This document shows, piece after piece, positions 1 through 64,000 of a stretch of 64,000 nucleotides of DNA; within the stretch, counting starts at the first letter, position 1, and each line of letters starts with the position of its first letter. The stretch lies in assembly GCF_009914755.1 (NCBI RefSeq), contig NC_060927.1; one strand, 5' to 3'. The DNA is from the human T2T-CHM13v2.0 reference genome, Homo sapiens. The notes under the pieces were generated by a model. It ran no database searches, had not been told where the DNA came from, and saw only the letters and a program-made list of their open reading frames with translations. The position numbers and the translations under genes were made by a program.

Positions 1-263
1 GAAGATGGCCGAAGTGAAGTTTATTGGGTTTGACTACCATCTAGTGACCAACCTGAATTATTGGTTGAACTGAGGGTTGGATTTGAGATCGCCATCTAGT
101 GCTCAGAGTCCAAGATGGCAAGTTTCCATTCTTGACTGGAAAACCAAGGTTAAGGCAGGAAAATGGAGTGCCTTGGATAGTAAAATTCCTCTAGGAGAGC
201 AGAGGACAGCCTACCCATTCTGGTTTACTCTTTTACTGCAATGAGATTTTTTTTTAAAGTTAC

Positions 264-476
264 CTCTTTTACAAGTCAGTATTGGTCCAATAAGTCCCGA
301 AGCTACATCTCTTGCAGTGTCTATATGGGAATGGTAAATTCTTGTCACACAATTACTGTCATTGGGGCCAGGTCCCTGATGTTCTTCTACATACCACTTG
401 TAGGTATATTGTTTCCCTGGCTCCAGATATTCATCTTCCTTTTGCAGGCCTGTCGTATTATCAGGATAGATAGCAC
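264..476 (-). pseudogene. CPHL1P: CPHL1P exon 3 (open frame); the gene presumably continues beyond the left edge
   Basis: Acceptor TTTTCTAG, donor GTAACT, 213 nt. [71 protein letters not shown] vs CP [8 protein letters not shown]...[30 protein letters not shown]. Confidence 0.93.
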
Positions 477-2225
477 CTAGAAAACATATTCTGCACTGTG
501 GTTACAGTAAATATTGGATAACACTATTTTGAATGTGACTCGGGCTTCCTCCATTATGCTACTTTGTATTTCTCAAAAAGTGTGCATTTCTCCCCACCAT
601 TTCCCAGATTCCTACCTCCCTAAATCCCCTTTAGTTGGCTTCTACCTGAATGCTCAGCTTGGCTGCAGTTTTTAGACTAAATTGGAATGAGGCAGGCAGT
701 ATATAATAGGCTATCATCACTCTTACTGATGGATTCAACAAATATTTATTTTGCACCTACCATGTGCCTAGATCTCAGATGCAGAGGTAACCTCTGGACT
801 CCCGAGTTGCCCTCCATATTTTCTTCATTGCCAGTCAGACTTGGGACCCAGGGCATCCAAGGGTGTCCCTGTTACTTCCAAGTAGCCCACTGCAGTCCGA
901 AGGTGGCCCATGCCGTTACTCTGAACTATTACCTCAGTTCTGACTTTGGACCGTTGCTCTCCTTTCTTTCTTCTTCTCTGGCTAAAGTGTTGCCTCAGAT
1001 CCTTACCCCTCGTGGCTGGATCCTGCTAACTATGAATAAAATTCCTTTATTCAATAAAAGACTTTGAAACATGAGCAGCCTCTGATTCTCTATTCTTCTT
1101 TTGGGACCCTCCTGTTCCACACTGAACATGAAGAAATTATGACTGACTGTTTTGTACTTTCTTCCTGCCCAGCGGCCCAGCTGGAACTGGCTCCAGTCAT
1201 GGTCCAGTTTCCTGAGTCTGTTTCAGTCCAGAGGATTAATTCAAGGCCTGTTTTCTAGTTCTTCTTCATGCTTCCCTGACGGAATCATCAAACCTCAGTT
1301 CAAGTTTTGAGAGTTGATTAAAAAATAAAAAAATAAAGCAAACTCTTGTTAACATTTTTCACATTATATGTCTATAATATAGACTATTTTTCTTTTTTTT
1401 TATAGACTATATTTAAAGGGCAATAATCATTGCAAGATGGTCATGTAACATGGCAAAATAATGATGACAGATGAAAGGAATGGCATATGGGATTTCCGCT
1501 GCCCTGTATTATCATAGAGCCTCTGTTGGAAGGAGCACGTATGCTATAGGTGGTACTCTTATCAAGTTGGCCTAAAATTCCAGTTTTCTAAAGATTTATG
1601 CCAGGCCTTTTAAAAACCATATTTCAAACACTGGGAAAAAATATCTGTGTTCTACTAAAGACAATTCCAAACTCTGTTTTCCTAGCTTTCCTTGTTGTCT
1701 CCCAAAAACTCACAAAATCCTATTTGTTGGCTTTCTCTTCCCTTCCTTTTTTTTTTTTTTTCCAAAATCATGATGTATCTGTGACTGTAGCTGTGTAGGA
1801 GAGAAGAGTCTGCCTGGAAAGTAGTGATTTCTCTTGATACTGATATCTTCCCAGAGGGTGATCCTCATCTACTAGGAAATGGAAATGAGGTGGGGGCAGA
1901 ACAGGATTTCTGCCAACCTAACATTTAGCTCATGAGTGTTTCCTACAAAACGAAACAAAAAAACACCTTTTTTTTCTTTTCTGGTGAGTAAGGGAAAAGT
2001 GTTTTATTTCCTAGGAATTGCATAAGGGCTGTCACTCAATTAAGATGAGAAACTGAAAAAGGACTGTCTTGGGTATAAACTTTAAATACATCAGAAGTAG
2101 AGTCTGCATCCACTCTAAACTCCACGTAGCTCAGAATGCTGACCAGTCCATGATTACCTGGCTTTTTCTAATGCAATGTGCTCATACTCTCCATAAGCAA
2201 AACTCAGGAAAGAGGATCTGCTTAC

Positions 2226-2465
2226 CTTCATTTTCTTTGGAGTAGGTGAGCCCATGAGGATGATAACTATAAGCTCTTGAAGCATTATTTTTTACATGTA
2301 CATAAATGAAGTCTCCAGTCTCTGCTTTAATCATTGGACCTAAAAATCCCAACCAGGATGGTTTTTCAATGATCCTTTGAAATGTATTATCAGTATCAAT
2401 ATTGAAAATACAAAGCCTTTTTAAAAACAAAGCTCTTCCTCGCTTGACCTCCTTGTAGAAATTCT
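2226..2465 (-). pseudogene. CPHL1P: CPHL1P exon 2, with 4-bp frameshift and stop
   Basis: Acceptor TTTATAG, donor GTAAG. Reads EFLQGGQARKSFVFKKALYFQY, then an extra TGAT (2398-2395; TGA in frame), then TDNTFQRIIEKPSWLGFLGPMIKAETGDFIYVHVKNNASRAYSYHPHGLTYSKENEG in another frame. Matches CP exon 2 (KKALYLQYTDETF...WLGFLGPIIKAETGD...FHSHG). Confidence 0.92.
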
Positions 2466-3272
2466 CTATAAACAAACAAAAAAGACAGAACTTTAACAAA
2501 TGTTGACTGGAAAGAAACAAAGTGTTAAATAAGCTAAATGAAAAGTCAGAAGCTCAACAGCCTAATTTTGGCAGATAAAACCCAGAGGCTGGAGAAAATG
2601 TGATGGGAGTCAAAAACAGGTATAATTGGTGAGAAGAGTGTTGAAATACTGAATGAAGAAATCAAATACAAATGTAGTAAGTAAAACATGTGGCATTTTG
2701 GTTTAAAAGACATGCCAAATTCTTTAAACTGAACTGTGTCTATGTTTCTAACCCCACTTTAAGGTTACTTTAGCATTCAAGTAGTCGATCAGTTCCCATG
2801 ATTTAGGACTGTTTACACATTTAAATGGATTTGTGGATTTGTTGGTAGCATTAAGGTGTTTTGCTCTTAAACCGTGGTAAATCAGAACCCCACTCATGTC
2901 CTCTATATTTCCCTCTCTCAATTATCTGAAGAGAAAAATCGAGAAAACAGCTACACACATATCAAAAGGAAAGTGTTGTTTTATACCTTATCACGTGAAC
3001 AAAATTAATGATAAACAGAATTAGCTGTGATCTGCAAAATAACGTGTCAGGAAGACAAGAGTGGCGATCATTCCAGGAAAGAGCAATTTTGGATTTGTAT
3101 TACTACCTCTTTTCCATACCATGTTGGAACTAAACAAACGAAGTGGTTCTAATGGCATATGTGTCCTGCAAGTGTCAATCATGAGAAAGTTTTCATCAGC
3201 ATTTCATCAATGATCAACAATTACCAACTTTTGCTTCAGATAATAACTTGTTAAATGCAAAGGATTACTTAC

Positions 3273-3427
3273 AGGTCTTCAGAAAAAGGCTTTTCATTGA
3301 GCATATTTTTACCAGAAGGAGCATAGTTCCAAATGCTTTCTTCAATGCCTATGTAGCAGTGCCTATCTATTGCCCAACCTGGAGAACTAATAAAAAACAG
3401 AAAGGTCAATGGTAAAAGTGCCTTCAT
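3273..3427 (-). pseudogene. CPHL1P: Ceruloplasmin/hephaestin-like pseudogene, exon 1 coding part (signal peptide + start of cupredoxin domain 1)
   Basis: ATG at 3427 reads MKALLPLTFLFFISSPGWAIDRHCYIGIEESIWNYAPSGKNMLNEKPFSEDL, homologous to CP ([36 protein letters not shown]) and HEPH/HEPHL1. Ends at a GTAAGT donor (3272); 155 nt, phase 2. Confidence 0.9.
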
Positions 3428-3473
3428 TTTCAAATTCTGAGCCTGGAGAAGTTAACTGAGTAGGGCTTGCCTA

Positions 3474-3747
3474 CCTTTTATAATCCAGGCTTTCTTCTTT
3501 CATTTGTGTCTACTGACATACATTATCTGTCTTCATTAACATATATGTCATTTCCATTCCAAGTGGTTTTGGATTTCATTGTCAGGTGAGGTGAAATGTT
3601 GCACAACACACTGGATCGTTAGGTTGCCCATCATCCACTGTCCCTTGATAATGATTATCTATTCCTAAAATATAGGAATATTCTTCTGTCTAGTCTCCAG
3701 CCTCCACTTTCTTACTATTTAGTCCATTCTACGTACCATTCCCGGAA
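3474..3747 (-). promoter_or_regulatory. Putative CPHL1P core/proximal promoter
   Basis: TATAAAAGG (3482-3474) about 55 nt upstream of the ATG; GATA (3523-3528); HNF1 half-site GTTAAT (3535-3540); C/EBP GTTGCACAAC (3598-3607); STAT/GAS TTCCCGGAA (3739-3747). Confidence 0.6.
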
Positions 3748-4824
3748 AATTCTTGAAATGCTACCTTTATCAAGTTTTTCTACTAGATGATAATTTAAAA
3801 TTTCTTGTCATTTAAGACTTTCATTAAGTTATTCTCAAATTTCTTAGCATTTAAGACTATCCATGTAATCTAGGCCCCAATCTGGTATCTCTGATATTCC
3901 AGATTTGTCCCCAAAATTCACTTATAGGATCCCTTCCCTTTGGGGAGTTTTCTTACTAGGAACACAGTGTGAGGTGGGAGAGAATGCAGAAAACCTGGAA
4001 TCAGACAGCCTGTGTTTGACTCTTAGCACTGTCAGTTATCAGCAATGTGTAATTATGTAACTTCATTTCTTCATTTATAAAATGATAATATTACCTACCA
4101 GTTAGGAAGTTGTGTAAATTCAATGACAGCCATCTTACAGAGGAGCTTGCGGACACACAAGGAAGCTGATGCATAGTCAACATTTAACAAGTGTTATTTA
4201 CAGTACTTCCTGTTCCTTCGTTGTTATAATGTGCTTTCTGAATTTATCTCATCTTATTTGTGCCCATTTCCCAGTCTGATTTTGCCTCCCTCAGCCTCTC
4301 TTTTTCTCGGCTAATCCAAATTTTTCCCATTCTTCAAGGCTCAACTGAAACTTCACCTTCTCAGTGAAGACTTCCCTGACCATTTCAGCTTAGAAACATG
4401 CCCCTCTCTGAATTTACCAGCTGTGACACAGACTGTCAACAAACCACATCCTGCTTCAGACTGTTGCTTAAATTTCCATGTGGTATTTACTTTACTCCAG
4501 TAGGTTATAACTCCTACAGATTAGGATAGGAAGATTAGATAGGAAGCATTTATTCTTTCTGTTTCCTGGAGATACCAAGAAATGTTAGATTTAAATGTCA
4601 AATTTATTGAACAAATAGAGTGCCTTGGCTGAGAATACAATAAGTAAGGAAAGGAGAAGGAATGTTTATAAGCCATTGATCTGATCTGGGTATCATCATG
4701 TATTGTAATATCTATTACTATTAGGTATTGTTTGAGATTTTAGAATTGGAAAGCCACAGTGTGTTTCAAAAGTTAGACTCTAATTTAGGTTTAGAAACCC
4801 ATGGTTAGAAATATTAAGACAACA

Positions 4825-5085
4825 CAATCATATGATATATGAGTAAGACCTAGTATTTGATAACACAACAGGGTGACTATAGTCAATAATAACAAATATA
4901 CATAAAATAACAAAGAATGTAATTGGATTGTTTGAAACTCAATGGATAAATGCTTGGAGGGGATGGATATCCCATTCTTCATGATATGCTTATTTCACAT
5001 TGCGTGCCTGTATCAAAACATCTCATGTACCCCATAAATATAGACACCTACTATATACCCACCAAAATTTTTAAAAAATTAAAAG
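4825..5085 (+). mobile_element. L1MA-type 3' end fragment
   Basis: gggtgactatagtcaataat...catgtaccccataaatata...cccaccaaaatttttaaaaaattaaaa, typical old L1 3'UTR. Confidence 0.7.
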
Positions 5086-5246
5086 AACATGGTGTGTATA
5101 ATTTTGTAGCTTGCTTTTATTCCTCAACTATATATCTTAGATGTCTTTTATGTCAGTACCTAGAAGTCTAGTTCTTTCATTTTAACCTCAGCATAGCTTT
5201 TCCTACCTATTTTGGATATTCTATTAATATACAAACATACTATAAT

Positions 5247-5562
5247 TTCTTTTTTCTTTTTTTTCCTTTCTTATTTTTTTTGAGACAGAGTTTCACTCTG
5301 TCGCTCAGGCTGGAGTGCAGTGGCCCAATCTCAGCTCACTGCAACCTCTGCCTCCTGGGTTCAAGTGATTCTTGGGCCTCAGACTCTGAGTAGCTGGGAT
5401 TACAGGTGTGTGCAACCACACCAGGCTAATTTTTGTGTTTTTAGTAGAGATGGGGTTTCACCATGTTGGCTAGGCTGGTCTCAAACTCCTGGCCTCAAGT
5501 GATCTGCCTACCTAGGCCTTCCAAAGTGGCAGGATTACTGGCATCAGCCACGACACCCAGCC
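5247..5562 (-). mobile_element. Alu (older S/J type)
   Basis: Poly-T followed by a reverse-complement Alu dimer. Confidence 0.9.
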
Positions 5563-8009
5563 TATTTTTCAAAACACACAAAATCAAAGTGTATTTTTCC
5601 CATGTGTACATATAGATATCAATACCTATTTAAGAAAATGCCACATACTCCAAATGTCAATACTCCAAAAAGTGTTGGAGTTTTGGATGAAGAGATCAAA
5701 TATAAATGTAGCAAGTAATATATGTGGCATTTTGGTTTAAAAGACATACCAAATTCTTTGGGCTGAACCATCTATATGTTTCTAGCCTCACTTTAAGGTT
5801 ACTTTAGCTCTTAAGGAGTAGATCACGTTCCATGACTTAGGATTGTTTACACAATCCTTGCCTGAGCCACCGAGTGCTTTGGCAGATTTAAAGTCACCAG
5901 CAGATCTTGGAAGGAATTCAGAAAAGCTGGGTCTCCTGGAGGGACCTTGGCAATGGGAGAAACCACCCACAGGAGAACCAAGAGAAGAGATTCACATCCC
6001 ACACCTTTTGGGAAACAATTGAAAGGGCTGGCAAGAAGACCCCAGTCAAACACAATGTGTCACAAGAGAAAAGGATTATACATGGGCTCTCTGCCTCAAG
6101 GAAGAAACTCAACTGGATTCAAATAGTTGGAAGCTATAGGCCCATAAATTTAGCTCTGTATATGGAAGAACTTTAAAGCCTATCCTGTCACTGTGGCCTG
6201 GACCAGCAGCTGTAAAAGGACCCACCCACCAGGTGGGAATGGGATTCTTTAAATGAGCTTTCAAAGGTCCCTTCTTCCCAACATTCTATGACTTCTACCT
6301 CATTCTCATAGGAACATTAATTTTACCCTGGAATATGGATAGCAAAGGAGCGATTCAGCTGGCATTTTTTTTTCTACACAAGGTACCCCAAAAAGTGCAA
6401 AAAAATCTCCTATATTCAATTCAAGCAGATCTACCTCCAGTTCAACTCCACCATTTACTACCTGTGTCATGTGGGACGAGCTGCATAATCATTCTGACCC
6501 AGAGTCCTGTTATTTGTAATATAAGGGTAATAATAATTAAAGTTCATGGCTCCTGCGAGGACCTGGCCTCTACTTTGACACAGAGCAGGCACATGGAAAA
6601 AGTTAGCTCTCAGCCCACTGAGAGCTACAACGAAAATGGTAGAGCATGGTATTGGTAAATATTTGTTGTTTTGGTTCTTCTCAACAGGTGACTAGGAAAA
6701 TTGGCTTCTATTTTTTTTTTCTTGTTGAAGGGTGAAGGGTCAAGCACTTTTTCCTAGGTCATGTTACATACTATTGTTTGTCAGGATGAAAATAATTGTT
6801 CCAGTCCTTTCTGTTCCTCCCTGAATAGCCCTCAGTAGATCAGCCTTTTGGTACAGCAGTGTTTAAAGTTGGTCACTATCATTTGATTATATTCTTGGTT
6901 ACAGCTCAAGAACATAACTCACTTTATTTAAGTTTACTTAGCCAAACTTTGTTGAATTTAGCCTGAAGGTGTGAGGCTAAATACCTTGGAGGAAATTTAG
7001 ATTCCTTCCTGGTTTTTCCATTCCAGAACTGTAAATAAGTTTAAGAAATAAATACAGCAAATAAAAATGTGCATAAGGGACTAGTGATAATAACATCTGT
7101 TTGTAAAAAACTCTGCTATATAGAAAATATTTTATAAATGAAAATTATTACCCTATGTAATTTTCCCAACAGTCTCTCCCTTACCCCTGCCCCTTCCTTA
7201 CATCTGATTTGTAGATAAGAGACCAAAAACTCAAAAGGTCAAGTAACTTGCTGTAGAATGCACATTTCCAAATTGTAGTGCCAGTAGTCAGCTATAGATT
7301 ACTGGATTCCAAATAAAATTTTCTGTTCTTTTCATACTACCTGTAATAGCAGTGGCTTTAATAGTTTAAGTGTGTAGACTTCTATATTACCTACAAATGC
7401 TCAGTTTTTCTCAGAGTATATGGCTCTAATTATATCTTCCAACAAAGCTGATAAATTAGATATAAATGATGTTGGGGCAAGATGGGGAGTTTAAAGACAC
7501 CATGGAGGATGTCAGTCACTGTTAGATCCATTTCTATTCTTTGTATTACTTCTACCAATAACCACCATTTGTTGAAAGTCAGCTCTTCCTTAGCCCTTTT
7601 GTAAATATTAGCTCTAATTGTGCCACCAACTCTGAAAGGGAAGCTTATTAAGTTCTCTTTTATAGATAAGGAAACTGGAACTTGGAGATTTTAAACAACT
7701 AACCAAAACAACTAAATGTTATTGCCAGAATTTAAATCCAGGACTTAAAGCCTGGTGGATGCCCTACCATTAAACTCCTTGCCTTATAATCAAGGTTATT
7801 CTATGGGAAACTATATACTAGATTAGAAAAATTTGAATAAGTAGAGCAGCTAGCAGCTGGGGCAGAGAGAGTTCCACTTGGGCTGGAGCTCTGAGTCCTT
7901 CGCAGTTTAAGGCTATGCAAATTACAAGCTTTCGCAGTATGGGGTAGACTACATAAGACACTGGAGGCCTACAAAGCAAGGCACAGAAGGGAATAGTGGG
8001 AAGACACTG

Positions 8010-9210
8010 AACAGTAAGAAAGAGAAAAGCAGCCCCCCAACATCCAGGAGCTGTCCTGGTACTAGTGGCTAAGCTTTGCCCAACTAGGAGCTGGCCTGGC
8101 ACTCACAGCTAGGCCCTGGTGTCCTCCTCCTTGGCATAAACAATCTCCCAGAACACCAACATCAGACAGCACCACTCTGTGACCCTAATGGAGCCAGAAG
8201 AAAAACAATACCACTCCAGAAAATGTCTGAATATTGTTGATGAAAAGAGTCAAACTCCGTAAAATATTTGAAGACATTTATTCTGAACCAAATATGAGTA
8301 ACCATGGCCTGTGACACAACCCTTAGGAGGACCTGAGAACATGTGCCCAAGGTGGTTGGGGTGCAGCTTGGTTTTATACCATTTTACGGAGGCATGAGAC
8401 ATCAATCAAATACATTTAAGAAATACATTGGTTTGGTCAGAAAGGCGGGACAATGCCGAGTGGGGGCTTCCAGGCTATAAGTAAATTTAAACATTTTCTG
8501 GTTGACAATTGGTTGAATTTGTATAAAGACCTTGGATCAACAGAAAGGCAGGTCTGGGTTAAGATAAAGAATTGTGGAGACCCAAGTTATTTACAGAGGA
8601 AGCTTTTAGGTAGTAGGCTTCAGAAACAATAGGTTGTAAAAATGTTTCTTATCAGACTTAAAGTCTGTGTTGGTGTTAATGTTGAGAGGTGTAATGAGGC
8701 ATGTCCAACCCCCGCTGCCCTTCAAGGCCTGAAACAGTCTCCAGGTAAAATTTTAAAAGAGCCTTGGCTGAGGAGGAAGTCCTTTCAGATGGTTGGGGGA
8801 CCTTAGAATTTTATTTTTGGTTTACAGTATACATGAGAAACATGAACATTCTCCAAATCTCAAAAATAACCACACATTCCCTGACTATATTTTATGGCTC
8901 TAGCTTTGTTTTACTCTTTACCAATTATAGCTTTAGCTTTATTTCATTCTCCTTTTCTTATAGATTACATTTATTAAGATACCCAATCATAAATTTCCCC
9001 CACTTTCTCACTGCCTTTGATCCAGAGCAAAGCCCTGCTTCCTTAAACATCCCCCACAAATCACCTAACACAAACCCCAATCATACAATAAGTTCTTTTT
9101 AACACTGCTTTTTTTTTCTGAGATACCCCAAGGTTCTGTATCATGTATGTTCTCTCTCAATGCGTTAAGCAACAAACACAACTTGTTCATCTACAGATGT
9201 GTTCCTGTGG
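8010..9210 (+). mobile_element. MER21-like ERV LTR interrupted by a MER4 LTR
   Basis: gagaaaagcagcccc...catccaggagctg...cactcacagctagg...aacatcagacagcaccactctgtgacc; resumes after 8827. Boundaries approximate. Confidence 0.5.
8236..8827 (-). mobile_element. MER4B/D-like solo LTR
   Basis: Minus strand begins TGTAAACCAAAAATAAAATTCTAAGG and ends ...TTTTCATCAACA. Confidence 0.75.
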
Positions 9211-9412
9211 TTTAGTTGGAGTGCACTGATACTAAAGTCCATGATGTAGGTCAGGGAATCTGTTTCATGGCTTAAAATAGTGCCAACATGACAAAAACTC
9301 AGAAATGTGTGTCTCTGGCTTGAACCTCTCTGCCTAACAGTATATACAATAATCTATGCCACATTTCCACTTAGATGGTTAATATAGCAACTTCTTAAAT
9401 GTTTATGCACAG

Positions 9413-9552
9413 AAAAATCATCTGGAGATTTTTTTAAAAGGAAAAATCTGTATTCTATAAGTCTGGGTGGGTCTGAAATTCTGCATTTCCTCACTGGCTC
9501 GCAGATGATGCCAGTGCTGCAGGTCCATGAACCACACTTTGAGAAGCAAGAG
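9413..9552. mobile_element. MER5A-like hAT MITE
   Basis: ctgcatttc...gatgccagtgctgcaggtccatgaaccacactttgagaagca. Confidence 0.65.
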
Positions 9553-10600
9553 TCTAATGAACTCGTCAAATTCAACATGCCCAAATACCAACCCCTAAGA
9601 CTTCCAGTTTCAGCTCCAGCATGTAAAGAGCATGGAAGTCATAATCCTTACAACAAGAGAAACTGGACAAAGAAAATCAACAGCTTTTCTTAAACCCATC
9701 AGATAATGGAGTTTGTAGGGCAAATCCCCATATCTGAAGAGACAGACAATCTAGAGTCACAGAAGAAATATGCTTACCTAGAGCAGAAGCCACTGGCACA
9801 ATAAACTGGTAATTTTAACAATTGCTGGAGGCTGAGTTTGGACTGGATAAAAGTCAGCTTAATTAAAAGGCTAACATCCAAGATGTGTGTGTGTGTGTGT
9901 ATGTGTGCATGTGTGCATGTTTGAAAGGCCTTCATGTTTTTGGTTTTGTTTGTTGGTTTGTTTTTCTCTCCTAAGACCTTGTCTTTTGGAGCAAAAGTTT
10001 ATTTTTTTTCTTTTTTTTTCTCAGTTAACTGAATTCTGTTTTCACCTGATTTTTTTTTTTTTTTTTTACTAAACTAGTTATTGCAACAGAATCTACTCTA
10101 GGGATTTTAAGGAAGAGTGTAGTTTAATTTTATGTTTAATTTGGCTCAAAGAAAAATAAAAGTGTCTCCTTCTAGCACTGCCAGATTTTTTTCTCTTTCT
10201 ATTTTATAACGTAAATTTTGCTATTTGATTTTCACCTGAGTTGTTTCCTTTAATGTGAAAATTTTAGACTATTTAGCTGACAACTGCCTAGGGCTATGAA
10301 ACAGGTTATCGAGAAACCGAAAGTCTAAGATAGGAAAAAAAAGGAGGGAGTCTTTGTAAATCTATAAAATGTACTGTAAACAACCAATGGGTTCACTTTG
10401 CCAAGACAGACTGATTTATCAAGATAGGAGAATTGCAATGGAGAAAGAGTAATTCACCCAGAGCCATTGTGCGGGAGACTGGAGTTTTATTATTACTCAA
10501 ATCGATCTCCCTGAGCCTTTGGGGATCAGAGTTTTTAAATATAATTTGGCAGGTAGGGGCTTGGAAAGTAGGGAGTGTTGATTGGTCAAGTTGGAGATGG

Positions 10601-11852
10601 TGAGAGGTGACAGCGTGCTGGCAGTCCTCGCAGCCCTCACTCGCTCTTGGCGCCTCCTCTGCCTGGGTTCCCACTTTGGCAGCACTTGAGGAGCCATTCA
10701 GCCCGCCGCTGCACTGTGGTAGCCCCTTTCTGGGCTGGCCAAGGCCAGAGCCGGCTCCCTCAGCTTGCAGGGAGGTGTGGAGGGAGAGGCGCGGGTGGGA
10801 ACCCTGGCTGTGCGTGGTGCTTGTGGGCCAGCACGAGTTTCCGGTGGGTGTGGGCTCGGTGGGCCCCACACTGGGAGCAGCCGGCAGGCCCCACCGGTCC
10901 CGGGCAGTGAGGGGTCTTAACACCTGGGCCAGCAGCTGCTGCGCTCAATTTCTCACCGGGCCTTAGCTGCCTTCCCTCGGGGCAGGGCTCTGGACCTGCA
11001 GCCCGCCATGCCTGAGCTCCCCCCACCCCCCTGCGCCCCGTGGGCTCCTGTGCGGCCCGAGCCTCCCGACGAGCGCCACCCCCTGCTCCACAGCACCCAG
11101 TCCCATCGACCACCCAAGGGCTGAGGAGTGTGGGCGCAGGGCACAGGACTGGCAGGCAGCTCCACCTGCGGCCCTGGTGCGGGATCCACCGGGTGAAGCC
11201 AGCTGGGCTCCTGAGTCTGGTGGGGACTTGGAGAACCTTTATGTCTAGCTAGGGGATTGTAAATACACCAATCAGCACTCTGTATCTAGCTCAAGGTTTG
11301 TAAACACACCAATCAGCACCCTGTGTCTAACTCAGGGTTTGTGAATGCACCAATCGACACTCTGTATCTAGCTACTCTGGTGGGGACTTGGAGAACCTTT
11401 ATGTCTAGCTCAGGGATTGTAAACTCACCAATCAGCGCCCTGTCAAAACAGACCACTCGGCTCTCTGTAAAATGGACCAATCAGCAGGATGTGGGTGGGG
11501 CCAGATAAGAAAATAAAAGCAGGCTGCCTGAGCCAGCAGTGGCAACCTGCTTGGGTCCCTTTCCACACCGCGGAAGCTTTGTTCTTTTGCTCTTTGCAAT
11601 AAATCTTGCTGCTGCTCACTCTTTGGGTCCACACTGCCTTTATGAGCTGTAACACCGCGAAGGTCCACAGCTTCACTCCTGAGCCAGCGAGACCACGAAC
11701 CCCACCAGAAGGAAGAATCTGTGAACACATCCGAACATCAGAAGGAACAAACTCTAGACATGCCGCCTTTAAGAACTGCAACACTCACTGCGAGTGTCCG
11801 CGGCTTCATTCTTGAAGTCAGTGAGACGAAGAACCCACCAATTCCAGACACA
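10601..11852 (+). mobile_element. LTR12C-type 5' LTR of HERV9
   Basis: TGAGAGGTGACAGCGTGCTGG start, GC/CpG-rich U3, tandem CCAAT repeats (11268-11481), GATA + AATAAA core promoter (11504-11517), poly(A) signal 11598-11603, end ...attccagacaca. Confidence 0.92.
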
Positions 11853-12556
11853 TTTTGGCGACCTAGATGGGACAATCGCCTATCACCGAGTGGTGAGACC
11901 ATCGCCTATAGCTGAGCGGCGAGACAATCACCTATCGCCAAGCAGTGAGTACCATCGGACCCCTTTCGCTTGCTATTCTGTCCTGTCTTTGCTTAGAGTT
12001 CGGGGGCTAAATACTGGGCACCTGTCGGCCAGTTAAAAGTGACTAGCGCGGCTGCCGGACTAAAGACAAGGGTGTCAGGCTTTCTGGGAAAGGGCTTTCT
12101 AACAACTCCCGACTCTTCGGTGTTGAGACCATTGGTTTGCCTAGAACCAGCTTTTGCTTTTCCTGTACTTCTGGGCTGAGCCGAGGGTCAACAGAGAGGA
12201 AAGCCATGCACCTCCGGGGTCCCGACAACAAGTTGGTTGACCCTGCGACCATGAGCGGAACTCTCAAAGGCATGTCGCCCAAGCGAGACTCGCCCATCTA
12301 TCCTATCTATCCTGAGCCTTGCCCCCTGGTTCCTAATGCCTGCCAGACAAACTTCCTCTCTCCTCTCTTCTCTGAGTTTAGTCCCGCTTCTAAAAATTGC
12401 TACCTGTCTCTGGTGCTTTTCTAGTTTCTCCTATAAGAATGATTTCTAGTATAGACTCCGGACACACTGCCTTTAAGAACTGTAACACTCACCACGAGGG
12501 TCCGCGGCTTCATTCTTGAAGTCAGTGAGACCAAGAACCCACCAATTCCGGACACA
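11853..12556 (+). mobile_element. HERV9 leader fused to the last ~100 bp of the 3' LTR (internally deleted provirus)
   Basis: About 600 bp of leader, then a second copy of U5 (about 12455-12556). TSD ATGG/ATGA. Confidence 0.85.
11856..11873 (+). other. Primer-binding site (tRNA-Arg type)
   Basis: TGGCGACCTAGATGGGAC just after the LTR; one mismatch to the complement of the tRNA-Arg(CCG) 3' end as recalled. Confidence 0.8.
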
Positions 12557-15092
12557 ATGAAATCATAGTGGGTCAAAGTTAGGTTTTCTTAATGTCTTCT
12601 GTTACTGTGTGCGATGGCACAACTGGTTGGGCCAGATTACCGATCTGAGTGGTGTCCACTGATCCATCAAGTGCACTGATCTTAGGTTTTACAATAGTGA
12701 TGTTATCCCCAGGAGCAATTTGGTGAGGTTTAGACTCTTGGAGAGGGAGGCTGCATTATCCCTAAACTGTTATTTCCAATCTCGTAGCTAATTGGTTAGT
12801 CCTAGAAAGGCAGACTGGACCCCAGGTAAGAAGTGGGGTCTTTTTGGGAAAGGGCTGTTACCAATTTTGTTTCAGAGTCAAACCTTGAGCTGAATTCCTT
12901 CCCAAAGTTAGCTCGGCCTACGCCCAGGAATGAACAAGGACAGCTTAGAGGTTATGAGCAAGATGGAGCCAGTTAGGGCAAATCTTTTTTCAGTGTCTTA
13001 GTTATAATTTTGCAATGGTGGTTTCACAACTTTAAATCATGACTATCATAGTTTTCATAAATAATCTAGGTAAACAATTAAAATAAAATAATTAGGTAAA
13101 TGTAATGGGATAAATACTTGTAGACAAACTGGTCATAATTTAGAATATAAAGTTAAATTAAATAATAGATATTTTACTATTTGGGCATTTTCCAATAAAT
13201 ATATATTGTAGGAAAACATTCTTGCTAAAAAAAAGTGTGTCTTTAAAAAAAAGGTGAACAAGTTTCGTCTAATTCAAAGCTTAAAGGTTATGTGTAAAAC
13301 AAGGTAAAAGGAACCAGGAAACAAAAAAAGATGCATAGAAAGTTATAAAAATAAAAGAGTTTTTTTAGGTAAAGAAGCTGAAAGAAAAGTAATTTTAGGT
13401 AAGAAAGAATCCTGCATGGTAAATATAGTCCTAAAATAAAATAACTGGTTGTTTAAAAAGAATGTTGAGAACAAATTAGAAAGTCTGACCATGTCATGAG
13501 CGGTCAGTATAAGTCACAATAAGAGGAGATATATATATATATATACACACACACATATATACATATCTTTTATATCATCAGGTTGTCATATTATTATTGT
13601 TTTGGTTTGCTTAGAAATATATATATATATATAAACCTTGGGCACCTGTCAGGACTTCCTGAGGCTGTGTCATGGGCGTGTCCTCAACGTTGGCAAAATA
13701 AACTTTCTGAATTAACTGAGACATGTCTTAAATTTTGGGAGTTCACAAGGGAAACAAGGGTAAGAATTAAACTTCACTAATATTTCTCACCCTCCAAAGC
13801 CACTTCAACCACTGCCTTTCTCATTTCGGTTAATAGCAACTCCAATCTTCCAGCAGTTTAGGCTGCAAAACCTTAGCTCCTCTCTGTCTTACACTTCACA
13901 TCCAATCTGTCACCTATTCAAAGTATCCCCCAAATCGAGCAATTTCTCACCATCTCTTACTAATACACCTCAGGTCCAAACCACCAGTATACCTCCCTAG
14001 AGTACTCCAATAGTCTCCTAAGTAGCTTTCTTGCTTCTATCTCCCTTCAGTTTATTCTTAACAAAGCAGCCTGAGTGGCCCTTTAAAAATATAAATCCAA
14101 TCAGGTAATTCCTCTGCTCATTGCCTTACAATGGGCCATATTTTGATATGGACAGGAGACAGGGAAATACTGGATAGAAGAGGGCAGTTCCCTGGCAAAG
14201 GCCCCACCCTCAAGCTTGGAGACCCATGGCCTTAAATGGGAACAGCCATTTCTGTTTTCGCACCCCAAAAGTTGCCTTTTATCCTGCCATGCTCCCCTAT
14301 CCTGTACCCATATAAACCCCAAACCTCGGGCTCCAGAAGCAGATGAGCAGATGAGGAGACGCCTCTATTCCGTGTCGTTTAGAATGAGCAAACAGTTGTC
14401 TTCACCATCCCAGACAAGCAGATGAATGGTGAAACGATACAGCAGAGAAAGAGAGAAGAGGAACATTTGAACGCCGAGAGGAGTTCAGCCGAGGGTGGTC
14501 GGAGAGGTTTGGCCACCCAGCAGGAAGATTATCTTCCCGTGCCATCCCCGCTTCCAGCTCTGCATCCATCCTTCAGAGAACCACCTCCACCACTCAATAA
14601 AACCCTGCATTCAACCTTCAAGCCCATGTGTGGCCTGATTCTTCCAGGATGCTGGGCAAGAGCTTGGGATACAAAAAGTGGTCACATTGGCCCTCTGCCC
14701 TTGTGAAAAGGCAGAGTGTCCATTGAGCTGATTAACATTCAAGCCATCCATGGACAGCAGGGCTAAAAGGGCACACTGTAACACACCCCCACTTAGGCTC
14801 CTGCACCTGTCCATCTGCATGCTCCCCTCCCCTCAGGGGTTTGAGCGTGTAGCAACAGAACAGGCGAGCCACACCCTGTAAAGCCCTGGGGCAACTGAAG
14901 GTGTTTTTTTGCTGCAAGGCCCCAGGACTGAAGTCTGTTGGCTAAAACCCCCAGATTTTGCTTGATGTCTTCTCTTCTCTCACAGTTTGAAATGGCTCTC
15001 ATCTCTTCCTTTATAATGTTACGGGTTTTGGTTCAGGCTGTGCAATATTAAATAGAATGAGCATTTGGCTCAGCCATCAAAAGTGCAATTCA

Positions 15093-15500
<408 letters not shown>

Positions 15501-16316
15501 TTACCCCCCAACTCCTAGCTCGGGCACCTGGGCATATCCACAGCATGCAAAAGCCACACCCAATGGCCACAAGGGGCAGGAGAAAACTGCAGCTGCCACC
15601 AGGACCCTGCGCAGCCGGCTGGCTGGTGCTTCCCGCCTGCAGCATCAGTGGAACTTTTCTTCTCCTGGCCAAGGAGTTCAGCTCAGTTCAAACTGGGGGA
15701 AGGACCCATTAGCAGTGAGCAAGGGCTTCTTGCCTCAGGACCTCCCCGTTTTGACCCTTTAACTGTTTTCTCTTTTCTCCTTTTCTAGATTAGAGGGTTC
15801 CTATCCCCCTGATAACTGCAAATTCATCAGGGCTCATTTGAGGTTTAATCTAAACAGATACATGCAACCCTCTAAAATACTTTTTAGTCTCAAACTTGAC
15901 TCCAAGCTTGAGGCTGAGGCCATAGAAAGAAAAACCAAATCTGAGGGGTCCAAAGCCAGGCAACAGGCACAATGTAAATGGGCAGGACCAATTCCTGCTG
16001 ACTAAACCCCCCACCTCATGGAAGGAGGCCATGCTCCATGGAATAAATGAAGCCCAGGGAACCCAAGGGTTGCTGGCAGTAGGAAAAATGGAGGCAAAGT
16101 TAAGGGCAAATAATTCCTATTCTCTAGGCCTTCCCTGCTTCATGGGTGCATGCCGGATCAGTAACCATGGGTGGCGACTACCAAGGTTGCCGAGACTCAG
16201 GGACAAAAAGATGGAAGAAAAAGAAAGGACACTTGCTTCCTCTCTCCATCACACCCCAAGTTTTCGCTGCAGTAAGGAAGGGAAATGAGGGACACCTCTA
16301 TTCCCTGTCTTTCATA

Positions 16317-17783
16317 ATGGGCAACCGGTTCTCTTCACCACTGCCAGCCTATACTCCTCTGGGGTGTATCCTGAACCACTGGGACTGCTTTGACCCTCAG
16401 AATTCGGAGGAAAAATGCCTCATAGCCCTGTGCACAAAGGTTTGTCCAAATTATGAAGGACTATGATGGCCTCAGGAATGAACCATTCATTTTGATACCA
16501 TCTGGCAGTTGGACCATTTCCGTAGACATGAGTACTGATGGTCTGAGACCTCATATATGCAGGCTTTCTACACCTTGCAAGGCAATCCAGACTTTTGCTG
16601 ACAGCGTAAGATTGGTCCAGGCCTGCTGTTTGCCATCTCAGGAAAGGCTGCAAGGGGCAAGCCGAGAGAACTAAAGATACAAATCCTAGAGCAGGGGAGC
16701 CAGCTCCCTCCAGCCCTGCTCCTCTGGGTCCACCCAACCTCCCTATCCAGCTTCAGCTTCTCACTTGCTCCCTCCTAGAAATCCTCACCCTAGACAAGCC
16801 CCAGTCTCAATCTTGCCCCTCCAACAGATGCCTGTTGAATCTGACCTCAGTAAGGTTCAGGTCCCCTTCTCTCTACTGGACTTAAAGCAAATTAAGGGGG
16901 GATCTTGGCAAGTTTTCAGATAACCCTGGCAGATATATAGAGGCTTTCCAGAATTTCACCCAAGTATTTGAATTCTCCTGGAGAGACGTTACTTTACTTT
17001 TGAATCAGGCCCTAATGGACACTGAGAAGCAGGCCACTCTGCAAGCAGCAGAGAGATCTGGGGATGAGCTTTGTATCATATATAGTGTCAGAAAGGGGAT
17101 GAACATTATCCAACTGGAAGAGAAGCAGTACCAATGGATGACACTGGATGGGATCCCAATGATGAAATGGGAGACTAGAAGAAGAGGCACTTTCAGGTGT
17201 GTATAATGGAGGGCTTGTAAGACTAGGAGCAAGCCTCTCAATTATACTAAGTAATCCATGATTGACCAGAGATTTGATGAAAATCCCACTGCCTTCCTGG
17301 AAAGGCTAAGAGAGGCCTTGGTAAAGCACACCTCTCTATCTCCTGATTCTGTTGAGGGACAACTAATCCTAAGGGATAAATTTATTATCCAGGCAGCTCC
17401 TGATATCAGGAAGAAGTTGCAGAAATGGGCCCTGGGACCAGATAGTACTTTGGAGACCCTTGGTAGATAGTACTTTAGTAGCCACCCTGGTCTCTTATGA
17501 TAGAGATATGGAGGCCCAGGAGAGACAGAGGAATTACTGGAAAGATACAGAGGCTTCAATAGCCACCATGCAAGCCCACAAACCCCAGAATTCCCAGGGT
17601 GCACCTGTTAACTGCTACAGATGTGGCAAGCCAGGGCATTTCAAGAAGGATTACCCAGGCAGCACGAGGAAGCCACCTCAACCCTGTCCAATCTGCAATG
17701 GGGACCATTGGAGGGTGGACTGTCCCTGGGGATGCTGGTCACCAGGTTCAGAACCAATCTACATGATCCAGCAGCAGGACTGA
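16317..17783 (+). pseudogene. ERV gag remnant
   Basis: MGNRFSSPLPAYTPLGCILNHWDCFDP, MHR-like DENPTAFLERLREAL, knuckles CYRCGKPGHFKKDY and CPICNGDHWRVDC, ends QQQD-TGA. Multiple stops and frameshifts. Confidence 0.85.
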
Positions 17784-20700
17784 TGGGTCCTGGGTCTCCT
17801 TTCCCTGGCTCCAGTGGTCCAGACCATCATTACCATCCAGGAGCCCCAGGTAATTCTGGAAATTGAAGGGAGGAAATTTTTGGACACCAGGGCTGGTCTC
17901 TTGAGTTCTCCCCTCCAGTCCTGGGCCCTTCTGCTCTCTTAGCACAATCATGAAGTGTGTCTCAGGGAGGACTTTAACCCGATATTATCCCCAACCCCTT
18001 AGTTGTAGCTGGGGAGACATTTTGTTCACCCATGCTTTTCTAATTATGCCTGAAAGCCAAACTCCTCTGTTGGGCAGGGATATTCTGGCCTGTATAGGGA
18101 CCACCATCCTGATGGCCCCTGGGCAAACTCGTTGTCTCCCCCTAGTGGAGACTGATATTAACTCAGAAGTTTGGGCAACTTGAAGGAAGATTGGCTGAGC
18201 CACACCTGACATATTGGTCTGGGTTCATCTTAAAGATCCCACCTCCTTTCCTAACCAGAAACAATATTCCCTGAAACCAGAAGTTAGGAAAGGACTAGAA
18301 GCCATCATTGATGACTTGAAGATGTAGAGCCTCCTCAAACCCTGCAACAGCTCTTGTAATACCCCAATATTGGGGGTACAAAAACCCAACAAGGATGAAG
18401 ACTAGTTCAGGACCTCCACCTTGTTAATGAGGCTGTGGTTCCAATACATCCAGTGGTTACCAATCCATATACCCCACTAATTCAAATACCTGAGGGGACT
18501 AAATGGTTCACAGTTCTGGAACTAAAGGATACCTTCTTCTGCACACCTTTACACACTGACTCCTAGTGTTTGTTTGCATTTAAGGATCCCTCTAACCAAA
18601 CCACCCAGAACACTGTTACCTCAGGGGTTCCGAGACAGCCCCACCTTGTTTGGCCAGGCATTATTGAGAGACCTCTCTGAATTCCTTTATCCTCAGGTTA
18701 AAGTTTTACAATACATGGATGACCTTCTCTGCGCTCCAACTGAGGAAATCTCTTAGGAGGGCAGTAAGGCCCTTCTTAACTTTCTGACTAACAGAGGATA
18801 TAAGGTTTCAAAATATAATGCTCAGGTATCTCAGACTTCAGTGAAATACCTAGGTCTGGCTTTGTCAGAGAGGGCCAGGGCATTGGACAAAGAGAGGATT
18901 AAGCCCATCTCCTCCTTTCCCTTCCCTAAAACCCTCAAGAAACTGAGGGAATTCTTACACATTACAGGATTCTGCAGACCATGGATACCTGGGTACAGTG
19001 AAATAGCTTGTCCCTATTTCACCTAATAAAGGAGACTCAGACAGCTAAATCTCACTGTCTAATTTGGGAACCAGAGGCTAAAAAGGCCTTTGACCAACTA
19101 AAACAAGCCTTGCTTAAGGCACCAGCCCTAAGTCTCCCCATAGGGAAAACATTTAAGCTTTATGTATCAGAGAAAAGTAATGGCACTGGGAGTTCTAACA
19201 CAGACCTGGAGTTCAGCCCAGCAGCATGTAGGCTACCTGAGTAAGGAGCTTGATTTGGTAGCCACATGATGGCTAGCCTGACTCTGGGCATTCACAGCAA
19301 TAGCCTTGCTGGTACCAGAGGCTAATAAGTTAACCACGGGGAATAACTTAACCGTTTATATCCCACATAATGTGGCAGGACTACTGTCTTCTAAGGGGAG
19401 TCTCTGGCTAACAGAAAACCACCTCCTCAGATACCAAGCTCTGTTATTAGAAAGTTCTGCAGTCCTTCTAATTAAGAACCTGTCCCTAAATCCAGCCACC
19501 TTCCTCCAAGAGGAATCCAGGGAACTTGAACATGACTGCTAGCAAATAGTAGTACAAACCTATGCAGCCAGAGAGAACCTCAAGGAAACCCCCTTAGATA
19601 ACCCAGACTGGATTCCGTTTATGGACGGAAGTTTTTTTTGTAGAAAAAGGAACTCACAGAGCAGGGTATGCAATAGTTACTCTGAATGATGTTGTTGAGA
19701 GTGCACCTCTCTCCTTGGGCACAAATGGTCAGCTAGTTGAACTAATCACCCTCACGAGGGTGCTCGAATTAAGCAAAGGAAAAACGTTAACTTTTATATT
19801 GATTCTAAGTATGCTTTCCTGGTCCTCGATGCCCATACCACTATCTGGAAAGAGGAACTTCCTCATAGCTAATGGGTCTCCTATTAAATATAATCAGAAA
19901 ATTAATAGACTATTATCCTCAGTTTTCCTCCCACAGGAAGTGGCAATAATACATTGTAAAGACTGCCAAAGAGGGACAGATGAAATAGTTGAGGGAAATA
20001 GGCTGGCAGACCAAGCAGTTTAATCAGCAGCAAGTGGGCCCCAGGTCTCTGACCCATTTGAAGTCCCACTGATCTGGGAGTGCCCCGTGATAGAAATAAA
20101 ACCTCAATATTCTCTTGTGGAAATAGAATGGGCCACCTCTTAGGGATACATCCTGCAGTCCTCAGGATGGCTATAATCAGAGGATAGTAAGCTTCATCCA
20201 CCAGCTGCCAACCCATGGAAAGTTCTTAAAAGCCTTCACCAGGCCTTCCACCTAGGTAAGGATAAAACCTATCAACTGGCCCAGAGATTATTCTCAGGTA
20301 AAAACCTGATACAAATGGTTCAACAGGTCATTAATACTTGCAAGACCTGCCTTGAAAACAATCCCCTTAATTGACAGCTTATTCTCCCAGGAACCCAAAG
20401 GATAGGAGGCTACCCAGGGGAAAACTGGCAAATGGATTCACCCATATGCCAAAGGAAAGGTACATGCAGTACCTCCTATTATGAATAGATACTTTCACTA
20501 ACTGGTAGAAACATTTCCATGTCAGACAAAGAAAGCCTCTGAGGTAATAAAATTACTGATCAGTGAGATAATTCCTTGTTTTGGACTTCCTAAATACCTC
20601 CAGAGCAATGATAGCCCCTCATTCAAGGCAGCTGTCACTCAGGGGGGTCTCAAAAGCACTAGGTATACAGTACCATCTTCATTGTGCCTGGAGACCACAA

Positions 20701-21270
20701 TCCTCAGGAAAGATAGAAAAGACAAATGATATTATCAAAAGGTACCTCGGGAAACTGTCTCAGGAGACTCATCTCCCCTGGCCTACCCTTTTCCCCATAG
20801 CCCCTGTTAAGTATTAGAAATACTCCTTCAAAGCTAAGTTTCAGTCCCTTTGAAATGATGTATGGTTGGTCTTTTCTCACCAATGATTTCTTGTTAGACC
20901 AAGTAACCTCTGATTTAATTAGGCACATAATATATTTGGTCCATTTCCAATAGGAACTGAAACAACTGTCGGAGGCCCAGTTCTGTGTACCAGGGCCACC
21001 TCTATGCAACCCAGGGGACCTAGTGCTAGTAAAGGTACTTCCGTCCCTTTCTCCTTCTATAGGCCCAGGTTAGGAGGGACTCTACATTGTACTTCTTTCT
21101 ACTCCTACGGCAGTGAAGGTCACTGGAATAGACTCTTGGATTCATTGCACCCGAGTAAAGGCCTGGGAAGCCAGTGGAGTCACCTCTGTTGACCCAGGAG
21201 GGCACTCAAAGTACCAATGTGAAGAGATCGGGGGCCTCAAGCTAAAAATCACAAAAGATAAATGGCAATA
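17784..21270 (+). pseudogene. ERV pro-pol remnant (PR, RT, RNase H, IN)
   Basis: [20 protein letters not shown] (18712-18723), DGS, HCAWRPQSSGKIEK. Heavily disrupted; env is reduced to about 400 bp before the PPT. Confidence 0.88.
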
Positions 21271-23129
21271 ACTAACCTTCCATGGATATCCTCCTTACAG
21301 TCTTGTCTATGCCTGCTGTTCTTACCCTTGTTCTGTTCCATACTATGGGGCACAATAGTGTTTTCAGAATAAATAGTATATCTTACTTCTTATTTCTGTA
21401 ATCTTTGGCACTAGATTCTTTCCTTGTATAATACACATGTTTAATCCATGCACACTTAACCTTATAAAACTTGTTTTTTTCTCTCTGTCATCTAGAGGTC
21501 ATCAAACTCCAAATGGTCAGGCAACTGGAGCATCAGACAATGGCTCCCTTTTGCTGGGGACCCTTAGACCTCTGGGAGAAATCTGACTGCCTTTTTCCCC
21601 AAACAACACCCCCTGTCAGCAGGAAGTAGCTAAGATTGGTCATGGTCCATATTCTAATGGCAGTTAGATGTGCCTCTTCAGAGTGGGGATGATATGGACA
21701 GGAGACAGGAAGAGGGCAGTTCCCTGGCAAAGGCCTCACCCTCAAGCCTGGAGACCTGTGGCCCTAAGTGGGAACAGGCATTTCTGTTTTTGTGCCCAAA
21801 AAGTTGCCTTTTGGCCCGCCATGGCTCCCTATTCTGTACCCATATAAACCCTGAACCCCAGGCTCCAGAAGCAGATGAGTAGACAAGGAGACGAGACAAG
21901 CAGATGAATGGCAGAATGATGCAGCAGAAAAAGAGAGAAGAGGAACGTTTGAATGCCAGGAGGAGTTCGGCTGGGGGCAGTCAGAGAGGAGTTCAGCTGC
22001 TGGGCGGCCAAACTTCAGGGGAAGATAATTTCCCACTCCATCCCCTTTCCAGCTCCCCAGCCATCCTGGTGAGAGCCACCTCCACCACTGAATAAAACCC
22101 CACATTCATCCTTCAAGCCCATATGTGACCTGATAGTTCCAGGACGCTGGGCAAGAACTTGGGAAACAGAAAGCTGTCATGCTGGCCCTCTGCCCTTGCA
22201 AAAAGGCAAAGGGTCCATTGAGCCAGCTAACACTGAAACCATCTGCAGATGGCAGTGCTAAAAGGGCACACTGTAACACATGCCCACTTGGCCTCCTGCA
22301 CTTGTCTGTCTGTGTGCTCTGCCTCCCCTCAAGGGTTTGAGCAGCAGTGGCGACTGAACAGGTGAGCCACACTCCTGTCACACATCTGCGAGGGGGATCA
22401 GGAAACTCTATTTCTATTTCATACAGAATAAAAGCTATAGTTCTTTCTACAGCTTTCAAAGCTCCTTAGGGATCTCACCTCCCATTATGTGTTTTCTCTT
22501 ATCTCCTACTCCTCTCTCTTGCTCACATTACTCCAGCTAGTCTTTCCTTCCTGCTGCTCCTTGTGCATACCAGTCATGTTTACACCTTAAGGCCCTTGCA
22601 CTAACTCTTTCTCTTGCCTAGAATCCTCTTCCCTCAAATATCTTCATGACTACCTACTTCCCCTTCTTCAGGTCTACATTTAACTCAAATGTCACCCTCT
22701 CAATGAAGTCTACTCTATTTTGTATTCTCTGCCCTACCCCTCACTCAGGGTCCCCAGTGTTTAGTTTCCTGTCTCTCCACCCTCATAGTTATCCTTTTCT
22801 CCATTGTGATAGTCATCTTCTGATTTACTGAAAATTTCTCTTAGTTATCAGGTTTATAATTGATCTGTCTCTCCTTACTAAAATGGAAGCTCTCCAAGGG
22901 CAGGAATCTGTTGTTTTTGTTTGTTAATATATCCCCAGTGCACAGAACAGTGTTTGGAACAAGTAGGTGCCTAATAAATATTTGTTGAATATAAGTATTG
23001 TGAGATACCTTGAAACTGGCTATGTGACCTAGGAAAATAAGAGCAGCAACAATAATGATACTAATAATAAATGATACCATTTTGAAGGCACTTTCTATAT
23101 GTTAAGTGCTTATTGAGCTTAATTCATTT

Positions 23130-23817
23130 TGAGAAATGAAAGTAAAATTCTCAGCCCCCCAACCAACAGAACTGACCCCCACCTTGGCCAAGGGGACCCC
23201 AGAGAAACCTTGGAAGCTGAGTTCTGGGCAATGATAGGATGTGAGGTCTGTAATGCCTCATTATAATCCCTCCCTGGCTCACTGCCATTAAGTTTTCTTT
23301 CCTAAAGGATAAGCAGACACCAGCCTTTTCCAAAAACCATCACTGCTTTCAACCAACTGCCTGACGCTGTCCCTCCGTTTAGTGGTTTTGACACAACCGA
23401 CCAGCCTTCCTTCCTGATAAGAGACAATCAACTATGGAGTGGTTCTTGCCCATCTAGGGATGATGCACTGAGGGTTTTTGTGTTCTCTGCTTCACCTTTT
23501 GATGTCACAGAGCTGAAAACTTTACCCTCAGATCATGCTAATGCCACCAGTTTTTGAACATCGGTCCCATGGAGAAACAAGAAGCTCAAGTATATGTTTC
23601 TCCTTTCATAAATACTCATGACTTCTCCTATAGTTTATTGAATACTTATGCTTGGCCACCCCATTCAGCATCAATCCCTGTCTTATTCTTCTGACCCTCA
23701 AAGTGTTGGTTGCTGGCTTCTGGCCTATCAGAATGGCCACCCTGCCAGCTGCAACTCTTTATGAGAAATAAAGCTCTCCTTTCCAAATTTTTGAACCTCA
23801 TCATTCATTAGTTGACA
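23130..23817 (+). mobile_element. MER4-group solo LTR
   Basis: TGAGAAATGAAAGTAAAATTCTCAGCCCCCCAACC...gaaataaagctctcc...gttgaca, inserted in MIR-like sequence. Confidence 0.75.
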
Positions 23818-24911
23818 ATTCAATTCTTACAACCCCAAGTGCAAGGCAACTAAAGCAGAAGAAATGTAAGATTCCTATCCAGGGTCACATAGCTGGTTAG
23901 AGGAAGAGCCATGCTTTGGTTCCAAAGCCATGTCCTTAACTAACGTGCTGTGTGGTAAAGAGGATTATCCTTTCTGCACCGCAGGCATTTTCTCCTTTAT
24001 TACAAGTTGTTGTGCCAGATTATTTTTAGAGATCCTTTCAGATCCACACATAATATATCACTCTGTTTCACCATTTTACCCACTTCACCAATAAATTGCA
24101 GACAAAATTACCAGATAATGACCTGATTGAACTAGGAACTAGTTGTTCTGTGGACCTCACATTGTAGATCCTTCACAATGTTCCACTCCTTTTTCCAAAT
24201 GCAAATGACACAAGTATGTATGAGAAAACTTTTTTTTTCCCTTTGGCATGATGATAAAATTACAACCATTTCCGCCTATCCATGGTCCTAGTATTCTTAA
24301 GGATAAGCAAACAGTCATTTTATTCTTCAAAGAAAACAGAACAATTTTAAACAGACTGGTTAATCAAAACTAGACAAAGCCCCAACTCCTGCAGTTAGGA
24401 GTAGATCAGGACTTCTGTGGGAAAGAGACCAGGGGAATCTGGCACAGCTTAGAGATATTCAACAAGCAAAAAATACTGGGATGGAATAAAGTGGCAGGAT
24501 GGATAAAAGAAATTGTATTGGGGAAAAAAACTATGTTTTACTTTCTTTGTTCCCTAACTATGAGCTATTCCTACTTCACTATATATGTGAATGATGGTTC
24601 TAAAGAGGGAATCAGATCATTCATGTATTCAACATTCAGCAAATATTTGAGACTTCCTGTGCCCCTAGCCTTTTGGCCAATTGCTATTGGCTATATATAT
24701 GGCCAATATATATTAAAAAGGGGGCCAGTATAATGAGTACAGAGGGTCTGCAATCATGGTGCAGCCACAAGTAAAATATGAGTAGTATTTATGCTTTTCT
24801 ACACTCTCATATGTATTGCCCAGCTTATTTACTTATTTACCTGTTTACTTATTAAAACCAACCCCCACCTTCAGTGGATGAATATTTGCCAACTCAAATG
24901 ACAGTAAAAAA

Positions 24912-25207
24912 CGGTGCAGTGGCTCACGCCTGTAATCCCAGCACTTTGGGAGGCTGAGACAGGCAGATGGCTTAAGGCCAGGAGTTTGCGACCAGCCTGG
25001 CCAACATGGTGAAAACCAGTCTCTACTGAAATTACAAAAAGTAGCCGGGCATGGTGCCACATGCCTGTAATCCCAGCTACCTCGGAAGGCTGAGGCATGA
25101 GAATTGCTTAAACCCAGGAGGCAGAGGTTGCAATGAGCTGAGATTGCACCACTGCACTCCAGCCTGGGTGACAGAGTATGACTCTGCCAAAAAAAAAAAA
25201 AAAAAAA
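24912..25207 (+). mobile_element. Alu
   Basis: Alu dimer with A-tail. Confidence 0.9.
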
Positions 25208-25370
25208 GAGTAGAAGGAATTATAGCCACAGAATTTTCCAGGGCAATTCCAGAGGAGACCCAACAACTGTTAGGGACTATGCCCCTATTGTTAAAATGTC
25301 TATATAACCTCTGAGGCTGATGACTTTGAGAACACCTACACTGACTTGAAAATTCACATTCTGGTGTGTT

Positions 25371-25641
25371 TCTTTCTTTCTTTGAGACAGTGTTAGTTTT
25401 ACTCTGTCACTTAGGCGAGAGTGCAGTGGTGCGATCATGACTCATTGCAGCCTTGAACTCCTGGGTTCAAGCAATCCTCCCACCTCAGCCTCCCAAGTAG
25501 CTGAGAATACAAACATGCACCACCACACCCGGTTAACTTTTCAAATTTTTTTTATAGAGACAAGGTCTTGCTGTGTCGCCCAGGCTGGTCGAGAACTCCT
25601 CACCTCAAGTGAACCTCCTGCCTTGGCCTCTCAAAGTGCTG
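25371..25641 (-). mobile_element. AluJ-like
   Basis: Diverged reverse-complement Alu. Confidence 0.8.
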
Positions 25642-26831
25642 AGTGTGCTTCTACTGAAAACATTTACAGTATGTCATAATCACAACTTTTTAGCATACTG
25701 TTAGCTAAAAAATAAAATATAGGCTGACTGCAAAAATTTACTTGCAATTCATCGTTTGGACCTCACAATAACTTTTCTCCATTGAAGCAATGTTGCAAGT
25801 GGTTGGTAGATTTCATTTTTGCCTTCCCAATGCCTTTGTAAACCCAAATGTAGACAAAATAGCCAAGGATAATTGCTACTAAAAAATATCCATTTAAAAT
25901 GAATCCATTGGAAACTGGAAACAAACCAAAATATTGTATTAGGATTTTATCATGAGAAATGAAACCAATCAAGAAAATAAGCTTATTTTATCTTATATTA
26001 TGTTAAACCCTACTGTGTAAAATTTATTAAAAATGGCACTTATTGTGGCTCAAACCAATATTTAAAACAAATTTGATTACATTTGTAAGTCTTTACCAAA
26101 TCTTAGAATGAACCAGGAATAAATCAAGTGTTTGGATTTGAATGTTACGATTTTTGTTGACAAAGCTGTAAGAGGGGCACAATATCAAGTCCTTTATTTC
26201 ACTGTTGATTTTTGCAGTACCTTCACAAATAGGGTTATTTTGCCTAAATATTAGAGGGCACTTCACTTTTTCGAAGGGCATCTCTTAATCTATGCTATTC
26301 AAACCATTCTTTTGAGACGCATAACCTATCATTACCCCCTTTGCTTTTCTTCAAACATTTACTAGATTCTTATTTGTCAAATCTTTATGTGTGATTTAAG
26401 TAGTTCCTCATCACATCTAATCACTTAAATCCTGCTATTTGCATTTAATTGGCATTCTGTTTGCTTCATGAGAGTAACAAATATACTGACACAATAAATA
26501 TGGAAATATATTTGTATCACATGGGAAGAAATGTTTAAATGGAGACTAATATCATAAGTGGTCACTTCTAAGAAACACTCCATTCTCATGTAATTATATT
26601 TATAGTAAAAATCATAGAAGACAATGCAGATACAAATCTGACAACTAAGAAAATTGTAAAAATTATGGAATAGTTTTAAAACTTTTTCCTTGAATGTTGG
26701 CTCTTTAAACAAAGAAGCCTTAATCAGAGAAATTTACGCATAAGCATGTGATTCTGAATGAGCCTTTTCAAGGACTTTATGTATGAGTATTTGACTTTTG
26801 AGGTTAATAGAATCAATTCTTTAATATGGGT

Positions 26832-27593
26832 TGAGAAATAAAAATAAAGTCCTAAGCTTCTCCAACTGACTGAACACACCATCTCTTGGCCCAGGGGACT
26901 CCAGAGAAACCTTAGAAACTGAGTTCCTGGCCATGATGGGCTAGCAGGTCGAACATGCCTCAGTATGCCCCATTCCTTCTAACCTTTAACCAGAATTCTT
27001 TCCTAAGGCGTAAGTAAGCAGAAACCAGCTCTGGAAAATGAGAAATGGATGACTCATTACTTTGTCAACTTTAGCCAGTCCTCTGAGGCTGCCACAGGAC
27101 TCCCTTTCCCACATTGCAGTTTCAACATGACAGCTCACCAGTTAAACCATAAATCCCTTCCTGATAAGAGACCAACAACCATGAAGTGGTTCTGGCCAAT
27201 CTATGCAGGGTGCACAGCCAGGGCATTTGTGTCCTCCCCTTCATCTTTTGACATTAGGGGGCTGAAAACTCCACTCTCAGATCATGCTAATGCCACAATT
27301 TTTTGTACAGGGAATTCATGAAGAGGCATAAAGCTCAATTGTGAAGCACATGTTTCTCCTTTAATAAATATTCATGACTCCTCCTACAGCCTAATAAAAA
27401 GGTATTTTCAGCCACTCTGCTCAGCATAAATTCCCGTTTCTTTCAGCACTACCTTGAAGTGCCTGTTTCTGGCTTCTGGCCAGAGGTTACACTTCCCAGC
27501 GTGTCAGAATGGCCACCCTGCAGGTTGCAGCCTTTTGTGAGAAATAAAGCTGTCCTTTCCAAATGTATGAACCTTGTGATTCTTCAGCTGACA
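26832..27593 (+). mobile_element. MER4-group solo LTR (same family as 23130)
   Basis: TG...CA termini, perfect GGGT TSD. Confidence 0.8.
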
Positions 27594-30001
27594 GGGTAAT
27601 TCATCTGAAAAACGTAGTTTTTCTTCTTGGAAGTGGACTTCCAATATCATGATGCTAAAAACATGTCATACTGTAATAAGAGCTGTTTTGTACTTTTACA
27701 GAAGGAATTTTTAAAAATTTATTTTTAGTTTTTGTGGGTACATAGTAGGTGTATATATTTGTGGGGTACATGAGATATTTTGACACAAGTATGCAATGCA
27801 TAATAATCACATTAGGGTAAATGAGGTATCCATTACCTCAAGCATTTATCTTTTGTGTTATAAACAATCCAGTTGTACTCTTTTCATTATTTTAACATGT
27901 ACAATTAAATTATTATTGACTATAGTCACCCTGTTGTGCTATCAAATAGTAGGTCTTATTCATTCTTTCTAACCATTTTTTGTACCTATTAACAATCCCC
28001 ACTTGCTCTCCACTACCCCTGCCCCAATACCTTTCCCAGCTTCTGGTAACCATCCGTCTACCCTCTATCCCTGTGAATTCAATTGTTTCACTTTTTAGCT
28101 CCCACAGATAAGTGAGAACATGTACAGTTTGTCTTTCTGTGCCTGGCTTAATTCACTTAACATGATGGCCTCCAGCTCCATCCATGTTGTTGCAAATGAC
28201 AGGATCTCATTCTTTTTAAAAATATATGTAACATTTTCTTTATCCATTTGTTTGTTTATGGACACTTAGGTTGGTTCCAAGTCCTGGCTATTGTGAACAA
28301 TGCTGTAGGTATCTCTTCGATATACTGATTTCCTTTCTTTTGGGTATATACCTAGAAGTGGGTTTGCTGGATCATATGGTGACTCTATTTTAGTTTTTGA
28401 GGACCCTCCAAACGGTTCTCCATAGTGCTTGTACTAATTTACATTCCCACCAACCGTGTATGAGGATTCCCTTTACTCCACATCCTTGCCATCATCTGTT
28501 ATTGCCTGTCTTTTGAATAAAAACCATTTTAACTGGAATGAGATGATATCTCACTGTAGTTTTGATTTATGTTTCTCTGATGATCAATGATGTTGAGCAT
28601 CTTTTTATATACCTGTTTGCAATTTGTATCTCTTCTTTTGAGAAATGTCTGTTCAGACCTTTTGGCCATTTAAAACATTAGATTATTAGATTTTTTCCTA
28701 TAGAGTTGTTTGAACTCCTTATATATTCTGGTTATTAATCTCTGTCAAATGGGTAATTTTCAAATGTTTTCTCCCATGCTGTGGGTTGTCTTTTCACCTT
28801 GTTGATTGTTTCCTTTGTTATGCAGCAGGTTTTTAACTTGATGTGATCCCACTTGCCCATTTTTGCTTTGGTTGCCTGTGCTTGTGGAATATTACACAAG
28901 AAATCTTTGCCCAGTCCAATATTCTGGGGGGAGAGTTTCCCCCAATATTTTTTAGTAGTTTCATAATTTTAGTTCTTAGATTTAAATCTTTAATCCACTT
29001 TTATTTTATTTTTGTATATGGTGAGAGATATCATTCTAGTTTCACTCTTCTGCATATGCATATCCAGTTTTCCCAGCATCATTTATTGAAGAGACTGTCC
29101 TTTCCCCAATGTATGTTCTTGGTACTTTTGTTGAAACTGAGTTCACTGTAGATGTATCATTTTGTTTCTGGGTTCTCTGTTCTGTTCCATTGGTCTATGT
29201 GTCTGTTTTTATGCTTGTACCATGCTATTTTAGTTACTATAGCTCTGTAGTATAATTTGAAGTCAGGTAATGTGATTCCTCCAGTTTTGTTCTTTTGTGC
29301 TCAGGATAGTTCTGGCTATTCTGAGTCTTTAGTGATTTATAAATTTTAAGTTTGTTTTTTTTTTTCTATGTCTGTGAAGAATGTCATTGGTATTTTGATA
29401 GGGATTACACTGAATCTGTAGATTGCTTTGGGCAGTATGAACATTTTAACAATATTAGTTTTCCAGTCCGTGAATGTGGAATATCTTTCCATTTTTTGGT
29501 GTTCTCTTTAATTTCTTACATACATGTTTTATAGTTCTCATTGTATAGCTCTTTCATATCTTTGGTTAAATTAATTTCTAGGTATTTTATTTTATTTGTA
29601 GCTATTGTAAATGGCTTGATTTCTTTTTTAGATTGTTCATTGTTGGCATATAGAAATGTAACTTTACTGAATTTGCTTATCAGTTCTAATAGTTTTTTTG
29701 TAGAGTTTTTAGGTTTTTACAAATATAAAATTATATCATCTGAAAACAGAATAATTTGACTTCTTCCTTTCCAATTCATATATGTTTTATTTCTTTTATT
29801 TCTTTCTCTTGCCTGATGGCTCTAGCTAGGATTTTCAGTACTATGCTGAATAACAGTGGTGAAAGTGGGCATACTTGTGTTTCAGGTCTTAGAGGAAAGG
29901 CTTTCAGTTTTTCCCCATTCAGTATAATACTAGCTGTAGGTCTGTTGTATATGGCTTTTATTATGTTGAGGTATGTTCCTGCTATACCCATTTTTTTTAT
30001 G

Positions 30002-30080
30002 TTGGGTTGGTGCAAAAATAATTGAGGTTTCACAATTAAAAGTAATGGCAAAAACTGCAATTACTTTTGCACCAACCTAA
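30002..30080. mobile_element. MADE1 (Hsmar1 MITE)
   Basis: Inverted repeats ggttggtgcaaaa...ttttgcaccaacctaa, about 80 bp, TA on the right flank. Confidence 0.9.
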
Positions 30081-33080
30081 TATCATGAAGGGATGTTGAA
30101 TTTTATCAAATGCTTTTTCACTGTCAATTAAAATGATCATTTGGTTTTTGTCCTTCTTTCTGTTGATATTGTGTATTACATTGATTGATTTGCATGTGTT
30201 GAACCATCCTTCCATCCCAGGATATCCACTTGGTCATGATGAATGATCTTGTTATAATAATGTGCTGTTGAATTCGGTTTGCTAGCATTTTGTTGGGGAT
30301 TTTTGCATCAGTATTCTTCAGGGATATTGGCCTGTAGTTTTATTTTTATGATGCCTTTGTCTAGTTTGGGTATCAGAGCCTTGTAAAATGAGTTTGGAAG
30401 TGTTCTCTCCTCCTCTATTTTTTTGGAATAGTTTGAGTAGGATTGGTATTAATTTTTCTTTAAATGTTTGATAGAATTCAGCAGTGAAGTCATCAGGTCC
30501 CAGGCTTCTCTGCTGGGAAACATTTTATTATGGCTTTGGTCTTATTATTTGTTATTGGTCTGTTCAGGTTTTGGATTTCTTCATGATTCAATCTTGGGGG
30601 CAATTGTGTGTGTCTAGAAATTTATCCATTTCTTCTAGATTTTCCAATTTATTGGCTTATAGTTGCTCATAGTAGCCACTAATGGTCTTTTGAGTTTCTG
30701 TGGTATTGGTTGTAATGTCTCCCTTTTTCATCCCTGATTTTATTTATTTGGGGCTTCTCTCTTTTTTCTTAGTTAGTTTGGCTAAACGTTTGTCAATTTT
30801 GTTTATCTTTTCAAAAAACCAAGTTTTTGTTTTGTTGATTTTTTGTACTGTTTTCTTCATTTCAATTTCTTTTATTTCTGCTCTGATCTTATTTCTTTGA
30901 TTCTACTAATTTTGGATTTGGTTTGCTCTTGTTTTTCTAGTTAAGAGGCATCATTATGTTATTTACTCGAAGCTTTTCTTGTTTTTGATGTAGACTCTTA
31001 TGGCTATGAACTTCCTTCTTAGTACTGCTTTTGCTATATCCAATAGGTTTTGGTATGTTCTGTTTCCTTTATCATTTGTTTCAAGAAACTTTTTAATTTC
31101 CTTCTTAATTTCTTTATTGACTCACTGGTCATTCAGGAGCATATTATTTAATTTCTATGTATTTGTATAGTTTCCAAGATTCTTCTTGTTGTTGATTTCT
31201 AGTTTTATTCCACTGTGGTCAGAGAAGATGCCTTATATTATTCCAATTTTTTGAATGTTTTACAACTTGTTTTGCGGCCTAATATATGGTCTATCCCTGA
31301 GAATGATCCATTTGCTGAGAAGAATGTATATTCTGTAGCTGTTGGATGAAATGTTCTATAAATGTCTGTTGGATCCATTTGGTCTATAGTGCAGATTAAG
31401 CCCAATGTTTCTTGGTTGATTTTTTTCCCTAGAAGACCTGTCCAAAGCTGAAAGTGGGGTGCTGAAATCCCTAGCTATTATTTTATTGGGGCCTATCTCT
31501 CTCTCTTTAGCTTTATATGTTGCTTTATATATCTGGGTGTATAAATATATCTGGGTATATAAATACTCCAAAGTTGGGTGTCTATATATTTACAGCTGTT
31601 ATATCATCTTGTTTAATTGACCTTTTTATTATTATATAATGACCTTCTTTGTCTCTTATAGTTTTTGACTTGAAATGTACTTTGTCCAATATAAGTATAG
31701 CTGCTCCTCCTCTTTTTTCGTTTCATTGGCATGGAATATCTCTTTCCATCTCTTTATTTTCAATCTATGTGTGTCTTTATAGGTGAAGTGTGTTTCTTAT
31801 AGAAAACAGATCATGGGGTCTTGTTTTTGTATCCATTCAGCCACTCTGTCTTTTGATTGGAGAGTTTAGTCCATTAATATTCAATTTTATTTGATAAGTA
31901 AGGACTTACTCCTGTCATTTTATTATTTGTTTTCTGGTTGTTTTGTGGTATTCTTTCATTTCTTTCCTTCCTTCCTTGCTTCCTGTCTTCTGTGAAGGTG
32001 ATTTTCTCTGATGGTGTGATTTGATTTTTTGCTTTTTATTTTGTGTGTATCTGTCATGTATTTTTTTGATTTGAGGTTACCACAAGGCCTGCAAATGCTA
32101 TCTTATAACCCATTATTTTAAACTGACAACAACTTAACACTGATTGCATAAACAAACAAACAAAAAGAAAAATAATAAAAACCCTATTGCTTTAACTTCA
32201 TCTCCCCACTTTTTCACTTTTTGTTGTTTATCTTTATGTCTTATTGTGCTGTTTATGTCTTGAAAGGTTGTAGTCATTATTATTTTTGAGTGGTTCATCT
32301 TTTAGTCATTCTACTTAAGAGTAGTTTACGCGCTACAATTACAGTGTTGTAATATTCTGTGTCTTTCTGTGTACTTAATATTACCTAAGAGTTTTGTACC
32401 TTAAGACTATTGCTTATTGCTATTAATGTTCCTTTCTTTCAGATTGAAGAACTCCCTTTAGTATTTCTTATAGGAAAGGGTCTAGTGTTGATGAAATCAC
32501 TCAAGTTTTGTTTGTCTGGGAAAGTCTATTTCTAATTCATGTTTGAAGGATATTTTCACCAGATATGCTATTCTAGGGTAAAAGTTTTTTCTTCAGTACT
32601 TTAAATATGTCATGCCACTCTCTCTGATAAGATTTCCACTGAAAAGTCTGCTGCCAGATGTATTGGAGCTCCATTGTATGTTATTTGTTTCTTTTCTCTT
32701 GCTGCTTTTAGGATACTTTCTTTATCCTTGACCTTTCGGAGTTTGATTATTGAATGCACTGAGATAGTCTTCTATAGATTAAATCTGCTTAGTGTTCTAT
32801 AACCTTCTTGTACTTAAATATTGATATCTTTCTCTAGGCATGGGAGGGTCTCTGTTACTATCCTTTCAGATAAATTTTCTACCCCTATCTCTTTCTCTTT
32901 ATTGGCCTTTCAGGCCAGTAACTCTCAGATTTGTTCTTTTGAGGCTATATCCTAGATCTTGTAGATGTGCTTTATTCTTTTTTATTCTTTTTTCGTTTGT
33001 CTCCCCTGACCATGTATTTTCAAATAGCCCACCATCAAGCTGACTAATTCTCTCTTCTGCTTGATGAATTCTGCTGGTGA

Positions 33081-33467
<387 letters not shown>

Positions 33468-36400
33468 TCAATTTCTTTATTAAATTTATCTGATATAATT
33501 CTGAATTTATTCTCTGTGTTATCTTGAATTTTTTTGAGTTTCCCCAACACAGATATTTTGAATTCTCTGTCTGAAAGCTCACATATCTCTGTCTCTCCAG
33601 AAATGGTCCCTGGTGCCTTATTTAGATCATGTGGTTAGGTCATGTTTTCCTGAATAGACTTGATGTTTGTGGATGTTTTTCAGTGTCTGGGCTCTACAGA
33701 GTTAGATATTTATTGTAGTCTTTTGCAGTCTGGGCTTGTTTGTACCTGTCCTTAGGAAAGCTTTTCAAGTATTTGAAGGTATTGGGTGTTGTGATCTAAA
33801 CTGTATCAGCATTAGGGAGCACCCCAAGCTTCGTAATGCTGTAATTCTTGCAAACTTGTAGAGGAACTGCCTTGGTGGTCTTGAATAAGATGTGGAAAAA
33901 TTCTCTTGATTACAAAGCAGAGACTCTTGGTCTCTTCCCTTACTTTCTCGCAAACATATGGAATGTCTCCCTGTACTGAGCTTCCTAGAGCTAGGGGTGG
34001 GGTGACACAAGGACCCCTGTGGCCACCAATACTGGGACTGTGCTGAGTCAGACCTGAAACCAGCACAGCACTGGGTCTCTCCCCAGGCCCACTTAAGACC
34101 TTTAGGGCTACTGCCTGTGTTCACTTAAGACCCTTAGGGCTCTACAGTCAGCAGGTGGTGAAGCCAGCCAGGCTTGTGTCCTTCCCTTCAGAGTAGCAAG
34201 TTCCCCCAGGCCCTTGGTTGGTCCAGAGATCCTGTCTGAGAGGCAGGAACTCAAGTTAAAAACCTTAAAAATCTACCTGGTGCTTTTTCTGTTGCACCTA
34301 AGCTGGAACTCAAACACTGAGACAAAGTCCTTTCCACACTTCCTTCCTCTTTCTACAGGCAGAGGAGCTTCTCCCCATGGCCGCCACCATCACAAGCCCT
34401 TGGGGACTACTGCCAGGGTACTAATGATGTTCACTTAAAGCCCAAGGGCTCCTCTGTCAACTTATAGTGAACACTGCCAGGCCTGGCTCTCACCTTTCAA
34501 CACAGTGGGCTCCCCTCTGGCCCAGGGCAGGTCCAGAAATGCCTAGAATTGGGGACCCCAAGAGCCTGCTTGGTGCTCTACATTACTGTCATTGAGCTGG
34601 TACCTAAGATGCAAGACAAAGTTCCCTTTAGTTTTCTTTCTGCTTTTCTCAAGCAGAATGGATCTTTCCTCTAAGCCACCATAGCTGGGAATGTGCTGGG
34701 TCTCACCTGAAGCCAGTACATCTCAGAATCTCACCCAAGGCCCATGGTGTCTTGCTGATGGTTATTCAGGGCCTGAGGGCTCTTTAGTCAGCAGGTGATG
34801 AATCCTGGCAGGACTGGGTCCTTACCTTTAAGGCAATGGGTTCCCTTTTTGCCCAAGGTGTGTCAAGAGACATCATCCTGGAGCCGGGGCCTGGAATGGG
34901 AGCATCATGACTCTGCCCAGTGCCCTATCCTACTGTGGCTGAGCTGGTATCCAAGATGCAAGACAAAGTCCTCTTTACTCCTCTCTCTTCTCCTCAAGTA
35001 GAAGGAAAGAGTCATTTTCATTGCTACAAGCTGTGCTGCCTGGTTTGGGGGAGAGGTGGTACCATCATTCTCTTAGCCACCGTTACTGGTGTCTCACTAG
35101 GTTATGTGCTGCCCAAGTTCACTGGCTCCCAGCTCAGCACAGCACTAGTACTTGCCTAGGAGTTGCAATGCTTGTGGCCTAGACTGCCTTTCATTTATTT
35201 GGGATCCCAGAGCACTTTAGCCCATGGTGGCACTCAACTTGGTCACTTGAAGTAGGTGGTGTCTGCCAGAGCTCTTCATTATAAAGGTATCTTTACCTTT
35301 TTGTAATTTATAAGTAATATCAAAGGTAAGATTTTGAGATCAAATGGATATATTAATACCCAAGCACATTCTCACTTAATCTTAGTATTATGCATTCATA
35401 ACTCCTTAACACAATGGATCAGATCCTAGTTCTGATCTCTGAGCTCCAAAAATGTGTAATTAATGAAGTTTAACCTCACCTGAGCTCCTGATGCCTTTGA
35501 ATCTTCCCCTCTGGCTATCTTCTTAGGTCTTGCAGTTCAAAAGAACTCATCCCTAGAGTTTTTCTAGTGTTATAGAATCTGACCCAAGATGCCAGGAACT
35601 GCCTCCAGGATTCTTGCACATGTTTTTCTTTCAATCTCTCTGTCCCTATGCCTACAGCTGGGTCCATCTGCACTTTGCCAAACTAGATAAAAAGGAAAGG
35701 CCTAGAGCTCAGAGGCAGAACAAAGAGACTTACCCTCTCATATTCAAGAACACTAAGAGACTCTTAGGAACCTCATTTTTCAGCTCAAGAGAAGATGAAG
35801 GACTCCTCCATGGCAGGCAGTGTTTGTACTTACTACAGTTCCCATCATGGTAGACTTGATGGATTCCCTAGAGCAGCAGGACTCAGCCAACATACTCTAG
35901 CCTGCCTTCTGAGGTAGAAGCTCCCATGTCCTATTCATTTCCCAGGCTTCTCATTTCTAGGGTCCTTTTTCCCCTAGATCCCTCAGGAATAGCTTCATGT
36001 GGATGCCCTCAGGCCAAGAAAACTCTCAGTTCCCATTTAGCAGGGTTTTGTGTCCTTTGTCTGCAGAGGAAATTCCAGCTCCCAGCCCAAGCAAACCTAA
36101 ACAAGCTCCAACTACCAATGAGTGCCTTTTGTTATATCCCTACTAGGTATAGGGCTTCTGGAAGTGGAGAAACAGAACCACACTGAAGAAAAAAGGGGGA
36201 TGGGGGAGCCCAGAAACTGTATCGAGTTTCTCTGTAAGGATTTCAGCCTCCAAAGTTTGTCTGTAGACCCAAGTGAGTTCCTCTCAACATGTTTAGAATC
36301 ACTCAGTATAGGAGTCTTTGTGCCTAGAGTGGTAGGTTATGAGCTCTACCACAACCAGGGTTCTCAAAGGTACTTAAACGTCTGAGGGCAGATGGAGCAG

Positions 36401-36730
36401 GACCAGATCTGGGTTATACAGAGGTTACTTAGAAATTTTGGAGAATATGATAAAGGCCCAAGACCTCAGTATTAATATCAGTTCTTGGACTGCTGTGCTT
36501 GAGGCTTTTTGTAAACTTGAATTCCTCAAGATTCCTCCAATAAGACTTTCTGTATAAAATCCAGAACTTATTGTTAAAGACCTAGCAATAGCCAGAGTGA
36601 CACTGGAATCTACCTTGGTGAACACAGCTCATTTCCTGGAAAATACTCTGCCTCTCCTGTATCATGTATCACCTGTATTTCTAACCCTAAACAATATATT
36701 GTTTATTTTTGAAGAAAAAGGAATACCAAG

Positions 36731-37156
36731 TAATATGGTTTGGATCTATGTCCCGACCCAAATCTCATATTGAAATGTAATCTCCAATGTTAGAGGTGGG
36801 GCCTGGTGGGAGGTGATTGGACTGTGGGGGCAGATTTCTCATGAATGGTTTAGTACCATCTCCTTGGTACTGTCCTTGTGATAGTGAGTGAGTTCTTGCA
36901 ATATCTTGTCATTTAAAAGTGTGCGGCACCTCCCTTCTCTCTCTTTTGCTCCTGGTCTTGCCATGTGAAATGACTGCTCCCCCTCTGCATTCTGTCATGA
37001 TTGTAAGTTTCCTGAGGCCTCCCCAGAAGCTGAGCAGATGTTGGCATCACGCTTCCTGTACAACCTGCAGAAACATGAGACAATTAAACCACTTTTCTTT
37101 ATAAATTACCCAGTCTCAGGTATTTCTTTATAGCAATGTGAGAATGTACTAATACA
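36731..37156 (+). mobile_element. MST (MaLR) LTR
   Basis: tatggtttggatct...cccaaatctcat...ttctttatagcaatgtgagaa...ctaataca; 5-bp TSD ccaag/gcaag. Confidence 0.85.
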
Positions 37157-37580
37157 GCAAGTATAACCTAGTCTCAATCAATTTAGAAGTTTATTTTGCC
37201 AAGGTTGAGGTATGCCTGGGAAATCAGTCTGTGTTTTTCTCCAAAGATGATTTTGAAGGGTTCAGTATTTAAAGGGGAAAAGCAGGCTGGAGGCAAAAAA
37301 GGAAGGATATAGTCACAATACTGAATCCACATGTTGCAAGAGAAAATAAGCAGATAGGGGAATAGTCAATTGTGTATTCATCTCATACTCAGTAAATTGG
37401 GATTTTACATAAGATAAGGTGAACACGGAACAGCTACCTGTGAAGATATTTAACCTTTTATCTGTAGCTGTTTATTTAGGAACAAAAGGAAAGGCAGCTT
37501 CTTGCATGACTCAGCTTTCAGCTTAAATTTTCCTTTTGGCATAGTGAATTAGGTTCCCAAGTTTTTATTTTCATTCCACA
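37157..37580 (-). mobile_element. MER4A/C-like LTR (probable host of the MST insertion)
   Basis: Minus strand begins TGTGGAATGAAAATAAAAACTTGGG...AAGCTGAAAGCTGAGTCATGCAAG. Confidence 0.65.
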
Positions 37581-38914
37581 AAACTATTTGTGAGAAAAGG
37601 GCAACTGTGCTACTGTTAGATGAAGGTTCCTGGGAGAAGATCAGCTGAGATGTTTTTTAGTCACAGTTTGGTTTCAGCTACCTGAAGTTTTAAGAGTCTT
37701 GGAAAGTCAGGAGTGACTTCTGCTAAACACGGGGCTTTCCAGAGTCAGAGAAGCTAGCAAGCCTGTGGTTTGGACCAGGTACTAAATATTTGACAAGAGT
37801 ATGCCAGGTGTAATGAGCTACTGTCTATTCCCCTTTAAAGCTCCCATGGCCTAACTCCAACTCTCAGGAGTAGGCCAAGAGAAGCACTTCTATGTAGGAA
37901 AATGAGTGTTCTTAGCTGATCCAAACAGAAGAAAGTGGAAGGGAAAGCCGGAACATCTTCAGCACGAAGTTAAGTCAAGCCAAGTAAAGATGAGACTCTC
38001 ACCCAGGCATGCTTTCCTGAAGTTAAAAGAACTGTACATTGGCAGCAGGGATCTTGCTGATGAGCATCCTTGGCATAGCTAACTCTCAGGTCACACAGCT
38101 CCCATGGACTGGTTGCTTTACACCTGCTGAACAGCTGTCATTCTGGGACACTCTTTACTGGGCATTCCTCTCGCCTGTCTCCTCTGCCCTATCTTCTGTT
38201 TCCTGAATCCCATTTCTTCCCGTTCTTGGAAGAAGAGGAAATCTCTCATTTTGGTGGAGTGCGTTCTCCAGTGGCTTCTTGCGAGGGAGAGTTTTTGAGA
38301 ATTTGCTCATTTGAAAATGTGGAAATCATGGAAATAATTTTCTTCAGAATCTTAAAGGCATTGCTCCACAGTCTTAATCCAATTTAGCTATTCAGAAGTC
38401 TAAAGCTCATATAATTCCCTATACTTTCTTTGTGACCTTTGCTATTTCTCTTGGAGGCTTATAACTATCCATATTACCTCAGGGTTTTAAAATAGTGAAT
38501 TGTGCCTTCCAATCCTATGTTCTTTCTTTCAAGAAATTCCTGTTACTTGGGATGGGACTACATAGACTTGACTGGCTTTCTAATTTTCTTAGCTTTTTTC
38601 TCCATTAAAAAAGACCTCTTATTCTTTTTGCTTTAGTCTCTGGATGATTCCTTGACTTCATTTTACAAATTTTTGATTGAGTTTCTCATTTATGCTATCT
38701 TATTTTTAAATCTCAAGAATTATTTTTGTGTTACTCTGTGAATGGGTTTTTATTAATAGCATTCTCATATTGCTTCCTGAACAGATAATCATTTTTTACC
38801 CCTCTAAGAATATTGATAACAGTTTTTTAAAAAGTTTTCTTCTCTCCAAGATTGTTTCATCCAAATTGATCTTTTAAAAAAATTGTTTGTTCTTTAAAAA
38901 AACAACATATGAAG

Positions 38915-41876
38915 GGTAAATAAAATAAAAAGTTGGTTTTTTGAAAGGATAAACAAGATTGATAGACCACTAGCTAGATTAACAAAGAAAAAAGAAAGAA
39001 GATCCAAACAAGCACAATTAGAAATTAATAAAGGTGACATCACAATAGATCCCACAGAAATACAAAAGATCCTCAGAAGCTACTATAAGCATATCTATTT
39101 ACACAAACTAGAGGAAATGAATAAATTAATGGAAACACAAGGAATTGAACAAGGAAGACTGAACAAAGTTGAACAAGGAAGGAACAGAAATATTGAATAG
39201 AACAGAAGCAAGTAATGAAATTGAAGCAGTAATTAAAAACCTACCAGTCAAATAAGCCCTGAAATGAGAAAGAGGGACTCCTCCTTAACTCATTCTATAA
39301 AACCTGTATCATCCTGATACTAAAAATTTAGCAAAGAACAATAAAAAAAGAAAATGACAGACCAATATCCCTGATGAACATAGATGCAAAAATCTTCAAC
39401 AAAATACTAGCAAACCAAATCCAGCAGCACATCAAAAAGTTATTTCAAGTGGGCTTTATTCCTGGGGTGTAAGATTCAACATATACAAATCAATAAATGT
39501 AATTTACCACATACACAGAATTAAAAACAAAAACCATATGATCATCTCAATGATGCAGAAAAACATTCAATAAAGTCCAACATCCCTTCATGATAAAAAC
39601 CCTCAACAAACTAGGTATCAAAAGAGCATGCCTTAACTCCAGCCTGGGCGACAGAGCGAGACTCCGTCTCAAAAAAAAAAAAAAAAACAAAACAAAACAA
39701 AAAAAAAAACATGCCTTAAAGTAATAAGAGCCATCTATGACAAACACACAGCCGACATCATACTGAATGGGAAAAAGCTGGAAGCCTTCCCCCTAAGAAC
39801 TGGAACAAGGTACCGACTCTCACTACTCCTGTTCAACATAGTAATGGAAGTCCTAACCAGAACAATCAGGCAAAATAAATAAAAGGCATCCAAATAGAAA
39901 ATGAGGAAATTAAATGACCCCCCTCTTTGCTGAGATATGATCTATACCTAGAAAATCCAAAAGATTCCACCAAACGGCTCCTAGGCCTGGTAAACAAATC
40001 CAGGAAAGTCTGTGGACACAAAAATCAATGTACAAAAATCAGTAGCATTTCTGTACACTGATAACATTCAAGCTGAGAACAAAATCAAGAATGCAATTCC
40101 ATTTACAATAGCCACACACACACACAAAATAACCTGGAAATACATCTAACCAAAGAGGTGAACTACGTCTATGAGGAAAACTACAAAACACTGATGAAAG
40201 AAATAATAGATGACACAAAGAAATGGAAAATCATTCCATGCTCATGGGTTGAGAGAATCAATATTGTTAAAATTTCCATACTGCCCAAAGCAATCTACAG
40301 ATTCAACACTTTTCCTATCAAATAACCAGTGTCATTTTTCACAAAATTAGAAAAACTATTTTAAAATTTGTATGTAACCCAAAAAGAGCCCAAATAGTCA
40401 AAGCAATCCTAGACAAAAATAACAAAGCCAGTTCAAACTGTAATACAAGGCTACAGTAACTATTAATAAAACATCATGGTACTGGTACAAAAATAGACAC
40501 ATAGACCAATGGACCAGAATAGCGACCCCTGAAATAAAGCCACACCCCTACAACCAACTGATCTTTGACAAAGTTGACAAAAATAAACAATCCAGAAGGG
40601 ACACCCTATTCAATAAATGCTGCTGGGATAACTGGCTAACCATGTGCAGAAGAATAAAACTGGACCCTTATCTGTCACTACATACAAAAATTAACTCAAA
40701 ATGGATTAAAGACTTAAATGTAAGACCTGAAACTATAAAAATTATAAAATTAAACCTAGGAAATGCTCTTTTAGACATTGGCCTACGCAAATAATTTATG
40801 ATGAAGACCCTTAAAGCAAGTGCAACAAAATAAAAAATAGACAAATGGGACTTAATTAAACGAAGAGCTTCTGCACAGCAAAAGAAACTATCAACAGTGT
40901 AAACAGACAACCTACAGAATGGGAGAAACTATTTTCAAACTACGCATCTGGCAAAGATCTAATATCCAGAATCTATTAGAAACTTAAATGAATCAACAAG
41001 AAAAAACCAAAAACCTCATTTAAAAGTGGTCAAAGAACATGATCAGACACTTCTCAAAATAAGACATACAAGTGGCCAACAAACATATGAAAAAATGCTC
41101 AACATCACTAATCATCAGAGAGATGCAAATCAAAACCACAATGAGATATCATCTCACACTAGTCAGAATGGCTATTATTAAAAAGTCAAAAAATAATGGA
41201 TGTTGGTGAGGTTACAGAGAAAAGGGAATGCTTATACATTGTTGGTGGGAATGCAAATTAGTTCAGCCCTTGTGGAAAGCAGTTAGGAGATTTCTCAAAA
41301 AACTAAGAATAGAACTACCATTTGACCCAGCAATCCCGTTACTGAGTATATACCCAAAGGAAAATAAATTGTTCTACAAAAAAGACATGTGCACATGTAT
41401 ATTCATTGCAGCACTATTTACAATAACAAAGACATGGAATTATCCTAAAAATTCATCAATGGGAGAGTGGATAAAGAAACTGTTGCACATATATACCATG
41501 AAATACTATGCAGCCATTAAAAAAATGATTTCATGTCATTTGCAGCAAGATGAATGCAACTGGAGGCCATTATCCTAAGCGAATTAATGCAGAAACAGAA
41601 AAACAAATATTGCATGTTCTCACTTATAAGTGAGAGCTAAATCTTTGGTTCACTCGGACATAAAGATGGAAACAGACACTGAGGACTCCAGAAGGAGGGA
41701 GGAAGGGAGTGGGGCAAGGGCTGCAAAACTTCCTATTGGGTACTATGTTCACTAACTGGGTAATGGAATCAATAGCAGCCTCACCCTCAGCATCATGCAA
41801 TATACCATTATAACAAACCTGCACATATACCCCCGATCTAAAACTCAAATGGAAAATAAATTTAAAAAATAAAAAC
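38915..41876 (+). mobile_element. 5'-truncated L1 (L1PB-like): ORF2 remnant + 3'UTR
   Basis: [15 protein letters not shown]-terminal ORF2 motif, L1PB-type 3'UTR, A-rich tail. Confidence 0.85.
39636..39709 (+). mobile_element. Extremely 5'-truncated Alu (35 bp + tail)
   Basis: actccagcctgggcgacagagcgagactccgtctc + A-tail, flanked by catgcctta TSD cores. Confidence 0.85.
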
Positions 41877-42065
41877 GTATTTGCTCTCTATCTTTCATGT
41901 AAGAGACTTTCATCAGATGTCTAGGACACTTGACTATTTACTTGTATTAATGAGTCAAGAAAAGTGCTGCTTGGAAACTCAGAGTGAGCTTTGAGCTTAT
42001 TTCCTCTGAATTTCACTGTGTGCGAATTGGGTGAATCATTGACTGAGGAATTTCAAATGCCAAGA

Positions 42066-42588
42066 TATTCGTTTCTTTCTGCTTCTGTGAAAAATAACCA
42101 CAGACTTAGTGACCAAACAACACAACTTTATTATCTGCAGTATCTGCAGTTCTAAAGAGCAAAAATCCAGAATCAGTTTCACTGGACTAAAAAAAAGGTG
42201 TTGGCAGGTTTGTGTTCTTCTGGCAGCTCTAGGGTGAGAATCTGTTTCCTTGTCTTTTCCAGTTACTAGAGGCCACGCACTCCTTGGTTAGTGCCCCTTC
42301 CTTCATGTTCAATGCCAGCAGTGTAGTAACTTCTGTCTTCTCTGATTCCTACTTCCATCTTTACATCTTTTCTCTCTGAATCTAATACTGTTACCTCCCT
42401 CTATATGGACTGTATGATTACACTGGGCTCCCCTGGAAAATCCAGGAACCCTCCCATCCCCCCATTTTAAGATCCTTAACTTAATCACAACTGCAAAATC
42501 CATTTCCATCCTTTCCTGTGTAACATATTCACAGGTCCCATGGATTAGGATATGGCATTTTGTCGGGGCTGTTATTTAGCCTACTACA
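42066..42588 (-). mobile_element. MLT1 (MaLR) LTR
   Basis: aaataaccacagacttagtg...aacttaatcacaactgcaaaatcc...cctactaca. Confidence 0.7.
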
Positions 42589-44459
42589 GCTAATATCTAA
42601 AATTTTCCCTCATACTGGCCAGACTTGCTAGAGAGTCTCCAGCTGGGAAGGTCAAACTCTGACTGGCCGCCAGCGTTCTGAGATCTGAGTGGGTTAAGAG
42701 GGCTTTGTGGGAGGAGTGCCTCAGCATTCATCCTTCAGGATATACCAGTTACTTAATTCTTCTGATTTTGGGGTTTATATTCATATCTTTAGTGAATCTA
42801 GTTTCCTTCAACTCAGAGAAGACCGTCTATTTTACCCTGCCCAGAGAATTTTCAGATGCCAGTCACTTCCCAGTGGCATGGAGAGGAGAAAAGATGCAGG
42901 GACTCACAGAATTCCTGTTTTAATGGTCTTCCTTCACTTCCAGGTCCAGAGGGCTCTGATACTATCAATTTGGGAGTCTCTGGAAAATTCTGAAGTATAA
43001 ATCAGGTTAGTCTTCAGCTTCCCCCACTGACAGCTCAGGATTCTCATGTTTCTTGAGTTGGTTTGATCAGTTACCTGTCATCAATATGTTTTGTAGCTTC
43101 CAAAATTTTATTGCTTTTGCCACCTCTCCTAATCTCCCCATATTTGTGGTTTTATGTCTTAAAAAAAACTTTTATTGTAAATTTAGTGTGATTTTAGGCA
43201 GCAGTGAAATTTGTGTGTGTGTGTGTGTGTGTGTTTTCATCTTAACCCAGATAAAGCATTTTATCTGAATTGATTAAGTTCCTTGGACTGACTAGGCATG
43301 GGGTGATCTCTGACCTGGGTAGCCAGGCACCACACCCAGTGCTCTTTCTAAAGTAAAAAGATTTCAGTGGCCAGGTTTGTGTATCTTGCCCTGCCTGTCC
43401 AGTTGCACACACTCAAGCATGACTCGTTAACTTAATTTCCTGCCATATATCTCGGTTCTTCTAGAACTGGAATCTTGTCCTTAATTTTCAGCTTCATCTC
43501 ACAAAGCAGGAAGGAGAGCTAGCAGGATTGTTTCTGAATACAAATAGTTATGATTTTCACAGTAGTAACCATGGATTGCCCCTATTCCTTATAGCTTTCC
43601 AAAGGGATGGAAATGTATAGGCCAGAGGCAGGGGTTTTAGGAATCTGAATATGATGTCTGTTAAGCTCACAGTCTCCAAGCATGTGACAAAAGGTAAGGC
43701 AGTGCTGGCTTCTTGTGCACTTTGTCTAGCCTAACAATGCCTACCTACCTTCACCTTCTTTCTCTCCCAAAATGGCTGACCCTTTGCTGTCCCTGTAACC
43801 CTATGACCTTTCTCCATCCCCTTCCCTTTCTGTTGTTTTTGTGGCATTTCCATGTCCCCACCATCCCAAATCTGCTCCAACTGCACCTGGGTTCTGATTT
43901 AAGTCAACCAGGCACTAAGAACTTTACATGTTTGAACTCAATTAATCTTCACAACAACCCTATTATTATTCCTGTTTTACAGACTCAGAAACTGTTGCAC
44001 ACAGAGGTTAAGTAAACTTGACCAAAGTCACACACCTAATAAGGCAGAGCCCAGATTTGAACCCAAGCAACTTGACTCCAAAGTACATCTTTATTCCACT
44101 GTGCTATAGGCCACTTATAAATCATATCCATGGCCAAATACTGTTTTCTGATATGTATATCAATAAAAGTATAAAATTACTCTCTCTATATATTCATTTA
44201 ATCCTCACGGCAACCCTAAATCAAGCAAACAACCAAACAGAATATTGAAGACCTGAACAAAATTAACAACTTGACCTAATTTTAGTATGCATATAGAATT
44301 CCGCCCTCAATATTTGGAGAAAACATATACTTTTACAGCACATAGAACATTTACAAAAAGTAATCATAAAAGAAATCTTAAAAACTTTCAAATTATCGGA
44401 ATCACACAGACCACTTTCTACGATCATAATACAATTAAGTTCAAATCATAAAAATATAA

Positions 44460-44805
<346 letters not shown>

Positions 44806-45276
44806 CATATACTTGGAAATTTTAAAGCACATTAAAAATCTCATGGATCAAAAAATAAATCATAAAGAAAACTAGAAAATATTTATAACCAAACAAGGAA
44901 AATGCAACATTTTAAAACTTGTGAGATTCAGCCAAAGTGGTAATTAAAGAATGTCTAGTCTTAAGTGCTTATTTTAAGAAAAAAAGAAAGTTAGAAAATC
45001 AATAAGCTAGGTATTCTATTTAAGAAGTTAGGAAAATAACAATGAGATAGAAGCAAGGAGAACAGTAGATAAATAATAAGTGCAGAAATGCATAAAACAT
45101 AAATCATTCTCAATCAGGATTAGCTCATAATACTCTCAGAATTAAAAAGTGGAAAGATTATTTCTGGAAAGGGTAAGAGAAGGCCAGTCATATACATACC
45201 TATATATATTTTCTATTTTAACTCCTTAAATGAATTTTACAGAAAGAATTAGAGGACCATTGCTTTTTAAATGACA

Positions 45277-45282
45277 TTTATT
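45277..45282 (-). terminator. Candidate distal poly(A) signal of TM4SF18 (about 3-kb 3'UTR); proximal candidate at 47802-47807
   Basis: AATAAA on the minus strand. Usage is inferred. Confidence 0.4.
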
Positions 45283-45430
45283 TTTTCTAATAATTCAAGT
45301 ACATAACACATTTTCAAAGGGAAATTTGAAAATACTGAACAATGTAAAGAAAAGAGATAGAACTTATAGTCCTATCATTAGGAGATAATTATTAAGTATT
45401 AACTTGTGCGTACTTATGCTTTCTTTTTTC

Positions 45431-45527
45431 AGCCTATAGCATCTGGTCTCCCATCCAAGTAATAACCTGGATCAATCCTGCTTAAGTTTCCAATATTAGG
45501 CATTTTCAGGGTGTTGTGACCACAGAT
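45431..45527 (-). pseudogene. Degenerate 5S rRNA retrocopy
   Basis: Plus strand agcctatagcatctggtctcccatccaagtaataacctgg...cctgctt...ttcagggtgttgtgaccacagat resembles the reverse complement of 5S rRNA, with two internal deletions. An adjacent T-rich run is a likely A-tail remnant. Confidence 0.8.
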
Positions 45528-48239
45528 GATGTAACTATTAACTTTTAAATATTTTTCTGGTCTTTACATATCTCAAGGTTTATACATGTCTACATGTAAT
45601 TATATGGTTACTTAATTAAAAATTTGGGCTCAAACTGCATACATATATTTGGTTTTTGAGTTTTTTTTCCTTTTTACTTTGAATTCACGAGGATATAAAA
45701 CACATATTCAGCTTTTTTTGTATTCAGCTTTTTTTTACTTAAAATTGCATGATTAGCATATACTCTTCAAATATAGAATATTTGGTGGCTGTGTTAAAAT
45801 TTAATTTTCCTGATAGAGGTATCATGCTGCATTTGGCTGTACCCCTGATGTGTCCAATGCTGTGGTGGAGTCATTCAGCAAACATCTATTAACAGTCCAT
45901 TCAACGTACGGTGCCATGCTGAATCTAAACAAGAGATAGACAGTCTGAAAGTATATAACAAACTGATGAAGTGGACCTTCCAGAAGTCTGTTTACAAGAG
46001 GGCTGAGGAGACTTTGAGAGAATTTTTAACAAGATGGTCCTAGATATGACTAGCTTATGGACTTGATAGAGAAATCCTGGGCTGTCAGAGGGGAGAGGTC
46101 ACTCTGAGTACAACATGGTGTCTGTAGCTTGGGTTTGCCTCTTGGTCCAAGTCCTTCAGACCTCATATTTAAGTTCTTTGGAAAGTAGAGTGTTATTGAA
46201 TGAAGCTCTGTAAAACTCTGGAGCCTAAGCATCTTTGTCTTAGCATCCCTCCAACCCAACATCTAGAAAAGGGAGACTTCATTTGGATCGTTTTAGTTGC
46301 AATAAACAGAGCTGCACTGATTTAGTGGGGGGTTTACTGAAATGATCAGCACAGTGACAAAGAAGAAAGACTATCTAGGAATCCAAGAACAGAAACCAGG
46401 CCTAGGGTACACTGTTCATTGTGGGCAAAGGCAGTTTTAGGAGCTTTTGGAGTAGAAGTTCATGTATCTTCCTTTTAATATGATACCATTATTAACATGA
46501 ACCAGATACTCTCTGAATGTTGGCTTCCTTCTTCATCCTTTAATCATTTTTTGATGGTAATGGTCCGGTTGCTTCATTCTTGGCTTCCTAGTTCAAATTC
46601 TTATGCTTGAATAACCACCAGTCTTGTTTGGACAGTGTTTTACTCCAGGCTAAGTCAGAGGCCATTAGCAAGACAATAGGCTGCCCATGACTCTGGGGCC
46701 TGCCCCAGTTCAGTCAGCTGGGCCCAGAGCATGAAGGTCATGCGGTGTATAACATGGCTTGCTTTCAAGATGCTTGTTTCAGCAAAGGCTGTGAACAAGG
46801 CTTAAAGGGGGCTGTTGGCACAGCAGGCATCAAGGAGAAAGATATTCTCTTCCGTATCCCCCCAGCCTACTCCCTGGCTTTGGCACAGAGCAGGTGTTGA
46901 CAGACCATTGTTGACAGTGTCCATGGAGGAGACAAATGGGGAAATGGCAGAAGTGTTGAGGCCCAGTGCACCTGTGATGGAAGCAGTGCTCAGCAGGGTA
47001 ACTACAGGAAGCAGAAAACCTGGTATGAGCATTCAACACTGAGTGCCTACTGGCTTCACTGTGTGCTGGGTCCTATGCATGGTGGGAAATATATAAGATG
47101 TGGCTACTGTCCCCGAGGAAGACATGGCATGTATAGGTGGAAAATTTGTAAGTGTTCTACTTTTTAATTACTTTAAAAATAAATATAGGTACTGGTAACT
47201 CCCCCTGACACAGGTATTGACTGGTCAGTGGTCATTTTCTCTTGCCCATTGAGCATGTTCCCTAGCTGCTCACTTATTTTAAGGCTACCTCTTCTAGTCC
47301 ATCACACTCACCCTCAGGAGTCAGAAAGGAAGAGCAAGAGTTTAGATTGTATAAGTTTATATAAAACTCTTTTTGGCTCATCTATATCACTACTTTCCTC
47401 ATTGAATGTTGATGGAAGTGTCATTTCATGATGTTTGCAAATAATGTTGAGGAATGTGGAAAGAGCATATGCCTTAAAGTTTGGAAAAATAAAAAAATTT
47501 TAATAGTGAAAATATGAGTTTAGAAAATATTTATAGTAAAACATATTCAATAAAGAAATCTTGGAAAATATAGAAAAGTGGGAAGAAGGGTCATCAATGC
47601 CCCAAACCAAGCATAATTGGCATTTTGTTATATTTCCTTTTAGATTTAGTTTTCATCCTAAACTTTGACTATTAGTGTTTCATTTGCTTTAAATAGTTAT
47701 ATAGTAAACATGAATTTGTAACCTGCTTTTTGATGTAGCATTATTCATAATTTTAAAAACATCATTTGTAATGACTGTAATTTTACAACCATGTAGTACT
47801 CTTTATTTTTTATTTAATTTTTTTTTTAATATCAGAAAACATTTACAGTATGTACCACTCTTTACTTAATCCTTCCTCTGAGTTTAGAATTTTGGGGTGT
47901 TTCCAATTTTCCAGAATATTAAATAATGTTGCAATATACATATTTGCATAAAGGTTTCTCTCATATTCTTATTTACTTCCCTAGTACAGATTCTTGGAAA
48001 TGGATTTGTTTGATCAAAGGGCAGAAGTATTTCTGAAGTTTCTGATGCATATTACTTAAAAAACATACTAAATGGAAGGGTGGTATACTTGCATGTGCAG
48101 TGAGGACTGCAAATTTTTTACAAATAAACACCAAATGCAGAAAGCACCATCATTTCAATATTGCCCTCAAGTCTACACAGTTGATATAATATTTAGATAG
48201 ATGGCCATGTCTTGATAATGGAAAACATTTTGTCCTTAT

Positions 48240-48254
48240 TCAAATGATTCCAGG
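48240..48254 (-). CDS. TM4SF18: TM4SF18 last coding segment PGII-stop
   Basis: Pyrimidine tract + CCTATAG, then CCT GGA ATC ATT TGA. Total CDS 177+90+143+181+15 = 606 nt = 201 aa + stop. Confidence 0.9.
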   Translation of the reverse strand, partial: PGII

Positions 48255-49017
48255 CTATAGGAAAAAAGGAAAAACAAAGTGATTAAAGTTATAAACTTAG
48301 CTTGATTAGTAATCCGTAATCCAGATAGCAACTTAAACTTATATTTCATATTCAAAATATGATAGAACAGAAAAAACATCTCTTAGAAATTGCTAGGAAA
48401 GGTATTACACATTCTGTTGTTAAACAAAATACAAGCCATCTAAATTCATAATTTTTCTTCACTCTGGACTTCTTGATAGCAGTTTCAACCATAACTAAAT
48501 TAACATTAGTATTTTAGCAGACGAAGTAGAAGTAGTTTCAATGGGATAAATACATATTTCCCTTCTTCTTCAAAAGCACTCCTATGCACTCGAGATAAAG
48601 GTTCATTAGTTGAATGTAGCAGCATTCAGAAGAGAAGTTATTTCAATGAGATAAGGTTCTGAGCCTTTGCTTAACTTATGAACAGGGAAATTCTTGATAA
48701 ATGGTAAAATTTCATCATGCTTTGAGTTATCTCTATGTAGAATACTAAAACTTTGCTCATTCAAAACACTTATGAAGCCTTACCATACAACAAGAAATGC
48801 AGATTTTACAATTACTGAGTTGATTCAACCCTTATAGATAAGCCAAGACACATTGGGATATCAGAAAAAATTGAGATATTAGAGCTTGAATAAAGATGAG
48901 GGCAATAGAAATGGGGGGAAAGTGATGGAATTCTAGAGTCTTTTCAAAAAGCCTCATTGAATCCTGGGAAGTGGGGGAAATATGGATGAGCTACAGGTGC
49001 CCATGAGAATCTGTTAC

Positions 49018-49198
49018 CTGGAAGATCACTGAATAGCTTCCACACAGTATCTTGGATAGTTGCATGACTACTCTGATGAGGCAGATGATCACTTGAAGCC
49101 CACTGAGGGTTATGAGAATGGAAAATAAAATGATGTTCCACTCCACAACATGTGCAGGTTCCAGGCACTGAATCCATATGCTAGAATCTGTAAGGAAA
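49018..49198 (-). CDS. TM4SF18: TM4SF18 fourth coding exon
   Basis: FLTDSSIWIQCLEPAHVVEWNIILFSILITLSGLQVIICLIRVVMQLSKILCGSYSVIFQ, 181 nt, CTCTCAG/GTAACA; phase matches the previous exon. Confidence 0.96.
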
Positions 49199-49668
49199 CT
49201 GAGAGAGACCCATGGCCAAATCTACATACTGGGTCCAAGGAAGAAAGCTACAAGCATTTGTATGTTTGAGAAATTACTGTATAACTAAAATATATAGTTA
49301 TTAGATATGAATTAATACATTTTAAAAACCATTCAGATACACATATTGGACATATCTTATGCATAGCACTGAGCTAGATACTTAGTGTGTTATAAATGTT
49401 GTGCTTGCCTTATCACCCCCATGGCCTCTTTGTTTTTCTTTCTCCCTCTTCCATTTCTTTCCTACTTCCTTCTTTTTTACTCTTTCCCCACCTTTATTTA
49501 TTTTCTACTTTCTAATGCTCCAGGAAATAGAGGCACTCTGAGAATTTCTTTATATTGTTAATGGCTCTTGTCTCCAATGGGAAAGAGCACAGAATATGAA
49601 ATCAGAATTCCTGGATTTGGGTCTGCAGGATGTTGAGCAAAGAACTTTACCCCTCTGGCCTCCAGACT

Positions 49669-49959
49669 TTTTTTTTTTTTTTTGAGACGGAGTCTTGCTC
49701 TGTCGCCCAGGCTGGAGTGCAGTGGCGCATCTTCGCTCACTGCAAGCTCCGCCTCCCTGGTTCACGCCATTCTCCTGCCTCAGCCTCCCAAGTAGCTACA
49801 GGCACCCGCCACCACGCCCGGCTAATTTTTTGTATTTTTTTAGTAGAGACGGGGTTTCACCGTGTGAGCCAGGATGGTCTCGATCTCCTGACCTCATGAT
49901 CTGCCTGCCTCACCCTCCCAAAGTGCTGGGATTACAGGCATGAGCCACCGCGCCTGGCC
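49669..49959 (-). mobile_element. AluY-like element in a TM4SF18 intron
   Basis: gcaagctccgcc, ttcacgccattctcc, gccaggatggtctcgatctcc diagnostics; TSD ctccagact. Confidence 0.9.
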
Positions 49960-50237
49960 CTCCAGACTCTTATCTTGATAATGGGGTTAAAATATCTAAC
50001 CCCAGAGTTATTGTGAATATTTGGTAAGAATGTGTATACAAACAGTTTGGAACCTGTAAAGTACAATACAGATGTGGCTTTCTGTTAAATTTCCCTAAAC
50101 CTATCTCATACCCCCATTTACCCCTATCTCCATCTCAGCTGCCAGGGAAATGAGTCCCTCCAGATCCCTCCTCTAGACTGTTCCTAGTACATGCTCTGCA
50201 CAGATCATCTAGCAATTTAAAACAAGATGACTTGCAA

Positions 50238-50643
50238 TGTTGCAGGAAGTCGGGGACCCCAAATGGTGGGACTGGCTGGAGCCGCGGCAGAGAAACATAA
50301 ATTGTGAAGATTTCATGGACATTTATCAGTTCCCAAATAATACTTTTATAATTTCTTATGCCTGTTTTTACTCTAATCTCTTAATCCTGTTATCTTCATA
50401 AGTTGAGGATGTACACCACCTCAGGACCACTGTGATAATTGTGTTAACTGTACAAATTGATTGTAAAACATGTGGTTTGAACAATATGAAATCAGTGCAC
50501 ATTGAAAAAGAGCAGAATAACAGAGATTTTTAGGGAACAAGGGAAGACAACCATAAGGTCTGACTGCCTGTGGGGTTGGGCAAAAAGAGCCATATTTTTC
50601 TTCTTGCAGAGAGCCTATAAATGGATATGCAAGTAGGAGAGAC
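50238..50643 (+). mobile_element. MER11 (HERV-K11) LTR, 5' part only
   Basis: TGTTGCAGGAAGTCGGGGACCCC...cataaattgtgaagatttcatggacatttatcagttcccaaa; ends abruptly near 50643. Confidence 0.8.
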
Positions 50644-51641
50644 CTGAGGGAGAGTCATGTTTGCTAAGAAAGGTCATGGTATATGGCACCATGTAAAAAT
50701 CTTCAGAATGAAGGCAGCTACAGTCACAGAAGCAGCTCTGCCATGTAGGCCTAGATGCACATGTAAGACCTCAGATGGACATGGGCCTTGAACAATAAAG
50801 CTAATCATGGAGAGTTGAGAAGAAAATTTAACTTCCCCCAGTGAATGGTACAGACATTCCCTCATTTTACTCCATTAGAATTCTGGACCTCTTCTGTATT
50901 TCTTTCTGGGCCCTGCTACCTCCTAATCTGCATCTGGTGCTGGGAACCCAATAAGCCCAGCACAATGCCAGTGTGAGGCATTCTGAGATCCGGGATTGGG
51001 TTGTGAGACTCCTGACTGAATTACTAGCCTTCTGAGCAAGGCTACCTCTTTAGACCCTTCTCCAGTATAAGCTGCATAAGCTCTGGCTCATTCCACAAAC
51101 TCCTGCACCTAATCATGTTCCTGGACCTCAGACTGTACTTTCCTGCTCATCCTGCCTTGTTCTATCTCTTTATCATCCCTCCTACTATAGCCCTGAGTGG
51201 CACCATCCAAGAGCACCATGGTTTCTCTCCTCCTCAAGCCCTTTTACACTTGTAACAGACCACATGTCCAACCTGGCCATAAAACAAAACTGAGTTCCTG
51301 GATCCACCCAGTCCATAAGCTCCAGCTGTTACCAGACAAGACCATAGTAACCACACAACTTTAATCTGAGGTATGGGAGAAACACACCTTTCATTTGGAT
51401 AGCTCCATGACAACCTCAAGACATTGAATGAAAATGGCATTAAAAGACTGAAGAAAAAAATCTAAACAAAGATCTGTGCAAGAACAAATTGGTCTGGATA
51501 TTAGTAAACTAACAGGGAAATTCTGCACTAAAACAGCCACATGGAACCCCAAAGTGATCATGGAAAATGAGCGTGAGCTTGAGCATGAGGCAAGGTGTTT
51601 CTGATTTTCCGACCTCCTTGGTTTGGGGAATTATTCCTTAC

Positions 51642-51784
51642 CGTCCAGCAGTGCCTTCAAAAGCATACTCCCAGCCATCAAGGGTGCGGCAATATGGCCC
51701 TTGGACAAGACCCAAGGCAGAGATGACCAGGCAGTATCCAGAAAAAGCAATTCCGAGGGAAGAAAAGATAATTGACAGCAGTGT
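51642..51784 (-). CDS. TM4SF18: TM4SF18 third coding exon
   Basis: TLLSIIFSSLGIAFSGYCLVISALGLVQGPYCRTLDGWEYAFEGTAG(R), 143 nt, TTTAG/GTAAGG; contains the L6-family GPxC motif. Confidence 0.96.
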
Positions 51785-53699
51785 CTAAATTAAAACATAG
51801 AAGCAGGTTAGTACCATAGAATGCGACAAGGGGATATTGTGGATAAATTATCAGATAGCTACATTCCCCTATTCACCCAAGCTCATGCAGTCTATACAAT
51901 ACTAAATGCCCACATAGAAATAAAAAAAAAAGTAATCCAAACCTATTTGATCTTAAAAATAAGCTTTTAAATAACGTTTAGTTTGGCATCACATAGAGGT
52001 AACTAGGTAATTTACTAAATTTATTCTTTCCTTGTGGAATTTTGATATCAAAATAATGATCTCCTCTTATGAAAATGCAGTGAAGGATGTGATCAATCAA
52101 CCCATAACTATCTATTGAAGACCTGTTATTTTCTAGGTAGAGTGGGTTCTCTAAGAATTATAAGCTATGACCTCTGCTTTCCTCTTATAAAGATATTAAA
52201 ATATCTTTACAACAATATAAAGGAAAATGTCAGGTATAGTATTGAAATTTATATTCATATTCAAGTGACGATAGGATTGATGGAGAGGGGGGTGTTTTCA
52301 TTTGAGTAGAGAGAATGGGTGTTATTCACAGGCAGATCAGTGCAACCAGAGTTGTGAGAAAGTAGGTTTAATCTAAGAGGGGTTTATTCAGATGAGTGAG
52401 GAGAAAGGCTCTGAAGACAGATTGACATGGTACTAATGCTGGGAAAACAAGGTTGATAGGGCACAATTCAGCCCTTGAGTAGCTTAAAAAGTGAGTACAG
52501 CTTGGTAGATCCAGGCCAGAGCTGGCCTTGAATGCCAGGTTAAGAAATCTGGACTTTATCCTTCAGGGCAAGGGACTTCCCTCCTCCCAACCTTAAAAAA
52601 TGTCAAATCTACAAAAAAGTTGAAAGTATAGCACAATAAACCCCTACATATCCTTTATCTAGAATCACCTACATGAATATTTTACCATATTTGTTTGTGC
52701 TTTCTCTCTTTCTCTGTGTGTATGTGTGTATATATTCATGCAAAGTATATATGTACACCTGTACATATATACAAATATGTATTTATTATGTGTTTTTGTT
52801 ACTGAGCCATTAGGTTGCAGACATTATGATATTTCACCCCTAAATATTTCAGCATACACCTCCTAAGAATAAAAACATTCTATTATTTTGTAACTTTAAA
52901 ATTTTTTTTGTACAGGATCCAATAAAGGTTTATGTACAAGATTACATCTCTTTAGTTTCCTTTAATTTACACTAGTCTTTCTGCCTTTTTGTTTTTTGGG
53001 GTGTTAAACTGTTTTTAAGAATCCCTGACAGTTGTCTTGTAGATGTCTCACATTCTGGGCTTTTCTGATTATTTTCTCACAATTGAATTCAAACATTTTA
53101 GCGAGAATACTTAATGGGTGTGGTGTACATTGTGGGCCTTTCATGCTAAGGGTGGTGCTAAGTTTGATCTCTTGGTTAAGAGTATCCTTCAGATCTCTTC
53201 CCTGGATAGGTACATTTTCCTCTTGGCAATTAGTAAATAACTGCCAAGGTGATGCTTTGAGACAGTGTCATATTCTGTTTCTTAATAACATTTCAACTGA
53301 TGGATTTAGCATCCACTGATGATCCTCATATTCATTGATTACCAGCAATCACTGTGGTTCCAATGTGCTGCTTTCATAATGCTATAATTTATCTGCATTT
53401 ATGTTATCATTTTTCTGCACAGAACAACTTCCATTTCCCATTCCTCTCTCCTTTGCCTCTGTCTATATTTTCTGGACTCACAGATCTTCTAATTCATTGT
53501 GCTATAATCCATAAATGCGATTATTCTTTTAGATGCACAGATGGTCCAAATTCGGCCAATGTGAACATCCCTGTAGGTCAACTCCTATGCCCTTTGACAT
53601 ACTCATGTCATTCTTTGAACATTTTCTTGCTTTCTGGCACAAGATGTTCCAGGTTCATTTTGAGCTTACCCTGCCATAGACCTGGAAGAAGCTGGGGTT

Positions 53700-54024
<325 letters not shown>

Positions 54025-54884
54025 TAAACAAGTCTTGTAATTGGTTTTTGAGCAGGAAGTGATATGCCCAAAATGTGCTTTTGGAAGATTGCTCTGGCAG
54101 TGGTCACACAAGCTGGAAGTAAGAGACCTCAAAGATAAGGATCCAGCTTGGAGACAGATGCAAGTTGAGGTGACAAAGACACACATTGGAGGAAAACACA
54201 TTAAGGAGGAAATGAGTAGCTGGAGATGAAAAAAAAAAAAAATCCAGAGCTGGGGCTTGGATAAAAAGGAGACAGAAATAAGGATACCAAGAAAGGTTAT
54301 TTGGTTTGGGGGAAAAATTAGCTTTAGAAATGTTGATTGCAGGGTGAGAGTAGGCAGCAGAATAGTAACATGCAGTAACCAATTGATAATAAATTCAAAA
54401 GCTGAGACCAGAAAAAGTAAGACCAACAAACCTGTGATTTTAGGAATAAAAATCATCTCAATAACATTTCTTTGTTTAAAATTATTTCACTGAGTATGAC
54501 ATTAATATATCCTCTTTATGGAAAACTGGAAAAAATATTCACTGGGAAGATCAGTGAAGAATTTCTTCATTGGGGGAAACTGGCAGCCATAGCATACACA
54601 CACATGCACACGCACACACTACAATCTAATGAGTGGATACCATTGCACTATCAAGGTAAGCCTCAAAATAAAGTGGGAATAAGAATTTGAATCATAGTTT
54701 TCTTTTCTGTAAACTGTAGATGATGTAGACAGGAATGGTACCTATGTGACAGGGCAATTTCAAAAATAAAATATAAAATATTAGCTATTATTTCAAGTGC
54801 CCTTATTTGGCCAATATTTGCTTTCCAGGAATAATTGTCCAAGAATTTTGGCAGAAAACCAGACTCCATGCAGGAATGGATAGT

Positions 54885-55227
54885 GCCTTAGTTCCTGCTG
54901 CTATAATAAAAATACCTTAGACTGAGTAATTAATAACAGAATTTTATTATTCACACTTCTGGAGGCTGGAAAGTCCAAGATCACTGGCAGATTCAGTGTC
55001 TGGTGAGGGCTCATTCCTCATAAATGGCACCTTCTATGTGTCCTCGCATGGTGCAAGGGAGGTAAGAGTACTCCCCTCAACCCCTTTTATAAGGGCACCA
55101 CTCTCATTCATGAGGGAAGAGCCATCATAACTTAGTCACTTCCAAAAACATCCCACCTCTTAATATCGCCACAGTGAGAATTAGGTTTCCATGTGAATTT
55201 TGGAGGAACACATTCAGGCCATAGCAG
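54885..55227 (-). mobile_element. MaLR LTR (MST/MLT1A-like)
   Basis: ctgctataataaaaatacc...ttctggaggctggaaagtccaagatc...cacattcaggccatagca. Confidence 0.75.
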
Positions 55228-55913
55228 ATAACAACCAAGAAATGAATCAATTTTTATTACATTTTGGAAGTTACAAACTGATGCAGATTCAGTTTTTCCC
55301 ACAATATGTACTTTGTTTGGTTTAAATGAAGATTAATTGCCAATATTTTACAATTGAAAAGTTTTACATAAAAATCCATATTTTTACTTTCTACTGAAAA
55401 CTGAGAATTATTGCCCTACTTGATCATGGCAACAACTGGCTGGACTTCAGTAGCAGCTCCTTCTCCTCCTTAGATGGAAATTGTGCTCTGATGCCTACCA
55501 GGCTCATTTAATTCATTTATGTCACACACGTGGCTTCTGGGGGCATTTGAATTGGGACTTCTCTTCTAGAACTTACCTTGAAAAGGCCAAAAAGGGAACC
55601 CGGAGAATCCTCTCTTTCTTTCTCCTGCTGTTCCCAATGAGATGTTAGTCATCTAATTTAATGCTGATTATAAGACCCTTTTCAGACTATTTCTAGCATC
55701 TATTTGTGCTAGAAGTGCTAATAGTGAGTTAAGGCAAATTGAACATGTTAATTTTTATTTTACACTTAATATCACATATATTTGTTTTCTAGAAATTCTC
55801 TGAGTATCATAACTTGAATCTATACCTGAATTTATTATTTCCCCTAGGCAATTTTGAAATCTCTTCCATAAGTATATTACAAGTAGCTACTGGAGGATGA
55901 CTGAGTCAACTGG

Positions 55914-55914
<1 letters not shown>

Positions 55915-55955
<41 letters not shown>
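55915..55955. repeat. (CA)20 microsatellite
   Basis: Perfect CA run. Confidence 0.95.
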
Positions 55956-55958
<3 letters not shown>

Positions 55959-57087
55959 TGTATTTTAAATTTTCAATTCTTCTCCATAAGGGACACAGTA
56001 CTAAATAAAGCAACGAATTTAATTTTTAAAAGACATTGGTCAAAGAAAATTTGCCATACAATCTTGACTACGCATTGAAATATCCTGGGGAGATTTAAAA
56101 CATATCCATGCCCAGGTTGTACCTCAGACTAACTAAATCAGGGACTCTGGGGATGGGATTTAGGCATTAGTGTTGTTCCAAGCTCCCAGGTGATTGCAAT
56201 ATGAAGCTAACAGGTAGAAGCACTGCTGCAAAAAATGCCTACCAGATATCATCATAAAACTCCTCCTAGCTAATAATCACTTGTTCTCTTTGAGCCACAA
56301 GTGCTTCATCTATAAAATAGGAGCAATAATGACTTAATTCACTGAGTAAATGTGAAAGAACTATAAAGTGCTATGCAAGTGTGAATAAACGATGAAGAGG
56401 AGGAAGAGGATGAGAAGGAGAATGGTAGAAATGCAGGAGCACTGGCGTAGAAAATGCGGTTGTATTATTCACCCTGATACTATTTTAATTATTTTTCAAG
56501 TGCCAACTTAGAAAATGCACATCACATACACCCAACAATATGGATGAATCTAAAAATTATTATCCTGGATGAAAAAACCCAGATAAAAAAGACAAATATT
56601 GTATGATTCCACATATATAAAATACAAACTAATCTATAATGACAAAAAGTAAATCAAAGGTTAATCTTTGGGGGTTGGCAGAAATATTCTGTTATCTTGA
56701 CTGCAATGGTGGTTTCATGAGTGTAGTCAACTGTTAAAACTCATGATATTGCATAATTTTAATGGATGCCACTTATTATATGTAATTTAGCCCTCAATAA
56801 AGTTTGTAAAGAAAAAATAGACTAATGGAAACTTAGTTAGGAAAAAAAAGTATTATTTCCTAATTTTAGGTATCTTTAAATGCTGATTTTCTGAAAGTGC
56901 ATCAGTAGAACAAAAGTGGAGGAAAGACTAAGCAAAATGGAAGATGATCTTGGCAGTAAACTCTTGATCTCTGTACTGTACTCAACAGTAGTGAGGGTAT
57001 AATACTGTCAATATTTTTGTGTTTCTGAGTGAGAGGAAAGAAAGCTGGAGCCCACTCAACCATCCTCAAAAAAACTGTTGCTCTTAC

Positions 57088-57177
57088 CACATATTTTTTG
57101 CTGCAGTTTTCACTCTGGCAACATTTATAGTTGTTATTATTCTCCAGTACCAGAAGAACTGTTGTTACTATAAGCAT
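57088..57177 (-). CDS. TM4SF18: TM4SF18 second coding exon
   Basis: MLIVTTVLLVLENNNNYKCCQSENCSKKYV, 90 nt, CCTATAG acceptor, GTAAG donor. Confidence 0.96.
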
Positions 57178-59963
57178 CTATAGGAGGGAAGACATAAAAT
57201 GTTAGCAATGAAATGCTAGTTTACATTTGTGCTTATAATCAGAGGACAGCGTCTTCAAGCATAGAGTCTGGGGTCAGGTAGATATGGATTTGAATCCAAG
57301 CTCTGTCACTTTCTAGCTGTGTGAATTTGAGACACCTTCTGTATAAAATGGTATCAAGAGATCGTCACGAGGTAATATATGTGACATTTTGAGTATAGTG
57401 GTTGATTCATAGTGACTGATAAATGTTAGCTATTATTATCATGGTTAGCAACCATCAAAAGCTAATGATTAAGGAGAAGTAAATGGATGGACAGGAGAAT
57501 ACCACCCTGGGCAGCAAAACCTGCCTTTCTCAATGACTCAGTTGTGGAGAACCAAGGAAAATCATTCAGCAGGCTTGGTAGTTTGCCAGCCTCTCTTCAT
57601 TTACTGTCCTCTGGGAATGGAGGTGAGAGGCTCAGTTAATCTGAAACCATATCTCTTTAAAGTGACTTCAATTTCCCCATGCATTCAAACCATCTCAGGT
57701 TTAAATTGTTTCAATGTGTTTTGTCTGTATCAAGCCAACAAAGTGGGAGAATCAATGCATCTTATTTCCTTTTTTTAAATTTTATTTTAGGCAAAAGGCC
57801 AGAGCTCTGGAAAGAACATGTATTTCTTTACCATTATAATTTCATTATAATTTCTGGTTAGACTAGATACAGATCATGAATTGCTTATGGGAAATTCTCC
57901 ACCCATTTTTTTACTCTCACTATTTAGGACTGAATCCCACAGCTGAGTTCACTGTTATTTTACTCTTCGTAGCCAATGTTTCTAGTTTCCAAATTTCTTC
58001 AGCTTTCATTAATTTTTTTGTTCATTTAATTATTTACCTATATTCTTCTCCTTTCTCCTAAAAGGATTTGATGCAGTTATAGTAATATATTTTAATAATT
58101 CCTGGAAGATGAAAAAAATAGAGAACAGGTTTCTTTTCCTAGTTTTAATTTTTACATGGAATATAAGCAAAAGAGTCCTATATTCCCCTCCTTTCCACAT
58201 CGTTAGTTATGACAGATTGAAAGAAATTCTGGTCTAATCTTAGTTATGTCTTGCAACTCTTCCATCTATTGCAATTGCATATTGAGGGAAACAATGATGA
58301 GACAAGGCCAAAGCATAGTAACCAGCTTCATTACAATATTGATAGAGATAATTTGACCTAGAGCCTGTAGTCTTATTGCTCAGGCATCAACTGTTGAAAG
58401 AGACACTGCCTTCTTTTTTTGTTTTAAAATATAACTGCAATACAGAGGAGTCAAGAATAATGGAGGTAAAGTACACATAATTCCACCACCCTCGTGAGTC
58501 TTCATGCATTTATTTCTGGTGTTTTCCCACATATGTCTATTTGACACAGCTGCAATAGTAATTTACCCACAATGTTATTGTGTCTCTTTTCACTTAACAT
58601 GAAATAATGTGCATTTTCCACGTTGTTACATCTTCATAATTATAATTTTCACCACTGTATGAAGTGAATGTACCATAATTTATTTTGCTACTTCTCTGTA
58701 AGATGCTTCTTCTAGTTATTTACTATTATACCAATGCAGCCACAAACATCTGCACACATAGCTCTTCCCTTATTTTGGATGATTTCCTCAGAAAAAATGA
58801 TGAGATGTAGGATTACTGAGTCAAACGACATAAGCATTTTCATGGATCTTGATATATTATACCAAACTCTTCCCGAAAAGACTGACATTTATTTGTAGTG
58901 CAGCCAATATTAGTTATGTACTTATTTCATAGCAACATCAATAGCATTGGATATTAATATTTTAAAGTTTATTAATTTAATGTGCAAAATGAATAACTAA
59001 ATGAAAATTGCTTTACAACACAGCTATTCAAATATAATAATTAAAAACCCCTAAAAGATGTAGAAATAGATTATAATGAATTTTCTTCTACATTATTGGT
59101 GGTCTGATTAGCTTACAGTCCATAATGCACTATTTTTAGAAATGACTTGACCAGGAAATTGTCTTTTCCTCTGAGTTGCCAACATGATTTACTCTCAGTT
59201 TGTTTATTTTTAAAGAACACAAAGTCATCAGGAAAACGTTCATGGATTCTTGCCATTGATAATTCAATTTACTTTTCAAAAACTCCCTCCATTATTAGGG
59301 TCTAATGTAGGACTATTTTAATGATGACACAGCTCATTCTTTAATAATCATAATTACAACAGTCACTGGCTATCTACTACATGTCAGTCTCTCTCCTGGG
59401 CACTTTATATATATTTTATCTTTAAAAGTAAATGCCATTATTCACATTTTTCACATTAGAACACTGAGGCTCAAAGATACTGAGTAACTTGCTGAAGGTC
59501 TCATGGAACAAATGACAGAGCTTAGATTTACATGCAGGTTTGTCTGAATAGCCAAGTCTCTGCTTTTTTTTCATGCTGTCCTAATGCCCCTTCAAGCTAG
59601 AAAAACATGAGTGCAGACAGAAAATCTGTTCTAGAAAACAGTAATGCCACTGAAGATCAAATAGCTTAAATTGATATGCAGGGTTCATGAGAACATACTG
59701 TTTTTACAGGCCAGTGTCCCACAGACTTTCATTAGGACTAATTTCCTGCATTACTGAGGCTGCATTGCTGAGCAGCTTATTGAAAACAGAGCTATGTCCC
59801 AAATGCCAGCAGATTACCTGCCCCTTCACCCCCATCCCTCTTTCAAATCCTACACCCAAGATTAGCAGAATGATTTTTCCATTATTCATTACTTCTACTA
59901 GTTACAAGGTAAGTCTCAATTACAACTCCCCCTTCTCTCCCAAGTCTCCAAATTCATACTTAC

Positions 59964-60140
59964 CATGATGCCTGAGAAACAGATTCCTTCAAAATACCAC
60001 ACGTAGTTGGTGAGTTTATTGCTGGATGCATAGGAAGTTTGCCCATTCGGGAAATACAATAATATGTTCACGATTATACTCCAAAGTGCAAGCGGAATCA
60101 GCAAACAACTTAGGCAGCCTCCACACTTCCGAGACCCCAT
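59964..60140 (-). CDS. TM4SF18: TM4SF18 (L6-family four-TM protein), first coding exon
   Basis: MGSRKCGGCLSCLLIPLALWSIIVNILLYFPNGQTSYASSNKLTNYVWYFEGICFSGIM (177 nt). Kozak AAAATGG, exon acceptor CCCGCAG at 60158, donor GTAAGT. Confidence 0.97.
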
Positions 60141-60266
60141 TTTGCCCTGCTTAGAACCTGCGGGAGATTTCAAGAGTATACAGTCACAGAAAGTCTATTT
60201 TTCTTCTTCCTACCTGACCTTTTTTTTCTCTCTCTCTCTCTTTTTTTTTTTTTTTTTTGAGATTAC

Positions 60267-60430
60267 CTACCACTTCCAGGGTCAGAGCCCTTCACTTCAT
60301 ATTCATGAGGAGACGGGGAATTGGAATATACCCGCAGCCGACAATCTCAGTGTGAAATACTGGTTTACTGTTTGGAGAACAATAGACAATGATCAACAAC
60401 TGAAGAGCTGAGCTGGTCTTCATCCTGTGC
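60267..60430 (-). other. TM4SF18: Probable non-coding exon 1 / TSS region of TM4SF18
   Basis: Tandem donors GTG|GTAG|GTAATC at 60270/60266, about 110 nt upstream of the exon 2 acceptor. The 5' boundary cannot be determined from sequence. Confidence 0.5.
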
Positions 60431-60899
60431 CAAAGGAATGCGGTGTTTTTCACTGCTTTTTAAAATAAGTAATTTTCCTCTGGATTAAAGCACCGAAGGC
60501 TTAACCCTGACCTTGTGTTAAGAAGGAAGTTGGGGTGGGAACTGGAATTGAATGCAGCAAATTTCATCCAACAGTGGAGAGAGGGTTAAAGAGAAAACTA
60601 CCAAGGAGGCTTATATTTAGAGCTTGATAGGTTTGTTAAAATATCCTGACTTTACCCTTTTTATGTATCTGTCTTTCACCTAGTGTGCTTTTTGTGTGCA
60701 CACTATTCACCAAGCTTTGTTCAAATTGCAAGGGATAAGAAAGGACTGAGAAAGTGACTGGTGGATGAGAAAAACAAAATATCTTGGTTAGATCAGTACA
60801 GCTTTCCTTCCAAGAGTTTGCATCTATTATCTCTACCTCTCTGAAAAATCATAACAGAAATAAAGGCATATTTTTCCTACTATTAAGAAAACAAAGGTA

Positions 60900-61227
<328 letters not shown>

Positions 61228-61414
61228 CTAGCAGTCCAGGTTCCAAAGAGGTTTCTTGGCACCCCCTTGTGGATATGGTTTTTTTTCCCTCTAGTGCTTT
61301 TGATCTAAGTGCATCAAAAAATCTGGGCATTAGACGTTTTTTCCAGTCACATAGAAGCAGCATAAAATCATATTTACTAGAGTTCCTGGGATGATTGGGA
61401 AGAGAATAACATTG

Positions 61415-63560
61415 TTGGTTGAGCATTCATTGAGCATCTCTTATGTGGCAGGCACTGTGCTTGATGTTTTAAAAGGTTCACTCTGGCTGCTGTGTTGTAA
61501 ATAGGTGGTAAAGGGTGTGGAGGAGATAGAGATGAGTTCTGAAGCCATTTCCACCATCCAGGTAAGAGATAATGATGACTCGGATCATGATGGTAGTAGC
61601 AGCAGAGGTGGTAAAAGGAAGCTGGATACCAAACACCGCATATTCTCACTCATAGGTGGGAATTGAACAATGAGATCACATGGACACAGGAAGGGGAACA
61701 TCACACTCTGGGGACTGTTGTGGGGTGGGGGGAGCGGGGAGGGATAGCATTGGGAGATACACCTAATGCTAGATGACGAGTTAGTGGGTGCAGAGCACCA
61801 GCGTGGCGCATGTATACATATGTAACTAACCTGCACAATGTGCACATGTACCCTAAAACTTAAAGTATAATAATAAAAGAAAAAAAAAAGGAAGCTGGAT
61901 TTGGGATATATTTTGAAGCTTGTGCCAACAGGATTGGTGGCAGATTGGATGTGGGTATAAGAGAAAGAGAGAAGTCAAAGACGACATCATTTGGGCCCGA
62001 GAAACTGGGAGAATAAAATTGTCATTAACAGAAATGAGCAAGTCAGCTGAATGAGCAGGGTTGGGAGAAGAGGAATGATATGGTCAGTTTCGAATGTGCT
62101 AAGTTTTGAAATACCTTTTAGAAATCCAAGTGGAGATGTCAACTAGGCAGCTGGATATACAAATATGAAGTTCAAGGAAGAGGTCTGGGTGACATATAAA
62201 TGTGACAGTTGTCAGCATATAAATGGTATTTAAACCCATGAGACACTAAGGAAATGCATGTTGATAGAAAAGAGACCCAAGGACTAAATCCTGGGCAGCC
62301 CAGGACTGAGTTTAGGGACATGAGAGGAAGGCAGAAAGGATACTGAGAAATGGCCAGTGAGCCAGAAATGAAGATCAGGAGCTTATTCTCAAAGGTGACT
62401 TTCTAAGAAGAAGAAGGCGTGATCAACAAAGTTAAATGCTGCCAAAGGGCACATCATACGAAAGAACTGAGAATCGGCTATTGGGTTGAGCAACGTGGAG
62501 GTCACTGGTGGCCTTCATAAGAGGAGCTTTCTTGGTGAGTTAGAGATGAGATGAGAGTCCATCTGCAGTGGATTCATGAGAGAATGGGAGGAGAGAAATT
62601 GGAAATAGATGAGGTAACTCTTTTGGAGAGTTTTGCTGTAAAGGAGGGCAGAGAAATGGGGCAGCAGCTAGAGGAAAAGTAGAAGTCAAGGGACAAAAAT
62701 TAATGGAAAAAATGGTAGCATATTTGTATACTGTTGTGGGAAGGGGTATGAGGGAGGGTAGGTAGGTATTTACCATAAAGGAGATAAAGGAGAGGATTGC
62801 TGGCACAGGCTCCTTGAGTAGGTGAGAAAGGGTGGGAGTGTGTGAACAGATGGAGGAGCTTACCTTAGATAGCAGCAGGGCAGGTCAGTGTCAGCAACAG
62901 AACAGAAGGAGAACATAGCAATGGGCTTGGAGGTGGTTAGCGGGAACTTCTGATTATTATACTTCTGTTTTCTCAGGGAAACAGGAGGCAATTTTATCAG
63001 CTGAGAATGAGGATGGGGAGAGGGTGTTAAAGGTTTAAAGGAAGAGAGGAGAAGTTCAAACAGTTGGCTTGGAAAGTGGGAGAATGAACAGACTAGAGAA
63101 ATGTGGCAGGTGCTGAGGGACCACTTGAGTCTGTGACCGTGAATGGATAGTGAGACTGGACAGGAGACTTGGGTATTTTTCCTAGTAAGGTTCAGTGGCA
63201 GAGGTGTAGCCAGCAAGTAGGAAGAAAGCTGGAGTCAACCAGGATTGGGACTTTGCCAGGCAGATACCATGAAGAGAGGGATGGGCAAAGGATTCAAGAA
63301 TGTATGCAAGTGAATGGTTATAATGATGGACTGTGGAACTTAAGCTGAGTAAGGAGGGAAGTAAGGACGTGAGGGAGTGTGAGAAATAGTAAAAGAGGCA
63401 CTGGATTTGTAAATTGTGTGTCCCAGTGTGGCTGAAAAATTACTGGTTTTAGGTAACACACAGAGTGAGCTAGAAAGAGAGGAAGTAGTGATTGAGAAGT
63501 GTGATGCTGGAATTTGAGATTTTAGAGATGTTTCAGGAATAGGCGAAGAAAAAGTCTGGA
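61415..63560 (-). mobile_element. L2 remnant
   Basis: Purine-rich L2-like sequence (cattcattgagcatctcttatgtggcaggcactgtgct...; catccaggtaagagataatgatg). Boundaries approximate. Confidence 0.6.
61628..61885 (+). mobile_element. Young 5'-truncated L1 (L1PA2-like)
   Basis: 3'UTR with GAG at the Ta-diagnostic site (gatgacGAGttagtggg); perfect 15-bp TSD aaaaggaagctggat (61613-61627 / 61886-61900). Confidence 0.88.
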
Positions 63561-63564
63561 GGTG

Positions 63565-64000
63565 TGTTATGGGCTGATCATGTCTCTCCTAAATGCACAT
63601 GTTGAAGTTCTAACCCCCCATAATCTCAAACGTGACTGTATTTGGATAGGGCCTTTAAAGTGATGATGAAGTTAAAATGAGGACAGCATGGTGGGGATAA
63701 TCCAATCAGATTATAAAAAGAGGGAATTTGGACACACAAAGAGATTCCAGGGGTGCAAAGAGAAAAGACTGTGTGAGGACACAGTGAGAAGTGGCTATCT
63801 GCTAGCCAAAGAGAGAAAGGCCCCAGGAGAAACCAATCTGCCAACACAGATTTGGCACATAATTTACAAATCTGCTTTGAGATTTGGCACATAACTTACA
63901 AATCTGCTTTGACCTTGGAATTCTGGCCTCCAGAACTGTGAGAAAATAAATGTCTTTTGTTCAAGTCACCCAGTCTGTGGTGTTTTGTTATGTCAGTCCT
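63565..64000 (+). mobile_element. MLT1 LTR
   Basis: tgttatgggctga...gtgactgtatttgga...gcctccagaactgtgagaaaataaatg. Confidence 0.75.

What the first reader, a model, noticed from the sequence alone, without database searches (positions are those of the whole stretch)
10601..12556. Collapsed HERV9 retaining promoter, PBS and splice donor: candidate driver of a transcript antisense to TM4SF18
Seen: complete LTR12C-type LTR, PBS, leader with donor gca|GTGAGT (GT at 11945), then a jump to the last ~100 bp of the 3' LTR. The junction is at an actcc-gac microhomology (about 12455) and lies downstream of that LTR's poly(A) signal, so the 3' terminator is lost. Known: LTR12C elements are NF-Y-driven promoters activated in germline, tumours and by DNMT/HDAC inhibitors. 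Inference: plus-strand transcripts starting near 11540 could splice and read toward minus-strand TM4SF18, and divergently from CPHL1P. I recall an antisense lncRNA annotated at TM4SF18 but cannot verify its start here.
Basis: partly seen in the sequence, partly recalled or inferred. Interest (0 to 1): 0.7.

Follow-up and report, generated by a model that had tools for sequence, protein, structure and literature searches.

The report
Retroviral promoter drives annotated TM4SF18 antisense RNA
A gutted ancient retrovirus (HERV9) supplies the promoter, the whole first exon and the splice donor of the already annotated non-coding RNA TM4SF18-AS1, an ordinary case of a well-known phenomenon.

Summary
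Window 10601-12556 is one HERV9 integration flanked by a 4-bp target duplication (ATGG/ATGA). It consists of a 1252-bp LTR12-type 5' LTR, a tRNA-Arg primer-binding site, a ~600-bp leader, and then a jump to the last 102 bp of the 3' LTR. The jump lies inside an imperfect microhomology, AACTCC(A)GGAC.

The LTR start-site motif GCCAGCAGTGGC (11532-11543) contains the RefSeq start of TM4SF18-AS1 (11541). The leader donor GCA|GTGAGT (11944|11945) is the RefSeq end of exon 1, and it is conserved in 11 of 11 other HERV9 copies examined.

Exon 2 (60262-60510) has a clean acceptor and an ATTAAA signal. It covers TM4SF18 exon 1 in antisense and ends 116 nt upstream of the TM4SF18 start. The 48,317-nt intron runs antisense through the rest of TM4SF18.

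No paper in the searched library names the retroviral origin of this lncRNA. Any effect on TM4SF18 is untested.

A practical aside: the published qPCR primers for AC093001.1 lie inside the LTR repeat.

The parts
10597..10600 (.). 5' copy of the 4-bp target-site duplication (ATGG)
   Evidence: The flanks are adjacent in 11 of 11 other copies of the host repeat, with a single ATGG in 9 of 11. The BLAST ends overlap by exactly 4 nt in 6 of 11 directly, and in 2 more by extrapolation.
10601..11852 (+). HERV9 5' LTR (LTR12C/D/E type), 1252 bp with TG...CA ends. 10601-11215 is a GC-rich 5' extension; ~11216-11486 holds 41-nt U3 repeats; R starts at 11541.
   Evidence: One search gives GC 0.70 and CpG o/e 0.43 for 10601-11215. 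The ~600-nt extension and the 41-nt repeats are described in PMC11853044 section 5.
11268..11481 (+). Five plus-strand CCAAT boxes (11268, 11309, 11350, 11428, 11477), with two TCTGTATCTAGCT (GATA-type) and two GTGGGGA (MZF1-like) motifs nearby
   Evidence: (family D4). Motif names come from PMC11853044. The window-wide CCAAT rate is 146 per 64 kb on both strands.
11493..11543 (+). Core promoter: GGGTGGGGC (Sp1-like, 11493), AATAAAA (11512-11518, -29), start-site motif GCCAGCAGTGGC (11532-11543) holding the RefSeq start 11541
   Evidence: This is the only GCCAGCAGTGGC in the 64-kb window. The motif roles come from PMC11853044 section 5.
11541..11944 (+). TM4SF18-AS1 exon 1 (404 nt), wholly retroviral: R, U5, primer-binding site and start of the leader
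   Evidence: Hub RefSeq table, plus the anatomy.
11598..11603 (+). LTR poly(A) hexamer AATAAA, 57 nt after the start, read through by the annotated exon 1
   Evidence: and the hub table.
11856..11873 (+). Primer-binding site, 17 of 18 complementary to tRNA-Arg(CCG) plus CCA
   Evidence: The PBS string of 4 of 11 other copies hits a gene on contig 17 that ARAGORN calls tRNA-Arg(ccg). The window differs from that string by one base (T at 11864).
11871..11957 (+). 26-nt tandem repeats of the leader (3.3 units), the last of which carries the donor
   Evidence: (family D6). Copy number varies among other copies.
11945..11950 (+). Retroviral leader splice donor GTGAGT (exon|intron 11944|11945)
   Evidence: unique in the element. 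(CAGTGAGTACC identical in 11 of 11 other copies). The hub table gives the exon end as 11944.
11853..12454 (+). Retained HERV9 internal sequence (PBS plus leader, ~600 bp)
   Evidence: 87-93% identity to other copies, and none of the non-self matches reaches the last base of the query.
12451..12463 (+). Deletion junction inside the imperfect microhomology AACTCC(A)GGAC
   Evidence: 9 of 11 other copies read AACTCCAGGAC in the leader at this point and then continue with unrelated internal sequence.
12455..12556 (+). Last 102 nt of the 3' LTR (end of U5), with no poly(A) hexamer
   Evidence: D3; up to 98% identity to other LTR ends.
12557..12560 (.). 3' copy of the target-site duplication (ATGA)
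60229..60261 (+). Polypyrimidine tract and AG acceptor of exon 2
   Evidence: CTCTCTCTCTCT, then T18, then GAG|ATTACC.
60262..60510 (+). TM4SF18-AS1 exon 2 (249 nt). It overlaps all 124 nt of TM4SF18 exon 1 (60271-60394, minus strand) and 116 nt of its upstream promoter region.
   Evidence: Hub table.
60484..60489 (+). ATTAAA poly(A) signal 21 nt before the annotated 3' end, followed by TGTGTT

Best explanation
A single HERV9 provirus integrated here into an older repeat, making a 4-bp duplication. It later lost everything between its leader and the last 102 bp of its 3' LTR, through a deletion joined at a ~10-nt microhomology. What remains is a self-contained transcription-initiation module.

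The module works as follows. The U3 carries CCAAT/GATA/G-rich repeats, which are the NF-Y-type enhancer of LTR12 elements. The core promoter has an Sp1-like site, AATAAAA, and the GCCAGCAGTGGC initiator. Transcription starts at 11541 and reads through the weak, cap-proximal AATAAA at 11598. It continues through U5 and the primer-binding site to the retrovirus's own major splice donor at 11944|11945.

The viral acceptors and the 3' LTR terminator are gone. The donor therefore pairs with the first usable host acceptor that survives, 48.3 kb downstream at 60261|60262. The RNA ends at an ATTAAA signal inside the TM4SF18 promoter. The product is the annotated 653-nt, two-exon lncRNA TM4SF18-AS1 (AC093001.1).

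Shown: the anatomy, the single-integration origin, and the coincidence of every annotated transcript boundary with a canonical signal. Inferred: NF-Y dependence, that the deletion redirected the donor to the host acceptor, and any consequence for TM4SF18. Possible consequences would be convergent transcription through the whole gene or a 124-bp sense/antisense exon overlap.
For: - Anatomy.
- One integration: the flanks are adjacent in 11 of 11 other copies of the host repeat, and a 4-nt duplication ATGG/ATGA is present.
- HERV9 identity: leader matches of 87-93%, and a PBS that is 17 of 18 complementary to tRNA-Arg(CCG).
- Deletion junction: internal homology ends at 12459-12463 and LTR-end homology starts at 12455 in 9 of 11 loci. 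The junction is private to this locus: among 40 scored of 2912 candidates, no other match starts before query base 84, which is window 12443.
- Promoter motifs sit at the positions the LTR12 review describes. The start lies within GCCAGCAGTGGC at about 70% of LTR length (here 75%), AATAAAA is about 30 nt upstream (here 29), an Sp1 site is just upstream, and there are five CCAAT repeats.
- The donor is conserved in 11 of 11 copies.
- Acceptor, ATTAAA and end of exon 2.
- The transcript model itself comes from the hub's RefSeq table.
- The RNA is detected in tumour data sets under the alias AC093001.1 (passages; listing).
Against: - I saw no primary expression data (CAGE, long reads). The transcript model is taken from the hub's table.
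- The LTR has CpG o/e of 0.43. This is the signature of long germ-line methylation, so it is probably silent in most cells.
- It has only five CCAAT units, the low end of the 5-17 range given in the review.
- The base just before AATAAAA is A here and G in 11 of 11 other copies. The effect is unknown.
- Solitary LTR12Cs also drive spliced lncRNAs, for example SChLAP1. The deletion is therefore not required for promoter exaptation, and its causal role is inference.
- Some transcripts may stop at the 11598 signal.
- The subfamily label 'C' could not be tested.
Confidence: 0.9

Rival explanations
1. The RNA is a cis-regulator of TM4SF18. LTR-driven transcription runs antisense through the entire gene and terminates in its promoter. 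It would lower or tune TM4SF18 output by transcriptional interference, or through the 124-bp exon-1 duplex.
For: The geometry is consistent. The intron 11945-60261 contains TM4SF18 exons 2-6. Exon 2 covers exon 1 and ends 116 nt upstream of the TM4SF18 start (hub table).
Against: No data bear on this. None of the passages I read on AC093001.1 mentions TM4SF18 regulation. Most LTR-initiated antisense RNAs have no demonstrated effect.
Confidence: 0.15
2. The transcript is a functionless by-product of sporadic LTR12 derepression. An orphan retroviral donor happens to find a strong T-tract acceptor. Its tumour 'signature' value reflects global LTR12C activity or TM4SF18 expression rather than a role of its own.
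For: - Both exons are confounded. Exon 1 is a repeat with 3649 first-look candidates in the genome, and exon 2 overlaps TM4SF18 exon 1 (hub table).
- The published qPCR primers lie in the LTR and have 662 and 77 genomic sites at one mismatch or fewer.
- There are no ORFs longer than 57 codons.
- CpG decay indicates habitual silencing.
Against: PMC9630733 reports slower proliferation after interference with AC093001.1 in a kidney-cancer line (passage). I did not see the reagents or their specificity. Spatially restricted expression in luminal breast tumour regions is reported in a preprint.
Confidence: 0.6
3. The annotated 5' end is a truncated cDNA. The true promoter lies upstream of the LTR and the LTR is merely exonised.
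For: I could not inspect the evidence behind NR_186251.1.
Against: The annotated start falls inside the 12-nt motif at which active LTR12C elements are reported to initiate, 29 nt after AATAAAA. A random truncation point would hit that 12-nt motif by chance with a probability of roughly 1% over the 1252-bp LTR.
Confidence: 0.04

Closest known systems
SChLAP1, PRLH1/LINC01419, TST1 and LINC01194: lncRNAs promoted by LTR12C (Table 1 of PMC11853044; Table 3 of PMC5134097)
   Same: A sense-oriented LTR12-type LTR is the promoter and part of the first exon of a spliced lncRNA. It has the same CCAAT-repeat enhancer and start-site motif.
   Different: The SChLAP1 promoter is described as a solitary LTR. 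Here the leader of the provirus survives and its own donor is used, so the entire first exon and the donor are retroviral. This RNA is also antisense to a neighbouring gene.
lincRNA-ROR, initiated in the 5' LTR7 of a HERV-H with an exon partly made of internal ERV sequence (PMC5134097, Fig. 3 legend)
   Same: A 5' LTR promoter plus internal proviral sequence forms the first exon.
   Different: It belongs to a different ERV family and its provirus is described as full-length. Here all coding sequence, the viral acceptors and the 3' terminator are deleted.
CDKN2A-AS1, partially encoded by LTR12C (Table 1 of PMC11853044)
   Same: An LTR12C contributes to an antisense RNA of a cellular gene.
   Different: I saw only the table row. 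Its architecture was not compared.
ERV9 sense-orientation splice events outside the LTR (van de Lagemaat et al. 2006, as summarised in PMC11853044 section 10)
   Same: The splice site used lies in internal ERV9 sequence, not in the LTR.
   Different: Those are 12 events within host genes. I did not check whether this donor position is among them.

Membership tests
HERV9 / ERV9 provirus (class I endogenous retrovirus) | LTRs with TG...CA termini bounded by a short target-site duplication | tested here: met
   TG lies at 10601 and CA at 12555-12556. The 4-nt duplication is ATGG/ATGA, 3 of 4 identical. The flanks are adjacent in 11 of 11 other copies of the host repeat.
HERV9 / ERV9 provirus (class I endogenous retrovirus) | Primer-binding site complementary to the 3' end of tRNA-Arg. 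That this defines ERV9 is recalled, not read here. | tested here: met
   The window PBS differs at one of 18 positions from the PBS string of 4 of 11 other copies. That string matches a gene called tRNA-Arg(ccg) by ARAGORN.
HERV9 / ERV9 provirus (class I endogenous retrovirus) | Leader homologous to that of other copies lying between LTR12-type LTRs and internal sequence | tested here: met
   One search gives 87-93% identity over ~600 nt. One search shows the same loci carrying the LTR upstream.
HERV9 / ERV9 provirus (class I endogenous retrovirus) | gag, pol and env region and a full 3' LTR | tested here: not met
   These are deleted. The leader joins directly to the last 102 nt of the 3' LTR. 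It is a remnant, not a provirus in the full sense.
LTR12C subfamily | About 600-nt 5' extension (shared with LTR12D and E), 41-nt U3 repeats with CCAAT, GATA and G-rich motifs | tested here: met
   10601-11215 precedes the repeats. TRF reports a period of 41. The criteria come from PMC11853044 section 5.
LTR12C subfamily | Start-site motif GCCAGCAGTGGC at about 70% of the LTR, with AATAAAA about 30 nt upstream | tested here: met
   The motif lies at 11532-11543, the start is at 75% of the LTR, and AATAAAA is at -29.
LTR12C subfamily | Best match to the LTR12C model rather than LTR12D, E or others (Repbase/Dfam) | not testable with these tools
No repeat-family library was on hand.
LTR-initiated lncRNA | Transcript start inside the LTR in sense orientation | tested here: met
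   The RefSeq start 11541 (hub table) falls in the LTR's initiator motif. The primary evidence for the model was not seen.
LTR-initiated lncRNA | Expression dependent on the LTR (NF-Y, response to DNMT/HDAC inhibitors) | not testable with these tools
   No expression or perturbation data for this locus were available.
Head-to-head natural antisense transcript | Exonic overlap with the sense gene on the opposite strand | tested here: met
   The overlap is 124 nt with TM4SF18 exon 1 (hub table).
Head-to-head natural antisense transcript | Regulatory effect on the sense gene | not tested
   No data exist, and no paper was found linking the two.

The most novel reading that the evidence does not exclude
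The internal collapse of the provirus is what made this LTR a long-range regulator. Removing the viral acceptors and the 3' terminator left an orphan, family-conserved donor. That donor forces polymerase to travel 48 kb antisense through all of TM4SF18 and to terminate in its promoter. Epigenetic derepression of this one LTR12 element (in tumours, in the germ line, or after DNMT/HDAC inhibitors) would then directly switch TM4SF18 down in cis. On this reading, the ccRCC and breast 'AC093001.1' signatures read out that switch.
Probability: 0.12. Interest if true: 0.4.

Novelty: already known. Interest (0 to 1): 0.18.

Why it matters
As biology it adds one more example to a long list of LTR12C-promoted lncRNAs, so it matters little.

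Its practical value lies elsewhere. The gene appears as AC093001.1 in 13 papers in the searched library, mostly tumour prognostic signatures by their titles. None of those papers also contains 'retrovir'. No paper couples TM4SF18 with LTR12 or ERV9 terms.

Knowing that exon 1 is a high-copy retroviral repeat, and that exon 2 is the mirror image of TM4SF18 exon 1, bears on how such measurements should be read. This applies to unstranded RNA-seq and to qPCR with primers inside the LTR.

Tried and rejected
- The first tRNA pattern, which excluded G before the PBS core, hit one site on contig 5 with no tRNA. The second pattern found the tRNA-Arg(ccg) gene.
- A simple 9-position donor-consensus count did not single out 11945. 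It scored 6 of 9, tied with five other GT sites, and one site scored 7. The exact hexamer GTGAGT and conservation across copies are the better arguments.
- Dating. There are 11 differences in 102 nt between the two LTR pieces (K2P 0.119, 5 in CpG context). This is too short to date the insertion. I only note that it is not in conflict with the 30-to-6-million-year activity span given in PMC11853044.
- Looking up TM4SF18-AS1 in PMC12519442 found nothing in the held part of the text.
- Considered and rejected: two independent insertions or recombination between two proviruses (rejected by the shared duplication and contiguous flanks); and a retrotransposed or duplicated deleted variant (no other locus spans the junction among those scored, which is a lower bound).
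Supplementary tables of LTR12/TINAT studies were not searched and could list this locus.

Full report
**What is there**

The sequence at 10601-12556 reads, in order, as follows.
- An LTR runs from TG at 10601 to CA at 11852 (1252 bp).
- Four T's follow, then an 18-nt primer-binding site at 11856-11873.
- About 600 bp of retroviral leader comes next. It includes 3.3 units of a 26-nt tandem repeat.
- The last element is a 102-nt stretch (12455-12556) that repeats the last 102 nt of the LTR at 89% identity (family D3).

The LTR has three parts. The first ~615 bp are GC-rich (70% GC). A block of 41-nt repeats follows, carrying five plus-strand CCAAT boxes at 11268-11481. Then comes a core promoter.

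**It is HERV9, and it is one integration**

The leader finds 40 non-self matches in the window's own genome, from 40 scored of 462 candidates. Identity is 87-93%, one short piece excepted, and none reaches the last base of the query.

Eleven of these loci were fetched. In them the same LTR lies upstream, and unrelated internal sequence continues downstream.

The primer-binding site differs at one base (T at 11864) from the string carried by 4 of 11 other copies. That string matches the 3' end of a gene that ARAGORN calls tRNA-Arg(ccg).

The element sits inside an older interspersed repeat, which has 1742 first-look candidates, 40 of them scored at 85-89% identity. In 11 of 11 fetched copies of that repeat the two flanks are adjacent and share one tetranucleotide. 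That tetranucleotide is ATGG in 9 of 11. In the window it appears twice, as ATGG before the LTR and ATGA after the remnant. Both ends therefore belong to the same integration event, with a 4-bp target duplication that has since picked up one substitution.

**The collapse**

Homology to other copies' internal sequence runs to 12463 in 9 of 11 loci and to 12459 in 2 of 11. Homology to LTR ends starts at 12455 in 9 of 11.

At this point 9 of 11 other leaders read AACTCCAGGAC. The window's 3' LTR remnant opens ACTCCGGAC (12455-12463), and the window reads GACTCCGGAC across the junction.

A junction-spanning query found only the window's own locus across the junction. Among the other matches, from 40 scored of 2912 candidates, none began before query base 84. 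The deletion looks private to this locus, with the caveat that only the best candidates are scored.

The remnant corresponds to LTR positions at least 153 nt past the AATAAA at 11598 and has no poly(A) hexamer. Also lost are all coding sequence and, with it, the viral splice acceptors (an inference from retroviral organisation).

**The promoter and the transcript**

The review PMC11853044 (section 5 read in full) describes active LTR12C elements as follows.
- They start within GCCAGCAGTGGC at about 70% of the LTR.
- AATAAAA lies about 30 nt upstream, with an Sp1 site just before it.
- The U3 repeats carry CCAAT (NF-Y), TCTGTATCTAGCT (GATA) and GTGGGGA (MZF1-like) motifs.

The window shows all of these features.
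- GCCAGCAGTGGC occurs once in 64 kb, at 11532-11543.
- AATAAAA lies at 11512.
- GGGTGGGGC lies at 11493.
- There are five CCAAT boxes, two GATA-type motifs and two GTGGGGA motifs.

The hub's RefSeq row places the start of TM4SF18-AS1 at 11541. That is inside the initiator motif, 75% along the LTR and 29 nt after AATAAAA. It places the end of exon 1 at 11944. The next six bases are GTGAGT, the only such hexamer in the element. The surrounding CAGTGAGTACC is identical in 11 of 11 other HERV9 copies, so this is the family's own leader donor.

Exon 2 starts at 60262, after CT repeats, a run of 18 T's and then GAG. It ends at 60510, 21 nt after an ATTAAA and just before TGTGTT.

The spliced RNA is 653 nt and has no ORF longer than 57 codons. 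Exon 2 covers all 124 nt of TM4SF18 exon 1 on the other strand and stops 116 nt upstream of the TM4SF18 start. The 48,317-nt intron contains the rest of TM4SF18 (hub table).

**How it most likely works**

Shown:
- The retroviral module is intact where it needs to be, namely enhancer repeats, core promoter, initiator and donor.
- Every annotated boundary of the lncRNA coincides with a canonical signal.

Inferred from what is established for the family:
- NF-Y-dependent initiation.
- Silencing by DNA methylation in most tissues. The LTR's CpG o/e of 0.43 fits long-term germ-line methylation.
- Activation in germ line, in tumours, or after DNMT/HDAC inhibition.
- Read-through of the cap-proximal AATAAA at 11598, as retroviral 5' LTRs generally do.
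- That the donor, deprived of viral acceptors and of the 3' terminator, pairs with a strong host acceptor 48 kb away.

The last step is plausible but not demonstrated. Solitary LTR12Cs also promote spliced lncRNAs (SChLAP1; PMC5134097 passages). Whether the RNA or its transcription affects TM4SF18 is open.

**What is known**

LTR12C promoters of genes and lncRNAs are reviewed at length (PMC11853044, PMC5134097).

TM4SF18-AS1 is in RefSeq. Its alias AC093001.1 (preprint passage) occurs in 13 papers of the library (listing). Three were looked at in passages.
- A spatial-transcriptomics preprint places it with ESR1 in a luminal tumour domain.
- PMC12015155 reports it as lower in triple-negative than in luminal B HER2+ breast tumours.
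- PMC9630733 uses it in a kidney-cancer signature and reports slower proliferation after interference.

No paper in the library combines any of the following pairs:
- TM4SF18 with LTR12C or LTR12.
- TM4SF18 with ERV9 or HERV9.
- TM4SF18 with ERV-9 or HERV-9.
- AC093001.1 with 'retrovir'.

Supplements and about 1.7 million unsearched articles could still hold it. I therefore rate the object as already known: an annotated transcript of a well-known class. Its retroviral origin is simply unremarked in the papers that use it.

**A practical by-product**

The AC093001.1 qPCR primers printed in PMC9630733 map to 11570-11589 and 11641-11660, inside R/U5 of the LTR.
- The forward primer has 662 genomic sites at one mismatch or fewer (11 perfect).
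- The reverse target has 77 such sites (18 perfect).
- Among the places listed, only this locus is perfect for both.
- At least one other locus (contig 1, about 77.37 Mb) has both at one mismatch each, with the same 91-nt spacing. The list for the forward primer is truncated, so this is a lower bound.

Exon 1 as a whole is at most 91% identical to its nearest scored paralogues (40 scored of 3649 candidates). Reads of ordinary length should therefore mostly map uniquely. Exon 2, however, is indistinguishable from TM4SF18 exon 1 in unstranded data (inference).

**Verdict**

The object is ordinary and already annotated, so interest is low.

Noticed in passing
window 11570-11589 and 11641-11660: The published qPCR primers for AC093001.1 (PMC9630733, Table 1) both lie inside the LTR R/U5 repeat. 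They have 662 and 77 genomic sites at one mismatch or fewer. At least one other locus could give the same 91-nt amplicon, so the assay may partly report other LTR12 loci.
   Followed up: partly
window ~10300-10600 and 12557-~12900: The provirus is inserted in an older interspersed repeat with 1742 first-look candidates in the genome, 85-89% identical among those scored. I could not name the family.
   Followed up: partly
window 11751-11852 versus 12455-12556: The 5' LTR's terminal 102 nt are more diverged from 14 other LTR ends (median 88.0% identity) than the 3' remnant is (median 92.2%). Three of the 14 loci were chosen by similarity to the remnant, which biases the comparison. The asymmetry is unexplained and the sample is small.
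   Followed up: partly
window 11566-11572: The window reads CCGCGG where 10 of 11 other copies read CTGTGG and the eleventh has a 2-nt gap. This copy therefore carries two CpGs just after the start site that its relatives lack.
   Followed up: no
window 11885 (alignment gap), loci L007-L010 and L012: 5 of 11 other HERV9 copies carry an extra ~19-nt piece of the 26-nt leader repeat upstream of the donor. The copy number of this repeat therefore varies within the family.
   Followed up: no
window 60229-60270: The acceptor of TM4SF18-AS1 exon 2 is formed by a long CT/T tract, which is a GA/A tract in TM4SF18 intron 1. It lies only 9 nt from the TM4SF18 exon 1 donor on the other strand.
   Followed up: no
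L030:1502-1575 (minus strand): A tRNA-Arg(CCG) gene on contig 17 has a 3' end that is perfectly complementary to the PBS string carried by 4 of 11 HERV9 copies.
   Followed up: yes
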